The notes under the pieces: generated by a model | Told to the model about the DNA's origin: nothing | The model's database searches: none | What the model saw: the letters and a program-made list of their open reading frames with translations, nothing else | Program-made: the position numbers and the translations under genes | Shown here: positions 1 through 64,000 of the stretch, piece by piece | Position numbering within the stretch: position 1 is the first letter of the stretch | How the letters are laid out: the number at the start of each line of letters is the position of its first letter | Source: a virus | Virus record (IMG/VR): IMGVR_UViG_3300006854_000019 | Direction: 5' to 3' (one strand) | Length of the DNA: 64,000 bases

Positions 1-754
1 GGTGGAGATATAGCGGCACTTCGACGAACACAGGCACTTGCTTGCCTGTCGTGGCGGACTTCTCGGTGCCCACGCGCACGCGCGCTTTCGTGTAGGCGTG
101 GCGGCGGCCCTTCCTGGTATCCCATTGCGTTTCGGGCAGCGGGTCCACCTGGAACATCTGCGATTTCCCATCCACGATGTCCGACCATTTCACGTGGTGG
201 AGCTGGATGCCGATGCGGCCGGTGCCGCGCCATTTGGCAAAGCGCGGGTCCATCTTGCTCCGGCGCGCCGTCTCGACGGCTTTTTCGATCAGAAGATACG
301 TGCCCCAGTAGACGCCGCTTGATTTGCGGGCAGCGCGGACCTTGCCGCTCACGACTTCCTTTTCTTTCTCCTGGAGCTTCTTCAGTTCCGGGGAGTTTTT
401 CATTTCGAGCCGGAGGGCCTTGAGCTTTTCGCCGATCGCTTTACGCGCATCCTTCAGGCGCTTGAGCTCGCCCGTGTCGTCCTTCTTCTTTTTCTCCGCC
501 TTCATGGTGGCGCGGAACAGATCCACGGCCTTATCGAGCTCGAGGAATTCGGCCTCGAACTTTTCGATGTCGGGGCAAAGCTTGGCGCGATCTTTTCGGT
601 ACTCGGCGCGCCGGTCGCGCTCGATTTCGATCAACGTGTTGTAATACACGTGCGCTTTACGCAGCTGATCGAAGAATGCGTCCGTGTTCGTGGTCGGTCG
701 AAGGCAGCCGTAGCTCCAGATGCGGGTCGGTAGCGGGCTCGTTCGTCGCTTCAT
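1..754 (-). CDS. tnpB: TnpB-family RNA-guided endonuclease / IS200-IS605 OrfB-type 'transposase', N-terminal ~251 aa; gene runs off the window
   Basis: Absent from the ORF track (no stop in window). Hand translation from ATG 754..752: MKRRTSPLPTRIWSYGCLRP..AHVYYNTLIEIERDRR..K/E coiled coil..SGVYWGTYLLIEKAVETARRS..DPRFAKWRGTGRIGIQL..VRVGTEK..VPLYLH. This layout and the GVYWGTY / DPRF-W-G-GR-G-Q motifs match TnpB-family proteins of high-GC bacteria as I remember them. Confidence 0.65.
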   Translation of the reverse strand, partial: MKRRTSPLPTRIWSYGCLRPTTNTDAFFDQLRKAHVYYNTLIEIERDRRAEYRKDRAKLCPDIEKFEAEFLELDKAVDLFRATMKAEKKKKDDTGELKRLKDARKAIGEKLKALRLEMKNSPELKKLQEKEKEVVSGKVRAARKSSGVYWGTYLLIEKAVETARRSKMDPRFAKWRGTGRIGIQLHHVKWSDIVDGKSQMFQVDPLPETQWDTRKGRRHAYTKARVRVGTEKSATTGKQVPVFVEVPLYLH

Positions 755-798
755 GCCACCACTGATAGCAGTGACAGCACGGCGGGGTCAATTCTTTT

Positions 799-1155
799 TC
801 AGGTGGGGATCGCGCGGTGCTTTCGCCAGGGGCGATCGAAGCTCCCGCTACGGCGCGACTTAGGCGCTGTTTTGTGCCCTTTTTTCTCGACATACCAGAC
901 TACGGCGCCGAGCGTGAGAAGACCTGCAATGCTGAGGACGAGCCCTGTCTTCGACGGGGGCGTTGCGTCGCCCATGCCCGAGGTGGCCTTGCCCGAGCAG
1001 GCGCAGCCAACGCCCTGCTGGCGGGGACCGACGAGATTTGGGTTATCGCCCCAGGTAACCCATGGCGATTCCTTCCAGCCGTCTGCATCCGCCTGCCACG
1101 GCGTACCGGGCTGAAACATCTGGTAGTACTCGGGCGTCGTCGATACGTAGCTCAT
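799..1155 (-). CDS. tail-anchored membrane protein, hypothetical (118 aa)
   Basis: Internal ATG of track ORF 799..1242. Begins MSYVSTTPEYY; single C-terminal helix GLVLSIAGLLTLGAVVWYV then a K/R-rich tail; ATGA overlap with upstream gene at 1152..1155. Confidence 0.7.
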   Translation of the reverse strand: MSYVSTTPEYYQMFQPGTPWQADADGWKESPWVTWGDNPNLVGPRQQGVGCACSGKATSGMGDATPPSKTGLVLSIAGLLTLGAVVWYVEKKGHKTAPKSRRSGSFDRPWRKHRAIPT

Positions 1156-1436
1156 GGCTTCTTCTTTCGGAGGAGAACGAACGCGGTCACGACGAGCCCG
1201 CCGCCGATGATCCAGGGCCAGTTCTTTTTCGTGCGATCCCACACGTCCGCTGCCATCGCGTTCACGGCGTCATGCATGATCTGCTGAAGCGGGACATCGA
1301 CCCGGAGCGTCGGGAAGAGCGGAACGTTCGTGGGGATGTCGTACGGCACACCGAGCCCGGCGGCGACGCTGCCCCATTCGGCAGTGCCGTTCGATCGGAT
1401 GATGGCGACCTTGCCACTCAAGTCGGCGTAGCTCAC
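1152..1436 (-). CDS. tail-anchored membrane protein, hypothetical (94 aa)
   Basis: GTG-AGC-TAC start (MSYADLSG); C-terminus WPWIIGGGLVVTAFVLL-RKKKP; GTGA overlap with upstream gene at 1433..1436. Confidence 0.7.
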   Translation of the reverse strand: MSYADLSGKVAIIRSNGTAEWGSVAAGLGVPYDIPTNVPLFPTLRVDVPLQQIMHDAVNAMAADVWDRTKKNWPWIIGGGLVVTAFVLLRKKKP

Positions 1437-1690
1437 GGAACACGCCCCAGGTTATTCGCGCGGACCTCGATTCGCTCGAACACGCTTGCCTCGGGATCTT
1501 CGTCGTACATCTCGACAGCTTCGTCCCCGCCATACCAGCGCGCGCCTTTGCGGCTGTGGATGATGACGTCGAGCGTAGCGCGGCCCCGCTGCAGCGCTTC
1601 TTCTATGGCCGCCAAACAGGCTAGCGAGTAGTCGTCGAAGTAACCGTCGCCGGCGGCATATTCGACATCCGGATGTGTAGGGCTCTTCAT
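1433..1690 (-). CDS. hypothetical acidic soluble protein (85 aa)
   Basis: ATG 1690..1688 overlaps stop of the J-domain gene (ATGA); natural-looking sequence (DVEYAAGDGYFDDYSLACLAAIEEALQRG). Confidence 0.65.
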   Translation of the reverse strand: MKSPTHPDVEYAAGDGYFDDYSLACLAAIEEALQRGRATLDVIIHSRKGARWYGGDEAVEMYDEDPEASVFERIEVRANNLGRVP

Positions 1691-2313
1691 GCCGCAGCCT
1701 TCCGTTTCTCGTACTCAGCCGTGAGGAGATCGAACGCACGCTGGATCTGCTTGAACTTCGCCTCAGCCTTCATCTTCGCTTTTTTCGCTTGGAACTTGTC
1801 CGGGTGCCACTGGCCAGAAAGTTTTCGGTGCGCCTTCTTCACGTCGTCCCAGGAGGACTTTAGATTCACGCCGAGTTGCTTCCGGGCCCACATGAGCTCT
1901 TTCTCATGCTCGGCCACCTGTTCATCGTCGACCTGTGCACGGGTCTTTCCGCCCGGCGCTTCGCGGCGGCGCGAGGAGGTCGCCATCGCTTCGGCAACGC
2001 ACTGGTAGCAAATGGCGTCGCCCTTCACGTCGATGCACGCGTGGGTCAGGCAACAGGGCTGGCGGCACACACCGCAGGCCGTGATCGCGACGCCCGGGCA
2101 CGAGCCGGCGGCTTTGCCGTTCTTGTAGACCAAGACCTCGCAGGCAAACCCCGCCGATAGGCGCGGGAGCCATTTGGGCACGGCATCGATTGCTAGGCTC
2201 TTGAGCCATGGGCGGAGCTCTTGCCAGATACGGGCCGTGCCCGGCGGATCGGCTTGGATGGAGCTTGCAATGCGTGTGAAGGCATCGAGGACCTGGGCGG
2301 CGTTCATAGCCAC
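1687..2313 (-). CDS. J-domain (DnaJ-like) protein with Cys-rich N-terminal region (208 aa)
   Basis: C-terminus WDDVKKAHRKLSGQWHPDKFQAKKAKMKAEAKFKQIQRAFDLL = J-domain helix II / HPD loop / helix III. N-terminal half has a Cys cluster (CPGVAITACGVCRQPCCLTHACIDVKGDAICYQC). GTG at 2313 or ATG at 2307. Confidence 0.85.
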   Translation of the reverse strand: MAMNAAQVLDAFTRIASSIQADPPGTARIWQELRPWLKSLAIDAVPKWLPRLSAGFACEVLVYKNGKAAGSCPGVAITACGVCRQPCCLTHACIDVKGDAICYQCVAEAMATSSRRREAPGGKTRAQVDDEQVAEHEKELMWARKQLGVNLKSSWDDVKKAHRKLSGQWHPDKFQAKKAKMKAEAKFKQIQRAFDLLTAEYEKRKAAA

Positions 2314-2318
2314 CGATG

Positions 2319-2792
2319 TTATCGCTTCTTTTGCAAAACCACTGCACCGACGAGGGCGGCGGCGGCGACAGCGCCGGCGATCATGAGCATTTTCTTCTTT
2401 TTCGCCGCTTCATCGTCCGCGGGCGCGGGCGTGGGCGTCGCATCGGCGCCGAAGCCGAAGCCGGTCAGCGCGGACTTGCGCATGAAGAGTGGCTGGGTCC
2501 GGTGGGGGATGCGCCAAGCGCCAAGTCCACTCATCTGCATCTTCCGGAGGAAGAGCGGGCGGCGGCGGCGCGGGATATGCCACCTGCCAAGGACGCCATC
2601 CGAAAAGGACGTGAGCATCTGCTCGTAACGCGCCGCTGGATCGGCCTGGGAAAACAGCCCATCGCGAAAGCTCCGCGGCTGATCGAAGCCGAGGCTTCCG
2701 TCCGCGTAGGCTTCGCGCTTGGCGCCAAATGCCGCCTGGGGGGTCGAAGTCGAAAAGATCCCGTCCCGAAATGAACGCTCGTTTAACGCCAT
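2319..2792 (-). CDS. tail-anchored membrane protein with RSFRDG(I/L)FS repeats (157 aa)
   Basis: ATG 2792 with GGAG about 10 nt upstream; internal repeats RSFRDGIFS / RSFRDGLFS and RIPxRxxPLFxRK; C-terminus KKKKMLMIAGAVAAAALVGAVVL-QKKR. Confidence 0.75.
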   Translation of the reverse strand: MALNERSFRDGIFSTSTPQAAFGAKREAYADGSLGFDQPRSFRDGLFSQADPAARYEQMLTSFSDGVLGRWHIPRRRRPLFLRKMQMSGLGAWRIPHRTQPLFMRKSALTGFGFGADATPTPAPADDEAAKKKKMLMIAGAVAAAALVGAVVLQKKR

Positions 2793-2851
2793 TGTCCGTA
2801 TCTCCTACAAGCGAGTGTAGGGGGAGCCGGGCAGCGCGCCAAGAAAAAGGG

Positions 2852-3073
2852 CTAAAGTTTCAGCCGCTTCTTGATCTCGGGGCCGTACTTCACGCCCACG
2901 AAGAGCGTCGCGCCTACGAGGATCGTGCCCCAGGCCCAGCCCGGGATCCCCGCCCGTTGCTCGGCCGCGCCGAGCCCAAGAAGCCTGCCGGCGAGGCGTA
3001 TCGGATTGTCGTCGATACGCTCGGCCGCTTCGGCGAGCTTCATCAGATCCTGGGGCGAGCTCGTGAATTCCAC
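2852..3073 (-). CDS. small membrane protein (73 aa)
   Basis: GTG 3073 directly after the TAA of the upstream small ORF; C-terminal helix GWAWGTILVGATLFVGV then KYGPEIKKRLKL. Confidence 0.65.
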   Translation of the reverse strand: MEFTSSPQDLMKLAEAAERIDDNPIRLAGRLLGLGAAEQRAGIPGWAWGTILVGATLFVGVKYGPEIKKRLKL

Positions 3074-3220
3074 TTAGCGCCCGAGCCGGAGACGCGGCGG
3101 CGAGACCATGGCCCAGAAAAGAAGCCCCGCGAAGCCGGCGAGAAGAAGCCAGGCGGCGATCTTGCCGGAAGGCGCAGCCTCATCACCGAGACCGCTGACG
3201 GCCACGATCGGCCGTTTCAC
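3074..3220 (-). CDS. small tail-anchored membrane protein (48 aa), below the ORF-track size cut-off
   Basis: Hand translation: GTG 3220..3218 overlaps the TGA of gene 3217..4023 (GTGA). MKRPIVAVSGLGDEAAPSGKIAAWLLLAGFAGLLFWAMVSPPRLRLGR, stop TAA 3076..3074. Same helix-plus-basic-stub design and coupling as its neighbours. Confidence 0.45.
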   Translation of the reverse strand: MKRPIVAVSGLGDEAAPSGKIAAWLLLAGFAGLLFWAMVSPPRLRLGR

Positions 3221-4023
3221 CGCCGGCCCTGCCAGTAGCGGTAGCCGAGGTAGGCGGCGCCGGCGAAGAGTGCCGTGCCGACGAGCAGCTTGCCGGTCGA
3301 TGGGGGCGCGGCAACGGGCGGCGCCGGCACGCTGGTCGGCGGCGTAGATGTGGGCGCTGCGTGGATCTGCGCGCCGAGGGCGATGCCAAAGGGGAGATCA
3401 GGATGCTGCCGCTCGCTGCCCGAGCGGGGCACTTGCACCGGGAACACGAGCTGGCCATTCAGGCGCCGGGCCGCGTCGTCCATCGTGCCGCGGCCGCCGT
3501 CGCGATCGTCGGGATCGGTGCGCGCTGTGGCCCAGTACAAAAACTGGATCTGCGGCACGGGCTTCGGATCGTCCTGCCGGTAGACGCCTTCGGCGGCGAA
3601 GAGCTTGTAGGGGCGCCCGGTGAACGCCGTCTCGGCCGCCATGTACTCGACCGGAACGGGCGTAAGTACGCCGACCCAACCGATGTCGTGGCCGAAGGCC
3701 GCCGATGACGCCATCGATAGGATCTGCTGGCTCAGCGGGTAGACGATGATGTTCTGGTCGGGCGTACGGATGTCCTGCCAGTCAATGCTGCCCTCTTGCT
3801 CGCCCCACGCCGTGTACACACCGATGGGTTGCACAGGCGTCGTGGCGCCGGGGAACTGGCCGCGAAGAATGGCCTCGAGTGTCTGTTCGCCGAAGCCCAT
3901 GCCGCTTGGCATTTCGGCGATCGAACCGAGCCCATTGATCGGCTGGTTGTACGCGTTCTTGTAGTAGGCGCCGAGACCGTTGATGGCCTGGTTGTACTGG
4001 TTTTTGTAGTAGGCGCCGAGCAT
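3217..4023 (-). CDS. tail-anchored membrane protein with N-terminal GLGAYYKN-YNQ-INGLG repeats (268 aa)
   Basis: ATG 4023 with GGAG 8 nt upstream; two N-terminal repeats LGAYYKNQYNQAINGLG / AYYKNAYNQPINGLG; Pro/Thr linker; C-terminus GKLLVGTALFAGAAYLGYRYW-QGRR. Confidence 0.8.
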   Translation of the reverse strand: MLGAYYKNQYNQAINGLGAYYKNAYNQPINGLGSIAEMPSGMGFGEQTLEAILRGQFPGATTPVQPIGVYTAWGEQEGSIDWQDIRTPDQNIIVYPLSQQILSMASSAAFGHDIGWVGVLTPVPVEYMAAETAFTGRPYKLFAAEGVYRQDDPKPVPQIQFLYWATARTDPDDRDGGRGTMDDAARRLNGQLVFPVQVPRSGSERQHPDLPFGIALGAQIHAAPTSTPPTSVPAPPVAAPPSTGKLLVGTALFAGAAYLGYRYWQGRR

Positions 4024-4173
4024 CGTTCGACTCCGTTTAAAAAGCCTGATGACCCGCGAAGCTCACCGGTCCCGATGCACGAGCGCGGCTGAGTTTTTTT
4101 AATCCCAGCCGGGCCGCACTTCGTCCTCGATGCGAACGCACCGGCTCCGCGGGCCACCAAACAATCTGTTCGA

Positions 4174-5124
4174 TCACACGCCACCGCCCGGCGATTGGCA
4201 GGGCTCCATCGCGCGCATGAGATCTTGGAAGGTGTTGTAGGGGACGAGTAGCCCTGTCACGTCGAGCTCGAAGAACGCGATCGGGATCGGCACGGGACGA
4301 AACACGATCACCTGAAATTCCGCGTTGTCGTTCTCGGTCACCGCTTGCATGAACGGGAGCTGGAGCGCGCCCAGGCGCTCGGTGCGCTGGGGCAGAAGCG
4401 ACAGGCCTCCGCCTGCGGTCTGGCTTGATTTGGATGTGCGCGCGAGATTGAACTCAGCCTGCGTAGCGCGCACCGTGCGCCCCGTCTCCGCATTGAAACT
4501 CGTGCTGAAGGTGGTCGTGGCAGCGAAGGCATCGGCCTGATCGGCGGGCGTCACCGGATCGATCTCCATCCGGATGTTGGCCGATTGGTGCGATGTGATG
4601 TTCCACTTGTAGCCGAGTAGGGTCGACAGGCGGCGCGCTTCGATCGGTGCCGTGTCGCCCGCAGCGATCCCGCTTAGTCGGTAGATGTCGAAGCGGTAGT
4701 CGATGATGAGCAGGGCCATGTTGCCCGGCACGGTGAACGAGCCGAGCGAGATCTTTTCGGGCCGCTCGGGCGTCGCGTTGAAGATGCCCTGCACCGGGAG
4801 CTTTCTGTAGAGCTGCTCGAACGGCACCCAGGTGGGATTGGTGAGTAGCTGCGAGAGCTGGCCGCCGGCGAGAACGACGCGTTCGGCGTTACACGGACCG
4901 AAGTAGTTCACCGGATCGGGCGGCGCGAACGGCTCGGGCTGGGTGAAATGCGGATTGGTTTCCCGGAAGCTCCGCACGAGTTCTTGCCCACTGGGGTTCG
5001 GGCGGATGGGCGGCAAGTGCGGCCCCTTGGCGACGGGGCGACCGGGCGCACCCGGCGGCCTTCCGCCACCACTTGGCGGGGTGATGATCCCGAGCGACTG
5101 CATGGGGCGAAGCGGGCCTGCCAT
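4174..5124 (-). CDS. beta-rich structural protein candidate (316 aa; possible capsid / vertex protein)
   Basis: Track ORF 4174..5169; I prefer ATG 5124 (MAGPLRPMQSLG), start uncertain. Pro-rich N-arm, then a long beta-strand-like sequence (ALLIIDYRFDIYRLSG, FQVIVFRPVPIPIAFFELDVTGLLVP). No enzyme motif. Confidence 0.6.
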   Translation of the reverse strand: MAGPLRPMQSLGIITPPSGGGRPPGAPGRPVAKGPHLPPIRPNPSGQELVRSFRETNPHFTQPEPFAPPDPVNYFGPCNAERVVLAGGQLSQLLTNPTWVPFEQLYRKLPVQGIFNATPERPEKISLGSFTVPGNMALLIIDYRFDIYRLSGIAAGDTAPIEARRLSTLLGYKWNITSHQSANIRMEIDPVTPADQADAFAATTTFSTSFNAETGRTVRATQAEFNLARTSKSSQTAGGGLSLLPQRTERLGALQLPFMQAVTENDNAEFQVIVFRPVPIPIAFFELDVTGLLVPYNTFQDLMRAMEPCQSPGGGV

Positions 5125-5181
5125 TTTCTGGTCCAAGCGTACCGCCGAACGGCGAGCGCCTCCTAACAATTCGGTGAAAAC

Positions 5182-5457
5182 TTACGCCGTGTACACGGCT
5201 CCATCGATGACGTGCCCGTGCCACTGGCAGCCTGTGGGCAGGAGGATCGACGGGCGCAGGGTCAGGTTTGCGAGGCCGGTTCCGGTCGCATGCCAGCGCC
5301 CGGGCCCTGGCGTCACGCCGGCGGGCACGTTTCGCCCGGCGAACCAGACCAGGAGCGAATGCTGGTCGGTGAAGCGGCACTTCGGGCAGAGGAAAGTAAC
5401 GCCGCCGGCAAGCGAGAGATCGTCCGTGTGGACGAGAAGCTCGCGATCGCCCTCCAT
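5182..5457 (-). CDS. small Cys/His protein, DUF6527-like (91 aa)
   Basis: FLCPKC...W(x)GTGLANLTLRPSILLPTGCQWHGHVIDGAV resembles the CPxC ... PS(I/L) ... C-x-H-G-x-(I/V)-x-x-G pattern of a phage-associated family I recall as DUF6527. Confidence 0.5.
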   Translation of the reverse strand: MEGDRELLVHTDDLSLAGGVTFLCPKCRFTDQHSLLVWFAGRNVPAGVTPGPGRWHATGTGLANLTLRPSILLPTGCQWHGHVIDGAVYTA

Positions 5458-5504
5458 CGTGTGGATGACGAGCTGCGGCTCGAGGTCGATGAGCCGGAGC
5501 GTAC

Positions 5505-6452
5505 TCAGTAAGGACCGTACCCCGCAGGCTGCACGATGCGGTAGCCGTGAAAGCCGATCGTCAGAATGCCGTTCGGCAGCCGCGTGACCGGGTCGGTGTC
5601 GCCCGCGTCCGCGTTGTTCGTGTCGTTGATGCCTTCGACCGCATCCCAGCCCGCGTCGAGGAAGGGGAAGTTCGTGTTCGGGGCACCGAATCCGGAGAGG
5701 TTTCCGTAGGCGGCGTTGTTGGCGTGCAGGGGCAGGATCTTGAAGGTCAGGACCTCGCCCCGCTCGAACACGTCGAGCGCACCCAGGGGGAAGGGATCGT
5801 TGATCTGCTTACACCAGAGCGAGCTCGGCACTTCGAGGTTCGTTCGGGGGAAGCTCGAGCCGGCGTTCTCGAACTTGATCCGGAAGTCGCCTTCCATCGA
5901 GCGCCAGGGCGAGAGCGTCGGCGGACTCGTCACGTGTGGAGCGCCGGTGCCGGGCGAGGCCTGCACCATCGTGACCTCGACGACGGGCTTACTGTCGCCG
6001 ATGTCCCAGACGCTGGCGATGGGGCGGTAGCGGCCGTTGCTCCGGCCGAGAAACGAGGCGCGGTCTCCGGTCACGGGATCGATGAACTGAAATTCGTAGT
6101 CGGACTGGAAGGTCGCGTAGCGGGCCACTGCCACGAACGGGCCTTCTTGCGAGATGGTGATCGAGCCCTGAAGGACACTCGTCACGCTCGCGCCGACGTT
6201 GATGTCGACCAACAGATCGAACGGGATGCGCCGGCCGGGAATGTTCTCCACGTACTGGATCTTGGGATCACCCGTACGCGAGGCCTCGACCTTTTGAATC
6301 GCCTGCGACAATCGGGCGAGCTCGCCGCGGATCGCATTGGCATCTTGGGACTGAAGTCCTGCTTGCTGCGCGAGTTGAAGGGCCTGCCGGGCAGTGCCCG
6401 ACGCGTAGCCCACTTGGTTCACGAGCTGCGCAAACTGCTGATCGGTAATCAT
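5505..6452 (-). CDS. structural protein candidate: N-terminal coiled coil + beta-rich domain (315 aa)
   Basis: ATG 6452 (MITDQQFAQLV) preceded by GGAGG 6 nt upstream. About 60 aa of helical heptad-like sequence, then a beta-rich body ending GILTIGFHGYRIVQPAGYGPY. Confidence 0.7.
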   Translation of the reverse strand: MITDQQFAQLVNQVGYASGTARQALQLAQQAGLQSQDANAIRGELARLSQAIQKVEASRTGDPKIQYVENIPGRRIPFDLLVDINVGASVTSVLQGSITISQEGPFVAVARYATFQSDYEFQFIDPVTGDRASFLGRSNGRYRPIASVWDIGDSKPVVEVTMVQASPGTGAPHVTSPPTLSPWRSMEGDFRIKFENAGSSFPRTNLEVPSSLWCKQINDPFPLGALDVFERGEVLTFKILPLHANNAAYGNLSGFGAPNTNFPFLDAGWDAVEGINDTNNADAGDTDPVTRLPNGILTIGFHGYRIVQPAGYGPY

Positions 6453-6578
6453 CACGTGCCTCCACAATCGAGGGAGTACCGGCGCGCGGGGTGCGCGCGC
6501 CGTGCCGTTAAGTCGAAGGGCCTAAGCGCGCCGCATCGCCCGCGAAGTGGGAAAGGAGGGAGCCTTTTAGAGGAAGCT

Positions 6579-6610
6579 CGCGAACCACTTCGCGGGCAAT
6601 TGTCGCCCGC
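6579..6610 (-). terminator. two adjacent GC stem-loops just downstream of the capsid-candidate gene
   Basis: CGCGAA-ccac-TTCGCG (6579..6594) and GCGGGC-aattgtc-GCCCGC (6592..6610). A third, GGCGCGCG-gggtg-CGCGCGCC, lies at 6481..6501. No U-tracts. Confidence 0.3.
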
Positions 6611-6636
6611 GGCGCTTGGCGTTTCGGGAGGAGTTC

Positions 6637-7389
6637 TTACTGAACGTCTCGCGAGAACAGACCGTCGAACGTGAAGGTCACGACCTTTTGGATCGCGTCG
6701 ATCGCGTTCAGGTTGTCCCGGAGGCTCAGCATGTCGCGCGACCCTTGGGTCGTGCCGAACAGCTGCGCGTTGCCGTTCGCGCTCATGCCGAAGATCTTTG
6801 CCTGGCAAAGGATGTTCTGGCGGGGCGGGAGCAGGATCGCGCGCGCGAGCCGGAGGATGCCCGAGTGGCCATCGTTGCCGGAGTTCTGCCAGTGGATGAG
6901 GTCGGTCGTGCCGCCCATGTCACCGGAGATTCCGCCGCCGGCCGGGAAGTACCAGGTCGGCATGTTGTCGATGGAGTTCTTGAGGCCGGTGCCGAAGCTC
7001 CAGTGCAGCTGCTCTGCCGTCTGCCAAATCAGACGGTAGTAGTCCTGCACGGTGCCCGGGGCCTGACCCTCGGCGATACCGCCAGTGAGCCACGCCTCGA
7101 GAGAGCCGTAGTCACCGTTCTGCGCCACTTCACCGTCGGCGCCGCCGTCGATCCGCAGGATCGGATTGCGGTACCAGGCGAAGACGCGCAACGCGAGAAC
7201 GACGTGGCTCTGATCGGACGGCAGAGTCGAGCCGTTGATCAGGTTGGTCGTCGACTCGTTGCGTTGCCCGTTCGAGGTGAACAGGCTCGTCGTGTCGGTG
7301 AGGGAACCGGCGCTGAGGCCGGCTGTGCGAACGAGCGTATCCCAAAATGGCTGATGAACGCGCTCGCGAATCGAAACTACCTTTGCCAT
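6637..7389 (-). CDS. major structural protein candidate (250 aa; possible single jelly-roll capsid protein)
   Basis: ATG 7389 (MAKVVSIRERVHQPFWDT). N/G/T/S-rich all-beta-looking sequence ending KVVTFTFDGLFSRDVQ. Preceded by a 276-nt structured leader and followed by clustered hairpins, as expected for a highly expressed capsid gene. Fold assignment is inference only. Confidence 0.6.
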   Translation of the reverse strand: MAKVVSIRERVHQPFWDTLVRTAGLSAGSLTDTTSLFTSNGQRNESTTNLINGSTLPSDQSHVVLALRVFAWYRNPILRIDGGADGEVAQNGDYGSLEAWLTGGIAEGQAPGTVQDYYRLIWQTAEQLHWSFGTGLKNSIDNMPTWYFPAGGGISGDMGGTTDLIHWQNSGNDGHSGILRLARAILLPPRQNILCQAKIFGMSANGNAQLFGTTQGSRDMLSLRDNLNAIDAIQKVVTFTFDGLFSRDVQ

Positions 7390-7614
7390 TGTGTCTTTTG
7401 TCCTTACAGGGCTTCCATTTTTAGAGTGGCTGGTTCCACTTCGTGGATCCCTTTCGGAAGAGCCACAATTCGACCCTGTTGTCGGATGTTCGGGCTGGCA
7501 CTACACGGCACAACCATTGTTCCGTGTGAGCGCCTTCAACGCCCCAAGGCCCGAGCTCCTGGTTTTCCAGGAGACATCGAGCCCGGGAGCGCGGCTGGAT
7601 TCCCTTCTCAGGGA

Positions 7615-7640
7615 CTCACGGTCACCCGCATGACCGTGAG
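7615..7640 (-). terminator. perfect 10-bp stem-loop 26 nt downstream of the polybasic-protein gene
   Basis: CTCACGGTCA-cccgca-TGACCGTGAG; no U-tract follows, so termination is only a possibility. Confidence 0.3.
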
Positions 7641-7665
7641 GGAGCGCACCAGCCTTCGTGATGGA

Positions 7666-9735
7666 TCAACCGAAGACGCCCTGGCCTCCGTCGGTCTGGA
7701 GAATCCCAGCCGGGGTGAGAGCGCTCGCGCTTTGCGGCGAGCTCACCGGCCGGACGCCTGCCCACAGCTGTGGGTCACTCGTCCCGGGGATCCACGTGTC
7801 CGCAGAGGGCACGCGGCTGATAGCGCCGAGACCATTCATGCTCTCGGCGAAGTACTCGCCAACGCCTGCACTGGCCTCGTACGGTTGAACACGACCCATG
7901 CCCGCCGCCGCCTCGTAAGGCGGAAGCTGGCCGACGCCTGCCGCCGCTTCGGCGATCGTGAGCTCGCGCTCGAGATCGCTTGCCGGGTCGATGTGATTGG
8001 TGTTGGTGTTCGGCATCGCGCCGATGCCCGCTGCCGCTTGGTAGAAGTCGGGATTCGGTCCGTAATTGCCGAGACCATTCATGCTCTCGGCGAAGTACTC
8101 GCCCATCCCGCTCATCGGCTCGTTGAAGTACTCGCCCACGCCGCGCCCACCGCTGATCGCGGCGTAGTGCGGCATGATGCTCGCGCCCGCGCCGAGGCCG
8201 TACATGGCGGACAGGCGTGCAGCCGTTCCGTCATCGTACCCAGCGAGGTAGCCCGAGGCCTGCGGAGCAACCTTGTCGAACACGGTAACGAGCACCGTGT
8301 GCAGGAAGGCTGCGGCGAGACCGCCGGTGAGCAAGTACTGCGTCTTGACGTCCTTCACCACCGCGGTCGTGAGCGCGATGCCAGCGATGGCGCCGACAGC
8401 GCCGCCGATGAGTGCCTTGTAAGGCTGAAGGGCTTCGAGACCGCTCGTGGCCGGAGGGGTCGCCGGCGCTGCGGGGGTAGCCGCTTTGCCGAGCACCTTG
8501 TCGAGGACGAGATCGCCCAGGACTTTGGTGATGACCTTCTGACCAGCGAAACCGAGCGCGATGAAGGCGCCTGCTTTGAAGGCGGCTTCGAGATTGCCGA
8601 GAGCGCTGTTCTTACGGAACACGCTCTTCGACCGACGGCTCTTGCGCGCCCGGCGACGGCCGTGATGCCGGCTCCGGTTCGGAGTGTGCCGGCGATTCTT
8701 GCGGTGCGTGCGGCGCTTCGCGTGCGACCGGCGACGGGCATGCACCCGGCGGCGATTGCGACGATGCGTACGGCGCTTGGCCGCGTGGCGGCGGTTCTTG
8801 CGATGCGTGCGGCGCTTTGCAGCACGGCGGCGCGGCGAACGACGCTTGGCCGAAGCCTTGCGGCGCTTCCTACGGCGCGGTGCGGCCACCTTCACAGCAC
8901 GGCGGCGGCGCTTGGCCGACGCTTTCCGCTTCTTCCGGCGGCGCTTCCGCGGGTTTGCCACGTAATCGCTCTCGCTCGAGCGCATGGCGCGGCGGCGCGC
9001 GCGGCGCTGGGCCGAAGCGTACGACGCCCGACGCCGACGACGCCGGCTACGGCGCTTCTTCGGCGTGGCTGCCCGCTTGGCAGCGGCGCGGCGGCGCTTT
9101 CGGGGCGCGCTCTTACGCTTGCCTGCGCTTCGGCGCCTTTTCTTGTGGGTACGCTTGGCTGCATGAGTGCGGCGGTTCGCGGCGAGCCGCGAGCGCCGAC
9201 GACGACGTCGCTTCATGGTGCTTTTCCTTCCTGCGTGCTTCCGAATGCGCTTTCGCGTACTCGAAGTTTTTCGGGTTCGTTTTGCCGAAACCTTGCGCTT
9301 GCGCGACTTTTTGGCGACCTTGCGGCGGTGCCGCGCGGGACGCGCAGCCGCGACGGTCGGCGTGTGCCGGCGGAACTTGCGGCGGCGGGGCGAGCCGAAC
9401 CGCGATCCGCTATGCGTGAGCGGGTGGGCGCGGACCGTGCGACGTTTCGCGTTCTTCCGGTGCGACGCGCTGTGCACCCGCTTGGCAAACGCGGACCGTT
9501 CGGACGCCGTCAGCTTTCTGGCACGTGCGAGGCGCGCATTCGGGGAGAGCCCCGTCATCGCCCGGCGGGCGGAGGTCGGCCGGCGGCGGAATCGCCTACG
9601 GTAGGCGCCCCGGCCGTTCACCGCGGCAATCGCGGTGACCCCTGGATTTGCCCGCATCCCGGGCCGCGCGTAGCCGTAGCTCTTCGCCGCCCTCTTCGGG
9701 ATCGGGAATGCGCGTCCTACTGCTCGTCGCTTCAT
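7666..9735 (-). CDS. polybasic (protamine-like) N-terminus + hydrophobic core + GxGEYF-repeat C-terminus protein (689 aa)
   Basis: ATG 9735. First ~380 aa are dominated by R/K/H with tandem AAKRRTHRKNRRH-type repeats. Middle has hydrophobic helices (GGAVGAIAGIALTTAVV, LLTGGLAAAFLHTVLVTVF). C-terminus carries GVGEYFNEPMSGMGEYFAESMNGLG and a second GVGEYFAESMNGLG. Confidence 0.8.
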   Translation of the reverse strand: MKRRAVGRAFPIPKRAAKSYGYARPGMRANPGVTAIAAVNGRGAYRRRFRRRPTSARRAMTGLSPNARLARARKLTASERSAFAKRVHSASHRKNAKRRTVRAHPLTHSGSRFGSPRRRKFRRHTPTVAAARPARHRRKVAKKSRKRKVSAKRTRKTSSTRKRIRKHAGRKSTMKRRRRRRSRLAANRRTHAAKRTHKKRRRSAGKRKSAPRKRRRAAAKRAATPKKRRSRRRRRRASYASAQRRARRRAMRSSESDYVANPRKRRRKKRKASAKRRRRAVKVAAPRRRKRRKASAKRRSPRRRAAKRRTHRKNRRHAAKRRTHRRNRRRVHARRRSHAKRRTHRKNRRHTPNRSRHHGRRRARKSRRSKSVFRKNSALGNLEAAFKAGAFIALGFAGQKVITKVLGDLVLDKVLGKAATPAAPATPPATSGLEALQPYKALIGGAVGAIAGIALTTAVVKDVKTQYLLTGGLAAAFLHTVLVTVFDKVAPQASGYLAGYDDGTAARLSAMYGLGAGASIMPHYAAISGGRGVGEYFNEPMSGMGEYFAESMNGLGNYGPNPDFYQAAAGIGAMPNTNTNHIDPASDLERELTIAEAAAGVGQLPPYEAAAGMGRVQPYEASAGVGEYFAESMNGLGAISRVPSADTWIPGTSDPQLWAGVRPVSSPQSASALTPAGILQTDGGQGVFG

Positions 9736-9827
9736 CGGTGACTACCTCGTCAGGCAGATCCCTGCGTTGCTCGCAGGGACAGCCGGTCAGTCCGATGAAG
9801 GAGATCCGGTGTTTCGCGGTAAAACCC

Positions 9828-9863
9828 ACGCTACTGGGCGTGCCGGATTAGGTCAAGAAATCG
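9828..9863 (-). promoter_or_regulatory. promoter-like motif CGATTTCTTGACC-N17-TAGCGT upstream of the polybasic-protein gene
   Basis: Minus strand: -35 TTGACC = 9856..9851, -10 TAGCGT = 9833..9828. The 13-mer CGATTTCTTGACC is identical to the one at 53128. Confidence 0.5.
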
Positions 9864-9870
9864 AGCGAAA

Positions 9871-10044
9871 CTATTTCTTGCGCGCCAGCCAAAGAATGCC
9901 GGCAGCAGCAAGAAGGCCGATTCCGATGATCCCGCGAGTGGTCAGGAGCTTCGTTTGCGGGTGCGATTCGTTGTAGGACGGGGCGTTCGTAAGGACCGGC
10001 GGCGGGTGGAGGTCATCACCTACGGGGAAGTTTGCGTACGACAT
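9871..10044 (-). CDS. tail-anchored membrane protein (57 aa)
   Basis: ATG 10044 (MSYANFPVGDD) overlaps TGA of upstream gene by 1 nt; C-terminus RGIIGIGLLAAAGILWL-ARKK. Confidence 0.6.
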   Translation of the reverse strand: MSYANFPVGDDLHPPPVLTNAPSYNESHPQTKLLTTRGIIGIGLLAAAGILWLARKK

Positions 10045-10916
10045 CAGCGGGTCCTCCAAAGCACGAGTCCGAGGGCAGCGGCGCCGGCGACGAGAAGTGC
10101 CGTGTTGCGGATCGTCTCCGATTGTTTCTGTGCGTGGCCAACGAGATGCTCATGCTCGCGCACGACGGCAGTGTAACGGAGTAGCACGCGCGGGGTCGCG
10201 CCGAGGAGCGCGTTCGTGGCATCGGCCAAACGCTGCACAGACACCGCCGGCGGGAAGCTGCAGACGTTGTAGGGCACCGTGTTTGGTGGGAGAGACGAGG
10301 GGGATCCGTTCCAGCCTGGTGGCGGGAACAGATCCATTGCACCAGCGGCCACGAGCTCAGCCCACGAATTGATCGGTGTGAGCGCGCCCTTGTACATGGC
10401 AGTCGGCGGCTTCACTTCCGGATGGGCGCGGCGCGCATCATCGACCGCCTTGATCGAAGCATTCTGCTGGCGCAAGTACTGCTCGTGCAGCGGCGCACAC
10501 GCGCGGAGCTCGGCTGCGGCGCGCATGCGTTCGCCAGCGTGGTCCAGGTAGTCCTGGCAGGCTGGCGTGTTGTGGAACGTCGCGCCGCCCGCGCGCATCT
10601 GTTCGCAGAAGTTACACGGATCGAAACTGTGCACGGTGTTGCAGTCGATCGGGTGACTCACGCCGAAGATGTCATCGAGGACATCGGCCACGGCGCCCAC
10701 GATGGCGCCGGCGACTGCGCCGCAGGGCCCTGGCGGAATGCCGTAGGCCGCGCAGTACGCGTTCGCGGCGCAGCTTGCGCCGTTTTTCGCGGCGTTTTTT
10801 CGCCCGTCGCCCGTCGATAGATCACCGTGGGCAGCGAGTTTCGCGCAATTGCCCATCTTGACGTCGATGTCTTTGCCTTTGTCGTCGCCGAGACCGCGGA
10901 AGAATTGGTAGCTCAT
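10044..10916 (-). CDS. Cys-rich tail-anchored membrane protein (290 aa)
   Basis: ATG-AGC-TAC start (MSYQFFRGLGDD), ATGA overlap at 10913..10916; many Cys in the ectodomain; C-terminus NTALLVAGAAALGLVLW-RTR. Confidence 0.75.
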   Translation of the reverse strand: MSYQFFRGLGDDKGKDIDVKMGNCAKLAAHGDLSTGDGRKNAAKNGASCAANAYCAAYGIPPGPCGAVAGAIVGAVADVLDDIFGVSHPIDCNTVHSFDPCNFCEQMRAGGATFHNTPACQDYLDHAGERMRAAAELRACAPLHEQYLRQQNASIKAVDDARRAHPEVKPPTAMYKGALTPINSWAELVAAGAMDLFPPPGWNGSPSSLPPNTVPYNVCSFPPAVSVQRLADATNALLGATPRVLLRYTAVVREHEHLVGHAQKQSETIRNTALLVAGAAALGLVLWRTR

Positions 10917-11470
10917 CCGGTGATCCCGTCCTTTTCCACGTCGAGTACTTCGCCGGTCACGAGCGCATGCACGCCGGCTTGCGTGTACACGATGAGCATC
11001 ATCTGCCCTGTCTCGGGATGCTTCGTAGCACCGAGCCAGCCGGCAAGATTGATCTGGTAGTAGCCGCCGCGATCGGGAATGCCGTAGTCATCGGGCGTGC
11101 CTTCGTGCAGGCGGGCCTGGATGCCAAGGATCTTGGCGAGCACGGCAAAGCCTTCAGGCATGGGCCGCGGGAGTTCGAGCATCGGGCCCACAAAGTCGTC
11201 GTCATCTTCGGCGAAGATCACAGAACCCGGGGTGAGAAGGAGATTCTGGTTACCTTCGGCGATGTGCTTGTAGTCGACCGGCACTTTCTCGCGCCACTTG
11301 TCGGAGCTGTACATCACCGCCTCGCACGTGCCCACGTGCTGCATCCGCCGCGGCCAGGTCCAGGAGACCGGCGTGATCTTGTTCGCGGGTTCGTCATAGA
11401 ACGTCTCGCGGATCTTTTTGGCCCGCTCGATGTCGCTTTTTCGGTTCGGCGTGTAGATGCGGCGGATCAT
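10913..11470 (-). CDS. hypothetical soluble protein (185 aa)
   Basis: Internal ATG 11470 (MIRRIYTPNRK) forms an ATGA overlap with the stop of 11467..11793; no TM helix; no motif recognised. Confidence 0.7.
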   Translation of the reverse strand: MIRRIYTPNRKSDIERAKKIRETFYDEPANKITPVSWTWPRRMQHVGTCEAVMYSSDKWREKVPVDYKHIAEGNQNLLLTPGSVIFAEDDDDFVGPMLELPRPMPEGFAVLAKILGIQARLHEGTPDDYGIPDRGGYYQINLAGWLGATKHPETGQMMLIVYTQAGVHALVTGEVLDVEKDGITG

Positions 11471-11793
11471 CGGTTTCGCTTCCAGATCCACCAGCCGATG
11501 CCGATGCCGAGGGCGAGCATGCCGATGTTGCCGATGCCGATGCTCATGCTGGCGCCGAGTACGCCCGAGCGGGACATGGGCGCAACGAGCCCGCGCGCTA
11601 CGGGTCCGGAACCGACACGGGTCGAACCCGAGGGGATGGAACGGCCCGCTTCGTTACTCGGGATCCCGATGTCGGTACCGCCTGACAGGCGTGGCACGGG
11701 CAGATCATCGCCGATGCCGACCGATTGACCGGGCGCATCGTAGTAGTCGTACCCGCCGATGTCCGGGCGCCATTGAGAGTAGATCACGCCCAA
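11467..11793 (-). CDS. tail-anchored membrane protein (about 106-108 aa)
   Basis: TTG 11793 or GTG 11787 start; high third-position G+C in this frame across 11705..11793; C-terminus MSIGIGNIGMLALGIGIGWWIW-KRNR. Confidence 0.6.
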   Translation of the reverse strand: MGVIYSQWRPDIGGYDYYDAPGQSVGIGDDLPVPRLSGGTDIGIPSNEAGRSIPSGSTRVGSGPVARGLVAPMSRSGVLGASMSIGIGNIGMLALGIGIGWWIWKRNR

Positions 11794-12145
11794 GTATGAT
11801 CCGCTGGCTTACGCGGGAGGTCCAGATTTCGCGCCGGAACTGCTGCCCACGATCTGAAACGCCACCTGATCGACAGCGCCTACGGTAGTTCCATCGCCGA
11901 AGGGGCAGGGGCGCGAGCATCCACTCGAGGCTCGGGATCGTGTCGGCGTCATCCTTCATGGCATCGAATTCTGCCTGGGTGATCCCGATCACGAGAAAGC
12001 CCTGCCGCTTGTAAACTTGCCGGCGGCGGTCGCGGGCTGGCCGCTTCGCCTCTTCATGGGCCAGTTGAACCGCCCCCTCGAAGCTCACGATTTCCAGACC
12101 TCGGCGGCGACGTGCGATCCGGCGGTCAGCGGGCGTTTCTTTCAT
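11705..12145 (-). CDS. hypothetical basic protein (146 aa as read); 3' end doubtful
   Basis: ATG 12145 in ATGA overlap with upstream gene. The N-terminal ~85 aa look coding. The last ~100 nt have poor third-position G+C and overlap the next gene by 89 nt (see finding). Confidence 0.5.
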   Translation of the reverse strand: MKETPADRRIARRRRGLEIVSFEGAVQLAHEEAKRPARDRRRQVYKRQGFLVIGITQAEFDAMKDDADTIPSLEWMLAPLPLRRWNYRRRCRSGGVSDRGQQFRREIWTSRVSQRIILGRDLLSMAPGHRRVRLLRCARSIGRHRR

Positions 12146-13209
12146 GGCAGATCGGCTAGCTCGGCCCAGCGGGTTTGTTCCCGGGCGTCTTCGACCGCGC
12201 GCATCCCGCCCTGGTTTGCACGAAAAAGCCTGCCTTGGCGGTTTTCGGTGCCGGGATCGAGGTTCGCTTCCCAGCGGTAGCGCATGTCATCCACGTCGTT
12301 TTCGCTGAGGCCCGAAGCGATGTACGCGAGGCTCAAGAAGTTCACGGCGTCCGGATCAAGCCCGCGGACGTCGAGCGCAAGAAGCGTTGTCGATTCGGCA
12401 GCGTAGATCGTGCCCGGTGTTTTCAAGATTTCCTTCCAAAGCCAAAGGATCGCGCTTTCGTCGGGCACGCTTTCCGGGATCGCCACGCCGAGCTCGACCG
12501 CTACCAGGTTGTGTTTCTCCGCACTTTCGTACTCGTAAATGTCGTACGAGACTTCCTTCTCGCGCTCGATGTCCACGTTCAGCGTGTTGACGTATCGGAC
12601 TTTGGCGTCCTCGTAGTCGAGCGTGACGCAGCCTTCAATTTCGTCGGCGGTGATGTTGAGGTCCACGCCCTCTTCGACTTCTTCTTCGGTCTCGGTGTGC
12701 TCTTCGGTAAGGCCCTTGCTTGCGGCTGCCGACCACCAGCGCGATGCGGCGTGCGAGCGGGAGCTCGAGGCCGAGGAGATGCCATCCTTCGACTGGTTCT
12801 TCGGCCACATGTCGATCGCGACATCCGGCAGGTTGTAGTTCGCGTACGCACCAAGACTCAAGGCGGTATAGAGCGAGGTGCCGTAGCCGCCGCCCTTGAT
12901 CGCGACGCCATCGGGCGTGTGCGCGCGTGGGTAGCCCGTGATGCGCGCCGGCTCGGCGTAGTCCGAATGGCGATCGCTTTCGTAGTAGCCGACGCCGAGA
13001 CGGGCGAGAAAGTTATTGGCGCGGAGGCTTCGGATGCCCACGTAGTCCCCATCGGTGATGGTGATGAGCGGCTCCTGGAGTTTCGGGTTCACCACGATGC
13101 CAAGAAGCATGCGGCCGCTGAGCTCGATCTTTGGGCGGCCGGCGCCGGGCGTCGGCGCGCTGAGCTCAAGTCCGGTGTTTCTGCGGTAGCGCGGCATGCC
13201 CCGCCTCAC
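12142..13209 (-). CDS. hypothetical protein with central acidic stretch (355 aa)
   Basis: GTG 13209 in GTGA overlap with the stop of 13206..13487 (alternative ATG 13197); acidic EEHTETEEEVEEGVD segment; no motif recognised. Confidence 0.75.
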   Translation of the reverse strand: MRRGMPRYRRNTGLELSAPTPGAGRPKIELSGRMLLGIVVNPKLQEPLITITDGDYVGIRSLRANNFLARLGVGYYESDRHSDYAEPARITGYPRAHTPDGVAIKGGGYGTSLYTALSLGAYANYNLPDVAIDMWPKNQSKDGISSASSSRSHAASRWWSAAASKGLTEEHTETEEEVEEGVDLNITADEIEGCVTLDYEDAKVRYVNTLNVDIEREKEVSYDIYEYESAEKHNLVAVELGVAIPESVPDESAILWLWKEILKTPGTIYAAESTTLLALDVRGLDPDAVNFLSLAYIASGLSENDVDDMRYRWEANLDPGTENRQGRLFRANQGGMRAVEDAREQTRWAELADLP

Positions 13210-13487
13210 TTCGGGCGGCGCATTACGACGAGGCCGATGGCCAGGACGCCGAGTCCGAGCGCCCAGAGCATCGTCTTGTCACTCGAGCGCTCGCAGGTGC
13301 CGGCGCAGTAGTCGAGGCTCAGGAGGTGCGCGATCTGTTCGGGGGTGCAGAGACCGCCTTGGTTCGTTTGGCAATCTTCGACGATCTTCTGGTTCAGCTC
13401 GTCGCTGTAGCAGGTGTACGACTGATCGGCGGGCTTTGCCGTCGGTGTCGAGTCGAAGGGCCAGACGCCCATCGCCTGATAGCTCAT
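13206..13487 (-). CDS. Cys-containing tail-anchored membrane protein (93 aa)
   Basis: Internal ATG 13487 (MSYQAMGVWPF), ATGA overlap with upstream stop; C-terminus TMLWALGLGVLAIGLVVM-RRPK. Confidence 0.65.
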   Translation of the reverse strand: MSYQAMGVWPFDSTPTAKPADQSYTCYSDELNQKIVEDCQTNQGGLCTPEQIAHLLSLDYCAGTCERSSDKTMLWALGLGVLAIGLVVMRRPK

Positions 13488-14380
13488 GCTGTAGCCGCCG
13501 TTTTCTTCGCGCTCATGAAGCGCTCGGTCACCTGGGGCAAGAATTCGATGAGCAGAAAGACGCCGACACCGATGCCGCCGATGTACATCGCGGTCTTGTA
13601 CCAATCGACGTTCGCGCCTTCGGCGAGCTTGTTGCAGAGATCTTTTTGATCCTGGGTCGGGTTCGGCATCTGCTGGCAGAGCCGGATGTCTTCGTGCAGG
13701 CGCCGGTTATTCGTTGCTGCGTACTCGTAGAGCGCAACGATCGTGGCCAGGCCCAGGATCAACGCCACGGCGGCAACCAGAATGCCGACCGGGATCACGG
13801 GCACTTCGCCGAGCCCGGACGCGCCGCCTTGCGACTTCATGAGCGCGATCGAATGCGCGACCGCTGCGTCCACCTGGTGCACGGTGCCCGATTGGAGCTC
13901 GGGGCTCGTGATGATGTACTTCTGAAGAATGCCGCTTTCGCCGATCTTTGCGACGGCCTGGAAAAGCGTGAGCCGGGCCTGGTAGTCCAGGCCGAATTGT
14001 TCGGGGCCGAGTTTCGCCTGGGCGGCGACCACGTTCGCGTGGCCCCAGTGCGCCGGCGCGCCGTCCGCTGCCGCGATGAAGGCTGCAACCAGGATGTCCC
14101 GGAGCACATCGAACGATGTCTGCACCGCGAGCGAGACGGGAACCGAGGCGTAACCAAGAAATCCGAGCACGCCGTCGGCGCGCTTCGTGAGATCTTTTCG
14201 CATCGCCGCCATTTCGGCGAACGCATTCCGGGGCGCGATCGCGTCGATGCCGGGCAGCATGTTGATCTGCACGAGCGCGCGCGTGTACCACTGGTCGAGC
14301 CAGAGGGCGCGGGTGACTTCATCGTTCGAGGGGGACGACTCGACCGTGAAGCGGACTGCAAGATCCTTGTAATCGGCCAT
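13484..14380 (-). CDS. membrane protein, two helices in the C-terminal third (298 aa)
   Basis: ATG 14380 (MADYKDLAV); helices VPVIPVGILVAAVALILGLATIVALY and AMYIGGIGVGVFLLIEFL. Confidence 0.75.
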   Translation of the reverse strand: MADYKDLAVRFTVESSPSNDEVTRALWLDQWYTRALVQINMLPGIDAIAPRNAFAEMAAMRKDLTKRADGVLGFLGYASVPVSLAVQTSFDVLRDILVAAFIAAADGAPAHWGHANVVAAQAKLGPEQFGLDYQARLTLFQAVAKIGESGILQKYIITSPELQSGTVHQVDAAVAHSIALMKSQGGASGLGEVPVIPVGILVAAVALILGLATIVALYEYAATNNRRLHEDIRLCQQMPNPTQDQKDLCNKLAEGANVDWYKTAMYIGGIGVGVFLLIEFLPQVTERFMSAKKTAATA

Positions 14381-14386
14381 CGTGGT

Positions 14387-14776
14387 TCAGGCGTGCTTCG
14401 GCTTCTTCTTGTGCTTCTCCCACTCCTTGTAGCCGTAGTACGCGCTACCGAGGGAAGCGACGGCGATGAGGCCGTAGGCCCAGAAGGGAACCTGGTTCAA
14501 GGCAGAAGCAATGTCGCGCTTCCACGCCGGCATCTCCGCGCCCGTTTCCACGAAGCGGCGGAACGCCTCGGGCAGGATGCTCGAATCGGTCGGTACATCG
14601 CCGAGGCCGTCGGGCGTCCGGCCCATGTCCGTGTAGTACCCATCGTCATACGGAGCGCGGAAGTTCGACACGTCACCGTACATGCGTCCCGGCGGCCAGG
14701 CGGCGCCGAGGCCCTGAAACGGTACGCCGATGAACGGCGACCGAAAGGACTGCATGCCGATGTACTTCCGACTCAT
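14387..14776 (-). CDS. tail-anchored membrane protein (129 aa)
   Basis: Internal ATG 14776 (MSRKYIGMQSF) in ATGA overlap with upstream stop; C-terminus VPFWAYGLIAVASLGSAYYGY-KEWEKHKKKPKHA. Confidence 0.65.
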   Translation of the reverse strand: MSRKYIGMQSFRSPFIGVPFQGLGAAWPPGRMYGDVSNFRAPYDDGYYTDMGRTPDGLGDVPTDSSILPEAFRRFVETGAEMPAWKRDIASALNQVPFWAYGLIAVASLGSAYYGYKEWEKHKKKPKHA

Positions 14777-15384
14777 GCGTGTATCCAACCCTTCTTTTTG
14801 GCGATCGCGTAGCCGATGACGCCGACGGCCGCGATGCCGCCACCGACCATCAGCATGCTGGCCGTGGTCATCTTCGGCTTGGTCGGCGCAAGCACGGGAT
14901 TGGTCACCGGCGTCGGGGTCGGCGCGGGCGGCGGCGGGGGTGGTGGTGGCGGGGCCAGGTGCGGATCGTAGGAGAACGACTTGCACGTGCCGGGCACGGA
15001 GAAGCCCGAGCCGCCATTGTCGAGCGCCCACTTGAGCGCGCCGCAGGTGCCGGGGCCGAGCTTTCCGTCAGCGCCGACCGTGGCCGCGCCCTTCGAGGCG
15101 AGGAAATTATTCAGGGTGCGCTGCATGAGCGCGGTGTTCGAGCTGTACGTACCCCAGGGGTATGAGCTTGCCGGTCCGCCGCCGCCGGCATTGATCCCGT
15201 GCTGCAGGCCGCCCGTTGCGCAGTTCGCCTGGCAGATGGTGCGATTTCGCGTATCGTCCTCGTCGAAGGACGGGTACTGCGCGCCGCACTTGTCCAGGCA
15301 CTGGTTGAAGCTGAAATCGTCGAGGCCGGAGTCGTCAGCGCCGACGCCGCGATTTTTCGTCTTGAAAATACCCATCCCTTGCAT
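14773..15384 (-). CDS. tail-anchored protein with peptidoglycan-binding-like domain and poly-Pro linker (203 aa)
   Basis: LMQRTLNNFLASKGAATVGADGKLGPGTCGALKWAL fits the PG_binding_1 pattern (LQ..LN..G....vDG.fGp.T). Then PPPPPPPPPAPTPTP and the helix MLMVGGGIAAVGVIGYAIA-KKKGWIHA. Confidence 0.7.
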   Translation of the reverse strand: MQGMGIFKTKNRGVGADDSGLDDFSFNQCLDKCGAQYPSFDEDDTRNRTICQANCATGGLQHGINAGGGGPASSYPWGTYSSNTALMQRTLNNFLASKGAATVGADGKLGPGTCGALKWALDNGGSGFSVPGTCKSFSYDPHLAPPPPPPPPPAPTPTPVTNPVLAPTKPKMTTASMLMVGGGIAAVGVIGYAIAKKKGWIHA

Positions 15385-15390
15385 GGCGGA

Positions 15391-16104
15391 CTATCCTTTC
15401 CTCTTCTTCATGAAATAGATGAGCGCGGCGGCAGCGATCCCGCCGACCACGAGAGCCTTGGTTTCCGAGCTCATGTTCGCCGGCGAATAGCGCCCGGGGA
15501 GTTTCGTGCCGGTGGGCGGGGGAACGACCGAGCCGCCGGGCGGCTTCGTGCCGCCACCCCCGCCGCCGGAACCACCACCCGATGCGCCGCAGTTCGGGCC
15601 CTTCTTCGGGGGCGTGCCGAAACCCTGGCATGTAGAAGGTGGCGGCATGCCGATCGGGATCATCGCGGCGCAGGTGCCGGCGCCGAGTTTTCCGTCAACT
15701 GGGATCGGGCAGTATCCGGCGGCGACGAGCGCGAGATTGATCGAGCCCTGAAGGCCGACCGTGGCCGTGCTGTACTCGCGCCACGGGTAGCCCGCGTCAT
15801 CGCCGAGCCCGCGGAGCCCGCTGATCCCGTTGTTGAAGATCCCGCCGCCCGCCTCTTCGGTGCCGAAGATGCCGCGTTTGGTTTCCCACAAGAGTTCGCC
15901 GAGGCCGGAGAGGCCAGAGAGTCCCGACATGGATGATCCTTTTTCCTGCCAGATGTCTTCGGGCTTGAAGACCGACTGGGGCGAGGTCCTGTAGATGAGG
16001 GGGCCCGTGACCGGACGCGTGTAGATCGGGCCGTGGAACCGCGTGGGCCACGGATGCACCGTCCAAACGAACGGTGAGGGGACGCCCGAATCTTGATACC
16101 GCAT
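15391..16104 (-). CDS. tail-anchored protein with peptidoglycan-binding-like domain, paralogue of 14773..15384 (237 aa)
   Basis: ATG 16104 with AAGGA/GAGGA upstream (track start 16113 is TTG). VGLQGSINLALVAAGYCPIPVDGKLGAGTCAAM; Gly/Pro linker; C-terminus ALVVGGIAAAALIYFM-KKRKG. Confidence 0.7.
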   Translation of the reverse strand: MRYQDSGVPSPFVWTVHPWPTRFHGPIYTRPVTGPLIYRTSPQSVFKPEDIWQEKGSSMSGLSGLSGLGELLWETKRGIFGTEEAGGGIFNNGISGLRGLGDDAGYPWREYSTATVGLQGSINLALVAAGYCPIPVDGKLGAGTCAAMIPIGMPPPSTCQGFGTPPKKGPNCGASGGGSGGGGGGTKPPGGSVVPPPTGTKLPGRYSPANMSSETKALVVGGIAAAALIYFMKKRKG

Positions 16105-16116
16105 CGTCCTCAATCC

Positions 16117-16533
16117 TTACCGATGGTGAAGCGCGACTGCCGCCTCGATACCGAGACCGAGCGGTCCGAGAAAGAGTCCCGCCGCAACGCCCCAGAGGGC
16201 GTACTTCATTTGCTTATCGCGCGAGGGAGCGACCGCCTTGCCCACGAAGTAGCCGGCACCGGCGCTGATGGCGGCGCCGAGCAGCGCCATGCCGAGACCG
16301 ACGGGATAGTTATGACCCGTGGCCGGGACGTTCGTGGTTGGCGGCGTTGCGTCTGCCGAGAGCGCGCCGAGCGCACTGAGCGCGGGAGAATACTTGCCGA
16401 GCGAGGAGAGCACGCCGGGGCGACGCTGGGGCGTGCGCGCGATCGCGCCGAGCCCTGACATGGGCTCGTTGAAATACTCGCCCATGCCGCTCATCGGTTC
16501 GTCGAAGTATTCGCCCAGTCCAAGTTGGTTCAT
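16117..16533 (-). CDS. membrane protein with N-terminal GLGEYF-EPMSG-G repeats (138 aa)
   Basis: MNQLGLGEYFDEPMSGMGEYFNEPMSGLG, then two C-terminal helices (VGLGMALLGAAISAGAGYFVG, YALWGVAAGLFLGPLGLGIEAAVAL); ATGA overlap at 16530..16533. Confidence 0.75.
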   Translation of the reverse strand: MNQLGLGEYFDEPMSGMGEYFNEPMSGLGAIARTPQRRPGVLSSLGKYSPALSALGALSADATPPTTNVPATGHNYPVGLGMALLGAAISAGAGYFVGKAVAPSRDKQMKYALWGVAAGLFLGPLGLGIEAAVALHHR

Positions 16534-17219
16534 TTGCCTTTCCTTCGTTTCGAGCTCCGGAGCGATGCGTACGCGGCGCCGGCAGCAAGACCGGCAAGGC
16601 CGATGAGGCCGATGACTTTCCAGTTCGAGGAGAGACCCGGCGCAGGCGCGTCGTCGGCGCCGATCGCTTGCGGGTTCTGCCGCACGTTGACGATCGATTG
16701 CATCGCCATGGGCGAGCCCTGGCCCGCGCGCATCACGGGACGCGGGGGCGCGTAGACGCCGCCTTCGAGGTAGGCGATCTGCGCGGCGCTATCCATGCTC
16801 ACCGCACCGCTCGGCACGTACACGACGGGGCGGCCCGTCGTCACATCGACCACTTCACTCGGCTCCCACATCCGCTCGCGCGCGAGGTAGCCGGGGAGAT
16901 CGAAGCGCGCGGCAAGAATGCCGGCGTCCGCGTTGATGTTCGGGCGCGTACCGGGCGGATCGAAGACCCCGTTGCCTTGGATGTCGTCGGCTTCGGCGTA
17001 GACCGCGAGCTCGTTCGCGGCGTAGGCCTGATCGGCCGCTTCGTCCTGCACATCGACATCGGAACCGGCGAGATGGCGGCCGTGCGCACGATCGATCGCG
17101 GTCTGGTAAAATGGAGCCGTGCCTGAGGAGTAGCGAAGATCGCTCGGGCCCACCTGGGTCATCCGGGGGAGCTCCCCGCTCCAGGGCTGGTTGTCGTAGT
17201 CGGGATAAATCGGGCTCAT
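16530..17219 (-). CDS. tail-anchored membrane protein (229 aa)
   Basis: ATG 17219 (MSPIYPDYDN); C-terminus WKVIGLIGLAGLAAGAAYASL-RSSKRRKGK. Confidence 0.75.
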   Translation of the reverse strand: MSPIYPDYDNQPWSGELPRMTQVGPSDLRYSSGTAPFYQTAIDRAHGRHLAGSDVDVQDEAADQAYAANELAVYAEADDIQGNGVFDPPGTRPNINADAGILAARFDLPGYLARERMWEPSEVVDVTTGRPVVYVPSGAVSMDSAAQIAYLEGGVYAPPRPVMRAGQGSPMAMQSIVNVRQNPQAIGADDAPAPGLSSNWKVIGLIGLAGLAAGAAYASLRSSKRRKGK

Positions 17220-17223
17220 CGGT

Positions 17224-17562
17224 TCACCGTTTCTTCTTCATCGATCGGTAGGCGATGATGCCACCACCGACGACGAGGGCGGCGACGAGGCCGCCGATGA
17301 CGAGCTTCTTTTTCTGATCGTCTTCACCCGATCCGGCTCCGGCTCCGCTGTCGGTCGGCGTGCCGCGGTCGGTGTGCGTCGGCACCGACGTCATGGACAC
17401 GCACGGGCGAAGCGTCTGCACCCAGCACGGATCGGCGCCTGCGAAGCGGCCGCTGAGCGCGCCGAGACCCGCGATCACGGGGTGGCAGTTCGCGCGCGCT
17501 TCGATGAGCTCGGCCTGCGTTGCGCAGGTGGGGTATCCACCGTTTCCGAGTCCGCTGTACAT
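17224..17562 (-). CDS. tail-anchored protein with YPTCATQA...ADPCWVQTL domain (112 aa)
   Basis: Internal ATG 17562 (MYSGLGNGGYPTCATQAELIEARANC...GADPCWVQTLRPC) overlapping the upstream stop by 1 nt; C-terminus KKLVIGGLVAALVVGGGIIAY-RSMKKKR; paralogue of 17936..18604. Confidence 0.65.
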   Translation of the reverse strand: MYSGLGNGGYPTCATQAELIEARANCHPVIAGLGALSGRFAGADPCWVQTLRPCVSMTSVPTHTDRGTPTDSGAGAGSGEDDQKKKLVIGGLVAALVVGGGIIAYRSMKKKR

Positions 17563-17921
17563 CACGCTGCCTTTCGATGGCGGTAGTAAAGAAATCCGGC
17601 GATGGCGACCGCCGCTGCGATGCCGCCATAGAGCGCATAGTTCGGTTTGCTCGAGGCCGGAGGGACATCGCTCCGCGGCGGAACGAGACTGCCGCCGTTC
17701 GGCGGCGTGTTCGTGTTCGGCGGGGGCTGCGTTCCGCCACCACCACCGCCGCCGCCACCGGTCCACCACGAGTCGTGCGTGGTCGGCGGGACGTTGGTCA
17801 TTTTCGGCGCCACGTGGCTGTCGGTCGGCACACTCGAAAGGCGCGGGGCGATGTGCTCGTCACCGGGCGGCGTGTAGTCCGATTGGACCTTGATATTGAT
17901 GTCTCCGATGGCGGCGTACAT
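17562..17921 (-). CDS. tail-anchored membrane protein, Gly/Pro-rich (119 aa)
   Basis: ATG 17921 (MYAAIGDINIKVQ); GGGGGGGGG / PPPNTNTPP stretch; C-terminus YALYGGIAAAVAIAGFLYY-RHRKAA. Confidence 0.65.
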   Translation of the reverse strand: MYAAIGDINIKVQSDYTPPGDEHIAPRLSSVPTDSHVAPKMTNVPPTTHDSWWTGGGGGGGGGTQPPPNTNTPPNGGSLVPPRSDVPPASSKPNYALYGGIAAAVAIAGFLYYRHRKAA

Positions 17922-17935
17922 CGTCTCGGTGCTCC

Positions 17936-18604
17936 TTACTTTTTCCGTTTCTTCCAGACACGATAAGTGACGTACGCGCCGCCGACCAGAAAAGCAGCCA
18001 AAACTCCAACCGAGCGAAGTCCACCGGCGTTTTTCTGGTCCGTTGTCTCAGGCGTCGGGATCGGCGGCGGTTCGTAGATCCCGGGATCCGGCGTTTCGGT
18101 CACCGATGATTTCGGTGGCGGTGGCGGCGGCGCGAACGGCGGCGAACGCGTGGGTGGTGGCGGGGGCGGTGTGTTTTGCTTCGGCGGTGGTGGCGGCGGC
18201 GTGGTGTACCAGGGGCCCGTCGGCGAAGGTTTCGGGGGCGGGGGCGGGGTGGGCTTCGGGCGTGGCGGCGGCGGCGTGAACCACGTGCCGACCTTGGGCG
18301 GCGGCTTCGGTGGGGGTGGCGGCGGAGGCGTGGGCTTTGGGCGCGGCGGCGTAAACCAGTTGCCGACTTTGGGCGGCGGGGGTTTCGGTGGCGGCGGCGC
18401 GGAACGGGCGGGCGGCGTGAACCAGGTGCCGGTTCTGCAAAGCGGCAGCGTCTGCACCCAGCAGGGATCGGCGCCGCCGAAGCTCCCGGTCATGCCGAGG
18501 CCGGCAAGGTTACGGGCGCGGCATTCGATCTTGGCCTGATCGATATCCGCTTGTGTCGCGCACGTGGGATAGGCACCGAGGGGAGGGATTGCTGCGTAGC
18601 TCAT
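17936..18604 (-). CDS. tail-anchored protein: YPTCATQA...ADPCWVQTL domain + (T/N)WFTPP-polyPro repeats (222 aa)
   Basis: ATG-AGC-TAC start (MSYAAIPPLGAYPTCATQADIDQAKIEC...GADPCWVQTLPLC); four repeats of xWFTPPxxxPKPxPPPP; C-terminus LRSVGVLAAFLVGGAYVTYRVW-KKRKK. Confidence 0.75.
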   Translation of the reverse strand: MSYAAIPPLGAYPTCATQADIDQAKIECRARNLAGLGMTGSFGGADPCWVQTLPLCRTGTWFTPPARSAPPPPKPPPPKVGNWFTPPRPKPTPPPPPPPKPPPKVGTWFTPPPPRPKPTPPPPPKPSPTGPWYTTPPPPPPKQNTPPPPPPTRSPPFAPPPPPPKSSVTETPDPGIYEPPPIPTPETTDQKNAGGLRSVGVLAAFLVGGAYVTYRVWKKRKK

Positions 18605-18607
18605 CGA

Positions 18608-19132
18608 TCAATCCGTTTTGAAGGCGCGCCAGGTTTTCACGCGGCGGAGCATTTGCGCTTCGGTCGTGCCGGCCACCGGATCGCACACGATCCACTTGTT
18701 CGATTTCGGTTCGTGCACGCGCGCGAACACGTGGCTGAACTGGTTCGGGGCGCCGAAGCCCACGATCACGAACTCCGCTTCGCGGCCGACTTGCCGGGCG
18801 CAGGTCGCGATGAGCACCGCGATGTCGTCGCAGTCGCCGGAAGCGACGCCGCGCGCTTCGATCTCTTCCACCATCCGCTCGGCATCCTTACTGAGCTCGG
18901 TGGTCAGGGGATCGTTCACGTAGCGGACCTTTTCGGCGACCGCGTTTCGGATGGCCAGGATTTCGCCGAGGTAGTCTTTGGGCTGGAGACCCGACACGAT
19001 CGACTCGGTGAAGGACCGCACCCTGATGCTCCGCTCGCCGCGCTGGCCGCGAACGTGCGCGATCATCTGGCGAATGGTCGTTTCCGGCCCGCGGAAGGGG
19101 GCGTACGTGGTAGGCGGCGCGGCATCGAGCAT
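18608..19132 (-). CDS. transglutaminase-like cysteine peptidase-fold protein (174 aa)
   Basis: GDCDDIAVLIATCARQVGREAEFVIVGFGAPNQFSHVFARVHEPKSNKWIVCDPV supplies the Cys / His / Asp triad in the order and spacing of the transglutaminase-like core. First gene downstream of a promoter-like motif. Confidence 0.6.
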   Translation of the reverse strand: MLDAAPPTTYAPFRGPETTIRQMIAHVRGQRGERSIRVRSFTESIVSGLQPKDYLGEILAIRNAVAEKVRYVNDPLTTELSKDAERMVEEIEARGVASGDCDDIAVLIATCARQVGREAEFVIVGFGAPNQFSHVFARVHEPKSNKWIVCDPVAGTTEAQMLRRVKTWRAFKTD

Positions 19133-19177
19133 AGTTCGGCCCTTGCTGCCGAACCGGTGACGCCGACTGCACCACCC

Positions 19178-19214
19178 ACTCTACGGGCGTGGGCTTAAAG
19201 TTGGCAAGAAAGCG
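19178..19214 (-). promoter_or_regulatory. promoter-like motif GCTTTCTTGCCA-N18-TAGAGT upstream of the peptidase/membrane-protein block
   Basis: Minus strand: -35 TTGCCA = 19207..19202, -10 TAGAGT = 19183..19178; about 45 nt upstream of ATG 19132. Confidence 0.4.
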
Positions 19215-19233
19215 CGCTGAAACTTCTTCGGGC

Positions 19234-19566
19234 CTACCGGGCGTCCCGCGCGGCGGGGCGGCAGAGCCATTCGAGGAAGAGCTCTTCGGTAGAAACCACG
19301 ACTTCCTTCACCGGGCCGCAGTTCATTTCGATGTAGCGGCTGCCGCCGATGTAGCCCTTCATGCCGCCCGTCCAGGTGCCCTTTCGATGGTAGCGAACCA
19401 CGGTGCCAGGCGGGTCGCTGAGCAGTAAGGGTGTGCCTTGCATGAGGTGCGGCAGGATGATCCTGTCCACGTCCTCAATCGGCATCTCGAAGGTCTTCAC
19501 CTCTGCTTCCAACAGATAAGCCTGGCACTTCTCGCACCACCAGCGCTTTTCGGTCGGCATGTCCAT
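19234..19566 (-). CDS. hypothetical protein (110 aa)
   Basis: Internal ATG 19566 (MDMPTEKRWWCEKCQAYLLE) 10 nt downstream of the upstream stop; the longer track ORF start lies inside gene 19577..19819. Confidence 0.6.
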   Translation of the reverse strand: MDMPTEKRWWCEKCQAYLLEAEVKTFEMPIEDVDRIILPHLMQGTPLLLSDPPGTVVRYHRKGTWTGGMKGYIGGSRYIEMNCGPVKEVVVSTEELFLEWLCRPAARDAR

Positions 19567-19576
19567 GGCGGTGTCC

Positions 19577-19819
19577 TTAGGCGTACACGGACGCCATCCA
19601 CACGGCGTGGATGCGCAGGGCGCGGCGGCCCGAATCGGTGATGCGCCAGACCTTGTACTGCGTTTCACCCTCGTACTCGATCGTGCGGCGCACGAAACCT
19701 AGCGTGGTGAGCTCATCGAGAATCGGCGCTTCGCCGTCACGAACATCCAATAGAAACGGCGGGAGCTCAGTCGCCATTTCGGCGAGCGATCGATGTTCTT
19801 CAGGATTCATCGCGCGCAT
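19577..19819 (-). CDS. small winged-helix-like protein (80 aa)
   Basis: ATG 19819 (MRAMNPEEH) 5 nt after the upstream TAA; ILDELTTLGFVRRTIEYEGETQYKVWRITDSGRRAL resembles a wHTH recognition helix plus wing (weak). Confidence 0.5.
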   Translation of the reverse strand: MRAMNPEEHRSLAEMATELPPFLLDVRDGEAPILDELTTLGFVRRTIEYEGETQYKVWRITDSGRRALRIHAVWMASVYA

Positions 19820-19824
19820 AGGGG

Positions 19825-20175
19825 TTATTGAAATTCTGAAATGTGGCAGCCGCAAAAGCACGGGCGGTCCCTGGCTTTGCGGCAGAGCTCGGCGAGCTTT
19901 GCGTAGCTCTCCGCTTCAGGTACGCGCTTCAGTGCTTGGCCGATGCCGTTCAAGAATCGGCTTGCCTCGCGTTTGACGATGTAAAGCTCTTTCGCAAGCT
20001 CGGTAGGTGCCGTCGTCGAGTCGGCAATTAGTTTCGCGAGTTCCCTAACTTCATCAGGAATCTCTCCGCCGCACTCTTGGCACCAGATATTTTCGCAGCC
20101 CGCTTCTTCAAAATCTTCTGCGGTCGCGAGCTTCTTTGCGAAGTCGACCATGCGCGCATGCACATCATCAGTCAC
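19825..20175 (-). CDS. hypothetical Cys-containing protein (116 aa)
   Basis: GTG 20175 (MTDDVHARM); CQECGG ... CFCGC motifs. Confidence 0.65.
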   Translation of the reverse strand: MTDDVHARMVDFAKKLATAEDFEEAGCENIWCQECGGEIPDEVRELAKLIADSTTAPTELAKELYIVKREASRFLNGIGQALKRVPEAESYAKLAELCRKARDRPCFCGCHISEFQ

Positions 20176-20178
20176 GAG

Positions 20179-20412
20179 TCATTCTCCTCGGTGAACCTTA
20201 CAGAACACGCCGCCCTTCCCAGGCGCCCCACACTCGTCCGAGATCGGACATTTGTTGTTAGCGCGCCGGGTGAGCCACAGCGCGTCGACTTCTTCGGAGA
20301 AGGGTTGGCCGGTGTGGGCGATGTGCGCGGCTAGTCGCTCCCGCTCTTCCTGAATCCAGGTCGGGGCCCAAAGGCCGACCTTTTCGTGGATGGTGCGCTC
20401 GAGCGGGGTCAC
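20179..20412 (-). CDS. hypothetical protein (77 aa)
   Basis: I place the start at GTG 20412, one nt after the TGA of the 839-aa gene. The longer track ORF (to 20502) would overlap that gene by 89 nt. Confidence 0.5.
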   Translation of the reverse strand: MTPLERTIHEKVGLWAPTWIQEERERLAAHIAHTGQPFSEEVDALWLTRRANNKCPISDECGAPGKGGVFCKVHRGE

Positions 20413-20413
20413 T

Positions 20414-22933
20414 TCAGCCGGTTCCGAAAATTTGCTGCACCTTCTGCAAGGTGGCGCGGAGCCACTTCTGCCCGGCGGGGCGGACCAGCGCGCTGGAAGC
20501 ACCTTCGGCAGAATTGCTGATGGCCGAAATCACCTGGCCGGCTTTGAGGGCGGCGGCGATCGCGGCGGCCTGATCGCGGCCGATTCGTTCGGCCAGCATG
20601 TGGGCGAAGTGATTGGCGGCCTCGTCGGGCGTTGCGCCCTGGTCGAGCGCGCTTTCCGCGTAGGGCTTGATGAACTGCAAGATTTCTTCATCAGTGATCC
20701 GAACCGCGGCGGGCGGGGCCGCGGGGTCGGCCTGCGGCGTGGGCGGCGGGCGCGCTGGCGGCGGGGCGGGCGGGACGGCGACGACTGGTGGGGCTTGCTG
20801 CGGCTGGGGCGCGACCTGCTGCGGTGGCGCCGCGGGGGCTGCTTGTTGCGGGCGGGCGATGGGCCCGCTTGGGCCGTGGCCTTCGGGGAAGGTCGGCGGC
20901 ATGTAGGGGATATCGGCGGGGCCCGCGAACTCCGGGCCGTCTTCGGTGGCGAATGCGTAGGGCTGGCCCGACGGGAGGGCGGGGCGTGAGGGGCCGGGCG
21001 CGGGGAGCGCGCGGGGGGGCGCCGCGCCGGGCATCATCATATGGGGCTGGACGGGGGCGCCGTTCTGCTGGCGGAGCGCGGCGATCGTTTTTCCGGCGCT
21101 CTCGACCATCTCGGGCAAGCGCGCGGCCAGGCGGATACCGACCTGCTGCCAGTTCATTTCGCCCTCGGCTTCATCGCCGCCACCTTCGCGCATGCCGAGT
21201 TCTTCGGCAGCAAGCTTGATCTCGTTGATGCGACCGGTGATGTCCTTGCTCTTCAGGATCTCGCGCTTCTGCTCGTGCACTTCGCCGCGCATCCGGGCGA
21301 GCTCCTGATCCTTGGCACTCATCTGTAGCTCGAAGGTCGTCTTCTGCGTTTCGAGCCGTGACGTGTACGTGGACTCGAAGCTTCGTAGCTCGCGCTCGTG
21401 CTGGCGGGTCTGATCATCCATCCGCTCTTTGGTGCGCCGGTCGGCGTCTTCGAGCTGGCGGCGGCAATTGGTTTCGACCTCGGTCACGCGGGAGGCGGAC
21501 GCTTCGCGGAGCTCGCGCATGCGATCTTCGCAGCGCCGCTCGACATCGATGACGCGTTGGTTCGCGCGATCTTCGGCGTCTTTGATCATTCGATCGGCGC
21601 GGGCGGCGGCTTCTGCAGTCCGCTTCATCTCGCGCTCGAGATCTTCTTGGTGCGCTTTGGTCAGCCGCTCGATGTGCGCCTGATGCTCGGCTGTCATCTG
21701 CCGGAGGTGCGCTTCGGATGCGCTCGCGTTACCGCCGCCCATCGTTTTGCTGAGCTCGGCGACAGCGCGCATCATCTCGACCGGATCCTGGCGTTGTTCG
21801 TTCACCATGCGAAGCTTCTCGGCCGCGTCCCGTTCCGCACGGGCGACGGCTTCCTTTCGTTCGCGTTCGATGCGCAGGATGTCCTGCTCGCGCATGTTGC
21901 TCACGAGCTGCACCATGGAAAGCGAGTCGCGCTCTTTTTCGCGGCGCAGATCGTCTTCCTTCTGCGAACGCTCTTTCTCGCGCTGCTCTTGGCGATCCTG
22001 CTGCCGCTCTTCGTGCCCGAGCTGGGCTTCGTACATCTTGGCGTCGGCAGGTGTAGCCGGCCGGCGGGTGAACCCTGGTTGCATGGCACTCCTCGGATCG
22101 TCGTCGTCGTCTTCCTCGCTCTCGTCGGAAACGACGATGGGCGGGGAGCCGTCAATCGGTATTGTGTACGTGACCGCGGGCGAAAGTCTTTTGGGGCGGA
22201 CCTTTTTGGTGACCGGATCGATCACGCCCATTCCATTTTTTGACGGGGGGCCATAGAGGATCAGGTTGTACTTGCCGCCGCCGTACGTGTACTGAAATTC
22301 CTGCGCCGTCATGGGCTCGGTGATCGGCCTCTGCATGCCGCGGACGGACAGTGAGCCCCAGGCTGTGGGCCACTTGCGATCGACCGTGATGTAGTAGTTG
22401 CCGTCGCCGATCGGCGCGAAGCTCATGAGGTCGTCGAGCGTTTCGGGTGTGAAGTCCGTGCCCACGTGATCGGTGACTTCGATGGTCGGCCGATCGCGTT
22501 TGGATGGGTCGGTCTCCTCGGGCGGGATGGGCGAGCCGGCGGAGTAGAACTCTGTGCGCTGGGCTACCTCTTTGATCGACGGGAGATTGTCTTCGGGGAT
22601 CGGCTCTTCTTCGGGCGGCGGGCGGCCGGCGAAGCGGCGCTGGAGGTACTCATCAAGCTCCGTACTAGGTGCGGGATCAGGAGGTGGTCGAGCAGCATCT
22701 GTTCCGTTGCGGCGCTTCTGACGAGGGACGCGAACGAGGCGTTGTCCATTTTCAATCTCTTCGCTTTCGGGCGGGAGCTCATCGAGCGCGGGGGCACGCT
22801 CGGTTTCCGATTGGACTTCGCTGCGCTTCTCGGCACGGCGCGCACGGCCGCGTGCGAGCGCGGCGAGTTGCGCGTCCGACAACGTGCGCTTCGGCTTCGG
22901 CGCGGGGATTCTTTCTTCACTCGTCTCGCTCAT
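20414..22933 (-). CDS. large coiled-coil protein with Pro-rich C-terminal third (839 aa)
   Basis: ATG 22933. Acidic/basic N-terminus, a small beta-like domain (GNYYITVDRKWPTAWGSLSV), about 330 aa of uninterrupted E/R/K/Q heptad-like sequence, then a P/A/Q-rich segment and a helical C-terminal domain. Confidence 0.8.
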   Translation of the reverse strand: MSETSEERIPAPKPKRTLSDAQLAALARGRARRAEKRSEVQSETERAPALDELPPESEEIENGQRLVRVPRQKRRNGTDAARPPPDPAPSTELDEYLQRRFAGRPPPEEEPIPEDNLPSIKEVAQRTEFYSAGSPIPPEETDPSKRDRPTIEVTDHVGTDFTPETLDDLMSFAPIGDGNYYITVDRKWPTAWGSLSVRGMQRPITEPMTAQEFQYTYGGGKYNLILYGPPSKNGMGVIDPVTKKVRPKRLSPAVTYTIPIDGSPPIVVSDESEEDDDDDPRSAMQPGFTRRPATPADAKMYEAQLGHEERQQDRQEQREKERSQKEDDLRREKERDSLSMVQLVSNMREQDILRIERERKEAVARAERDAAEKLRMVNEQRQDPVEMMRAVAELSKTMGGGNASASEAHLRQMTAEHQAHIERLTKAHQEDLEREMKRTAEAAARADRMIKDAEDRANQRVIDVERRCEDRMRELREASASRVTEVETNCRRQLEDADRRTKERMDDQTRQHERELRSFESTYTSRLETQKTTFELQMSAKDQELARMRGEVHEQKREILKSKDITGRINEIKLAAEELGMREGGGDEAEGEMNWQQVGIRLAARLPEMVESAGKTIAALRQQNGAPVQPHMMMPGAAPPRALPAPGPSRPALPSGQPYAFATEDGPEFAGPADIPYMPPTFPEGHGPSGPIARPQQAAPAAPPQQVAPQPQQAPPVVAVPPAPPPARPPPTPQADPAAPPAAVRITDEEILQFIKPYAESALDQGATPDEAANHFAHMLAERIGRDQAAAIAAALKAGQVISAISNSAEGASSALVRPAGQKWLRATLQKVQQIFGTG

Positions 22934-22942
22934 TCGTGTTTT

Positions 22943-23134
22943 TCACTCATCGGGCAGGCGCCACCCCGTATCGTGCCACTCATCAGTGTACCGCGGCGGG
23001 GTGGAGGGCGGGGAGCTCGTTCGGAGAAGAAAGGCGATGATCGCGCGGAGCGGGGACAGAAGAAGATCCAGGACTAGAAAGAACAAGTCGTCGATTGATT
23101 CAGAGATCCATTCGCTCGCAAAATCCACGACCAT
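22943..23134 (-). CDS. possible small protein (63 aa)
   Basis: ATG 23134, 12 nt after the upstream TAG; about two thirds of third positions are G/C by hand count; hydrophobic centre (LFFLVLDLLLSPLRAIIAFLL). Weak. Confidence 0.35.
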   Translation of the reverse strand: MVVDFASEWISESIDDLFFLVLDLLLSPLRAIIAFLLRTSSPPSTPPRYTDEWHDTGWRLPDE

Positions 23135-23146
23135 CGCCCGGGGTCT

Positions 23147-23740
23147 CTACGCAGGGGAACCGTTTGGCTCGAGCGCCGGCGGCGCTTCGGTCTCGGCTTC
23201 GTTCTCTTCTTCTTCGGCGTTCTCTTCTTCGTCCTCTTCGGGCTCCTCTTCCTCTTCGGGCTCGTCCTCGAGCGTGATCTCCTGCACGCGGGCGAGTGCC
23301 TTATCGATCGTGGCACGCATGGCGCTCGCCTGGCGCACGTAGCTCTCGTCGGTCGCCGTACCGATCGTGATCTCGAGCGCGGCGCGGCCGGCGGCGAGGG
23401 CTGCAATGATGAGCTTCGCGTCGGTGATGAGCAGGCGCGAATCGAACTCCTCCGGCTCGCCGATGAGGTCGTCGACACTATCGGCCCACTCGTCGGTGTC
23501 CGACGCGTACTCCGCGACGGCGCCGGCGAGATCGGCAAGGAGCGAAAGTACGGTGTCCCGCATCTCGCCGAAGGCTAGCTCGGGGGTCATCTGACTCTTT
23601 TTGATGAGCTTCAGCCGGGTCTGGTTTTCTACTATCTCGTCCACAATGCGGGCGAGCACATCGGCCGGCGTCTTCTCCGGGCCGAACTCTTCGCCGTCGT
23701 CGTCTTCATCATCGTCTACAGGGCGCGGGTTCTTTGCCAT
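23147..23740 (-). CDS. highly acidic protein (197 aa)
   Basis: DDDEDDDGEE at the N-terminus and EDEPEEEEEPEEDEEENAEEEENEAE at the C-terminus flank a helical core. Confidence 0.75.
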   Translation of the reverse strand: MAKNPRPVDDDEDDDGEEFGPEKTPADVLARIVDEIVENQTRLKLIKKSQMTPELAFGEMRDTVLSLLADLAGAVAEYASDTDEWADSVDDLIGEPEEFDSRLLITDAKLIIAALAAGRAALEITIGTATDESYVRQASAMRATIDKALARVQEITLEDEPEEEEEPEEDEEENAEEEENEAETEAPPALEPNGSPA

Positions 23741-23754
23741 CCTTCGGGTACCTT

Positions 23755-24399
23755 TCAGGTCTGGTTCGCTAGGGCCGTTTCCACGTCGAACGTCTGCTGC
23801 TCGAGGCGCGCTTTGCCTTCCGCGAGCTTCTTTTCGTCGAACGTGTCGAGATCCCGCTCTTCCGTTGCCGGGTCACGGGGTGATCGCATGTCGCATGCGT
23901 GGACGCGATTGTCACGCACGCTGAAAAACTCACCGTTTTCTCCGCGCTGGGCGGTGCACACGCGGCGGATGATGCGGTGGGTTGCGTCCATCTCGAAATC
24001 CACCATTTGCCGCTTGTAGTGCGCGCAGGCCGGGCGAATCGGCTCGACTTCGATCTCGCTGCGCATCGGCGCGGCGGTCCAGCCCATCACGGCGCGGGCA
24101 GTGTTATACTTGACGATGTAGCTCCCGTCGGGCAGCTGCTCCACTTGATCGGGGGTGAAGCGGGCGACGATGCGGCGGTGGCTATCGCGGATCACGAAAG
24201 CGCTCTTGTCCGCCATGCATACGAATGTCTCGAGCTCGAAAGGCGGCACGAACGCATCTTCGAGGGCGCTCGAGACGGCGGGCTTCGGCAGGCCGTCGAT
24301 CGGATCGGTGCCGAACACGCTCGGTTCGAGCGGGAAGGCGTCGTAGATTTCGTGGTCGGGGCGCGGGCCGCCGAAGCCGCCTGAAGATTCGTCGCTCAT
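23755..24399 (-). CDS. hypothetical protein (214 aa)
   Basis: ATG 24399 (MSDESSGGFGGPRPDHE); good third-position G+C; no motif recognised. Confidence 0.75.
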   Translation of the reverse strand: MSDESSGGFGGPRPDHEIYDAFPLEPSVFGTDPIDGLPKPAVSSALEDAFVPPFELETFVCMADKSAFVIRDSHRRIVARFTPDQVEQLPDGSYIVKYNTARAVMGWTAAPMRSEIEVEPIRPACAHYKRQMVDFEMDATHRIIRRVCTAQRGENGEFFSVRDNRVHACDMRSPRDPATEERDLDTFDEKKLAEGKARLEQQTFDVETALANQT

Positions 24400-24434
24400 C
24401 GAAAACTCCGAGATTAGTTCTGAATTCTAGCCCT

Positions 24435-25073
24435 TCAACCGGCAGCTTGCGGTCCAGGCTCCGATTCTTGGGTTTTTGGCACTGTCAAGTCTTTTTCGGA
24501 TTCGAGCTGTCGGGTTACGAACTCGAGTCGGAATTCTTGGGCCACAATCTGGGCCGCTCTGCCTAGTTTGAGCTTTCGGCGGGCTGCAACGTGGGCGTCT
24601 TCGAGCGACTTCGATGCTGTGACAAGCCGTGTCAGCCCTTCGTATTGCCGCACACAGGCCTCGAGCTCTCGAAGAAGTAAGTCCTGTGCGGCGGCGTGCG
24701 CTCGGGCTTGGGACTGGTAGAGGTCACTCCAGCTCTTCTTCTCACCCAGGATGCCTTCTATCTTGGCGACGACCTCTTCTCGCTTTCGCATCTCGTTCGC
24801 GAGCTCGGCCTTTTGAAGGGTGGCGGCGGCGCGAGCTTCGGTCTCGACCGACTCGCGGAGCGCGCGTTCGGCGAGCGCGGCATCATACGAGGTCTTCACA
24901 GCGTCGTCGGCCACGCGGATGGCGCCTTGCAGCTTCTCGAAGAGGTCGTCCACCGTTTTGCGGCGTTGCAAACCAAGGGGCGGGGGAAGGATGCCGAGGA
25001 GTACGAGGGTGTAGAGGGCGATGACGCAAAACGCCACAATAAATGGTTCGTAAACAATTAGGTGATTGAACAC
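24435..25073 (-). CDS. N-terminally anchored coiled-coil membrane protein (212 aa)
   Basis: GTG 25073 with GGAG 8 nt upstream; N-terminal helix IVYEPFIVAFCVIALYTLVLLGIL, then coiled-coil-like sequence. Confidence 0.7.
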   Translation of the reverse strand: MFNHLIVYEPFIVAFCVIALYTLVLLGILPPPLGLQRRKTVDDLFEKLQGAIRVADDAVKTSYDAALAERALRESVETEARAAATLQKAELANEMRKREEVVAKIEGILGEKKSWSDLYQSQARAHAAAQDLLLRELEACVRQYEGLTRLVTASKSLEDAHVAARRKLKLGRAAQIVAQEFRLEFVTRQLESEKDLTVPKTQESEPGPQAAG

Positions 25074-25099
25074 AGCGGGACTCCTGCCCTTTACGCGGA

Positions 25100-25945
25100 T
25101 TATTGATCTTCAGGGAAGATCCGGTTAAAAACCATGTCGGCCTCAGCGAAGTTTCCGCAGCAGAGCGTGACCCGGATTCCGTTGTTACCGAAAGACTCGA
25201 CCTTGACTTTTACGCCGGCTTTGCGCTCCATGCGAAGCTCGAGGTCGCGCAGGTTCGGGTTCACCACGGGAGGCACGCGCGGGCCGCGGCGCTTCGGGCT
25301 CACTATATTGCGAAGCTCGCGGCGGCTCGCCCCATTGAGGACCTTTTTCGTGAGCTCGGCGAGTTGCTCCCCGTTCTTCGCTTTAAGGAGCACGTTCGCG
25401 CGAGCCGTGGGGACTTTCCCGCTGCGGACAGCTTCTCTGACTGGCTCTGGAAGTTTCAATAGCCTAAGGATTTCACTCACGTGACCCTGGGACAGTCCGA
25501 TCGTTTTCGCGGCCATCTCCTGGCTGTAACCGAAGTCCTCAATGAGGTGGTGAACCCCCTCGGCCACATCGATCGAGTTCAAATCCTCGCGCTGCAAGTT
25601 TTCGATGAGCGCGATCGCTCGCTCGACGGGCGGGGCATCGTTACGAAGGAGGCACGGAACCTCGCGTAGTCCCGCGCGCTGCGCGGCACGCCAGCGGCGT
25701 TCGCCAGCAGTGATTTCGTAGGCGTCATCGCCGGTTCGGCGCACGAGCAGGGGCTCGAGGACGCCATGCTCGCGGATGGACTGGGCGAGCTCTTCTAACT
25801 TATCGGGGTCGAAGGATTTACGGGGCTGGTCCTTCGCTGGCGCAATCTTTTCCACCGGGATGGTGAGGAGGGCGGAGATCTCCCCAGCGCGGGGTGGTAA
25901 AAGCGCCTCAAGGCCGCGGCCTAAACCGCGCGCTTTTGTCGGCAT
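25100..25945 (-). CDS. parB: ParB/Spo0J-type partition protein (281 aa)
   Basis: MPTKARGLGRGLEALLP; GERRWRAAQRAGL arginine patch; HTH (QEMAAKTIGLSQGHVSEILRLLKLP); C-terminal dimerisation-like strand region. Confidence 0.9.
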   Translation of the reverse strand: MPTKARGLGRGLEALLPPRAGEISALLTIPVEKIAPAKDQPRKSFDPDKLEELAQSIREHGVLEPLLVRRTGDDAYEITAGERRWRAAQRAGLREVPCLLRNDAPPVERAIALIENLQREDLNSIDVAEGVHHLIEDFGYSQEMAAKTIGLSQGHVSEILRLLKLPEPVREAVRSGKVPTARANVLLKAKNGEQLAELTKKVLNGASRRELRNIVSPKRRGPRVPPVVNPNLRDLELRMERKAGVKVKVESFGNNGIRVTLCCGNFAEADMVFNRIFPEDQ

Positions 25946-26442
25946 GCTGAACCCCTTAACAGGCGATCTTGGATTGGGTCAAGGGTCGATGCCACAGGGC
26001 AGAGGGCGGCGGCGGTCGCTAGGACCACGCGCCGATCGCGGGAGGGGAGGGTGTGCACGAACGAGCTCACCGCGCGGCCGATTTGCTTCGTGCGATCGGC
26101 GGCGAGGGCGGTCACCACTGCGTTCTTGTCCGCGTAGCGGAGGACGCGGATCTGGGCGAGCTGGGCGATGGCGGAGAGGAGCTCTTCGACCGCCTGCACG
26201 CACGCGGGGTCTTCGGTGGGGTCGACCGGCGGGCCGATCGCGAGCACGCGCGGCATGTGCCGCTCGAAGACGACCCCGAGCACGAGCTGGTGCACGCGCC
26301 GGCGCTTATTAACGCTTGACTCCGAGGAAAGGGCGCGGGCGTGAAGGACATCGGCGTCGATGACCACGGCCCGGTTCATGTCGACGACGATCACGCTGTA
26401 GGCAAGGGCAGAAAGCCCGGGCGCGACGCCGATAACCCTCAT
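25921..26442 (-). CDS. RuvC-like (RNase H fold) protein lacking the catalytic acidic residues (173 aa)
   Basis: MRVIGVAPGLSALAYSVI aligns by eye with RuvC MR(I/V)LGIDPGL..GyGvi, but the Asp is Ala. VLAIGPP replaces a.aiEe.F. VVLATAAALC replaces DAaDAlAiAl. Sits where parA would be, overlapping parB by 25 nt. Confidence 0.6.
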   Translation of the reverse strand: MRVIGVAPGLSALAYSVIVVDMNRAVVIDADVLHARALSSESSVNKRRRVHQLVLGVVFERHMPRVLAIGPPVDPTEDPACVQAVEELLSAIAQLAQIRVLRYADKNAVVTALAADRTKQIGRAVSSFVHTLPSRDRRVVLATAAALCPVASTLDPIQDRLLRGSACRQKRAV

Positions 26443-26637
26443 CTACAGATCTCGTGACGCAAGGACGCGTGCGTACAGGCGTAGCGCGTCGAGCAGTACT
26501 TCATCGACTGATGTATCTCCGAGCTTGGCGGCAAGCTCGCGGGCGAGTGCGAGTGTAGTACCACTAACCTCGAGTGGTCTCAAGGTAGTCCGTTCGGCGG
26601 ATTCCGGTTCGCTGTCGTCAGTCGGAGTTCTCACCAT
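26443..26637 (-). CDS. ribbon-helix-helix-like small protein (64 aa)
   Basis: ATG 26637 (MVRTPTDD); the TTG-extended track start has low third-position G+C. LRPLEVSGTTLALARELAAKLGDTSVDEVLLDALRLYARVL = beta strand + two helices typical of RHH/CopG. Confidence 0.5.
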   Translation of the reverse strand: MVRTPTDDSEPESAERTTLRPLEVSGTTLALARELAAKLGDTSVDEVLLDALRLYARVLASRDL

Positions 26638-26678
26638 TGATCGAAGCGTAAGCCGAAGTCGAGCGGGCAATCAAACTT

Positions 26679-26876
26679 TCACACTGGAACGAACTCCCAT
26701 TCTTCCCACTCGAACTCGTCGCCGCGCCCGGGCCATGACTCGCCGGTGATACCGAATCGGAGAAGTCGGTACTGCCCTTCGCCGCGCGCTTCCCGTGGAT
26801 GGGTGAGCGGGCCGCTTTCGGTCGCGACGTGCTCGCTCTTTGGTTCGCCGCAGATCTTACAAATCTCGGTGGCCAT
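26679..26876 (-). CDS. small Cys-containing protein (65 aa)
   Basis: Internal ATG 26876 (MATEICKICGEPKSEH) overlapping the upstream stop by 1 nt. Confidence 0.55.
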   Translation of the reverse strand: MATEICKICGEPKSEHVATESGPLTHPREARGEGQYRLLRFGITGESWPGRGDEFEWEEWEFVPV

Positions 26877-27235
26877 CAGGCCTCGTCTTCTTGAGGCAGC
26901 ATCACGTCGGCCGTCCACCCGCAGGCTGGTTTGCTGCACACGTAGCGCGCTGTCTCGCGGAGCCACTGCACCGGTCGGCTGCAGCGCGGGCACTGGTGCC
27001 AGACGGTCTGGTTTTTCGGGATGTCTTCCTTGTCGATGTATCTGACGTGGCGCTCGAGCGTCTCTGCCGCGTAGCGAAGGTTCAGCGCGATGTATTCGAC
27101 GCTCTCGAGGTGCATCTTTGCGGCAGACCCGACCGCGCCGTTCAGGTTTCGCCACTGCTCAGCGAGGATGGCCACGTCTGCTTCCACCCGTTCGATGAGC
27201 TCGGCCGTGGCGAGAATCGGGTCCATGTCTTTCAT
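26876..27235 (-). CDS. hypothetical protein with C-terminal zinc-ribbon-like CxxC...C..C (119 aa)
   Basis: Internal ATG 27235 (MKDMDPILATAELIERV) in ATGA overlap; HQCPRCSRPVQWLRETARYVCSKPACGW. Confidence 0.6.
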   Translation of the reverse strand: MKDMDPILATAELIERVEADVAILAEQWRNLNGAVGSAAKMHLESVEYIALNLRYAAETLERHVRYIDKEDIPKNQTVWHQCPRCSRPVQWLRETARYVCSKPACGWTADVMLPQEDEA

Positions 27236-27648
27236 TGATCGCCGCGCTCCTTGGCCTTCGCGAGTTCCATCTCGCGCTTGGCCCAGGACATGGTGCCGAC
27301 GACGTTTGCTGGATCGGTTCTGGCGTCGATCTCTGCCTCGAGCTCGAGGACCCTCGCCAGTAGCTCGCGCATGATCCGCATCGCGGACTCGAAGACATTT
27401 TCTCCGCACGGATGCTTCTCGGCCTCACCCGGCATCTCGGCCAGGATGAAGTGGCTGAGCTCAATGAGCCTTTGCACGCCTTTGTCGCGAGCGCGCAGAA
27501 GATCTTGTTGCGTTCGGATGATCCGAATCGCCGTGTCGATCGCGCCTTCGCTTTGACTCGGCTCACCGGGCACCTCGGCCATGATGAAGTCTGCGAGCTT
27601 TTTGATCTGCGCGTCGAGTCGGAGGGCGTCTTGCGAAACGATGGTCAT
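27232..27648 (-). CDS. hypothetical protein with an internal duplication (138 aa)
   Basis: AAGGAG RBS upstream of ATG 27648; repeats LADFIMAEVPGEPSQSEGAIDTAIRIIRTQQDLL / LSHFILAEMPGEAEKHPCGENVFESAMRIMRELL. Confidence 0.7.
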   Translation of the reverse strand: MTIVSQDALRLDAQIKKLADFIMAEVPGEPSQSEGAIDTAIRIIRTQQDLLRARDKGVQRLIELSHFILAEMPGEAEKHPCGENVFESAMRIMRELLARVLELEAEIDARTDPANVVGTMSWAKREMELAKAKERGDQ

Positions 27649-27660
27649 GGTTCTCTCCTT

Positions 27661-29130
27661 TTACGGTGGTGGCGGGTCGTAGTCATCGTAATCGTCTTCG
27701 TACGCGGGCTCGGACGGCGTGAACTTCATCGTGCCGCCCGAGAAGTGAAACTCGATCGTGCAGGTCGGACCGTTTCGCTGCTTGGCAATGATCTGCTCGG
27801 TCGGCTTCGAGGCTTGGGAGCGGTCGTAGTAACCGGGGCGGTAGAGAAACCACACGTTGTCGGCGTCCTGCTCGATGGCGCCCGACTCGCGGAGATCGGA
27901 GAGCTGGGGGCGCTTGTTGGCGCCGCGGTTTTCGACGGCGCGATTGAGCTGCGAGACCTCGATGACGTGGACGTTCAGATCTTTGGCGATCGTTTTCAGG
28001 TCGCGCGTGAGGCTCGCGATCACTTGCTCGCGCGGGACGCCATCTTCTTTTCTGCCCTTCATGAGCTGGAGGTAATCGAAGGCGACTACGGATAGACGGG
28101 TGCACGGTGTGCTCGCGCGGCCGGTTTCGATTTCGCGCTGCAGCTTTCGGATCCGGCTTCTGGCATCGAGTGCGGTGATGGCTGCCGTGTCGTCGATCCA
28201 GATCGGCACGTTCTGCAGCGTGTGCGCGGCGGCGACCACGCGGCTCCATTCGGCCCCGGACATCGACCCACTGCGGATGGCGGAGAAGTCGACGCCGGCT
28301 TCCTGGCTGATGCAGCGCATGGCCATCTGCTCGCGCGGCATCTCGAGCGAAAACAGAAGCGCGCCTTCGGTGCGATCGATCGTGTCCGTGACGCGGCGGT
28401 GCGTGATGCCGCGGAAGAGTGAGACCAGGAACGCGGTCTTGCCCATGCCGGGGCGTCCGGCGAGCACAGTGGTGTCGCCCGAGTGGAGACCCGTCATCTT
28501 CTTATCGAGCTCGACGAAGCCCGTCTCCGTTCCCGTGATGAGCTCGCCCCGCTCGCGCGCACGGCCGCGATCTTCGATCACGCGCCGGACGATGGCACCG
28601 AGTGCTTCGACCTTCGTGTCCTGGTAGACATGGGCGACGGCGGACGTCTCGTTTTCGATCTGCTCGAGCCAGGTCTGGATGGACGCGAGACCGTCGGCGT
28701 CCGCCGGAAACTCGAGTTTATAACCTTCGGCGATCCGGGTGTGAAACTGGTCGAGCGTCACGCGCACGCGCCACGCGTCGCGGATCGCCTTGGCGTGCTC
28801 TTCGATGTGCAGGTAGTAGGGTTGGTTCGAGACGAGTGAAGCGATGTAGGCGGCGCCGCCGACCTGCTGCAGGCGGCCGCGGGCGTTCAGCTCGTTGGCG
28901 ATGATGCCGAGGTCGATGGGCTTTCCGGCGGCGGTGAGATCGGTGAGGACCTCGTAGATCCGGCGGTTCGCTTCCGAATAGAAATAGTCGGGTTTGAGGA
29001 TCGTGTTGACGCGATCGAAGACCGATGGGCTCTCGATCACCTGCGAGAGAACGGCGGCTTCGGAATCGAGTACGTGAGGTGCGACTCTCCCAGTTGGGCG
29101 AGGAGCAGGGGCCTCACGGGGCTGCATCAT
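27661..29130 (-). CDS. dnaB: replicative DNA helicase DnaB (489 aa)
   Basis: Internal ATG 29130 (MMQPREAP) overlapping the upstream TAA. DnaB N-terminal domain (DSEAAVLSQVIESPSVF), Walker A LAGRPGMGKTAF, Walker B VVAFDYLQLM, SQLNRAVENR, arginine finger region. Confidence 0.9.
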   Translation of the reverse strand: MMQPREAPAPRPTGRVAPHVLDSEAAVLSQVIESPSVFDRVNTILKPDYFYSEANRRIYEVLTDLTAAGKPIDLGIIANELNARGRLQQVGGAAYIASLVSNQPYYLHIEEHAKAIRDAWRVRVTLDQFHTRIAEGYKLEFPADADGLASIQTWLEQIENETSAVAHVYQDTKVEALGAIVRRVIEDRGRARERGELITGTETGFVELDKKMTGLHSGDTTVLAGRPGMGKTAFLVSLFRGITHRRVTDTIDRTEGALLFSLEMPREQMAMRCISQEAGVDFSAIRSGSMSGAEWSRVVAAAHTLQNVPIWIDDTAAITALDARSRIRKLQREIETGRASTPCTRLSVVAFDYLQLMKGRKEDGVPREQVIASLTRDLKTIAKDLNVHVIEVSQLNRAVENRGANKRPQLSDLRESGAIEQDADNVWFLYRPGYYDRSQASKPTEQIIAKQRNGPTCTIEFHFSGGTMKFTPSEPAYEDDYDDYDPPPP

Positions 29131-30074
29131 TACTCGACCACCACGTGTGCAGCTTCTGAGAGCTCCTGGATGTAGCGGCCTGCCAGATCGGCGATCGGAG
29201 CCGGGCTTGCGATGATGGTGTTCGCTTTTCGTTTCCAGCGATCGAGGATCAGGTCCCGGAGCTCGAAGAGGTACCAGTCGGGCACGTTCTTCACGGCCAG
29301 CCCATCGATCACCGCGAGCTCGCACTCGCGCAGGTTGTCGAGGGGATCGATCTCTTCGGTGTCTTTTCGGAAGTACTGCTTGAAGCGGCGCTGCATCGTG
29401 GGCGCGTACTCGTAGCGGGCCCAGATGCGGTGATTGCGGCGAAGGACGTTTTGGAGGATGGAGACCGAAAGCGTGGTGTGGACAGGGGCTTTTGCGGTGA
29501 TGACGAGCCAGGCGTCTTCAGAAACGCAGGCGCTCGTTACGAACGAATCGATCTTCTCGATCTCCTCGTCGCCCAGGACCACGTTCTGCCGCTCTAGATC
29601 GGCCATGCTCAGGCGCGAGCTACGCTGGTCGACGCCGGCATCCATCAGCCGGGCCCGCATCGCGTAGGCGCGCCAGGGATCGCAGCGCTCGGCCACCAGC
29701 TTGTCGCCATCCCATCGCGGTTTCATGCCGCGCTTCAGGCACGGGACCTGGTGTTTTTTGCAGGCGGCACCATCAGGAGGGCATGTCAAGCACAATTGAA
29801 TGCGCTCGTCGCACGCGCTGAAGTAGGCCGCTGTCTCGTCGAGGAGCGCGGCCTCAGGCAAGTCCACGCTGTTTGAGCTTTTGGAGCCAGAGAGGCGGAG
29901 ATTTACTAACGCCGGATGGAGCTTCTGAAGGTACGCCAGGGGGCCCCCCGCTTGCACCATTTCCTGACGCATCGCGTCCCGTTCTGTCGCGCGCTGCGTC
30001 AACAATCGGTCGTGTATCGACTGGAATTCTCCCTGACTCGACGGATCCAGCTTGCTCCCTCTGTCCTCGGCCAT
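29130..30074 (-). CDS. helicase-loader-position protein with a degenerate P-loop (314 aa)
   Basis: ATG 30074 (MAEDRGSKL) with GGAG 7 nt upstream. C-terminal half (LVITAKAPVHTTLSVSILQNV...ECELAVIDGL...RKANTIIAS) has DnaC/IstB-like strand order, but no GxxGxGK(T/S). Gene order is initiator - this - DnaB. Confidence 0.5.
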   Translation of the reverse strand: MAEDRGSKLDPSSQGEFQSIHDRLLTQRATERDAMRQEMVQAGGPLAYLQKLHPALVNLRLSGSKSSNSVDLPEAALLDETAAYFSACDERIQLCLTCPPDGAACKKHQVPCLKRGMKPRWDGDKLVAERCDPWRAYAMRARLMDAGVDQRSSRLSMADLERQNVVLGDEEIEKIDSFVTSACVSEDAWLVITAKAPVHTTLSVSILQNVLRRNHRIWARYEYAPTMQRRFKQYFRKDTEEIDPLDNLRECELAVIDGLAVKNVPDWYLFELRDLILDRWKRKANTIIASPAPIADLAGRYIQELSEAAHVVVE

Positions 30075-30984
30075 TGATGTCTCCTGCCCCCGCAGTGGAT
30101 ACCCCATCGAACCTTACGGATACCCCATCCCCGGTGCCCCCTGGGGCAAGAATGGGATATCCACCACCCGGGGTCGAGCGCCCACGTGAACAAGAGTTTA
30201 CGCTAATGGCTTGGTAGGGTGGGAAAGTCTTGGGATCTTCAGAACATGAGCTACTAAGAATGTGTGTGTGTGCTTCAGGTTCGGATGGGGTATCGGATGG
30301 GGTATCGAAGGGGTACAAAGAAGAAGAAGAAGAGAAAGACAAAGATACACACACAGGAAATGAATCTTTTTCTTCTCCGGAGGCGGATGGGGTATCGGAT
30401 GGGGTATCGACCTCGGATGGGGTATCCTGGAACCGAAATTCCAAGCCGATCATCGAATCCGCATTAGAGGCACCAGGATCGTCTTTCCCGCTGGCGATGA
30501 CGTGTTGGGTCGTCGAGACGAGCGCGGGGACCGTATAGCCCGCCCTAAGCCCGGCAATCACTATTCCGAAGGAACTGTTCCAACACCGTACGAGCCCAGG
30601 GTTCTCCGGATTGATGGAACTCGTGAGATTTTTGACATGTGAGAACTTTAGTCCACACACGGGCAGCTTCTTCCAGGTGTTCCACCAGGAGATCAGGGTC
30701 TTCCAGGAGTAACAAAGGTCATAACGCGCTGCGCGAGGAATCGAGATGAGCCGCGTGCCACGGTCGACTTGGATGATCCCCCGCCGCTCGAGGACAGCGA
30801 GCCCCTCCTCGACGTACTCTTCTGGCCGCACGATCTCGTCGCCGATGACCCTGGGGCTCGCCACCACGATGCCGGGAACTTTGATAATCAGGGTCCCATC
30901 GAGAAAAAATTTCAGCACCTGTCGCGCTGGATCCGGCAACGCCTTGAAAAACTGTTCTTGCCAGATGGGATGTGTTAGGCCCAT
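29854..30984 (-). CDS. putative replication initiator (wHTH-like N-terminal domain); ORF reads through the iteron origin, 3' boundary uncertain
   Basis: ATG 30984. N-terminal ~185 aa look coding (EEGLAVLERRGIIQVDRGTRLISIP). From ~30430 the frame translates the iterons (DTPSDTPS). From 30074 it has low third-position G+C while the overlapping loader frame is high. Confidence 0.5.
   Translation of the reverse strand: MGLTHPIWQEQFFKALPDPARQVLKFFLDGTLIIKVPGIVVASPRVIGDEIVRPEEYVEEGLAVLERRGIIQVDRGTRLISIPRAARYDLCYSWKTLISWWNTWKKLPVCGLKFSHVKNLTSSINPENPGLVRCWNSSFGIVIAGLRAGYTVPALVSTTQHVIASGKDDPGASNADSMIGLEFRFQDTPSEVDTPSDTPSASGEEKDSFPVCVSLSFSSSSSLYPFDTPSDTPSEPEAHTHILSSSCSEDPKTFPPYQAISVNSCSRGRSTPGGGYPILAPGGTGDGVSVRFDGVSTAGAGDINGRGQREQAGSVESGRIPVDTRPIVDAARDRTGRDASGNGASGGPPGVPSEAPSGVSKSPPLWLQKLKQRGLA
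30097..30426. other. putative origin of replication: 12-bp iterons GGATGGGGTATC + purine/AT-rich spacer
   Basis: Exact direct copies at 30283-30294, 30295-30306, 30385-30396, 30397-30408, 30415-30426. Exact inverted copies (GGATACCCCATC) at 30097-30108 and 30118-30129. Degenerate copies at ~30152-30162 and 30307-30316. (TG)6 at 30261-30272. Low-GC (GAA)n tract at 30317-30384. Confidence 0.7.
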
Positions 30985-31094
30985 AAATACAGCCGTTTTC
31001 GCAATGTCAAGCGAAATACCAGTTCCGCGCGAGCGGACGAAATCCCCCCGCCGCCCGCGCTGTTAGATTGTGTTCGGAGGCGTTTGCGAGCTAA

Positions 31095-31376
31095 TCAGCC
31101 AGCGCGGCGCTGCCCGAGCTCGGCCGCTTCGGCTGCGGCGTCAGCGCGGAGCTTCCGGGTGTATCCGCGAAGGGCGCGGCGAATGACTTCGGAAATCGTC
31201 GCTCGATCGAGCGTTCGGGCTTCCTGCAGGAGGTTCTCGTCTACGTCGTCGAGCTCTACACGTAGGACCCTCGGTCTGGCTGCGCGGCGCTTACGGTCGG
31301 GTGAATCTGCCATCGTAGAGCAATAGTCCGCACATTCGTTCGGCGTCAACAACTTCGTCACGTAACGCACGTTCAT
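31095..31376 (-). CDS. ribbon-helix-helix protein, VapB/antitoxin-like (72-93 aa)
   Basis: RVLRVELDDVDENLLQEARTLDRATISEVIRRALRGY matches the RHH antitoxin pattern (i.iD.eLl.eA..l....t..e.v..AL). Start is ATG 31376 or ATG 31313. Confidence 0.55.
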   Translation of the reverse strand: MNVRYVTKLLTPNECADYCSTMADSPDRKRRAARPRVLRVELDDVDENLLQEARTLDRATISEVIRRALRGYTRKLRADAAAEAAELGQRRAG

Positions 31377-31458
31377 GTGACCGATCGAAACAATTGGGAT
31401 GGTATCGCAACGTGGCGCTTAGCGGGCTTGACGGGTGCGGCAGTTTAGGCCTGAAAAC

Positions 31459-31486
31459 TTTACCAGGAGTGTGAGCCGAGTAGCAT
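31459..31486 (+). promoter_or_regulatory. promoter-like motif TTTACC-N16-TAGCAT upstream of the spike gene
   Basis: GTAGCATCG core identical to the 53.1 and 53.4 kb copies; the -10 ends 9 nt before ATG 31496. Confidence 0.4.
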
Positions 31487-31495
31487 CGGTCCTTG

Positions 31496-33262
31496 ATGAC
31501 GACGCAGCTTTACGCCGCCGTTGAGTACCGGGTCTTGCCGCCGTGCGATGTGCCAACGGGCGCCACGAAGCAAAATCCCGCCGCGCTCGATGGCCAACCG
31601 GTCGACAAGCTGCCGAACGGCGCGCTCTGCTGGGTGAGCTCCTCGAACACGAGCTACCGCTGGATTCAGACCTCGCTCGCCTCCCCCGATGGCGTGCAGG
31701 TGATTCTCCCGGTAGGGCGGCATGTGCTTCAGCCGGGACGCTGGATCATTTCGTCGAACATCACGAGCACGACGGCCATCGCAAACCCCGTCGACACCAT
31801 CGAGCTCACGAGCGATTCGCGCCTGGTTGACGTCGACACGTCGCTTCTCACGAACGGCACGATCATCATCGTCTTGTCGGTGAACGACATGTTTCAACTC
31901 GACACCGACCCGAGTGCCGAGCTTCTTGCAGCGACCGATCAGATCACCGTCGTCCAGCCGATCCAGGTGCCGACGCATCGGTGGGTGCGGCGAAACTTCT
32001 CGAGCCTACAGTGGCGGCTTCAGGCCCAGTACAACATCAACGCGACCACGGGCAACGACGAGAACATCGGCGATTCGACCGCGCCGCTTCAGACGATCTC
32101 CGAGTGGCAGCGCCGCATCGGAAGGAACGAAATCATCCCGCAGGACATGACGATCATCATCGAAACGGATCTGCCTGCGACGGACCCGTTTTCGATCAAC
32201 TTCATCGTCGGCGATGGCGCGCTCATCAAGTTCCGAGGCCAGGAGACGGTCCTGCACTCCGGCACGTTCACGGCCACGACCAGCATCAATCGCGCAACGC
32301 AGCAGATGCAGGAAGTCGAAGACACGAACCTCGTCGGCGGCTTCGCGCCCTACGTGGGCGCCGTGATCTTCCGCGACACGGGCGCCGAGAGCGCGTTCAT
32401 CGCCAAGTCCACCGGCGCATTCACCGCGCGTACCTCGCGCTTCGGAACCGGCGCAAACGAATACAACCACCTGCCGGGCACGTACACCGAGCCCACGGCA
32501 GGCGATACGTACGAGATCTGGGACATCCCCAAGGTGCACCTCGGCATTGTAGATGTGCGCGGTCAAAGCACGACCGGCACGATCATTTCGACCTTCGCGA
32601 TGTCGCGGATCGAATTCGATGGGCTCGGCGGCATCGGGCTCATCTCGAGCTCGGGCATCGCCACGCTTTTGAACCGCTGCATTTGTAACGACATCACGCT
32701 CACCTCCGACAGCATGTACATCACGGTCACGAGCTTCGTGACCACGCAGTCCGGGTGCTTCTTCTTCAAGACCGGCGGCGTGCAGCGGAACGTTGCGATC
32801 TACCACTACGATGGCGCCGTCCTCTACGCGTGCATGGCGCTGAACGGCCCGCTCAAAGTCGGCGCTCGCTCGAACCTCACGCTCGACGTCGACACGCTCG
32901 GCCAGGGCGGCGGGCTCTGCCAACTCCAAAACGGATCCTTTTTGCAGATCGGCACCGCCTGCTCGTTCGACAGCACGAACAATAACCTCGCGGTCGAAGT
33001 GCAGCGCGGCTCCTTCGCCTACCAGGCTTCGCTTACCGACGGCATCAACGCCTACTGGGGCACCGGTAACGCCCAGCACGGGCTCGTGGTCCGGACGGGA
33101 GGCATGTACGTTTACAACGCCATCAAGCCCTCGTGTAACGATGGGCTAGGCGCCGGGCGCGAAGCGCTCATCGGCGGCGCCGATACCCTCTACGCCGGTG
33201 GTATCCCGGTGTTCAAGACGGTCGGGACGGGTGGCGGCGCTGGGGTTTGCGTCGAGGCTTAG
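31496..33262 (+). CDS. right-handed beta-helix protein, receptor-binding spike / depolymerase candidate (588 aa)
   Basis: ATG 31496 (track start 31493 is TTG). Long run of short beta-rung-like segments rich in N/G/T/S/I/V (NRCICNDITLTSDSMYITVTSFV, LTLDVDTLGQGGGLCQLQNGSFLQIG). Lone plus-strand gene between minus-strand blocks. Confidence 0.6.
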   Translation: MTTQLYAAVEYRVLPPCDVPTGATKQNPAALDGQPVDKLPNGALCWVSSSNTSYRWIQTSLASPDGVQVILPVGRHVLQPGRWIISSNITSTTAIANPVDTIELTSDSRLVDVDTSLLTNGTIIIVLSVNDMFQLDTDPSAELLAATDQITVVQPIQVPTHRWVRRNFSSLQWRLQAQYNINATTGNDENIGDSTAPLQTISEWQRRIGRNEIIPQDMTIIIETDLPATDPFSINFIVGDGALIKFRGQETVLHSGTFTATTSINRATQQMQEVEDTNLVGGFAPYVGAVIFRDTGAESAFIAKSTGAFTARTSRFGTGANEYNHLPGTYTEPTAGDTYEIWDIPKVHLGIVDVRGQSTTGTIISTFAMSRIEFDGLGGIGLISSSGIATLLNRCICNDITLTSDSMYITVTSFVTTQSGCFFFKTGGVQRNVAIYHYDGAVLYACMALNGPLKVGARSNLTLDVDTLGQGGGLCQLQNGSFLQIGTACSFDSTNNNLAVEVQRGSFAYQASLTDGINAYWGTGNAQHGLVVRTGGMYVYNAIKPSCNDGLGAGREALIGGADTLYAGGIPVFKTVGTGGGAGVCVEA

Positions 33263-33272
33263 ACCGGCTCGG

Positions 33273-33458
33273 TCATTCCATCGCCGTCGGTGCCCTGAGG
33301 ACGAACACGAAGCAGTCGTCGCAAAGCGCCGGCATGTTGTCCCAAGCGCCGTAGCACCAGCCGCAAATGTTTCCGCACCGCGTGCACTGGTAGACGCCGC
33401 CGCACCCCTCGCAACCCGGCGCATGGATCACCGGTGGGATCGATTCGGGGAGGTTCAA
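33273..33458 (-). CDS. possible small Cys-rich (zinc-finger-like) protein (61 aa)
   Basis: TTG 33458 overlapping the upstream TGA, AAGGAA upstream; CEGCGGVYQCTRCGNICGWCYGAWDNMPALCDDC. No ATG start available. Confidence 0.35.
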   Translation of the reverse strand: MNLPESIPPVIHAPGCEGCGGVYQCTRCGNICGWCYGAWDNMPALCDDCFVFVLRAPTAME

Positions 33459-33667
33459 GTGCGTTCCTTTTTGCAGTCTGGGCAGGTCGCCATGTCCGGC
33501 GAGGCGATGTACTCGCCCGTTGCCGTGCCGGTCCAGCCGCCGCCGGCGGCGTACGTGTTCGTGAAGCGCTTGCCGCAAGCCGTGTAGAGGCCGTACACGT
33601 CGGCGTTCGACAGGCGCGGGCCGCCGGGGGCATGAATGAAGGGCCAGGTTCCGATCCGTTCGCGCAT
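33455..33667 (-). CDS. small Cys-containing protein (70 aa)
   Basis: Internal ATG 33667 (MRERIGTWPF) with AAGGAG 8 nt upstream; ends ATCPDCKKERT. Confidence 0.6.
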   Translation of the reverse strand: MRERIGTWPFIHAPGGPRLSNADVYGLYTACGKRFTNTYAAGGGWTGTATGEYIASPDMATCPDCKKERT

Positions 33668-33678
33668 TGGAAATCTCC

Positions 33679-34092
33679 TTAAACAGGAACGTTGGTACCC
33701 ACGAAGGCGTGGGCCCGGCAAGCCAGTTGCTGAAGCGTTGCGGTGTCGGGCACGGCGATCTTGCCGTGCGCATCCGGCCAGATCGTACGCTCGAGCCGGA
33801 TCTCGCGCCCCTTGTACATGAGCCGCACGCGGAAACATCCGAGTGTCTCGGGAGAATAGATCACGCTGCCGAGCCGGTCCCCCGTGTAGTTGAAGACGAC
33901 CAGGGGGACGAGCGTGATCTCGAGCCGCGGCCGCGCGCGCGGGCGCGCAATGGGCGTCGGCAGTTCCCGGCACGCGTTCTCGAGCTCGAGAAGCGACTGG
34001 ACGACCAATAGCTTCCGCGGGAAGGCGCGGTGACTTGCCGCCGCCCTCCGTCGCTTTGTTTTGCGTTGCGGTCGCGCCACGTTCTCAGCCAT
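33679..34092 (-). CDS. hypothetical protein (137 aa)
   Basis: ATG 34092 (MAENVARPQRKTKRRR), overlaps the dnaN stop by 8 nt. Confidence 0.65.
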   Translation of the reverse strand: MAENVARPQRKTKRRRAAASHRAFPRKLLVVQSLLELENACRELPTPIARPRARPRLEITLVPLVVFNYTGDRLGSVIYSPETLGCFRVRLMYKGREIRLERTIWPDAHGKIAVPDTATLQQLACRAHAFVGTNVPV

Positions 34093-35176
34093 CCATGACG
34101 ATGGGCGAGATCATCGACAGAAATCCTTCGTCGGAGTCGAAGAGCAGCGGATCAGAGGGACCGCCGTGATCCAGTCGGACGATGCCGCCGGCCGAGTTCA
34201 GGATCTCGCAGACAAGCCGTGCGTTCAACCGGATCACGAAAAAGCCGTTCCCGTCGACCGGCACGACGTCTTCGCCGGTCGAGTCCTTGCCGCTCAAGGA
34301 GACCCGGATTTCGCCATTGGCGAGCTCGAGTCGCACACCGATGTCGTCCTCGGCGCTTCGGGCCGCGTACACGGCGGCGACCGATCGGGCGAGTGTGTCG
34401 GCGTCCACGCGGCACTGCAGGCCCCGCGGCGCGTTTCGCAGCACTTCTTCCCAGGGAACGAACGGCGCTTGCGGGAGCGCGGCAGCGACCACAGTTTTTC
34501 CCGACTCGGCGAAGATCCAGTGGTCGGTGGCGACGAGCGCGACGTCAGCGCCGCCGAGCATGCGGAGCGCTGGGATGGCGGGCGCCGGCACGAACATGCG
34601 GACGCCACCGGCTTCGGCCTTGATCGAAGCGGTCGCCAGCATGGCCCCGCGCGCGGCCACAGCAGTGATCGACGCGGCGGTGCCCAAGAGCTCGACGCCC
34701 ATCCAGCCCGGCCGCGATCGGTCATCACCGATGGCAAAGCCCACGCGCTTCAAGAGCCCCAAGAGTGCCTTGTGCGGCAGGGTGAAGCGCTTCGCGGCCT
34801 TCGGCGGCGCCTCGATCACCGGGTAATCCGCGCCGGGTAGGGCACCCAGCGTGTACTTGCGCTTTGCGGCCGAGAAGAGGATCCTGGAGTCCTTCGGCGT
34901 GTGTTCGAGCTTCACGACGCCCGGCGGCATGTTGGCGGTGAGCTCGCGGATCTTGACTGCGCTGACGGCCCACTTGCCCGGCGTCTCCACGCTTTCAGCC
35001 CGTGCGACCGTATGGATGGCCAGGATGGTGTTCGTGGCCGAGAAGTGCACTTCCCCGTCGGGCCGCGCGTCGATGAGCAGGCGCGAGTACATGTCGTGCG
35101 GGGATTTCGCTTCGGTCGCCAAGATGGTGACAGCGAGCGCCTCTTCGAGCGCTTTCTGTTGGATCGTGAATTTCAC
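34085..35176 (-). CDS. dnaN: DNA polymerase III beta sliding clamp (363 aa)
   Basis: GTG 35176 in GTGA overlap with upstream stop gives (M)KFTIQQKALEEAL. Three-domain length; DYPVIEAP and C-terminal ISPIVMDG resemble clamp landmarks. Confidence 0.85.
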   Translation of the reverse strand: MKFTIQQKALEEALAVTILATEAKSPHDMYSRLLIDARPDGEVHFSATNTILAIHTVARAESVETPGKWAVSAVKIRELTANMPPGVVKLEHTPKDSRILFSAAKRKYTLGALPGADYPVIEAPPKAAKRFTLPHKALLGLLKRVGFAIGDDRSRPGWMGVELLGTAASITAVAARGAMLATASIKAEAGGVRMFVPAPAIPALRMLGGADVALVATDHWIFAESGKTVVAAALPQAPFVPWEEVLRNAPRGLQCRVDADTLARSVAAVYAARSAEDDIGVRLELANGEIRVSLSGKDSTGEDVVPVDGNGFFVIRLNARLVCEILNSAGGIVRLDHGGPSDPLLFDSDEGFLSMISPIVMDG

Positions 35177-35784
35177 TTCGGATTCTCCTTGGGGATGGCC
35201 TCGACGGCGACCTTGAGCTCGTTCTCGCGGGCTGCATCGAGTTCGTTGAAGGCGCCGGTGATGAGCTCGATTTCCTCGTCGTTCCAGCTGTCGTTGACGA
35301 TCATGCACGCTTTGCCGATCATCGACTGCGCGCGCAGGGTCGAATTGAGCAGGGCGTCGCGCGCCGCGTTTGCCTCTTGGAGCGCATTGGTGAGGTGCAT
35401 CACGCGCCGCTGAAGATGGATGCAGTTCTGTTCGAGCATGGGCACGGCGCCGCGCGCACTGAAGAGTGTTTTCGTCTCGAACGCCATGAGCCCGATCTGG
35501 ATGGCGTTGCCGACGGTCCATTCGTCCGGCGCAGCGCCCTGGGTCGCCGACCGCGCCGCCTCGATGAGCTCGCGCGCGTTGTTACGGATGGCAATCAAGA
35601 AGGCGGCATCGTTGTGGCTGTAGGTCTGGTTGTGCCGGAGAACCGTGTGCACGCACCCGTGATGCTGAATCCTCAGCACACCGGCACCGCGGTGTTCGAT
35701 GTCCCCGTGGTATTCAGGGTCCCACGTCCACGGTGCCGGCGTCGCCGCCCGCTCTTTCTCGGCGAGGTCGTCGAAATCGATCAT
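35173..35784 (-). CDS. hypothetical protein (203 aa)
   Basis: ATG 35784 (MIDFDDLAEKERAATPAPWTWD) in ATGA overlap. Confidence 0.7.
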   Translation of the reverse strand: MIDFDDLAEKERAATPAPWTWDPEYHGDIEHRGAGVLRIQHHGCVHTVLRHNQTYSHNDAAFLIAIRNNARELIEAARSATQGAAPDEWTVGNAIQIGLMAFETKTLFSARGAVPMLEQNCIHLQRRVMHLTNALQEANAARDALLNSTLRAQSMIGKACMIVNDSWNDEEIELITGAFNELDAARENELKVAVEAIPKENPK

Positions 35785-36089
35785 GGGTTATGGGGGCGCT
35801 CGAGTAGCTCCATCACGTCGCCGAACAACGTCTCCGCGTCGGCCGCGTACGACACGTTGAGAAGATCGCAGAGCTTCGCCCAGCGCTCCTCGTAATCCGT
35901 CGAACGCGCTTTCCAGCCGGTCCGCTCGTCCATGACCTCTTTGACCCGCGCGGCCACGTACTCGACTGGCGTGTCCTTCGGAAGGCCCACGGTAGCGCGG
36001 ATGGTCTCAAGCTCGTAAACGAGCTTTTGGAGCATAACGCTCGATTCTTCAATGAGCGCATCGAGCTCAGCTTCATTCATCGGTATCAT
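35781..36089 (-). CDS. hypothetical protein (99-102 aa)
   Basis: ATG 36089 (MIPMNEAELD) or ATG 36080; overlaps the upstream gene end by 8-17 nt. Confidence 0.6.
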   Translation of the reverse strand: MIPMNEAELDALIEESSVMLQKLVYELETIRATVGLPKDTPVEYVAARVKEVMDERTGWKARSTDYEERWAKLCDLLNVSYAADAETLFGDVMELLERPHNP

Positions 36090-36411
36090 CGTCGTCTTCC
36101 TTTTCGTCAGTGATGGGTATTGCTTTTCGGATCGCGCGCTCAACGGCATCTTGGACAACCGTGATGATCCGGTCGCGCTCGAATTCAAGGACGCTGCTCA
36201 CGTTGTCGAGGTCTTCCCAGAGCCAGACGATCGTTTCCCGGATCGATTTGACCGGGTCGGTGCATTTGATGTAGGTATCCCCGCCGCACTCCGGGCACGC
36301 AGCGTCAAACCCTTCCCAGAAGCATTTCGTGCATAGGCGGACCGGACGGATCGCAGCGAGCTCGGCCAGTTGGACGCGGATAGCTTCGAGCTCGGTTGCT
36401 GCATCAGTCAT
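36073..36411 (-). CDS. small zinc-ribbon-like protein with acidic tail (112 aa)
   Basis: CTKCFWEGFDAACPECGG; ends EKEDDDDTDE. Confidence 0.65.
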   Translation of the reverse strand: MTDAATELEAIRVQLAELAAIRPVRLCTKCFWEGFDAACPECGGDTYIKCTDPVKSIRETIVWLWEDLDNVSSVLEFERDRIITVVQDAVERAIRKAIPITDEKEDDDDTDE

Positions 36412-36414
36412 CGA

Positions 36415-36912
36415 CTAGCCTTCCTTCGGGTGAAATGCAGCGTGGGCGCGCCGGCCCGATTCGCGGAGTTCATTCATCGTGATGGTACGGATTTGGGCGA
36501 TGAGTCTTCCCATCTCGGCCCGATATTCGTCATCGTCCCAGGCGTAGGGCCCGCGCCCCTCGGTCACCCACGAGTAGCTCACGGCGATGCGGTGGATCTC
36601 GGCGAGCGCCGCTGCGAGCCCGGTTTGGTCCCGGTCGAGCAGACCCTTGAGCCGCACGGTTTCGGCGCGTTCGGCGGCTAGCGCGCGCTTCAGGTCGGCG
36701 ACTTCTTTGTTGAGCCCGACGGCATGGCCGACGACGATCTCGTGCCACTTGTCCGCATCGCGAAGGATGCGATCGGATCCCGGACCCTCGAGAATCTCTT
36801 CCGGAAACGCAGCCATGAAAAGCTGCATGTACTTTCTCTTCCAGGTCTCGAGCTCGTCCGAGCTCCGCTTCCGTTCCGCGAGCGCGCGATTGCCCTCGTC
36901 ATCCGACATCAT
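36415..36912 (-). CDS. hypothetical protein (165 aa)
   Basis: ATG 36912 (MMSDDEGNR) with AGGAG 11 nt upstream. Confidence 0.65.
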   Translation of the reverse strand: MMSDDEGNRALAERKRSSDELETWKRKYMQLFMAAFPEEILEGPGSDRILRDADKWHEIVVGHAVGLNKEVADLKRALAAERAETVRLKGLLDRDQTGLAAALAEIHRIAVSYSWVTEGRGPYAWDDDEYRAEMGRLIAQIRTITMNELRESGRRAHAAFHPKEG

Positions 36913-36925
36913 GGTTCCGGTTCTC

Positions 36926-38542
36926 CTAAAACAGGCTGAGCTGCCGCCCCGACTTGGCGACGAACGCGATGCGCGCACGCGCAATGCTCACGAACGGCTC
37001 GTCCTCGGTGTCCTGCTTTTCAATCCCCACGAATCGAAATCCCTCCGCCCAGGCCGCCCTCCCTACCGAGCCACTCCCGCAGAAAGGATCGAGAACGACG
37101 CCGCCCGGCGGCGTGACGAGCCGCACCCGCCAGCGCTCGAGCGCATCAGGCTTCACGTTCGGGTGTGCATTGCGCACGGCGCCGGCCGTTCTTCCCGCGC
37201 CCGCTCGCGGGTTATTCACGCCGTCCGAACCAGCTTCCCGCCTCACCGCCTTCGATCCAGCCCGTGACGAAATCCCATCGCATCCCGCTTCCCGTTCGGC
37301 CCGCGAGGCCTTCGGCGTGTAGAGAAACGGGTCGCCGGGATCCTGATCCCAATCGAACTGTGGGAAGAACCTGCCGAGCTCGCCGCCCAGATCTTCTAGA
37401 AGTTTCACCGGGCAATCGTCGGAGCACTCGTTCACGCAACCGGGGGTGTGCGCAAAGAGCACATTCGGCGGGTAGCGTCCGCCCGGATGGCAGTCGATCC
37501 CATCGCCCGGCGGCGCCGCGAGCTTCTCCGCCTCCGGTTTTCGGCTATGCCCGCTTTTCCGCCACGATGCTGGCCTGTCCGGTTCGTTCCAGTCGGTCCG
37601 CACCCGGCAGGCGTCGATGTTCATCGCGCCCGTCCCATGCTTCAGCACGTTCTCGGCCACGGTTCCTTCCAGGGGCTTTCGCGCCACGACAATCGGCTCG
37701 AACCCCGGCTTCAGCGCCGTGGTCCACCCATCCCACGCCCGCGCTTCTTTCGTCGCGCCCCGGGTCACCGTGAGCTCGATCGCCTCAGCCCCTTTGCTAT
37801 CGGCCCCGACCACGTACGTGCCGCCCTTTTCCTCGATCGAGATCGCGGCATTGCCGCCGGCGGCGTAGCGGTGGATCACTTCCCGCTTCTTGCCCCACGC
37901 CGCCTTGACCATCTCCCGGGCCTGCTTGATCCGCTTCTTCCACACCGGATCCCGTTCGCCCACGGGGATCTGTTTCACCCAGCGCGTGAGAACGGCAGAA
38001 GCCTTCCACCAGCCGTCAGCTTCAGGGTTCAGCTCCAGCCATTTGCCGAACAGGTGATCGTCGATGGCCTTGCTGACGTTCAGGTATTTAGGAAAACCAG
38101 ATCCGAAAAGCCATGCCTTCGCATCCCGGATCTCGAACCCAGCATCTTCGATCCCGGCGGTCATCCGGTGGTAGGTGCGCGGCGCGCCGGTGGCAAGCAA
38201 GTAGCCGCCTGGCTTCAGCACACGCAAGAGCTCCTTCGCCCATTCGGTGCACCACGCCTGGTAGCGGCGGTTCCCTTCCAGCGTCACGTCGTACTCGACA
38301 TACGCGTCCGATGCGATGTCGCCGCCCGCGCCCGGCGGCACTTCCGTCTCCGTCCGTCCCCGCCCGCGCCCCCGGAACTTGTCCCACGTGTTGCCCATGA
38401 ACGCGATGCCGTACGGCGGATCAGTCACCACCGAATCGATGCACGCATCCGGTAGCCCCCGCAGCACCTCCAGGCAGTCGCCGTGCTCCACACACCAGCT
38501 TCGCCGGCGGCCGAGAACGTCCAGGATCTCATCGGTGCTCAC
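36926..38542 (-). CDS. N4/N6 DNA methyltransferase, beta class, with a large central insertion (538 aa)
   Basis: GTG 38542 in GTGA overlap. Motif IV DSVVTDPPYGIAF near the N-terminus and motif I VVLDPFCGSGSVGRAA near the C-terminus (order IV then I = beta class). No adjacent restriction endonuclease recognised. Confidence 0.85.
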   Translation of the reverse strand: MSTDEILDVLGRRRSWCVEHGDCLEVLRGLPDACIDSVVTDPPYGIAFMGNTWDKFRGRGRGRTETEVPPGAGGDIASDAYVEYDVTLEGNRRYQAWCTEWAKELLRVLKPGGYLLATGAPRTYHRMTAGIEDAGFEIRDAKAWLFGSGFPKYLNVSKAIDDHLFGKWLELNPEADGWWKASAVLTRWVKQIPVGERDPVWKKRIKQAREMVKAAWGKKREVIHRYAAGGNAAISIEEKGGTYVVGADSKGAEAIELTVTRGATKEARAWDGWTTALKPGFEPIVVARKPLEGTVAENVLKHGTGAMNIDACRVRTDWNEPDRPASWRKSGHSRKPEAEKLAAPPGDGIDCHPGGRYPPNVLFAHTPGCVNECSDDCPVKLLEDLGGELGRFFPQFDWDQDPGDPFLYTPKASRAEREAGCDGISSRAGSKAVRREAGSDGVNNPRAGAGRTAGAVRNAHPNVKPDALERWRVRLVTPPGGVVLDPFCGSGSVGRAAWAEGFRFVGIEKQDTEDEPFVSIARARIAFVAKSGRQLSLF

Positions 38543-38760
38543 AGTCCCGCCTTTCGCACGGCATGGGCCCACTGAAGCTCACGCCGATACTCGTCGGGCG
38601 CGTGCCAGTCGCACCGATGCTCGTACACCGCCTTGTCGATCCACGTGGCCAGCTGTTCGCACATCGAACAGTGCGGCAGCGCCGCCACGATCTCGCGCAA
38701 GAGCTCGAGCTCGGTGTGCCCACCCACGACTTCGACCGTAGCTCCCTTGAGACCCTTCAT
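38539..38760 (-). CDS. small Cys/His protein (73 aa)
   Basis: ATGA overlap at 38757..38760; HCSMCEQ...HRCDWH. Confidence 0.6.
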   Translation of the reverse strand: MKGLKGATVEVVGGHTELELLREIVAALPHCSMCEQLATWIDKAVYEHRCDWHAPDEYRRELQWAHAVRKAGL

Positions 38761-39095
38761 TCGTCCGGTTTCCCTGGTGGTGGTTTCAAGATCTTCATGT
38801 AGCCCGGCGTCTCATGCGGCAGGACCACAGCCCGTGCCCGGGCCCGGTGCTCCCGCTGCGCCGCCGGATCAAGTGCAGAAAAAAGGTTTGCGGAAGGCGC
38901 AGCCCCGATGATGCCGTGCCGCTCGGCCGCATCCTGAATCCACGCGACCTGTTTCAGGCTCAAGCGCTTGTAGAGAACCTGCTTACTCATCGCCTCGAAC
39001 GCGATACGTTCGGTCGCGGTCAAGCACGGCTCGTCCGCATCTTTGGCGATGAGCCGCTCGAGAAGCTCCCGGACGTCGGGTTCCGCGTCGGTCAT
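38757..39095 (-). CDS. hypothetical protein (112 aa)
   Basis: ATGA overlap at 39092..39095; MTDAEPDVRELLERL. Confidence 0.65.
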   Translation of the reverse strand: MTDAEPDVRELLERLIAKDADEPCLTATERIAFEAMSKQVLYKRLSLKQVAWIQDAAERHGIIGAAPSANLFSALDPAAQREHRARARAVVLPHETPGYMKILKPPPGKPDE

Positions 39096-39523
39096 CGCTT
39101 CTTGCCCGGGCGGCGTTTCTTTGGCTTGGGCTTTCGTGCCTTCAGAAGGGCAGCGACATCGATCCCGTTCGCCCGTGCTGCGCGGGATACCTTCGCGAGT
39201 TTGAACCGAAGCTTATCGATCCGGTCCTCCAATTTCATGACTTCGACCTGGTCCATGAGGCCGTACTGGTATCTCAGGAGCTGTTCCGCATCTTTCTCGC
39301 CTTGCCGGCTCATCCATTCGTTCCAGTCCTGCTCTCTCCTGTAGTCGCGGTCCAGCTCCTCGTTCTGCTCGCGGAGCTCCCGGATGGTGGCCCGGGCTAG
39401 ATTCAGCTGAACGCCGAGCGAGAGAAGCTTGATGTTGTTCTCGCGGACCTTGCTCTTCCAGTGCTCGCAATCTTTCTCGAGCGCAGTGAACTCGGACAAC
39501 GAAACAATGCGCCCGTCGGTCAT
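39092..39523 (-). CDS. coiled-coil protein with KPKPKKRRPGKKR tail (143 aa)
   Basis: SLSEFTALEKDCEHWKSKV N-terminus, coiled coil, basic tail; paralogue of the next gene. Confidence 0.7.
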   Translation of the reverse strand: MTDGRIVSLSEFTALEKDCEHWKSKVRENNIKLLSLGVQLNLARATIRELREQNEELDRDYRREQDWNEWMSRQGEKDAEQLLRYQYGLMDQVEVMKLEDRIDKLRFKLAKVSRAARANGIDVAALLKARKPKPKKRRPGKKR

Positions 39524-39894
39524 CGCTTCTTGCCAGGTTTGCGCTTCTTCGGCTTCGGCTTCGCTTTCGGCTTTGGTCGCGGCTTTCGCTTCGGGGGCTT
39601 CGGCGGGGCAGCAACGTTAGCTGCGCGGGCTTCCGCGAGTGCCTGCTCGAGCTCGCGAATCCGGGCGTTCAAGGTATCGACCTCCCGGGCCCGCTCGTCG
39701 GCCCGATCCCCCAGTCGCCGGAAAATAACATTGAAGTCCGCTTTCGCACGATCCAGTGTGTCCTGAGACTTCGCGACCTCTTTCTGCGCCCACGCATTGG
39801 CCGCGTCCACCTTACCCTTCCAGTAATCGCGATCCTTTTCGAGCGCGGTGAACTGGGAAAACGTGATGCGTGGATTCGTGCGCTTCGGTGTCAT
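39520..39894 (-). CDS. coiled-coil protein with KPKPKKRKPGKKR tail (124 aa)
   Basis: Internal ATG 39894 (MTPKRTNPRITFSQFTALEKDRDYWKGKV); paralogue of 39092..39523. Confidence 0.65.
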   Translation of the reverse strand: MTPKRTNPRITFSQFTALEKDRDYWKGKVDAANAWAQKEVAKSQDTLDRAKADFNVIFRRLGDRADERAREVDTLNARIRELEQALAEARAANVAAPPKPPKRKPRPKPKAKPKPKKRKPGKKR

Positions 39895-39946
39895 CGGACT
39901 CACCCGCACCCTACGCGGCCGCACGAGAAGTCCTTCCCCGATCCAG

Positions 39947-40174
39947 CTAGCAGAGGACGCCATCGTCCCAGAGCGCCACGACTTCGCCGTTCTTCACGGC
40001 GCGCACCATCCCCCCAAACCGTAGCGCCGTGGTCGCCGCAGCAGTCAAGTGCGGCGCGCCCGCAATCAGGATCCACACGCCATCGCGCTGCCGCTCGAGC
40101 TGGAGCGCATACGCCGCCACGGGTTTGAAACCCACGAACGCCATTCGCCCAAAATCCCCAGACGTCCACTTCAT
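39947..40174 (-). CDS. hypothetical protein (75 aa), first gene of the 40.2-to-33.3 kb minus-strand block
   Basis: Internal ATG 40174 (MKWTSGDFGRMAFVGFKP) with AAGGGAG upstream. Confidence 0.55.
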   Translation of the reverse strand: MKWTSGDFGRMAFVGFKPVAAYALQLERQRDGVWILIAGAPHLTAAATTALRFGGMVRAVKNGEVVALWDDGVLC

Positions 40175-40227
40175 GTTTCGACTCCCTTTTCTTCCCGGCG
40201 CGTTAACGGGCACGCCGAAAGGAAACG

Positions 40228-40255
40228 TTGACATCGGTGACAGCATTGATAGCAT
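40228..40255 (+). promoter_or_regulatory. promoter-like motif TTGACA-N16-TAGCAT (with TG extension) at the 40.2-kb divergent region
   Basis: TTGACA 40228..40233; TGATAGCAT with -10 at 40250..40255. An ATG 7 nt downstream opens only a 20-codon ORF before the first long gene. Confidence 0.45.
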
Positions 40256-40334
40256 AGCCACCATGCCCGGATCGAGGGAATTGTGTGACCCGCGCGAGGG
40301 AAGGACTCCGCCAGCGCGCCCGTAACCCACGGTC

Positions 40335-40547
40335 ATGAAGCCATCCCCCGATAACCCGTACACGCCGAACATGCGCGGCTGCCTGCTCGCGCTTGCTTCC
40401 GGCAGAAGCCTTGCTCTCTACGGCTTGCCCACGAAGCTTCGCCTCGTGAAGTATGGGCTGGCCCGCTGGGTCGATAAACCGGTCACGCTCGAGATCACGG
40501 ACGCCGGCCGCGCGAAGCTCGGGGAAGAGGGGCTGCCGTGCCGATAG
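40335..40547 (+). CDS. hypothetical protein (70 aa), first gene of the plus-strand block
   Basis: ATG 40335, about 80 nt downstream of the promoter-like motif at 40228..40255. Confidence 0.6.
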   Translation: MKPSPDNPYTPNMRGCLLALASGRSLALYGLPTKLRLVKYGLARWVDKPVTLEITDAGRAKLGEEGLPCR

Positions 40548-41254
40548 ATAAGGAAGATCTCATCAACGCACTGCTAGAGCTCGTCGATCGCGAAGCACAG
40601 AAGCGGCTTATGGGGAAGGCCGAGCGGCAGGAGGGGCCCGAAGACTGCGTCTGTGGGCATCAAGATGCCGAGCACACTCGCGAGCCAATGAACGTGAATC
40701 GATTGGGTCCCTGTGCACGGTGTGTCTGCGTGCGGTTTACCCCGGAGTCTAGCGAAGGGAAGGCGGCACGCTGCGTCTGTGGGCATCGGGACGCCGAGCA
40801 CGCCCGTGACCTAATGAAGGTGAATCGATTGGGTCCCTGTGCACGGTGTGTCTGCGTGCGGTTTACCCCGGAGTCTAGCGAAGGGAAGGCGGCACGCTTT
40901 GCGACCTTGATCCGCGAAGCCCGCGACGATCTCGATGCGGTAGAGCGTCACCACGGTGGAAAGCACCGCGCCGACCCAAACGTTATGCGCCGCCTGATAG
41001 ACGCGCTTGATGTGGTCATGGCCCAGCGAAACCTGGCCATGAACGAAGTTAAGAAGCTCAACGGACAGCTGGGCGAGCTCAAGGGGCAGTTTAGAGAACT
41101 GGGAACGTTCTGCGACAGGCTGCTTTTCAGTCGCCGCGATGCGTACCAAGCTCTCAAGGAAGCCGAAGTCGAATGCTCGATGCCGGCCGCCGGCGCCGCT
41201 GCGATTGCGCGAGCGATGGAGCATCTGCTCGGGGAGAAGGAACCGAAGCCATGA
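40538..41254 (+). CDS. Cys/His-rich protein with a 42-aa tandem duplication and a C-terminal coiled coil (238 aa)
   Basis: GTG 40538; CVCGH(Q/R)DAEH...RLGPCARCVCVRFTPESSEGKAAR occurs twice. Confidence 0.7.
   Translation: MPIDKEDLINALLELVDREAQKRLMGKAERQEGPEDCVCGHQDAEHTREPMNVNRLGPCARCVCVRFTPESSEGKAARCVCGHRDAEHARDLMKVNRLGPCARCVCVRFTPESSEGKAARFATLIREARDDLDAVERHHGGKHRADPNVMRRLIDALDVVMAQRNLAMNEVKKLNGQLGELKGQFRELGTFCDRLLFSRRDAYQALKEAEVECSMPAAGAAAIARAMEHLLGEKEPKP
40645..40896 (+). repeat. 126-bp tandem duplication (2 copies) inside gene 40538..41254
   Basis: Unit starts CTGCGTCTGTGGGCATC at 40645 and again at 40771. The last ~80 nt of each unit (GAATCGATTGGGTCCCTGTGCACGGTGTGTCTGCGTGCGGTTTACCCCGGAGTCTAGCGAAGGGAAGGCGGCACGCT) appear identical by eye. 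Confidence 0.85.
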
Positions 41255-41394
41255 TCTGGCCCCTGTTCTTTGTAGCCCTGGTCCTTCTGGCCTATCTTCT
41301 GACGAGAATCGGCCTAGAGCCCGACACCGAATTGCACCGCGCCATCAAGCTCGACGCAAGCGGGGTGCGCCGCCGGAAGAAGGAAACGTTTTGA
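41251..41394 (+). CDS. small membrane protein (47 aa)
   Basis: ATGA overlap at 41251..41254; MIWPLFFVALVLLAYLLTRIG, then a basic tail. Confidence 0.55.
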   Translation: MIWPLFFVALVLLAYLLTRIGLEPDTELHRAIKLDASGVRRRKKETF

Positions 41395-41771
41395 TGGAGA
41401 CGACGACCTTTTTTCCACTGCACACCACGGTGGGTCTGGTGGTTGGCCTGATCGCAGCGCTTGCCGGCTTGCCGTATCTTCTAACCAACATACATGACCG
41501 GCTTGCGCAGGTAGCGACCGGGATCATCGCCGCGCTCGTAGCGACGATCCTCCTCGTCGCCCTGGGCGAAAGCTGGGCCGCGAAAAGCGAGATCAGGCAG
41601 ACCATCGGTGTGTGCGCGCTTTACGGCGTTCCGATCGCCGCCGGCATCTACGCCGCAGCCGCGCACACCCTTTTCACCACGGCCTTCTGGCGATGGCACG
41701 ATCGGCGCCGGCTCCGAAAGGAATCAGAGCCCGTGTGCCCGGAGTGCAAGCGCCGGAGCGCGTACCGGTGA
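41394..41771 (+). CDS. multi-pass membrane protein (125 aa)
   Basis: TGATG junction at 41392..41396; three or four hydrophobic helices; C-terminal CPECKRR. Confidence 0.65.
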   Translation: METTTFFPLHTTVGLVVGLIAALAGLPYLLTNIHDRLAQVATGIIAALVATILLVALGESWAAKSEIRQTIGVCALYGVPIAAGIYAAAAHTLFTTAFWRWHDRRRLRKESEPVCPECKRRSAYR

Positions 41772-41857
41772 CCCGCCCAAAGTTTCTGCGCCGCCCCGAC
41801 TCCATCGTGTTCATAGCGAGCCGGTGGCGCAGAAATCCACGCGATCTTGGAGGAAGC

Positions 41858-42100
41858 ATGAAAACGATCACCATGATTCACAGAGGCGGCTTCAAGCGTT
41901 CGGTCGAAGTGCTGAAGGTCACCGAAGCGATCATCTACATCCACTGGCCGATCGCCGGCACCTACGAGGTCGACCTCTTCACCGGAAAAATGATCGGGGA
42001 TCCGGAGTCGCCGCCCAGGCGCGCCCAGAAAAACTACCTCGACTGGGAAGCCGATGCGCGGGACCTGGCAGCGGCGCGGCGTGAAGCTTCGGCGGCGTGA
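41858..42100 (+). CDS. hypothetical protein (80 aa)
   Basis: GGAGGA RBS 4 nt upstream of ATG 41858 (MKTITMIHRGG). Confidence 0.6.
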   Translation: MKTITMIHRGGFKRSVEVLKVTEAIIYIHWPIAGTYEVDLFTGKMIGDPESPPRRAQKNYLDWEADARDLAAARREASAA

Positions 42101-42125
42101 AGGGCGGGAAGGAAAGGGAAGAAGA

Positions 42126-42461
42126 ATGGTTGCGACAGCGAGGGTTCAGACGGAAGCGGACCGCTTGCAGATAGCGGTCGGATCAATGGAGCTCCCCGCG
42201 TTTTGCATGGGGCTACTCGTGTACGGTGCCCGAAAACATCTGCTCAGTCCGACGCTTGCCGGGCGCTGGGCTGAGGCGGCGTACTGGGCTGCGAACTCGA
42301 TGAACGCGTTGGCGGAGCACCTCAGATCGATCACAGCCGGAGAAGTTGCCGATGCCCTCTGGTACCGCCGCCTGGCAGAAGCCTGCGCCGAGCGAGGCGT
42401 GACCCGGCTTCAGGCCTACGAAGAGATACTGGCCGAGGACAACCCGGGCCCGAGCGAATAG
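42126..42461 (+). CDS. hypothetical protein (111 aa)
   Basis: ATG 42126 after a purine-rich RBS region. Confidence 0.6.
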   Translation: MVATARVQTEADRLQIAVGSMELPAFCMGLLVYGARKHLLSPTLAGRWAEAAYWAANSMNALAEHLRSITAGEVADALWYRRLAEACAERGVTRLQAYEEILAEDNPGPSE

Positions 42462-42667
42462 TGGGGCGCCCGCGAAAGACACCGGCATCCACGTTGTCCG
42501 AAATCCACGTGTATGTGGACGAGGAGCGCTGGGCGCGCGTGAAGAAGATCTCCGAACAGACCGGAGTCCCCGCGTCCGAGCTCGTGCGCCAAGCGCTCGA
42601 CACCGTGCTCGATATTGCAGAAAAGCAAATGGACACACTAGAAAAACTCCAAGTGAAGCCGTGCTGA
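42461..42667 (+). CDS. ribbon-helix-helix (CopG-like) DNA-binding protein (68 aa)
   Basis: GTG 42461; SEIHVYVDEERWARVKKISEQTGVPASELVRQALDTVL = strand-helix-helix. Confidence 0.55.
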   Translation: MGRPRKTPASTLSEIHVYVDEERWARVKKISEQTGVPASELVRQALDTVLDIAEKQMDTLEKLQVKPC

Positions 42668-42900
42668 ACCTCAACATCACGGTCATGGTGTATCGGGAGT
42701 ACACCGAAGAATTCAAGCAGCTCGCCACGCAGCTGATGCTCAGGCTCGACCACGAGACCGTGCTCATGATCCAGCTCAGCGGCCGGCTTCGGATCTCTCT
42801 CGAACGCGACGAGCCGGCGACCACCCTGCGCGTCGTCGATCGCCTGCTCGACCTCACTACCGAACCGCGCCGGCTAGTGCTGATTACGGTGATCGAATGA
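42661..42900 (+). CDS. hypothetical protein (79 aa)
   Basis: GTG 42661 overlapping the previous gene; ends in ATGA overlap with ruvC. Confidence 0.55.
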   Translation: MLNLNITVMVYREYTEEFKQLATQLMLRLDHETVLMIQLSGRLRISLERDEPATTLRVVDRLLDLTTEPRRLVLITVIE

Positions 42901-43427
42901 ATTCCCCGACAGTCGTCATCGGCATCGATCCCGGTCTCGTCTGCCCCGGCCTGGCGCTGATCTTAGGCGGCGATCTATCGCTCACCTGCTCGTACAAACC
43001 GAACCGGAAGCTAGCGCTGGCAGACAGACTCCGCGTGATCAGTGATTGCTTCGCCAAGGAGATCCTGACGCACAAGCCAGACGCGGTGGCCATCGAAGAA
43101 CAGCGTTTCGTGCAGGTCGGCAAGCGCGCGCGCGGGCAAATGGGCGAGCACAACTCGAAAACACTTATCGTCGTCGGTATCGCTGTGGCGCTCGCGTCAG
43201 TGGTCGGTGCAGAAGTCCTGTTCATCCCGCCCCAGAAGGCGAAGATCGCGGCCCTGGGCAAAGGCTACGGCAACGCATCGAAGGGCGCCGTACAGGTCGC
43301 GCTCCGCAGCTTGTTCCGGAAAGTACAATTCGAGGATGAAGCGCAGGCTGATGCCGCCGCCATCGCCATCGCCGGCTACAGGATGATGGGGCTTCCGAAG
43401 GAGCTCCGGCAGAAGGCCAGGCGATGA
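42897..43427 (+). CDS. ruvC: RuvC-family Holliday junction resolvase (176 aa)
   Basis: VVIGIDPGL (Asp 1), AVAIEEQRF (Glu), EDEAQADAAAIAIAGY (Asp/Asp region): all catalytic positions are present. Confidence 0.8.
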   Translation: MNSPTVVIGIDPGLVCPGLALILGGDLSLTCSYKPNRKLALADRLRVISDCFAKEILTHKPDAVAIEEQRFVQVGKRARGQMGEHNSKTLIVVGIAVALASVVGAEVLFIPPQKAKIAALGKGYGNASKGAVQVALRSLFRKVQFEDEAQADAAAIAIAGYRMMGLPKELRQKARR

Positions 43428-43849
43428 CCGACGAAAAGAAGCCCGTCGCCCCCGCGCTGGCCCGCGAGGCAATGCGTAACCTGTGGGCGCATCTGTGGAT
43501 GCTGCACCGGTTTGGATTTGCGGAAAAGGACTGCAAAGCAGGATACGTAGAAAGTGAGCAGGGCTTTGGGATCATCGTCAGCCAGGGCACTTCCGTGTTC
43601 AAATTCATCATCGAACCCGCCGTCGAGCTCACCGACGAGGAGGAAAAGGCGTACCAGAACAGCTTTTACGAAGAGCTAACCAAGCTTTCGGCAGAAGGGG
43701 TGATGGAGTTTCTGGACCAGTCAGGCATCGTTGACACAGCCGAGTCACTCGCCGTCGCCATGACCGATGCTGGACTCAGGATCCCGAGCGATGAAGTTCG
43801 CGGCTTGGCGGAAGAGCGAATCAAGGAGCGCGATGCCAACGCTAACTAG
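43424..43849 (+). CDS. hypothetical protein (141 aa)
   Basis: ATGA overlap at 43424..43427. Confidence 0.65.
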   Translation: MTDEKKPVAPALAREAMRNLWAHLWMLHRFGFAEKDCKAGYVESEQGFGIIVSQGTSVFKFIIEPAVELTDEEEKAYQNSFYEELTKLSAEGVMEFLDQSGIVDTAESLAVAMTDAGLRIPSDEVRGLAEERIKERDANAN

Positions 43850-44273
43850 CTCGCGCACGCCTTGCGATGGCGTCGTGGATTCGATCTGGGTCTGCCGCCA
43901 CAAGTCGAGCAGGGAGTGGCAGATCATCGTGCACCAGCGGAACGCCTTCTACGCCCGCGCCGAAGCGCAGCTTCACATGCACTGCGGCTATGATGAAGTG
44001 GAGCTCGTCGCCCATTCGGTCTGGGTGAGCCAGGGCAAACCACCGTGGGTGGGCCATGTCGTGATCGAAGGCATCGGCGCGCCGGTCACCGGCTCGGGCA
44101 CGAAAGCAAAGAAAAGCGAGTGCCCGACCTGCAAGTCGTTCATCAGAAAAGTGCGGCGCCTATTCGAGTGTACGGATGCGTGGCACCGGGGCCCGACGGT
44201 GTGCCTCACGCCCGCCGAGATGTCGGACGATCACATGCGAGCCTGGTGGGGAAGGTACGAAGCACAGAAATGA
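43833..44273 (+). CDS. hypothetical protein (146 aa), paralogue of the next gene
   Basis: Internal ATG 43833; shares VVIEG(I/V)G(A/I)PV(T/I)G and the C-terminal AWW motif with 44270..44608. Confidence 0.6.
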   Translation: MPTLTSSRTPCDGVVDSIWVCRHKSSREWQIIVHQRNAFYARAEAQLHMHCGYDEVELVAHSVWVSQGKPPWVGHVVIEGIGAPVTGSGTKAKKSECPTCKSFIRKVRRLFECTDAWHRGPTVCLTPAEMSDDHMRAWWGRYEAQK

Positions 44274-44608
44274 ACAAAACCATCAGCGAAGGCCGGGTCG
44301 TGATCGAAGGTGTCGGCATCCCGGTAATCGGCTACGAAGAGAACTACATCCAGTTCGAGGACGGCAGAGACATCGTCGCAATAGCAGATCTCACAGAAGC
44401 CGCCGGCGCTGATTCCATCGATTGGGAACACGCGACCGGCTTCGAGTACGCAGGAGATGACCACTGGGCCGAACCCCGTGCGGAGTTTCGCGCGAAGACA
44501 GGCCGCGCCCTGCCGCGCGTCTACCGGATGAAGTTCACCTGCGAGGTCGAGGCGCTGAGCGAAGCCGATACCGAAGCCTGGTGGAAGAAACAACAGAGGC
44601 CCACATGA
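44270..44608 (+). CDS. hypothetical protein (112 aa)
   Basis: ATGA overlap at 44270..44273; MNKTISEGRVVIEGVGIPVIG. Confidence 0.6.
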   Translation: MNKTISEGRVVIEGVGIPVIGYEENYIQFEDGRDIVAIADLTEAAGADSIDWEHATGFEYAGDDHWAEPRAEFRAKTGRALPRVYRMKFTCEVEALSEADTEAWWKKQQRPT

Positions 44609-44994
44609 GTGACTACGAAGGACGGGAATGCGCCTGCGAAGGCTGTAGCAAGATAGAGGCCTGCGCCCAGCACCGGCAGGGCCCTTGGCTCTGCTACGAC
44701 TGCTGGCACGCGGCGCGCGAGAAGGAAGAGCCGTTCAACGTGGTCTGGCAGGTGGACGGTATGATCTGCAACACCGACGGTGTTTACCTGAAGGAAGAAG
44801 CGGACGACTTCGCGCGCGAGCTGAACGAGCGGAACAAGACGACGCGCTACTACGCCCATCCCGCGCATTCGTGGGTCGGCGAGCGGATGGCGCACCCGGG
44901 CTACATGCAGCGGCGCCGGCGCGCGATCTTCGCCAAGCATCCTGAGCTCAAAACGGACCCGCACTTCGGGTTCACGCCGGGCAAGGACGGGTAG
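44605..44994 (+). CDS. Cys-rich hypothetical protein (129 aa)
   Basis: ATGA overlap at 44605..44608; CACEGCSKIEACAQH...CYDCWH. Confidence 0.6.
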   Translation: MSDYEGRECACEGCSKIEACAQHRQGPWLCYDCWHAAREKEEPFNVVWQVDGMICNTDGVYLKEEADDFARELNERNKTTRYYAHPAHSWVGERMAHPGYMQRRRRAIFAKHPELKTDPHFGFTPGKDG

Positions 44995-45000
44995 CAGCAA

Positions 45001-45267
45001 ATGAGCGACGGCATATCCGACGCCCATGAAGAAAGCGACCTAGCCCGTGCGATCTGGGAGGCAGCGTTCCACTTTCGCGAAGCCACCTCAAAGCTCGGCC
45101 GTGCCATCAGGCGCGCCAGAAACGGCCATCGCGGCTGGGCGATCGCCAGGGTTTTCATCGTGCGCGAAACGAACGAGGCGCTTCAGAGCACAGGCTTCAA
45201 GCTAGTCGATGCCGATCCCCAAAAAGCGTTCGAGTACTACCCCGACGCCTACGGACCCGACGAATGA
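45001..45267 (+). CDS. hypothetical protein (88 aa)
   Basis: ATG 45001; ATGA overlap with the next gene. Confidence 0.6.
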   Translation: MSDGISDAHEESDLARAIWEAAFHFREATSKLGRAIRRARNGHRGWAIARVFIVRETNEALQSTGFKLVDADPQKAFEYYPDAYGPDE

Positions 45268-45533
45268 ACGACGTGGCCATTGTCACGGTTGCCGCGGTCC
45301 TGAACATCATAATCATCACCGCTGCTGGTCTCTGGTACTTCGCGCAGACGCGCGTGGAGATGGTGATTCTCGAGAAGCGCATGAACGACAAGCTCGCCGA
45401 CCTGGAGAAGAAAAACGAACAGCTCCGGTTCTTGTACAATGAGGTCGCAGCCAAGGTCCTGCACAACGACCATCAGTACTCGGCCTGGCTCCTGCCCGCC
45501 TACGTGAAGAAGACCAAGCGCACCCTTAACTAG
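45264..45533 (+). CDS. N-terminally anchored small coiled-coil membrane protein (89 aa)
   Basis: VAIVTVAAVLNIIIITAAGLWYF helix, then KRMNDKLADLEKKNEQLRFLYNEV. Confidence 0.65.
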   Translation: MNDVAIVTVAAVLNIIIITAAGLWYFAQTRVEMVILEKRMNDKLADLEKKNEQLRFLYNEVAAKVLHNDHQYSAWLLPAYVKKTKRTLN

Positions 45534-45542
45534 GAGCACACG

Positions 45543-46214
45543 ATGGGAACTAGACTGGACACGGCGAAGGGCGCCGAGCTCGACGAGCTTGGGAAAACGA
45601 TCGGCCGCCAGAGGCTCTCCATTTCATTTGGCACGACGGTGAATTCCGTGGCCGCGATCGCGGGCGAGCCCCAAATCGATGACGCCTATCGTGCGCGTCT
45701 GCGTGACGTGTGGCCCCGCGATCGCACGAACAGACTGCTCTACGTTGGCGACAGGATCCGCCTGGACGACCTCACCGCCGGACCGATCCGGGAGTTCCGG
45801 CAATGGGGCAGATACTGGGTAGCCATTCTGCACAACGATCGGTACGTCTACACGCACCTCGCCCGCTGCGACACAGAAGAGCATGAGGACGCGCCGGTTA
45901 CCGAGGCGTCGAAGCCCCCGGCGCCGCCGCCCCCCGACGCGCATGCAGAAAAGAAAGTCTGGGAGCGGATGCGCCACGATCGACTCACCAGATGGCAAGA
46001 AGAGCTCAACTGGCTCACGAGCAAGCTGCCCGCCGGCTGGCGCATGATCTTCGATACCCGCGGCCACTTCTCGCACCCGATCGCCGTCGTGATCGAGCCA
46101 AGCGGCAAGGAATGGACGGTCTTCGAGGACAACCCGACGGGCGACGATCTGATCCTGATTCTCCGGCGCCACATCGAGCTCACCGAAGCCGCCCGCGCTC
46201 GAAAGAAGCGCTGA
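45543..46214 (+). CDS. member A of a three-gene paralogue family (223 aa)
   Basis: N-terminal GAELDELGKTIGRQR...DDAYRARLRDVWP and C-terminal LPAGWRMIFD modules, shared with 49304..50572 and 58769..59827. Confidence 0.7.
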   Translation: MGTRLDTAKGAELDELGKTIGRQRLSISFGTTVNSVAAIAGEPQIDDAYRARLRDVWPRDRTNRLLYVGDRIRLDDLTAGPIREFRQWGRYWVAILHNDRYVYTHLARCDTEEHEDAPVTEASKPPAPPPPDAHAEKKVWERMRHDRLTRWQEELNWLTSKLPAGWRMIFDTRGHFSHPIAVVIEPSGKEWTVFEDNPTGDDLILILRRHIELTEAARARKKR

Positions 46215-46633
46215 TGTCACTCCTGAACTGGTCGGAGCTGATTCTAGCCCCGGGCGGCGAACCCACCATCATCGACATCCCGCTGTCCCCCGGTGGCGTT
46301 GAGGTCGAGATCTACAAGAACTGGGTCAGTGTGCGCGATCGTAGTGCATGGCGCGAGGGTACGTTCGTATACCCTGTCGTCATGCAGATCGTGCGCGGCG
46401 AAGTCATGTACATGGACGCGCGCATCATCGCCGAACGCGGACCCCAGAATGGCGTGTATGCCGCCGTCTGGTACGCAGGGGAAGCCGCATTCGCCGGGTG
46501 CGGGGTCGAACGGTACCGGGATCACGATGGCGCCGAGATCGGCATATCGGACGAGGCGCGGGGCTTTCTCTTGGGCTTCGCCGAGCGCTACGATTTCCCA
46601 ATCGATTCGGCTTCGGCCGCAAACCCGGCCTAA
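46214..46633 (+). CDS. hypothetical protein (139 aa)
   Basis: TGATG junction at 46212..46216; MSLLNWSELILAPGG. Confidence 0.65.
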   Translation: MSLLNWSELILAPGGEPTIIDIPLSPGGVEVEIYKNWVSVRDRSAWREGTFVYPVVMQIVRGEVMYMDARIIAERGPQNGVYAAVWYAGEAAFAGCGVERYRDHDGAEIGISDEARGFLLGFAERYDFPIDSASAANPA

Positions 46634-46672
46634 AACTCGACACTCGCTAGCCCCGCCCGGTACCCTTCCCGG

Positions 46673-47812
46673 GTGGCGACCGACATCATCATTTCGGCGT
46701 TCGCGACCCCGCCCCAATCCAGGGCCCGCGCCATCGCCCAGCCGACGAACCTTTTCTCCCACGCTCCGGTAGTCCTGGACGTGAACGGCATCGGCAGCGA
46801 TGTGTTCATGGGTCCAAGCGACACGGAGAAAAAGCCGCGCGAGCCGTGGGGCGGATCCCCTTTCAGCCGCGAAGCGGCGATGTACCGCGCGAAGGGCGAC
46901 GGCAGCGTGCTTCAGGGGATCTTGCGCACCAAGGCCCGCGGCATCGAACCCCGCCGGATCTGCGCGATCGGATTTTCCGCCGGTGGCACGTTCATCAAAA
47001 ACCTGGTGGAAAGCGAGCAGGACAGAAGCGCGCTCGACATGGTGATGATGCTCGACGCGTTGAACCTGCCGAAAGCCTGGAACGGCGATCAGATCCCATC
47101 GACCCTCACCGGTTACGCGAACTTCGGCGCCAATGCGCTCCTTGCCGGCGTGCGCGCCGCGCGCGGCACCGACAACAAGGATCCTTTTCTCGGCCCCACA
47201 TTCATCACGTCGCATACGAACATCAAGCAATCCTCCGCGCTCGAGGCCCAGGTTGCGAACACGACGCTTGCCAGCGAATGGGTCTTCAACGCGAGCCTTG
47301 ACGTGCTCCGCGGCTGGCAGGAGTCCGGCCACGTCGAGCTCGGCGGGATCAAGACGATCAACGTCGACTGGGCCCAGATGACCCAGTCCCTCCCAGCAGG
47401 CGCCTTCCCGGTCACGATCGGCGATCGGCCGGACAGCGCCGGCAACCGCCCCTGGGCCACGACACCGGGTCCCACGAAAACCTGGAAGGAAATGCCCTTC
47501 CCGAACGTACGGGTCGCCGCCGGCAACTTCTACGATTTCGACTACGGCGGAAACGTGGCCGCCGATCACGTCTTCGAGGCCTGGCACGTCCAGGGCGCGC
47601 TGTGGCGCACGTTCCTGATTCCCCGCTGGAACGCCGAATTTAACAGCCCGTACGCCGTAGCAGGCCTGGGCGACTGGTCAACCTGCTGCCCCGGGCGCGG
47701 CGGAAACCTCCTTCCCCCTGGCTACTTCGACACCGGCATGTCGACCCTGAAGCTAGCCGCCATCGGCGCCCTGGGCTTTCTGGCCGGCAAATCGATCGTC
47801 GAGCTTCTCTGA
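46673..47812 (+). CDS. alpha/beta-hydrolase-like (serine esterase) protein with a C-terminal membrane anchor (379 aa)
   Basis: RICAIGFSAGGTFI = G-x-S-x-G nucleophile elbow after a beta strand; C-terminus LKLAAIGALGFLAGKSIVELL. GTG 46673 start is uncertain. Confidence 0.55.
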   Translation: MATDIIISAFATPPQSRARAIAQPTNLFSHAPVVLDVNGIGSDVFMGPSDTEKKPREPWGGSPFSREAAMYRAKGDGSVLQGILRTKARGIEPRRICAIGFSAGGTFIKNLVESEQDRSALDMVMMLDALNLPKAWNGDQIPSTLTGYANFGANALLAGVRAARGTDNKDPFLGPTFITSHTNIKQSSALEAQVANTTLASEWVFNASLDVLRGWQESGHVELGGIKTINVDWAQMTQSLPAGAFPVTIGDRPDSAGNRPWATTPGPTKTWKEMPFPNVRVAAGNFYDFDYGGNVAADHVFEAWHVQGALWRTFLIPRWNAEFNSPYAVAGLGDWSTCCPGRGGNLLPPGYFDTGMSTLKLAAIGALGFLAGKSIVELL

Positions 47813-47816
47813 CCCA

Positions 47817-47848
47817 GGGGAAGAATCCCGCCACCCCCACGTAGGAAA
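47817..47848 (+). promoter_or_regulatory. conserved intergenic element GGGGAAGAATCCC...CACGTAGGAAA (copy 1)
   Basis: Same two blocks recur at 48214..48240. Both sit between a stop codon and the next ATG. Confidence 0.3.
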
Positions 47849-47855
47849 TCAAGCC

Positions 47856-48209
47856 ATGAACGCCGCCGACTTTTTCTACAAGTACGCCGGATACAGTTAT
47901 CCGACTGGCGCGACGCGCGCGAAAAAGGAAAGCGCTCGCCGCGCCGCCGCCCGCAAGCTCGCACGGGCCGAAGCGCGCGCAGTGGCGGAGGGCTACCGGT
48001 TCGAGTGGGAAGAGGATCCCGAGGGTTGGGATAACCTTGGCGATGTCGATCCCGAAGAGATCACCGAGGTGCTTTCGGTGGTGATGTTCGATGGCGACGG
48101 CGAAGTTGTGCAGGCCCTGGGCGGCGTCCAGTTCGGGAGAAATCAGGTTGACAACAGACGCACCGCCCGTGTGATCGAGGCCGAACTCGCGCTCGAACAC
48201 TTCGGTTGA
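47856..48209 (+). CDS. hypothetical protein (117 aa)
   Basis: ATG 47856 downstream of the conserved intergenic element. Confidence 0.65.
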   Translation: MNAADFFYKYAGYSYPTGATRAKKESARRAAARKLARAEARAVAEGYRFEWEEDPEGWDNLGDVDPEEITEVLSVVMFDGDGEVVQALGGVQFGRNQVDNRRTARVIEAELALEHFG

Positions 48210-48213
48210 TCGA

Positions 48214-48240
48214 GGGGAAGAATCCCCCACACGTAGGAAA
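48214..48240 (+). promoter_or_regulatory. conserved intergenic element GGGGAAGAATCCC...CACGTAGGAAA (copy 2)
   Basis: GGGGAAGAATCCCC can fold as a 5-bp stem with an AGAA loop; spacing between the two blocks is 5 nt shorter than in copy 1. Confidence 0.3.
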
Positions 48241-48250
48241 GAACACGAAC

Positions 48251-49207
48251 ATGGCCCGCGACGAAGCCGACGAGATCCCGATTGCGAATGCGTCTGACTT
48301 GTCCTTCGAGTCGGGCCTTTACCTCCTCACCTTCGGCGCCTACGGGACGACCAAGGTATTCGTGTGGGCCGACAGCGTGGAAGTCGCATTCGAGGTGGCC
48401 GCCGAATGGCTCGACGACAACGCCCCCGGCCACCTGGTGAGCATCGACGAAGAGGAGCTCAAGGCCGCCGCCAAGGATCTTGGCATCCCGTGGAATCCGA
48501 AGTGGATCGGACCGGACGGCAATGACGATCGGGATTTCCAGAAAGTCATCGAGCACGCCGAAGCCGACCTCACCCAGATCGGCCACACCACGCTGCAGCA
48601 CGGCCAGTACGTGCTGAGCTACGAGTGGTGGGTAGACGAGGTCGACGCGGGCACCGACGACTACCGGATCGTGAAGGCCCGGTCGTACACCGAATACCCG
48701 GAAGGGATCCGTAGCGACATCGAAGCCGAGCTTACCCGCATGGCCAATGACGCTGCAGTCGTTGCCCTGTCCACGGTGGACGACATGACCGTGCAAGAAA
48801 TCGGGAGTCGCGAAGATGAGTTCTCGATCGTGGGCGTAGCCGAAGCCGGCGATGCACTTGCGGTCGATGGCGACATCCTGATCCCCCGCCGCTGGCAGGA
48901 GCGACTCGGCCTTCCTGGCAGCCAATCCGCCGAGCTCTTCGGCGATGTAACGAGCTCCGCCGCCGTTGGTCACTGGCTCCGCGAGAACGGCTACGAAGAA
49001 ACGCGCTACGGCGGTGATGTGCCGGGCGGCATCGAAGAAGAGATCCCGATCGAGCACGTGGCCCGCGCCCTCGCCAAAGAGAAGGACATCCCCGAAGAGT
49101 TCGCAGCGGACGCAATCCGCGCCGCGCTGAAGCTAAAACCCGACGCCGAGCTCGTCTACTGGGGCTCCTCGAACGCCTACACGTCCGTTTACGTGAAGCA
49201 GCTCTGA
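48251..49207 (+). CDS. acidic hypothetical protein (318 aa)
   Basis: Internal ATG 48251 (MARDEADEIPIAN) downstream of the second copy of the intergenic element. Confidence 0.7.
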   Translation: MARDEADEIPIANASDLSFESGLYLLTFGAYGTTKVFVWADSVEVAFEVAAEWLDDNAPGHLVSIDEEELKAAAKDLGIPWNPKWIGPDGNDDRDFQKVIEHAEADLTQIGHTTLQHGQYVLSYEWWVDEVDAGTDDYRIVKARSYTEYPEGIRSDIEAELTRMANDAAVVALSTVDDMTVQEIGSREDEFSIVGVAEAGDALAVDGDILIPRRWQERLGLPGSQSAELFGDVTSSAAVGHWLRENGYEETRYGGDVPGGIEEEIPIEHVARALAKEKDIPEEFAADAIRAALKLKPDAELVYWGSSNAYTSVYVKQL

Positions 49208-49223
49208 GCTTCACCGCACCCGA

Positions 49224-49253
49224 TTGACACGCCGGTGCTGTCAGTGATAGCAC
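49224..49253 (+). promoter_or_regulatory. promoter-like motif TTGACA-N18-TAGCAC (with TG extension)
   Basis: TTGACA 49224..49229; TGATAGCAC with -10 at 49248..49253; about 50 nt upstream of ATG 49304. Confidence 0.4.
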
Positions 49254-49303
49254 TGATGGCGTTCGTTCCGAATCCCGCCCGCGCCGGGGAAAGGTCGACC
49301 TGC

Positions 49304-50572
49304 ATGACGAAGTTATCCTACACGGGGATGCCGAGCTCGGCGGAGCTCGATGAACTTGGCAAGATCATCGGGATCGAAAGGGATACATCCGAACCGGACA
49401 CAGCCTACTACTGGCGCCTACTCAACATCTGGCCTTGCGCCCGCATCGGCACAGGCGGCTCAACCTGCATCTACCCGGGAGACTGGATCCAAAACCTGGA
49501 CGGGACGCTGACGCTCGAGGTCGAGCGATTCACCCAGGGTAACTCAGGCGCACCCGGCTTTTGGGCGCACGGGACGGTCGTGGCGGGCAATTGCGTGGGC
49601 GAAAAGAGCTACGCTCACAGCTTGCAAGAGTTCTGGAAGAAGCTTGCGCGCCCGGAAGTGAAGCCGGGGAAGGACGGCCCGCGCGATCGAACGGGGTCGC
49701 CGCTACGTGTCGGCGACAGGATCGAGAATGAGTACGGCGAAGTGGTGGACATAACCAGCATTCGCGAGTCCCTGGCCGAAGGCTTCTGCGCGAAGGGTAC
49801 GAACGCCCAGGGCGGCTGCGTAGGTGCCTTTGATCTCGGGACGCGCTGGCGCAGGGTCGAGCCCGCGGAATCGATGCCGGCGGATCCGCCGAAGGAGATC
49901 GAAACGATGAAGGACGTCGTCAGCGTGATGAGCCCGGGAACTTACCCATGGAAATTGAAGGCCGTTCACGATGCTGCCAACAGAAACCTGGGCGAATGGA
50001 GCGGAACAGTCTCGGGGGATCCGTACTATGGCATGTTCGTCGTGAACACGAAGCGCGGCGCCGAGTCGTGCGAGTTCAGGATCCCCGCCGAACTCGTGCG
50101 CGAGGGAAACGAAGAAGAGATCGATGCATGCTTCCGGACACCCTGGAACATCATAAAGGTCATCCGTGCGCAAGATGAACTCAGAGCTGCCGAGAACAAC
50201 ACGGCGATGATGCCCGCCGATGTCGTTCCCGAATGGGTTTCGGTGGGCGATGACGCCGAAGATTATCGGCAGTACCAGAACAAGGTGAATCGGGCTGTCG
50301 GAGCGCTGCCACCAGGTTGGTCCATCGTGTTCGATAGGCACTTGATGTGCGAGAGTTACGCCCTGTACCAACCGGACGGGGTCCTGTTCGCGCGTGAGCG
50401 TGGACTCTGGGGACTCGATGGCCTCCGCGCTGCCATCACCGAAGCCCACGTGAAGCACTCACTCCACCCCGAACGTCTTCGCCGCCCCCGCCGCATCATG
50501 AAGTGGAAGCCACCCGAGGTGCAGAGCTTCGACGAATGGGTGAAGACGTTCACGAAACCGAAAGGATCTTGA
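49304..50572 (+). CDS. member B of the three-gene paralogue family (422 aa)
   Basis: ATG 49304 with GGAAAGG RBS; SAELDELGKIIGIERDTSEPDTAYYWRLLNIWP and LPPGWSIVFD modules. Confidence 0.7.
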   Translation: MTKLSYTGMPSSAELDELGKIIGIERDTSEPDTAYYWRLLNIWPCARIGTGGSTCIYPGDWIQNLDGTLTLEVERFTQGNSGAPGFWAHGTVVAGNCVGEKSYAHSLQEFWKKLARPEVKPGKDGPRDRTGSPLRVGDRIENEYGEVVDITSIRESLAEGFCAKGTNAQGGCVGAFDLGTRWRRVEPAESMPADPPKEIETMKDVVSVMSPGTYPWKLKAVHDAANRNLGEWSGTVSGDPYYGMFVVNTKRGAESCEFRIPAELVREGNEEEIDACFRTPWNIIKVIRAQDELRAAENNTAMMPADVVPEWVSVGDDAEDYRQYQNKVNRAVGALPPGWSIVFDRHLMCESYALYQPDGVLFARERGLWGLDGLRAAITEAHVKHSLHPERLRRPRRIMKWKPPEVQSFDEWVKTFTKPKGS

Positions 50573-50856
50573 TGTTCCCGACAATCCGATTGAAGGGCAC
50601 GTGCGGAACGTGCCGGTTCTGGAAACGGGCTGAACTCGCGGCCTACAAGGAGCTACCCAATCACCGGGTGTGCGAGAAGTTTCCGCCGGTGATCGAGGAC
50701 CGCCGCCCGTTCGCGCCCGAAGCCCCGCTGCTCGACCGGAGCACGCGATCCATCGAGCTCTCGAAGCGCCTGGCAAGCTGCCGCCCAGCCCTCGCCATCG
50801 TCACCGAGACGGGCCTCGTGAGCCAACAGAATTTCTCCTGCGCCTGCTGGGAGTGA
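50572..50856 (+). CDS. Cys-rich small protein (94 aa)
   Basis: TGATG junction at 50570..50574; GTCGTCRFW ... FSCACWE. Confidence 0.55.
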   Translation: MFPTIRLKGTCGTCRFWKRAELAAYKELPNHRVCEKFPPVIEDRRPFAPEAPLLDRSTRSIELSKRLASCRPALAIVTETGLVSQQNFSCACWE

Positions 50857-50859
50857 GCC

Positions 50860-51105
50860 ATGACTCTTGGTGAATGCCCCAAATGCGGCGGATCGAAAAT
50901 CCTCGGGCCCCGCTACACGCGCGTGCACGGCCGCGAGAAGCTCCGGTACACCTGCTACCAATGCAGCTACTCCTGGACGACGGCGCGCCGCGATGCCGAA
51001 GAGCGGAAGCGGCCCGATCGCGATCCAAAGACGCGTGCGATTCTGACCAAATGCTGCGGATGGAAGATCGTGCACGCCGACAACGGCGACTACGAGTTCC
51101 GCTGA
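50860..51105 (+). CDS. zinc-ribbon protein (81 aa)
   Basis: CPKCGG ... CYQC. Confidence 0.6.
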   Translation: MTLGECPKCGGSKILGPRYTRVHGREKLRYTCYQCSYSWTTARRDAEERKRPDRDPKTRAILTKCCGWKIVHADNGDYEFR

Positions 51106-51263
51106 TGAAACGCGGATTCGGTGTGCGTATCGTGCACGCGGCCCAGACGACGTACAGCCCGTACTGGGGTTGGGTAACGACCTACTGGCGGGAAGAGCCG
51201 CTGCCTTCGACGGTCTGTGCCCGCTGGCTTCTTGTGGACCAGTACCTGAATCGCGCAGTGTGA
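51105..51263 (+). CDS. possible small protein (52 aa)
   Basis: TGATG junction at 51103..51107; MKRGFGVRIVHAAQTTYSPYWGW. Confidence 0.4.
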   Translation: MKRGFGVRIVHAAQTTYSPYWGWVTTYWREEPLPSTVCARWLLVDQYLNRAV

Positions 51264-51265
51264 CG

Positions 51266-51895
51266 ATGCAGGCCTACGTTGCGACCTTTGAGGATTGCCA
51301 CGACGGCCCGCTTCAAGAAGTGGTGTGGGGCGCAAACGAAGCCGACGCGAGCGAAGAGGCATGCGGGTTCTTCGGCGGCGATCCGGATGAGATCGAGATC
51401 CGCCGCGCGCCGGAGTTCGATGCGTGCTGGGGCAAAACCTACAGCACGCTGCTTGAAGCCATGCTTGCCAATGGCTGGAGCTTCACGGGCTGCGCGTACT
51501 ACCACTGCCAGCGCCCGATCGGTGACGACGAAGACTACGCCGACGACGATGGGGAGAACGGGTATTGCCCCGATCGCGAGCCTGTGGTCCGCGGCACGCA
51601 TGTCTTCTGTTCGGAGTGGTGCGCCGGTGCCGATGCCGTATGGCACGTGGAACGCAGGATCCAGAGCTGGGAGTTTGCCGAGCAGGTGATCGCTGCCCTC
51701 GGGCCCGACATTGAAGTGACGAGCGCGGACGGCTACACGACGGCAGGGCCGGCCGTGCACTTCCGATTCCCCGGGGCAAAGTACGAAGCCGGCTGGGATC
51801 CATTCGAGAAATCCGCCTACGTCCCGAACGGCGATCACGAGGCATGGTTTGCCTGGCGCCGCCAGGTGAAGGAAAGAAATGGCACTCCCGGATAA
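51266..51895 (+). CDS. acidic Cys-containing hypothetical protein (209 aa)
   Basis: Internal ATG 51266 (MQAYVATFEDCHDGP). Confidence 0.65.
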   Translation: MQAYVATFEDCHDGPLQEVVWGANEADASEEACGFFGGDPDEIEIRRAPEFDACWGKTYSTLLEAMLANGWSFTGCAYYHCQRPIGDDEDYADDDGENGYCPDREPVVRGTHVFCSEWCAGADAVWHVERRIQSWEFAEQVIAALGPDIEVTSADGYTTAGPAVHFRFPGAKYEAGWDPFEKSAYVPNGDHEAWFAWRRQVKERNGTPG

Positions 51896-52166
51896 GAGGT
51901 TCGAGCCGCACCGCTGGCTCCTCATCCATCGCGACGTTCTGATGCTCCGGATGACAGGCGGCCCATCGGGTCCGGCAGGGATCGAGAGATGTGCAAGCGA
52001 GCTCAGGATCGCCGACTACCTGCTCACATTGACCGACGCCGAGCTTGAACAGAACCCGATCTGGCAAATGTGGATCCGGGTGGACAGGGGACTTTACGAA
52101 TGCCTGGGGGCGCGCGCCGAGGACAGCATGTTCTTTCACATCGTGACGCCCGGGAAGGACTCATGA
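51879..52166 (+). CDS. hypothetical protein (95 aa)
   Basis: ATG 51879, overlaps the previous gene by 17 nt. Confidence 0.55.
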   Translation: MALPDKRFEPHRWLLIHRDVLMLRMTGGPSGPAGIERCASELRIADYLLTLTDAELEQNPIWQMWIRVDRGLYECLGARAEDSMFFHIVTPGKDS

Positions 52167-52438
52167 GCCCGTACAGAAAGTCTGCGCCGCCTACGGAAGT
52201 GCCAAACTCGATCCAGTCGGCAACGCTCCCGCACTGGGCCAAAGCGATCCGCTGCATCAAGTGCGGACGCCGGCAGTATTCCCCGGATGCTTACTGCCAA
52301 GGCATTGAAGGCAAGGATGTTTTTGATCCATGTGTCGTTGTCGGCGAGCACCTGCATATCCGTTGCATGGGCTGCGGATACCGCTGGCTCACGCAATGTG
52401 CGGATGCGCCCGGCGCACCAACGAAAGAACAGAAATGA
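52163..52438 (+). CDS. zinc-ribbon-like protein (91 aa)
   Basis: ATGA overlap; CIKCGRR ... CMGCGYRW. Confidence 0.6.
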   Translation: MSPYRKSAPPTEVPNSIQSATLPHWAKAIRCIKCGRRQYSPDAYCQGIEGKDVFDPCVVVGEHLHIRCMGCGYRWLTQCADAPGAPTKEQK

Positions 52439-52641
52439 CCTACAATCACCCAATTGTGCAGGGAATCAATTGGCAGCTGTTCTACAGGTACGAGCTGGAT
52501 AGCCCACCTGTCTTGGGACTACGAGTTAACGATCCCAGTGGGCAGTACGCCGAGATCACGCTTCCCGCAGAAACCGCACGCGCCCTGGCAGCCGTCTTGA
52601 AGGAGTTTGCTGACTCACCGCCGCCACGCCCAAAGCCCTAG
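52435..52641 (+). CDS. hypothetical protein (68 aa)
   Basis: ATGA overlap; MTYNHPIVQGINWQLFYRY. Confidence 0.55.
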   Translation: MTYNHPIVQGINWQLFYRYELDSPPVLGLRVNDPSGQYAEITLPAETARALAAVLKEFADSPPPRPKP

Positions 52642-53108
52642 CGGAGCTTCGTCAGCGCCGCGACGAAGCCGGGATTGGTGAGCGAGTCCTGCCGGCGCGA
52701 CTGGATCCAGCGTACGCATTTCTCGCCCGACCAGTTATAGAGTCGATGGAGCACCACGGCCATGACGATGCCCGATCGGTTTCTGCCCTGCGCGCAGGTG
52801 ACCAAGATCCGCCGCCCGCCACGCAAGCGTCGATCGATCGCAGCGGCCACGGTCAGGATCGCGTTCCATTCGTAGCGTGTCGGCCCTTCCGGATTGTCCG
52901 CTAGCCGGCAGCGTAAGACTTCGACCGCGCTCCCGTACGCGCGCGCATCGGGCTGGAGTTCGGCAGCGGTTAAGACCAGTGTTTGAAACCCGGCCCGTTC
53001 GATCCGTTTGGCAGGATCGGGAAACGAGCCCTGGTAGAGCTTCGGTGCAATTTGCGACACATCGAGAATGGGGCGGTTCTTTAACGGGCCAAGGTCGACT
53101 TGAATCAT
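52638..53108 (-). CDS. dual-specificity / Cys-based protein phosphatase (156 aa)
   Basis: Internal ATG 53108 (MIQVDLGPL). ILVTCAQGRNRSGIVMAVVL = C-x5-R(S/T) P-loop, with an upstream candidate general-acid Asp in RLADNPEGP. Only minus-strand gene inside the 40-64 kb plus-strand block. Confidence 0.75.
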   Translation of the reverse strand: MIQVDLGPLKNRPILDVSQIAPKLYQGSFPDPAKRIERAGFQTLVLTAAELQPDARAYGSAVEVLRCRLADNPEGPTRYEWNAILTVAAAIDRRLRGGRRILVTCAQGRNRSGIVMAVVLHRLYNWSGEKCVRWIQSRRQDSLTNPGFVAALTKLR

Positions 53109-53127
53109 GAGATGACTCCATCCTACC

Positions 53128-53164
53128 CGATTTCTTGACCCGTCCTTCCCTCCATCCGTAGCAT
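53128..53164 (+). promoter_or_regulatory. promoter-like motif CGATTTCTTGACC-N18-TAGCAT, 7 nt from the ATG (leaderless geometry)
   Basis: -35 at 53135..53140, -10 at 53159..53164, ATG 53172. Confidence 0.5.
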
Positions 53165-53171
53165 CGAGTGC

Positions 53172-53363
53172 ATGCTGAGTATCATCATCGCGATCGTCGT
53201 GGTCGGCGTTGTTCTCTATTGCATCAACACCTTCGTTCCGATGGAGCAGAAGGTGAAGACCATCCTGAACGTGGTCGTAATCCTGGCCCTGGTGATCTGG
53301 CTCCTGCAGGTCTTCGGCGTCCTTGGGATGCTGGACCGCGTTCCGGTAGGCACACACCGGTAA
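53172..53363 (+). CDS. small two-helix membrane protein, Thivi_2564-family-like (63 aa)
   Basis: MLSIIIAIVVVGVVLYCINTFVPMEQKVKTILNVVVILALVIWLLQVFGVLG closely resembles a widespread small bacterial membrane protein family. The ATG is 7 nt from a TAGCAT -10-like element. Confidence 0.7.
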   Translation: MLSIIIAIVVVGVVLYCINTFVPMEQKVKTILNVVVILALVIWLLQVFGVLGMLDRVPVGTHR

Positions 53364-53394
53364 AAACCCGCGGCCTGCGGCGCCGGTTCTGGCC

Positions 53395-53431
53395 CGATTT
53401 CTTGCCCCCCGCCCAATCCCTCCCGTAGCAT
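53395..53431 (+). promoter_or_regulatory. promoter-like motif CGATTTCTTGCCC-N18-TAGCAT, 6 nt from the ATG (leaderless geometry)
   Basis: -35 at 53402..53407, -10 at 53426..53431, ATG 53438. Aligns base-for-base with the 53128 copy at CCCGATTTCTTG and CCGTAGCATCG. Confidence 0.5.
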
Positions 53432-53437
53432 CGGACC

Positions 53438-54061
53438 ATGATCCCCCTCGGCGTACTTTTCCTCGGTGCCCTTGGTGCCGCTTCCGCCGCGCGCGCGGCC
53501 TACCGCCCCTTCCGTGCGATCGTGCGGGACGGCTTCGTATCGGCCTGCGCCGGATCGCCCGGCACGGGCGCCTGCACGTCCGCCATGCGCATCGCCAGCT
53601 ACCGCGGCAAGGCGGAGATCTTTTCCCCGGTGGCCGGCAAGATCATCCAGCCCGGCGGCACGAACCCCGGCGGCACGCTTCGGATCGCATCGAGTAGCGA
53701 GCCCATCATCATCACGTACATGGGAGACGCCGCAAAGGGCGGTCTCGAAATCCAGGTGCAGGGTCCGGGGCAGAAGGTGCATGCCGGCCAGGTCGTGGCC
53801 CTCGGCGATGGCCTCGCGATGACCGTCGAGCAGGTCGTGCGCGACGCAAGCGGCCGGCTATCGACCGTGTTCATCGAGCCGGCGAGCTGGCTTGCTGCGC
53901 GCGGGATCCGGGTGAGTGCCAAGCGCCGCAGTGGCCAGGCGGCCCAGTGGTGCGACACCGGCCGAAAGCTCACCGTTCCCCAGTCGGTCGGCCGCTGCGG
54001 CATGCGCCTGCCCGCGCCGAGCGGCATGATGATCCTGCCCGTCTCCGTTTCGATGGAGTAA
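53438..54061 (+). CDS. secreted protein with degenerate LytM/M23-like beta-barrel (207 aa)
   Basis: N-terminal signal-like MIPLGVLFLGALGAASAARA. IFSPVAGKIIQPG...LRIAS...IIITYMGDA...VHAGQVVALGDG follows the M23/lipoyl-hybrid strand pattern, but I see no HxxxD / HxH metal ligands. Confidence 0.45.
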   Translation: MIPLGVLFLGALGAASAARAAYRPFRAIVRDGFVSACAGSPGTGACTSAMRIASYRGKAEIFSPVAGKIIQPGGTNPGGTLRIASSSEPIIITYMGDAAKGGLEIQVQGPGQKVHAGQVVALGDGLAMTVEQVVRDASGRLSTVFIEPASWLAARGIRVSAKRRSGQAAQWCDTGRKLTVPQSVGRCGMRLPAPSGMMILPVSVSME

Positions 54062-54063
54062 CG

Positions 54064-54357
54064 GTGGCGGCCCATCCCCCGCCCGTTCTCCAGGCCCCGC
54101 CAGCCAAGCTCGACTTTGCCGATGTGCTAATTGCTGGCGGCGCCGCGATTGGGCTCTTCACCATCGGCCGTGCCGCTGTCGATCACGTCCTTGCCTCCCG
54201 CGGCCCGGTAAAACCCACGAATTTGGCCCATGCAAAGCCGGGGGTTCCCAAGCGTGCCGCAGATGATGTAGTGGCATTTCTTGCCGCCATTGCCGGGCTC
54301 ACGATCACCGCAGTGGGCACGGTGGAGGCCGTCAAGGAGTGGCTCGGCACGAAGTAA
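54064..54357 (+). CDS. two-helix membrane protein (97 aa)
   Basis: GTG 54064, 2 nt after the upstream TAA; helices VLIAGGAAIGLFTIG and VVAFLAAIAGLTITAVG. Confidence 0.5.
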   Translation: MAAHPPPVLQAPPAKLDFADVLIAGGAAIGLFTIGRAAVDHVLASRGPVKPTNLAHAKPGVPKRAADDVVAFLAAIAGLTITAVGTVEAVKEWLGTK

Positions 54358-54551
54358 TGGCGGCACCGGAAGACGAAGACAGTCCCCGCCTCGAACAGCT
54401 CGAGCGGCTCATCGAAGCCGCCCTCACCGGCATTTCGCCCGAAGTCCACGAACGGCTGGTGCGAAAATTGATAGCCCGTTTGAAAGCTGCGTACGGCCCA
54501 CGCCGGACCGCCAGCGGGCGCTTGGATTTACGGAAGATTGATCCCGAATAA
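54357..54551 (+). CDS. small helical protein (64 aa)
   Basis: TAATG junction at 54355..54359; MAAPEDEDSPRLEQLERLIEAAL. Confidence 0.5.
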   Translation: MAAPEDEDSPRLEQLERLIEAALTGISPEVHERLVRKLIARLKAAYGPRRTASGRLDLRKIDPE

Positions 54552-54562
54552 GGAACTCGTCC

Positions 54563-54925
54563 ATGAAATCGCCCATCATCCTCGCAGCCCTCATCCTCGC
54601 CGCCTGCACCGGCTCCCTCGAACAGAATCGGCTTGCCGCGGCGCCGCCGCGCACAGTGGGCTCGCCCGCGGTGGCCCCGGAACAGGTCGCGCGCTGCAAC
54701 ACACTGGACGATCGGCGCCAATTCTGGGGCGCGCTTGGCAAGGGTGCCGCTGTTCTCGGCGGCGCATCGGGCCTCTCCACACTCCCCCTCGAAGATCCCA
54801 AATACGAAACCACGCGGGTGGGCCTTGCGATTGGCGGGGTCGCCGCAGCGGCCATCGCCGCCGGCGCCATCGTGATCTCCGAAGGCGCATCCGAAAGCTG
54901 GGCCCGGGAATGCAGCACGCAGTAA
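54563..54925 (+). CDS. lipoprotein (120 aa)
   Basis: MKSPIILAALILAAC: signal peptide with lipobox L-A-A-C; hydrophobic Gly/Ala-rich C-terminal segment. Confidence 0.7.
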   Translation: MKSPIILAALILAACTGSLEQNRLAAAPPRTVGSPAVAPEQVARCNTLDDRRQFWGALGKGAAVLGGASGLSTLPLEDPKYETTRVGLAIGGVAAAAIAAGAIVISEGASESWARECSTQ

Positions 54926-55296
54926 CCCTGGTCGCGCTTCTTGCCCTGTCCTGCCGCTGCATGCCGCCGCCGGACAAGCCAGACGCCGCACCGATCCCGA
55001 CCTCGGCGCCCGCACCGTATGGCGATGCAAGTGCCGCCACCACGGACGCTGGGCTCGATGACTGTGGCCGCGCCGAAGCGCGCATCGGCCCACGCGCCCT
55101 GCACCCCGCGCCCGATGGCCTGGAATGCCGGAAGCCGGATGGCACGCCGTGGTGGACGACGCCCGGCGGTACCCCGTTCGCTGTAGCCTGCCGCGCTGCC
55201 GCCGCCGATGGCCGCAACTGGGAACCCCGGTGCATCGCCACGATCCACGACTGCGCGGATCTCGATCGGGCCTACAGCGGGGAGCTTTGCAAATGA
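54910..55296 (+). CDS. Pro-rich lipoprotein with several Cys (128 aa)
   Basis: Internal ATG 54910; MQHAVTLVALLALSC lipobox, then PPPDKPDAAPIPTSAPAP. Confidence 0.6.
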   Translation: MQHAVTLVALLALSCRCMPPPDKPDAAPIPTSAPAPYGDASAATTDAGLDDCGRAEARIGPRALHPAPDGLECRKPDGTPWWTTPGGTPFAVACRAAAADGRNWEPRCIATIHDCADLDRAYSGELCK

Positions 55297-56081
55297 AGCA
55301 TCTCTGCGGCACATTGCCCGATCGCCCAGTCACACGCTTCAGCGATGCCGTGGCTGCAAACTACGGGAGCGCCAAGGCGCTGCCCGCGCCCGGCACGGGC
55401 CGGGTCCTTGCCGTGCCATCGCCCCGCCGGATCCAGTTTGCCCCGGCTTGCTTGGGCTACTCGGGTGCAGAAATCATCGACGCGGCGCACGGCAACGTCA
55501 TCACGGCTTCGGCCATCGGGATCTGGCGGGAGGCCCGGCGCCGGCAGGGCCTGATCGAAAACATCGACGAAGGCACGCGCACCGAATACATGATCGATGG
55601 GCTGATCCACCGCGGCTGGGATCACTATAAGGAGGGCGAAGACACCGATCCGGTAGAAGCCGGCCGCGGCGCCGCACCCGCCGGCGACGATCTCGCCTCC
55701 GAGCTCGACGCCTACGATCACCGCGGTACAACCATCACCCACTATCGGATCTTCGAGCTCGACGCGCTTTCAGATGCCACCGATCGCGGTCTCGGTGTAA
55801 GCGGCGCCTTCGGTCTCAAGGAGCCATTCTTCAATCTGAAGCCGAACGAGGTCGCAACAGCGGCGCACATGGGTGGCGAACAGAACGGCCACGCCGTCCG
55901 CATCGTGCGCGTGTGGAAGATGCCGGGTGGTCGCTATCGCGCGCTTGGGCAAAACCACTGGCCCGATCCCTGGGGCGGCGCGCACGATCCCGAAGGCCAG
56001 TACTGGCCCTGGTGCTTTTTGATCGACGAGGACGCCCTTGTCGGCGCGTGGGATCTCTACGCCCTAGAAGTAGCCCACTGA
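55293..56081 (+). CDS. possible papain-like cysteine peptidase (262 aa)
   Basis: ATGA overlap. APACLGYSGAEIIDAA (candidate Cys) and NGHAVRIVRV...ALGQNHWPDPWGG (His ... N-x-W-x-x-x-WG) follow the order of papain-family landmarks. Weak. Confidence 0.4.
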   Translation: MKHLCGTLPDRPVTRFSDAVAANYGSAKALPAPGTGRVLAVPSPRRIQFAPACLGYSGAEIIDAAHGNVITASAIGIWREARRRQGLIENIDEGTRTEYMIDGLIHRGWDHYKEGEDTDPVEAGRGAAPAGDDLASELDAYDHRGTTITHYRIFELDALSDATDRGLGVSGAFGLKEPFFNLKPNEVATAAHMGGEQNGHAVRIVRVWKMPGGRYRALGQNHWPDPWGGAHDPEGQYWPWCFLIDEDALVGAWDLYALEVAH

Positions 56082-56100
56082 CGAAAGGAAAAAACCGAGC

Positions 56101-56913
56101 ATGACACCCGCAGAGCTGCATCGCTGGGCACGGCCATTCGTGGTCGAAGGATTTAGGACGCGCATCGGCCGGGATCCCACCACTTCCGAAGCGCAGGCCG
56201 AGCAGGGGGTGAGCTGGATCGAAACGCGCGACGGGACAGCGTGGAAGACGGCGGGCCAGGGCTCGAACAACATGGGCGCGATCCAATCAAGCCGCCCGCC
56301 CTGCGATCTTGGCACCTCCTTCCAGTACGTCGACACGCACCCGAACCCCGACGGGTCATCGACCCCGTACACGATCTGCTTTGCGAAATACCCAACGCCC
56401 CAGGCAGGCTTCGATGCGCTGGCGCGCGAAGTGTACGTGAAGCGCCCGTCCGTTCTTGCCGCCGCGAGCTCGGGCAATCTTTACAATGTGTCCGCAGCCC
56501 TTCACGCCACGCGTTATTACGAAGGGTTCGGAAAAACGATCGCCGATAGGATCGAGAATCACTACCAGGCGATGCGAAGCGCGGTTTTAGCGATCGCCGG
56601 CGCACTCGGTGAGCCGGTGATGGACACGGGGCAACCCCCGGCGCTCGAGCCCTGGCAGCTCGATACGTTTCTGCCCGATAATCCACTCATCCTCCGCGGC
56701 TCGTTCGGACCCTACGTGAAGATCTGGCAGCACGTGGCTAACCCCTGGCTCGAAGCCAATGGCCACGATGCCCTGGTGGTCGATGGTCACTTCGGCTCCC
56801 TCACCGAATCGGCGACCAAATTCTTCCAGCGCGCGCACGTGTCCGGAACGGGCGCACCGCTCAAAGTCGACGGCAAGGTCGGCCGGGAGACGTGGGCAGC
56901 GGCGGGCGGCTGA
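56101..56913 (+). CDS. cell-wall hydrolase candidate with C-terminal peptidoglycan-binding domain (270 aa)
   Basis: C-terminus GPYVKIWQHVANPWLEANGHDALVVDGHFGSLTESATKFFQRAHV...LKVDGKVGRETWAAAG = PG_binding_1 pattern. N-terminal domain (EQGVSWIETRDGTAWKTAGQGSNNMGAIQ) is reminiscent of glucosaminidase/FlgJ-type enzymes (weak). Confidence 0.6.
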   Translation: MTPAELHRWARPFVVEGFRTRIGRDPTTSEAQAEQGVSWIETRDGTAWKTAGQGSNNMGAIQSSRPPCDLGTSFQYVDTHPNPDGSSTPYTICFAKYPTPQAGFDALAREVYVKRPSVLAAASSGNLYNVSAALHATRYYEGFGKTIADRIENHYQAMRSAVLAIAGALGEPVMDTGQPPALEPWQLDTFLPDNPLILRGSFGPYVKIWQHVANPWLEANGHDALVVDGHFGSLTESATKFFQRAHVSGTGAPLKVDGKVGRETWAAAGG

Positions 56914-57758
56914 TGGCATCGAAGAAAGCACCGAAGTACGGCGCCCGCGACGTCTTCGCCGCACTCGAGAAGAAATTCGCTGCTCCCGCCTGGGCGCTTC
57001 TTGCCGAAGTCGGGGACAAGACCGGATTCGGGTGCACCCGCCACGCCGATGCCGTGGCCGTATCGCTGTGGCCCTCGCGTGGGCTAGGGATCCACGGCAT
57101 CGAGATCAAGGTGAGCAGGCAGGACTGGCAGCGCGAGCTCATGAATCCCGACAAGGCCGACGCGATCCAGAAATTCTGTGACTTCTGGTGGGTAGCCGTG
57201 GGCGACGAGAGCATCATCGAGCCCGGCGAGCTCCCGCCGACCTGGGGGCTCATGGTGCTCGGTGGCCAGACCCTGAAGACGAAGCGCGAAGCCCCCGCGC
57301 TGAAACCAAAGCCACTCGACAAGGGATTCGTCGCAGCACTTCTACGCCGCGCTGCAGAAGGCCTCGATGCCCGGGTGACGACAGCCCGAAGCGACGGCCT
57401 TGCCGAGGGCCGCGGGCTTGGCCCACCCGAGCTCGAACGGAAGATCAAAGACCTCGAGAATGAAAACAAGAATCTCGAGACCGCGATCAAGGAGTTCGAG
57501 GAAAAAAGCGGCATCAAGATCGGCAAGTGGAACGCAGGCCGCATCGGCGCTGCCGTGGAAAAGATCATGATGCTCAGCCGCTACAATCACGAGCATTTTG
57601 ATCCCATCGTAGAAGTGGAGCAGGCCGAACGGGTGCTGCGCGAGCGGGCGGACAACCTCGCCCGTGCCGCCGAGGAGCTCCGCGCTGCCCGCAAAGCCGC
57701 CGATGGCGCCGCCCGGATCGTCCAGGTTGCCCAAGAGCTCGGCCGCAAAGCGGGCTAA
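56913..57758 (+). CDS. MmcB-like PD-(D/E)xK nuclease-fold protein + C-terminal coiled coil (281 aa)
   Basis: RHADAVAVSLWPSRGLGIHGIEIKVSRQDWQRELMNPDKADAIQKFCDFWWVAV follows D ... (E/D)xK ... K ... Cd.f(y/w), as I recall for MmcB-family proteins. Confidence 0.5.
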   Translation: MASKKAPKYGARDVFAALEKKFAAPAWALLAEVGDKTGFGCTRHADAVAVSLWPSRGLGIHGIEIKVSRQDWQRELMNPDKADAIQKFCDFWWVAVGDESIIEPGELPPTWGLMVLGGQTLKTKREAPALKPKPLDKGFVAALLRRAAEGLDARVTTARSDGLAEGRGLGPPELERKIKDLENENKNLETAIKEFEEKSGIKIGKWNAGRIGAAVEKIMMLSRYNHEHFDPIVEVEQAERVLRERADNLARAAEELRAARKAADGAARIVQVAQELGRKAG

Positions 57759-57761
57759 CGG

Positions 57762-57947
57762 GTGCCCGCGTGCGTGTGCGAAGAGTGCCTGACCCGCGAC
57801 CTCGAGTTCATCGTGGTCTTTCGGGGTGAGACCTGCAGGCGCTGTGGCCGCACCCCACGCCCCGGCGCACTCTTCCCGGGAGAAATCACCCAGCTAGTGC
57901 GTATGAAGCGAAAACGGGACAAGAAGAACGAACGGAAGGCGAAGTGA
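57762..57947 (+). CDS. small zinc-finger-like basic protein (61 aa)
   Basis: GTG 57762; CVCEEC ... CRRCG; KRKRDKKNERKAK tail. Confidence 0.5.
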   Translation: MPACVCEECLTRDLEFIVVFRGETCRRCGRTPRPGALFPGEITQLVRMKRKRDKKNERKAK

Positions 57948-58537
57948 ACGTGGATGCAGGGCTCCAGCCAGTGTTCGCGGCGATCGCTAGCGAAGTCGAC
58001 TACGTAGAACCGGAGTCGACCGGCGCGGCCGCCGGCAAGATCGCCGAAGATCTGGGCATGACGACGGCAGCGGTGAACCGCGCCGCGCGCACGCTCGCCC
58101 TCCGCGGCCTTGTCGTCGACACCGGCTCCGCTATGAAAAAGCGTGGCCGCCAATGGCACTGGATCGACGCACCCAAGACCGAAGGCGGCATGCGGAGTAA
58201 GCCGGGCGCATCCACGGTGTGGGGCTTGCCCAAAGCGGTCGCAGCCGATGTGGAAGAGCGCGGCGCGGACGCGGTGTTCGCGGATTCGGAGAAACCAGCC
58301 ATGAAATCGAACCCCGGCTTCTACGTGTGGGCCCTCGCCGTGGGCTCTTCCGAACCCCTGACCTCCGAAGGCCCCTGGGGCCCGTACGATTCACTCACCC
58401 GCGCCGCGCAGTTTGCGCGCATCGGCGCCACCGAAGGGATCCACGATCGGGTCGTCTCCCGCGGCAAGGACCCGAAGTCCGCGTCGTTCACCATCGTCCG
58501 CCGCTATCAGGCGAAGACGGGGAAGAGCCTGCTGTGA
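57944..58537 (+). CDS. winged-helix (MarR-like) domain protein (197 aa)
   Basis: GTG 57944; AAGKIAEDLGMTTAAVNRAARTLALRGLVVD = HTH plus wing. Confidence 0.5.
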   Translation: MNVDAGLQPVFAAIASEVDYVEPESTGAAAGKIAEDLGMTTAAVNRAARTLALRGLVVDTGSAMKKRGRQWHWIDAPKTEGGMRSKPGASTVWGLPKAVAADVEERGADAVFADSEKPAMKSNPGFYVWALAVGSSEPLTSEGPWGPYDSLTRAAQFARIGATEGIHDRVVSRGKDPKSASFTIVRRYQAKTGKSLL

Positions 58538-58764
58538 GCACAGAAAACTACAAATACAAAACCTGCGAGTACTGCGGCGCGTTGGAGAATGTGTCCTACT
58601 CCAGCGGAGTATCGTTTACCCAGCACGTGTCGTGCTGCACGGTCATTCAGAAGCTCACTGCCCGCGTGGCCGAGCTCGAAGCGTTTAAGGCGAAAGAAGA
58701 TGCCCGCCGCGCACTCATCGAAGAGACGGAAACGGAAGCTCCGCCTGGTTTCGACGGAGGATGA
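58534..58764 (+). CDS. small Cys-containing protein (76 aa)
   Basis: GTG 58534 in GTGA overlap; CEYCGA ... SCC; coiled-coil end. Confidence 0.5.
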   Translation: MSTENYKYKTCEYCGALENVSYSSGVSFTQHVSCCTVIQKLTARVAELEAFKAKEDARRALIEETETEAPPGFDGG

Positions 58765-58768
58765 AACG

Positions 58769-59827
58769 ATGAAACGCTACTCACCACCGGATCAACGCTA
58801 CTCACGGGATCTGCTCGATCATGCCGCCGGCCCCGAACTCACCGCGCTCGGCGCGCAGCAATCACGGCGCGACGAAGGGGAGACGGACGAGGCATACAAG
58901 GCGCGGCTCGCCGTCCATTGGCCAGTCGATTGCAAGGGCGCGCGCCTTTACGTAGGCGATCTGATCGAGAACAAGGTGGGAAACGCCCAGTGCCAGTTCA
59001 CGGTGGAGAAGCTCGACCTCGGTCTCTCCGTCGTTGGTTCGCTGAGCGAAGAAGACTGGGAAAAGTGGGGCAAGGAAATTGTTGGGTACGCGGACAGTTC
59101 CACATATCGGAGCCCAACCTGCGCTGCAGGGCTCCCAACGCGCCGCGCGATCGGCCTCTACGCCTACTCATCCGAGCTCATCACGCGCTACGGCGTGATG
59201 GAGATCGGCGACAAGGCGCGCCGCCAGCTTGGCCGGAAGGCCAGAGTCACCGAAATCGACCGCTTGGAGTGGGTCTATCGCATCGGGTGGCGCGGGAAGA
59301 CCTTTTGTGTGGGCTTTGATGACGAGGCGAACGGGTACGCGCAAGTGACAAGCTGTTTTCATTGCCCCGGGTGCGACGCGCTGATGGATGGCGAGAAGCT
59401 CCGCAGCGTGGGCTGTGAAGGCATCTGGAACTGCCCGGCCTGTCACCAGAAGCGCATCAAGGCCATGATGGATAAAAGCTTCATGGACCGTGTTCCCGAG
59501 CCCCACGGCTTGAGCATCGGGCACCCCGAGCCGCCGGCCGTGATCGCGCCCCGCCCGACCCGCCACGAGGCGCACGCCGCATTCGTCGCGCGAATGAAAG
59601 AGGGAGTAGAACCCGAGCTCCCGCCCGGGCACACGTGCGTGTGCGATATCGAAGCGTGCTGCGAGAACGGAAGCTTCTGCCGGATTTACGATGAGCGCGG
59701 CAAGGAAGCCAAATGGGCGGTGTTGACCGAGCGAACGACCGAGGCGCGCGCGTATGACGTCCTCAAGAGTCTGTCCCACAAGTACCTCGAGCGCCTGAAG
59801 GCCGGGGAGGGCCCGAAGCGCCGTTGA
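58769..59827 (+). CDS. member C of the three-gene paralogue family (352 aa)
   Basis: Internal ATG 58769 (MKRYSPPDQ); GPELTALGAQQSRRDEGETDEAYKARLAVHWP and LPPGHTCVCD modules. Confidence 0.7.
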   Translation: MKRYSPPDQRYSRDLLDHAAGPELTALGAQQSRRDEGETDEAYKARLAVHWPVDCKGARLYVGDLIENKVGNAQCQFTVEKLDLGLSVVGSLSEEDWEKWGKEIVGYADSSTYRSPTCAAGLPTRRAIGLYAYSSELITRYGVMEIGDKARRQLGRKARVTEIDRLEWVYRIGWRGKTFCVGFDDEANGYAQVTSCFHCPGCDALMDGEKLRSVGCEGIWNCPACHQKRIKAMMDKSFMDRVPEPHGLSIGHPEPPAVIAPRPTRHEAHAAFVARMKEGVEPELPPGHTCVCDIEACCENGSFCRIYDERGKEAKWAVLTERTTEARAYDVLKSLSHKYLERLKAGEGPKRR

Positions 59828-59859
59828 CGCTCTCGGCTCCCCGGTGCTAGTGGGGGAGA

Positions 59860-60519
59860 ATGGCCGATAGCGATAGTCCGGCTGATGTAGCGGCAGAAAA
59901 GCCTGCCAAAGAGATCGAGTCGCCGCTCGATGCCTGGGTCCGGGGAGGAACGACCTCGTTCGCGTACGACATGGACGTTGCCCGGCGCCACGCCGAAGCC
60001 GAGGAGCGCCGGAACGTGCAGGACGCGCAATTCGCCGCGACCCGCGGCGGCGCCCTTCCCGGTGCCCTGTCGCCTGACGGAAAGCCCATCGCATCCGATG
60101 CCACGACGCACGCCAGGATGATGAGCATGAAGCTCGGCGGCCGCTCGACGCACGCGAGCATCGTGCTCGGCATCAAGCGTCCCCGCTCGACGGAGATCAA
60201 AGAGTGGATGACCTGCGAGCTGTCGGAAGAGACGCACGAAGACGGGACGAAGGAATACACACTCACGATGTGCTGCCCGCGCTGCGTCTTCACGCTCGGC
60301 CGGCACATGGCCGACTCGCAGATGCACATCAAGCAATCGAACCGGCATTTCGAGGTCGACCCGAAGAACATGGGCGAGATCTGGATCAACCCAGACGACC
60401 CGAACGAAGTGGTCACGCTGGCCGGTACGATCGAGCTCGACGAATGGGCGACGTGCCCCCAGCTCGGCTGCGGCTACCGGTTCAAGATCGATCACTCAGT
60501 GGTGCGTGGCGATGAGTAA
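59860..60519 (+). CDS. hypothetical protein (219 aa)
   Basis: ATG 59860 with GGGGGAGA upstream; CCPRC ... CPQLGCGYRF. Confidence 0.7.
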   Translation: MADSDSPADVAAEKPAKEIESPLDAWVRGGTTSFAYDMDVARRHAEAEERRNVQDAQFAATRGGALPGALSPDGKPIASDATTHARMMSMKLGGRSTHASIVLGIKRPRSTEIKEWMTCELSEETHEDGTKEYTLTMCCPRCVFTLGRHMADSQMHIKQSNRHFEVDPKNMGEIWINPDDPNEVVTLAGTIELDEWATCPQLGCGYRFKIDHSVVRGDE

Positions 60520-60694
60520 GATGAAGGCGTCCAGCCATAGCGTGGATCTCATTTCCGTGTACCTGCTCATCGCCGCCGAAACGTGGAGCAACGGACATTG
60601 GTTCACGATGGGAGGCGCGCTCTTTTGCGTAGGCCTCCATATGTGGAGGGTTGTGAAGGCAAGTCTGGACGAAGCCCTTGAAGCCGATGAGTAA
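60512..60694 (+). CDS. small two-helix membrane protein (60 aa)
   Basis: ATG 60512 (MSKMKASSH) inside the junction GATGAGTAAG; helices LISVYLLIAAE and MGGALFCVGLHMW. Confidence 0.55.
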   Translation: MSKMKASSHSVDLISVYLLIAAETWSNGHWFTMGGALFCVGLHMWRVVKASLDEALEADE

Positions 60695-60881
60695 GTACAT
60701 TGTTCGCTGGCGGGAGTTTGGGGCAGCGGCTGCAACGCTCAGCTTTCTTGTCGGCTGTGAAGCGATCTCGTCGGGCCACCTGCCGCTGGCTTTAATTGCC
60801 GGCGCAAATGGTTTCTTTAATCTGTGGGTAGCGTGGACTGGCCACCGCGGCGAAGAACTCGAGAAGCGCGCGAAGGAGTAA
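60687..60881 (+). CDS. small two-helix membrane protein (64 aa)
   Basis: ATG 60687 (MSKYIVRW) inside a second GATGAGTAAG junction; helices AAAATLSFLVGC and LALIAGANGFFNLWVAW. Confidence 0.55.
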   Translation: MSKYIVRWREFGAAAATLSFLVGCEAISSGHLPLALIAGANGFFNLWVAWTGHRGEELEKRAKE

Positions 60882-60884
60882 GGC

Positions 60885-61598
60885 ATGGAGACGATTTCTG
60901 ACCCAGGGCTGCCGTGGCTGCACGAGCTCAACTTCGATCGACTCGTACGGCTCGAGAAGTGGGTAGAAGAAGATCAGATGAGCGAGCTCGGAATCGCAGT
61001 CGAGATCCACACACAATGGCGCGAAGCGATGCGCGTGGACGGATGGAAGCGCGGTGCGGCCGGCAACGATCACGAGCACCCGTGCATCGTGGACTGGAAC
61101 GACCTGCCATCCTGTGAAAAAGAGCAAGCCATAGGCTACGTGCTCGGCTTCAAACATGGACGGCTAATGCGCCCAGATGAAGAACCCGAGATCAGACCGG
61201 CCGATCCCGACGAACAGGAAGGCATCTTCCCGCCGATCGATCCCGACGGCGGACTGAAGCCGGCCTTCTTCTACAAGTCGGATCCACCGACGCTCCAAGA
61301 GCGCGTGAAGGCGCACGTCCGCAACGGGGTCATGATGGCCGTCGCGCACACGGCCTACAAGATCTCCGAAGAGCTCCGCGGCGAGCTCACGATCGACGTA
61401 CGCAAGGTGACGAAACCCCTGGGCCTGCACAAGATCCGCGAAGGCATCGCCGACTGGCTCGAGGCCTTCGGCAAGGAGTGCGACAAGAAGGCAGCCCTCT
61501 ACGCGTGCCAGAGCACGATCGAAGATGCGGGCGATCTCGCCGAAGACATCGCCGGCACGAACGGAACGCTCGGCCACCAGGGAGGCATTTTCGCATGA
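60885..61598 (+). CDS. RyR-domain-containing protein (237 aa)
   Basis: LGIAVEIHTQWREAMRVDGWKRGAAGNDHEHPCIVDWNDLPSCEKEQAIGYV fits the RyR-domain pattern (iHe.W......GW.yG.......hP.lv.w.eLp..eK..d). Confidence 0.55.
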   Translation: METISDPGLPWLHELNFDRLVRLEKWVEEDQMSELGIAVEIHTQWREAMRVDGWKRGAAGNDHEHPCIVDWNDLPSCEKEQAIGYVLGFKHGRLMRPDEEPEIRPADPDEQEGIFPPIDPDGGLKPAFFYKSDPPTLQERVKAHVRNGVMMAVAHTAYKISEELRGELTIDVRKVTKPLGLHKIREGIADWLEAFGKECDKKAALYACQSTIEDAGDLAEDIAGTNGTLGHQGGIFA

Positions 61599-61891
61599 AC
61601 CGCCAAGAACGCCGGGCAAGCCGAAAACGAATGCGCGTGATCCGCGGCGGCCGTGCCGAAGATCCGCCGGCGCCTGATCTACAAACCCCCGCCGGCGCAC
61701 TCGGCAAAGCCCTCGATGCTTTTCTGAAGCAACGGATGCTCACGGACAAGCGACTGACCCCCGAGATCACGACAGCCGTGGTCATGAACCTGGCCGCAGC
61801 GGTGGCCGTGGCAACCGGAGTCCCGCGCGAGGATTACGTGCGGGCAAGCGAAGTGCTGTACGACGCCGAAGTCGCGGTGAAGCGCGTATGA
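61595..61891 (+). CDS. hypothetical protein (98 aa)
   Basis: ATGA overlap; MNRQERRASRKRMRVIRGG. Confidence 0.55.
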   Translation: MNRQERRASRKRMRVIRGGRAEDPPAPDLQTPAGALGKALDAFLKQRMLTDKRLTPEITTAVVMNLAAAVAVATGVPREDYVRASEVLYDAEVAVKRV

Positions 61892-63207
61892 CCGATCTTC
61901 CCGCTACGGGCGGCAGCGCCGAAGTCCCGAAAGACGGATCGGTCCGCGGTTCCTACTTCGCCGCCGGCGCGCCCGCCGCGCACGCCTACGGTGTCCTTTA
62001 CAATGGCGAGTGGGCAACGCTCCACGACGGGACGGCGCGGGCCATCCGCCGCCACGCCCGCGCCCTGAACGACGCCGGGATCCCGGTACGCGTGGCGAGC
62101 ACGAGCGGGGTGGTGATGAGTGAAAAGGGCTACCCCGAGCCCCTTCACATCGGCATCCATCCTCTGGTCGCGGCCGAGGTCGGAGACTTGCGCGACATGT
62201 CGATCGGCGCGCACGTGCCCATCATCCGGCACCTGGTCGTGCAGGACGCAGAAAAGCTGTCCCGCGCCATCTTTCCCCGGAGCCTGATCCACGCCGAGCC
62301 GGCAAAGCTATTGGCCATGCGGAGCCAGATCGGCGCATCCACTGTAGTTTACAGCGTGTGGGAACGCGATCGCGTGGGCGAAGACATCGTGCGCGTCTTG
62401 AATCGCGTGGCCGAATGCTGGGTGCCCTGCGAACAGAACAAGCAAATGCTGGAGGCCTCGGGCGTCGAACGCGTGGCCGTGATCCCGCATCCCTATCTGC
62501 CGGATGCGCCGGTCCTTCAGTGCGTCCGGCGAAAGCCGATCGCGGAAAAGCGCTTCTACGCGATCGGCCGCTGGGAACCCCGCAAAGGCTTCGACCGGCT
62601 GATTCGCGCCTTCATCAGCGTCTACGGCAAGGACGAATCCGCAACTCTCACTATCAAGTACACGCCCAGCAAATGGAGCGCAGCGGTGAGCCCCGAGGCG
62701 TTTCTCGAAGCCGAGCTTAAGGCGCACCCGCGTGCCGCCGCGGTCCGCCCCCGCATCAAGCTGATTGGGGATGTGCTGCCGGAACCCGCGATCCTGAAGC
62801 TCCACTTCGACAACAACATCTACGTGGCCCCCTCCCACGGCGAGGCGTTCTGTTTCCCTGCCTTCGACGCCAAGCTCGCTGGCAATCAGCTCGTCCACGT
62901 CCCTTACGGCGGCACCGCCGATTTCTCCGATCCCGATCGCGACATTTCGCTCCCGTTTTTCATGGCGCCGGCGCACCCGAGCTACGGCTGGCCCGCCGGA
63001 TCGCAATGGGCGGACTACACCCAGGAAGATCTTGCCGCCGCGCTCGTCCAGGCCGCGCCGCCCCCGGACTTCACCCGCCCCGCAGCCATCGAATCCCGCT
63101 ACTCCATGGCCGAGGTAGGCCAGGCAATGGCCGCCCGGATCCTGGGGATCGCAGAATCGGTAGACAAAAAGGCGGCCGAGTACTACAGGGGCCGCGTTCG
63201 CGCCTAA
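61888..63207 (+). CDS. GT-B fold glycosyltransferase, group 1-like (439 aa)
   Basis: FYAIGRWEPRKGFDRLIRAF ... IKLIGDV ... VAPSHGEAFCFPAFDAKLAGNQLV = the R/K-G motif and E-x7-E region of retaining GT4-type enzymes. Confidence 0.7.
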   Translation: MTDLPATGGSAEVPKDGSVRGSYFAAGAPAAHAYGVLYNGEWATLHDGTARAIRRHARALNDAGIPVRVASTSGVVMSEKGYPEPLHIGIHPLVAAEVGDLRDMSIGAHVPIIRHLVVQDAEKLSRAIFPRSLIHAEPAKLLAMRSQIGASTVVYSVWERDRVGEDIVRVLNRVAECWVPCEQNKQMLEASGVERVAVIPHPYLPDAPVLQCVRRKPIAEKRFYAIGRWEPRKGFDRLIRAFISVYGKDESATLTIKYTPSKWSAAVSPEAFLEAELKAHPRAAAVRPRIKLIGDVLPEPAILKLHFDNNIYVAPSHGEAFCFPAFDAKLAGNQLVHVPYGGTADFSDPDRDISLPFFMAPAHPSYGWPAGSQWADYTQEDLAAALVQAAPPPDFTRPAAIESRYSMAEVGQAMAARILGIAESVDKKAAEYYRGRVRA

Positions 63208-63216
63208 AGTTTCGCT

Positions 63217-63252
63217 CGATTTCTTCGTGTTTTCTCGATCTGCCAGTAGCCT
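63217..63252 (+). promoter_or_regulatory. promoter-like motif CGATTTCTTCGTG-N17-TAGCCT, 6 nt from a GTG start
   Basis: -35 region at 63224..63229, -10 at 63247..63252, GTG 63259. Confidence 0.35.
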
Positions 63253-63258
63253 GATCGC

Positions 63259-63786
63259 GTGGCTGAGGCAGACGACGTACCGAGCGGCATTTTCGAGGAC
63301 CAGGGTGATCCCTGGGAGTTCCCTGAAGTGCCCCTTGCCGTCGATGAGGACGGAAACGGCGGTCCGCCGCCACCATCCGCGCCGCTCCCCGCGCTGCCGC
63401 CAGGCCCCAATCAAGAGCCGAAGGTTTACGCCGCCGAAGGGCCGCCCCCGCCGCCGCTCCCGCCCGTGCACACGCCCGTAGTTTTCGGCGAAGGATCGAA
63501 CCTGCCGGGTGGTGGCGGCAACGCGCGCCGGAGCGCCGGCATCACCCTGCTGACCGTTGCCGCCGGCGCCGGCATCGGCGCGCTTTTCGGTGGCGCCTGG
63601 GGCGCGGGTGCGGGCGCTTTCACGTTCGCCGCGTTCCGCAATGGCTGGCGCGCGAAATCAACCTGGGGCTCGACCGATGAAGCGGTACACGCCGAAGCGG
63701 TCAAGAGCATGACCGTTTCTGTCGTCGGCCTGGGCATCGGCGGTTACTGCGCGTACCGCGCGCACAAATTACGGAACGAGGACTGA
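63259..63786 (+). CDS. Pro-rich N-terminus + Gly-rich multi-helix membrane protein (175 aa)
   Basis: GTG 63259, 6 nt downstream of a TAGCCT -10-like element; helices ITLLTVAAGAGIGALFGGAWGAGAGAFTFAAF and VSVVGLGIGGYCAY. Confidence 0.6.
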   Translation: MAEADDVPSGIFEDQGDPWEFPEVPLAVDEDGNGGPPPPSAPLPALPPGPNQEPKVYAAEGPPPPPLPPVHTPVVFGEGSNLPGGGGNARRSAGITLLTVAAGAGIGALFGGAWGAGAGAFTFAAFRNGWRAKSTWGSTDEAVHAEAVKSMTVSVVGLGIGGYCAYRAHKLRNED

Positions 63787-63789
63787 AGG

Positions 63790-64000
63790 ATGAACTCGAG
63801 CGTTAACGTTCTTGCCGATGCGCAGTTTACGGTTGCCCGAACGCTGAAGCCGTTCAAGGGATTCGAGCGGGCCTACCAAGGGCAGGCGCCGAATATTCCG
63901 ATCGCGATCCCGGGCGGAACGGCGCCCGAAGCTGGAACGCCCGGGTATGCGCCGAATCTGGCCGCCGGCTTCCCCGTCCCGCTCGGCGCCCGCTGCACCC
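63790..64000 (+). CDS. hypothetical protein, 5' part (runs off the window)
   Basis: ATG 63790 with GAAGGA upstream; MNSSVNVLADAQFTVARTLKPFKGF. Confidence 0.5.
   Translation, partial: MNSSVNVLADAQFTVARTLKPFKGFERAYQGQAPNIPIAIPGGTAPEAGTPGYAPNLAAGFPVPLGARCT

What the first reader, a model, noticed from the sequence alone, without database searches (positions are those of the whole stretch)
25100..26670. ParB paired with a catalytically dead RuvC-like protein and an RHH protein instead of a ParA
The ParB is canonical, but no Walker-type ParA is present in the window. The gene that overlaps the parB start (25921-26442) has a RuvC-like N-terminus and overall pattern. However, Ala, Gly/Pro and Thr/Ala occupy the positions of the catalytic Asp/Glu/Asp residues. 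A fully intact RuvC is encoded elsewhere (42897-43427). An RHH protein sits immediately upstream.

Inference: this could be a partition or genome-organisation module that uses an inactivated junction-binding protein as the ParB partner. Alternatively, ParB may be used here for something other than partition.
Basis: partly seen in the sequence, partly recalled or inferred. Interest (0 to 1): 0.6.

Follow-up and report, generated by a model that had tools for sequence, protein, structure and literature searches.

The report
Dead RuvC beside an orphan ParB
A large uncultured bacterial virus carries a RuvC-shaped protein that has lost all four cutting residues; it is a core gene of that virus group, and the ParB gene next to it is an optional, host-derived add-on, not its dedicated partner.

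Summary
ORF 25921-26442(-) is a true RuvC-fold protein (VIA-align Z 16.9 to Thermus RuvC; hhalign 92% to a bona fide RuvC). All four catalytic positions are replaced: Ala7, Gly70, Arg137/138, Leu141.

It belongs to an unannotated family of about 80 clusters, and every member except one true RuvC lacks these acids. ParB (25100-25945) is a three-domain, chromosome-type ParB (TIGR00180). The whole 138-kb viral genome has no ParA. An intact RuvC lies at 42897-43427. The "RHH" ORF is only tentative.

The proposed partnership is not well supported. The dead RuvC sits at a fixed place (DnaB ... dRuvC - w212 - w214 - w839) in 13 related viral elements. Only 3 of these have ParB, each time immediately downstream of it. 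One complete 179-kb relative has neither ParB nor ParA.

ParB without a neighbouring ParA is the norm in viral contigs (78 of 80). This ParB keeps the CTP motifs and the ParA-binding LGRGL peptide, but its DNA-recognition helix is altered and no parS was found.

Most likely these are two independent functions in one replication-proximal operon: a non-cutting branched-DNA binder, and an accessory orphan ParB clamp that may use host ParA. Interest is moderate.

The parts
25921..26442 (-). dRuvC: 173-aa RuvC-fold protein lacking all four catalytic carboxylates (Ala7, Gly70-Pro71, Arg137/Arg138, Leu141). Basic (pI 9.6). Core gene of this virus group.
25100..25945 (-). ParB, chromosome (Spo0J) type, 281 aa. 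It has the N-terminal LGRGL ParA-binding peptide, the GERRWRAAQ CTP motif, an HTH with an altered recognition helix, and a C-terminal region alignable to the cellular ParB dimerisation domain. Its start overlaps the dRuvC 3' end by 25 nt.
26443..26670 (-). Tentative 75-aa ribbon-helix-helix ORF. It is an ORFan with low GC3, in frame with dRuvC behind a single TAG.
27661..29325 (-). DnaB-type replicative helicase. It is the conserved upstream anchor of the operon in all relatives.
24435..25073 (-). w212: membrane helix plus coiled coil. In relatives without ParB this gene directly follows dRuvC.
23755..24399 (-). w214: conserved Cys/His-rich protein (37-41% identity in relatives), used as the synteny marker.
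20414..22933 (-). w839: long coiled-coil, proline-rich protein at the conserved downstream end of the syntenic block.
42897..43427 (+). Intact phage-type RuvC resolvase with the Asp/Glu/Asp motifs present. It is not a close paralogue of dRuvC (hhalign probability 2%).

Best explanation
The locus is part of the replication-proximal operon of a roughly 138-kb uncultured bacterial virus. ParB's nearest relatives are chromosomal ParBs of Polyangiaceae (Myxococcota), so the host is probably a member of that phylum (inference). Two functionally separate genes lie side by side.

(1) dRuvC derives from a bacterial-type RuvC. It keeps the fold and the structural motifs of helix 1 (Arg47, His51, Arg61, Pro64) but has no metal-binding acids. 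Arginines sit where the third acid was. The protein, and the family as a whole, is basic. Most likely it binds branched DNA (four-way junctions or forks) without cutting, as an engineered RuvC D7N/E66D does. It would act in viral replication or recombination independently of ParB. The binding step is inferred, not shown.

(2) ParB is an accessory gene captured from a host chromosome and inserted just downstream of dRuvC in a minority of these viruses. It keeps the CTP-switch motifs. In the window's lineage it also keeps a perfectly conserved ParA-activating N-terminal peptide. Its DNA-recognition helix has changed, and the genome has no host-type parS and no ParA. It probably works as an orphan CTP-dependent DNA clamp on a virus-specific site, possibly coupling the viral episome to the host's ParA.
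For: dRuvC identity and loss of the active site:
- Fold and homology to RuvC.
- Loss of all four acids across a family of 82 cluster representatives, only one of which (P0084) is a true RuvC.
- Family median pI 9.3.
- dRuvC is nearer to bacterial RuvC than to the virus's own RuvC.

dRuvC is independent of ParB and of a viral RuvC:
- Fixed synteny in 13 elements, ParB present in only 3.
- A complete 179-kb relative has dRuvC but neither ParB nor ParA.
- Relatives G003 and G006 have dRuvC but no detectable active RuvC, so a viral RuvC partner is not required.

ParB:
- Type and origin: TIGR00180; nearest relatives are cellular chromosomal ParBs at 42-49% identity, the named ones from Polyangiaceae.
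- The alignment shows LGRGLEALL and GERRWRAAQ kept, but GKSR->GLSQ and EGHAR->TARAN in the HTH region.
- The first 17 residues are identical between the window's ParB and P0087, although the two are only about 60% identical overall.
- No canonical parS above the control.
- No ParA.
- Orphan ParB is the norm: 78 of 80 viral ParB loci lack a KGGxGK[ST] ORF within 3 kb. Orphan ParBs are also reported as widespread in the literature (bioRxiv 10.1101/2025.10.10.680097).

Precedent: a catalytically dead RuvC binds and traps Holliday junctions (PMC5222578).
Against: - No biochemical data exist. DNA binding by dRuvC, dimerisation, and any ParB target are all inferred.
- In all three ParB-bearing elements ParB sits directly after dRuvC, even when the ParBs are only 37% identical. 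The ParB tree cannot tell one ancestral capture from two captures at the same spot. A functional link is therefore not excluded.
- L009's ParB lacks the LGRGL peptide, so use of host ParA cannot be general.
- The catalytic assignment of positions 3 and 4 rests on sequence and profile alignment. No residue-level structural superposition was available.
Confidence: 0.55

Rival explanations
1. One reading: dRuvC is ParB's functional partner in a ParA-less partition or genome-organisation module. For example, dRuvC would mark branched or cruciform DNA as a structure-specific centromere, where ParB is loaded.
For: ParB lies directly downstream of dRuvC in 3 of 3 ParB-bearing elements, with a 25-nt overlap in the window. 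No parS and no ParA were found. The HTH recognition helix is altered.
Against: dRuvC occurs without ParB in 10 of 13 elements, including a complete genome. Among 80 other viral ParB loci, none outside this virus group has a dRuvC neighbour. Adjacency can be explained by simple inheritance of a single insertion.
Confidence: 0.12
2. ParB is a transcriptional regulator or silencer of the KorB/VirB/Noc kind, or a genome-compaction factor. It would have no role in segregation, and the LGRGL peptide would be a relic of recent capture.
For: Orphan ParBs with regulatory roles are established (papers listed). ParB is accessory in the group. L009's ParB has lost the ParA peptide.
Against: The first 17 residues, including LGRGL, are 100% conserved between two ParBs that are only 60% identical overall. 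This argues for selection on that peptide.
Confidence: 0.2
3. dRuvC is a poison subunit or decoy for the host RuvC or RuvAB-RuvC. It would form dead heterodimers or occupy junctions, so that viral branched replication intermediates are not resolved by the host.
For: dRuvC resembles bacterial RuvC more than the virus's own RuvC. Some relatives have no viral active RuvC. An engineered dead RuvC blocks junction processing in vivo (PMC5222578).
Against: There is no evidence on the dimer interface. Identity to any cellular RuvC is only about 20%, which is low for heterodimer formation.
Confidence: 0.12
4. dRuvC is still a nuclease, using a relocated active site built from other conserved residues (Asp29/Asp31, Glu60, Glu77, His51).
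For: These residues are conserved in most family members.
Against: Arg47, His51, Arg61 and Pro64 align with the same residues of Thermus RuvC, so they are inherited structural positions. Asp29/31 lie on strand 3, which in the RNase H-like sheet order (3-2-1-4-5, from general knowledge) is at the edge, away from the strand 1/strand 4 catalytic centre. The canonical pocket is filled by Ala, Gly-Pro, Arg and Leu.
Confidence: 0.05

Closest known systems
Bacterial RuvC Holliday-junction resolvase (PF02075 / TIGR00228; structures 4LD0, 1HJR, 6LW3)
   Same: Same fold and length. The N-terminal G-x-x-P-G strand, the helix 1 motif (R...H...R..P) and the small-residue Ala-x-Ala-x-Ala pattern of the last helix are shared. 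VIA-align Z 16-17; hhalign 92% to a true RuvC.
   Different: All four catalytic acids are replaced. Scores fall below the Pfam and NCBIfam cut-offs. Family-specific Gly70-Pro71 and Glu77. An Arg-rich stretch sits at the former active site. The protein is encoded by a virus that in some lineages also has a separate active RuvC.
Engineered catalytically dead RuvC (RuvCDef, D7N/E66D), a Holliday-junction trap (PMC5222578)
   Same: A RuvC scaffold without catalysis. It shows that such a protein can bind and shield four-way junctions.
   Different: RuvCDef is a laboratory construct with two point changes. The viral protein is a natural, long-diverged family, and its DNA binding is untested.
Natural RuvC/YqgF-fold pseudonucleases: the TEFM C-terminal domain, the Spt6/Tex YqgF domain, the inactive RuvC of Cas12k
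   Same: RNase H-like resolvase fold reused without catalysis. TEFM, Spt6, Tex and Cas12k appear in the structural hit list at Z 9-11.
   Different: These are domains of large multidomain proteins with unrelated roles. They score well below RuvC itself as structural matches.
Chromosomal ParB/Spo0J of ParABS systems (TIGR00180), with Polyangiaceae ParB as nearest relative
   Same: Three-domain architecture, GERRxRA and ENxQRE CTP motifs, N-terminal LGRGL ParA-binding peptide, 42-49% identity.
   Different: No cognate parA. No canonical parS on the replicon. Key recognition-helix residues are changed. Virus-encoded and fast-evolving (long branches).
Orphan ParB-CTPase proteins (Noc, KorB, VirB, phage ParB-like proteins; bioRxiv 10.1101/2025.10.10.680097)
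   Same: A ParB-fold protein encoded away from any parA. This is common on mobile elements and phages.
   Different: That survey reports that most orphans lack the ParA-binding motif and that the canonical HTH plus C-terminal architecture is rare in phages. This ParB keeps both.

Membership tests
RuvC resolvase (PF02075/TIGR00228) | RNase H-like RuvC fold | tested here: met
   AF2 mean pLDDT 80. Foldseek E 3e-7 to RuvC structures. VIA-align Z 16.9, 137 residues aligned, rmsd 3.5. The Atlas's own model gives TM 0.75 to RuvC clusters.
RuvC resolvase (PF02075/TIGR00228) | Profile score above the curated cut-off | tested here: not met
   Pfam 16.5 bits against 22.2. NCBIfam NF000711 20.9 bits against 163. 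Only 15 of 66 family members reach Pfam RuvC at E <= 0.1.
RuvC resolvase (PF02075/TIGR00228) | Catalytic tetrad Asp-Glu-(Asp/His)-Asp | tested here: not met
   Ala7, Gly70, Arg137/138 and Leu141 in the window. The same classes of residue occur across the family.
RuvC resolvase (PF02075/TIGR00228) | Homodimer that binds and symmetrically cuts Holliday junctions | not testable with these tools
   Needs biochemistry or multimer modelling.
ParABS partition system (type Ia / chromosomal) | ParB with an N-terminal CTPase domain (GERRxRA) and an HTH domain | tested here: met
   ParB_N 4e-32, HTH_ParB 5e-20. TIGR00180 164.8 bits against 58.45. Motifs seen in the alignment.
ParABS partition system (type Ia / chromosomal) | ParB C-terminal dimerisation domain (PF23552) | tested here: inconclusive
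   Pfam does not call it. However, the C-terminal 50 residues align with those of cellular ParBs, including invariant R-D-L...R...G.
ParABS partition system (type Ia / chromosomal) | ParA-binding N-terminal peptide [L/I/F]G[K/R]G[L/I/F] | tested here: met
   LGRGL at residues 8-12. The motif definition is from bioRxiv 10.1101/2025.10.10.680097. The peptide is absent in L009's ParB.
ParABS partition system (type Ia / chromosomal) | Cognate Walker-type ParA on the same replicon | tested here: not met
   PF13614 and PF01656 give no match in 138 kb, while all 14 control genomes are positive. The Walker A scan finds only DnaB.
ParABS partition system (type Ia / chromosomal) | parS centromere sites | tested here: inconclusive
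   Matches to canonical parS with up to 3 mismatches are not above the control. No repeated palindrome was found genome-wide or near parB. A divergent site cannot be excluded.
Ribbon-helix-helix (CopG/Arc/MetJ) DNA-binding proteins | Strand-helix-helix topology, supported by a profile match and by gene reality | tested here: inconclusive
   AF2 gives strand 33-35 and helices 37-50 and 55-74 at pLDDT 82-93. Foldseek hits are mostly RHH proteins but with E > 1. No Pfam, PHROG or NCBIfam hit. No homologue. GC3 0.53.

The most novel reading that the evidence does not exclude
dRuvC is a natural Holliday-junction or fork 'trap' that serves as a hallmark replication factor of an undescribed group of large viruses. 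In the ParB-bearing members it would supply a structure-specific loading site, so that a ParB with a degenerate recognition helix is loaded at branched DNA instead of at a parS sequence. The viral genome would then be coupled to the host's ParA.
Probability: 0.06. Interest if true: 0.8.

Novelty: new variant of a known kind. Interest (0 to 1): 0.4.

Why it matters
Naturally inactivated stand-alone RuvC proteins are not annotated in Pfam, PHROGs or NCBIfam. Here an entire family of about 80 sequence clusters has lost the active site yet is kept at a fixed place in the replication module of a poorly known group of large viruses. That makes it a candidate natural junction-binding protein with a non-catalytic role.

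The ParB is a rare example of a full three-domain, chromosome-type ParB on a virus. It retains the ParA-activating peptide but has neither ParA nor parS on its own genome. This gives a concrete, testable case of a virus possibly using the host's segregation ATPase.

The specific idea that first drew attention, dRuvC replacing ParA as ParB's partner, is probably wrong. The finding is therefore of moderate interest.

Tried and rejected
parS searches that found nothing:
- Canonical parS in the 138-kb genome: none with up to 3 mismatches. With degenerate centre positions, the count does not exceed the reversed-pattern control in five related genomes.
- De novo search for repeated perfect or near-perfect palindromes, genome-wide and around parB: only GC-rich, codon-driven motifs.
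- The 18-bp palindrome at 26521-26538 is unique.

Searches for relatives and their genomic context:
- Single-protein scans of viral and genome contigs for dRuvC found nothing.
- Broad alignments A2 and A3 were too divergent to make search patterns.
- Sub-family alignments A6 and A7 found no viral loci.
The contexts of about 70 family clusters, and of the 1750-bp ENA contig, could not be read.
- That P0001 and P0087 lie on one contig is inferred from the shared source and contig length.

Other negative or indecisive results:
- The longer family members (254-269 aa) have low-complexity tails with no Pfam domain, so they give no fusion clue.
- The ParB phylogeny is not decisive. The viral ParBs sit on long branches, and their monophyly has support 21: neither supported nor rejected.
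- Backbone trees leave the window and L009 in a polytomy.
- The promoter and terminator scan was uninformative.
- dRuvC as a recent paralogue of the virus's own RuvC is rejected (hhalign probability 2%).
Full report
**Where the window lies.** The window is the minus strand of bases 47514-111513 of a 138,061-bp IMG/VR virus record that CheckV rates as complete. G+C is about 63%. Earlier notes of this scan describe the genome as a member of an undescribed group of large viruses with jelly-roll-type virion genes. They also place an iteron-type origin at 29854-30984. I did not retest these notes and use them only as context.

**Checking the observation.**
- ParB (25100-25945, minus strand) is confirmed by Pfam (ParB_N 4e-32, HTH_ParB 5e-20) and by NCBIfam TIGR00180 (164.8 bits against a cut-off of 58).
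- The 173-aa ORF at 25921-26442 overlaps the parB start by 25 nt. Its third-position G+C is 0.83, typical of a real gene.
- By sequence the ORF is only weakly RuvC: Pfam gives 16.5 bits, below the gathering score, over residues 3-70 only. It has no PHROG match.
- An AlphaFold2 (AF2) model built on seven homologues has mean pLDDT 80 and the RuvC order of secondary-structure elements.
- The first eleven Foldseek hits are all RuvC structures, E about 3e-7. VIA-align gives Z 16.9 to Thermus RuvC and 15.9 to Pseudomonas RuvC, ahead of Cas9 RuvC domains at Z 13 or lower.
- The ESM Atlas's own model also matches RuvC clusters (TM 0.75).

**An unannotated family.**
- A profile search of 1.84 billion cluster representatives returns 82 proteins at E <= 1e-3, of which 76 are below 1e-10.
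- Only one of them, P0084, is a bona fide RuvC (Pfam 3.5e-35).
- A profile of 20 family members that excludes P0084 aligns to it over its full length with hhalign probability 92%, E 6.6e-7.
- Homology to RuvC, and not just a shared fold, is therefore established.

**The catalytic positions.**
- HMMER aligns the family profile to Thermus RuvC so that Asp7 faces Ala and Glu70 faces Gly.
- Across 85 sequences, position 7 is Ala, Ser, Thr or Cys, and never Asp except in P0084. Position 70 is Gly in 78, followed by Pro in 77.
- In the last helix the conserved Ala142-x-Ala144-x-Ala146 pattern matches that of RuvC. This places Leu141 at the fourth Asp and Arg137/Arg138 at the third His/Asp.
- Asp136, which might look like a survivor, is conserved in only 45 of 85 members and lies outside the catalytic register.
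- Several strongly conserved residues (Arg47, His51, Arg61, Pro64) align with identical residues of Thermus RuvC, so they are inherited structural positions.
- The family is basic, with median pI 9.3.

**The other elements of the observation.**
- The intact RuvC at 42897-43427 is confirmed. It is not a close paralogue of dRuvC (hhalign probability 2%).
- No ParA exists anywhere in the 138 kb. Pfam AAA_31 and CbiA find nothing, while all 14 control genomes are positive. A Walker A scan of all open frames of 100 aa or more finds only DnaB and one doubtful match.
- The RHH ORF is uncertain. It has no homologue in 5.8 billion proteins. Its GC3 is 0.53. It is the in-frame open stretch upstream of dRuvC, ending in a TAG that abuts the ATG.
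- In favour of the RHH ORF, a single-sequence AF2 model gives strand-helix-helix with pLDDT 82-93. The non-significant Foldseek list is dominated by RHH proteins.

**Is the pairing conserved?**
- I found related loci through dRuvC itself and through the conserved neighbour w214.
- tblastn with the window's proteins, and an HMM of the family, show one syntenic block in all relatives: w376 - w325 - DnaB - variable genes - dRuvC - w212 - w214 - w197 - w839.
- dRuvC is present in 11 of 12 related loci, always with Ala, Ser or Cys at position 7 and Gly or Ala at position 70.
- ParB is present in only one of these loci, L009 (a 125-kb record with terminal repeats). There it lies 11 nt downstream of dRuvC and upstream of a w212-like gene, as in the window.
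- A third case is inferred. The 89%-identical dRuvC (P0001) and a 59%-identical ParB (P0087) both come from an ENA contig of 1750 bp.
- One complete 179-kb relative has neither ParB nor ParA. None of the five records searched has ParA.
- In summary, dRuvC does not need ParB, while ParB, when present, always follows dRuvC.

**One capture of ParB or two?**
- L009's ParB is closer to cellular ParBs (40-43% identity) than to the window's ParB (37%).
- In the tree the viral ParBs sit on long branches and group together with support of only 21, so their monophyly is neither supported nor rejected.
- Backbone trees leave the window and L009 in an unresolved polytomy.
- One ancestral capture and two captures at the same spot both remain possible.
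- Among the 80 best ParB loci in IMG/VR, only L009's contig has a dRuvC within 3 kb, and only 2 have a ParA-type Walker A ORF nearby.
- Orphan ParB is therefore ordinary in viral contigs, and a recent survey reports the same more broadly (bioRxiv 10.1101/2025.10.10.680097).

**What kind of ParB is it?**
- Its nearest relatives beyond P0087 are cellular chromosomal ParBs at 42-49% identity; the named ones are from Polyangiaceae.
- The alignment shows the ParA-binding peptide, the GERRWRAAQ and ENxQREDL motifs, and a C-terminal region that aligns with the cellular dimerisation domain.
- In the HTH region the cellular G-K-S-R becomes G-L-S-Q, and E-G-H-A-R becomes T-A-R-A-N. L009's ParB is changed there too, and it also lacks the N-terminal peptide.
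- From memory only: the Arg of G-K-S-R is needed for parS binding in Bacillus Spo0J. This was not checked here.
- The first 17 residues are identical between the window's ParB and P0087, although the two are only 60% identical overall. This points to selection on the ParA-contacting peptide.
- No canonical parS and no candidate repeated palindrome were found.

**Most likely mechanism.**
- dRuvC is a non-catalytic RuvC derivative that probably binds branched DNA in the replication or recombination module of this virus group. An engineered dead RuvC (D7N/E66D) binds and shields Holliday junctions (PMC5222578), which gives a precedent.
- Some relatives with dRuvC have no detectable viral active RuvC, so dRuvC is not simply a partner of the viral enzyme.
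- ParB is an accessory, host-derived orphan clamp with changed DNA specificity. In the window's lineage it may couple the viral genome to host ParA.
- A dedicated ParB-dRuvC partnership is unlikely but not excluded.
- The steps shown here are fold, homology, loss of the catalytic residues, synteny, absence of ParA and of canonical parS, and motif retention. DNA binding, dimerisation, the ParB target and use of host ParA are all inferred.

**Limits.**
- No residue-level structural superposition or multimer modelling was available.

Noticed in passing
window 25921-26442 (-): The public gene call for this protein (P0002, 152 aa, 100% identical over 88% of the query) seems to start at an internal Met. 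That would cut off the conserved first strand (M-R-V-I-G-V-A-P-G-L) that identifies it as RuvC-like. Family alignments support the 173-aa start.
   Followed up: partly
whole genome G000 (138 kb): Only two Walker A (G/A-x4-G-K-S/T) matches occur in open frames of 100 aa or more. One is in DnaB; the other is a doubtful one near window 34054. There is therefore no classical P-loop packaging ATPase or ParA. This fits the earlier notes that no known packaging motor is present.
   Followed up: no
window 23755-24399 (-) and homologues in L004, L005, L007: w214 has invariant Cys61, Cys125, His127, Cys148 and Cys169 among four homologues that are 39-41% identical. It may be a zinc-binding protein conserved next to dRuvC/w212.
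   Followed up: no
window 26679-27409 (-): Third-position G+C shows the coding frame is that of ORF 26876-27409, probably starting near 27235, with a C-terminal CxxC...CxxxxC pattern. A separate short ORF of about 65 aa ends at 26679 and begins M-A-T-E-I-C-K-I-C. The listed 158-aa ORF is probably not real over its full length.
   Followed up: partly
L005:3985-5457 and L009:4095-4874: Relatives carry a papain-like (Peptidase_C1, weak Pfam hit) protein between DnaB and dRuvC, in a region that varies between elements. The window lacks it.
   Followed up: no
window 26443-26445 (-): The tentative RHH ORF and dRuvC are in the same frame, separated by a single TAG that directly abuts the dRuvC ATG. 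Read-through would give an RHH-dRuvC fusion. No relative shows such an N-terminal extension.
   Followed up: partly
L015 (IMGVR_UViG_3300031772_004713): One relative keeps DnaB, w212, w214 and w839 but has no detectable dRuvC, even with the family HMM at E <= 1. This suggests loss or replacement in one lineage.
   Followed up: no
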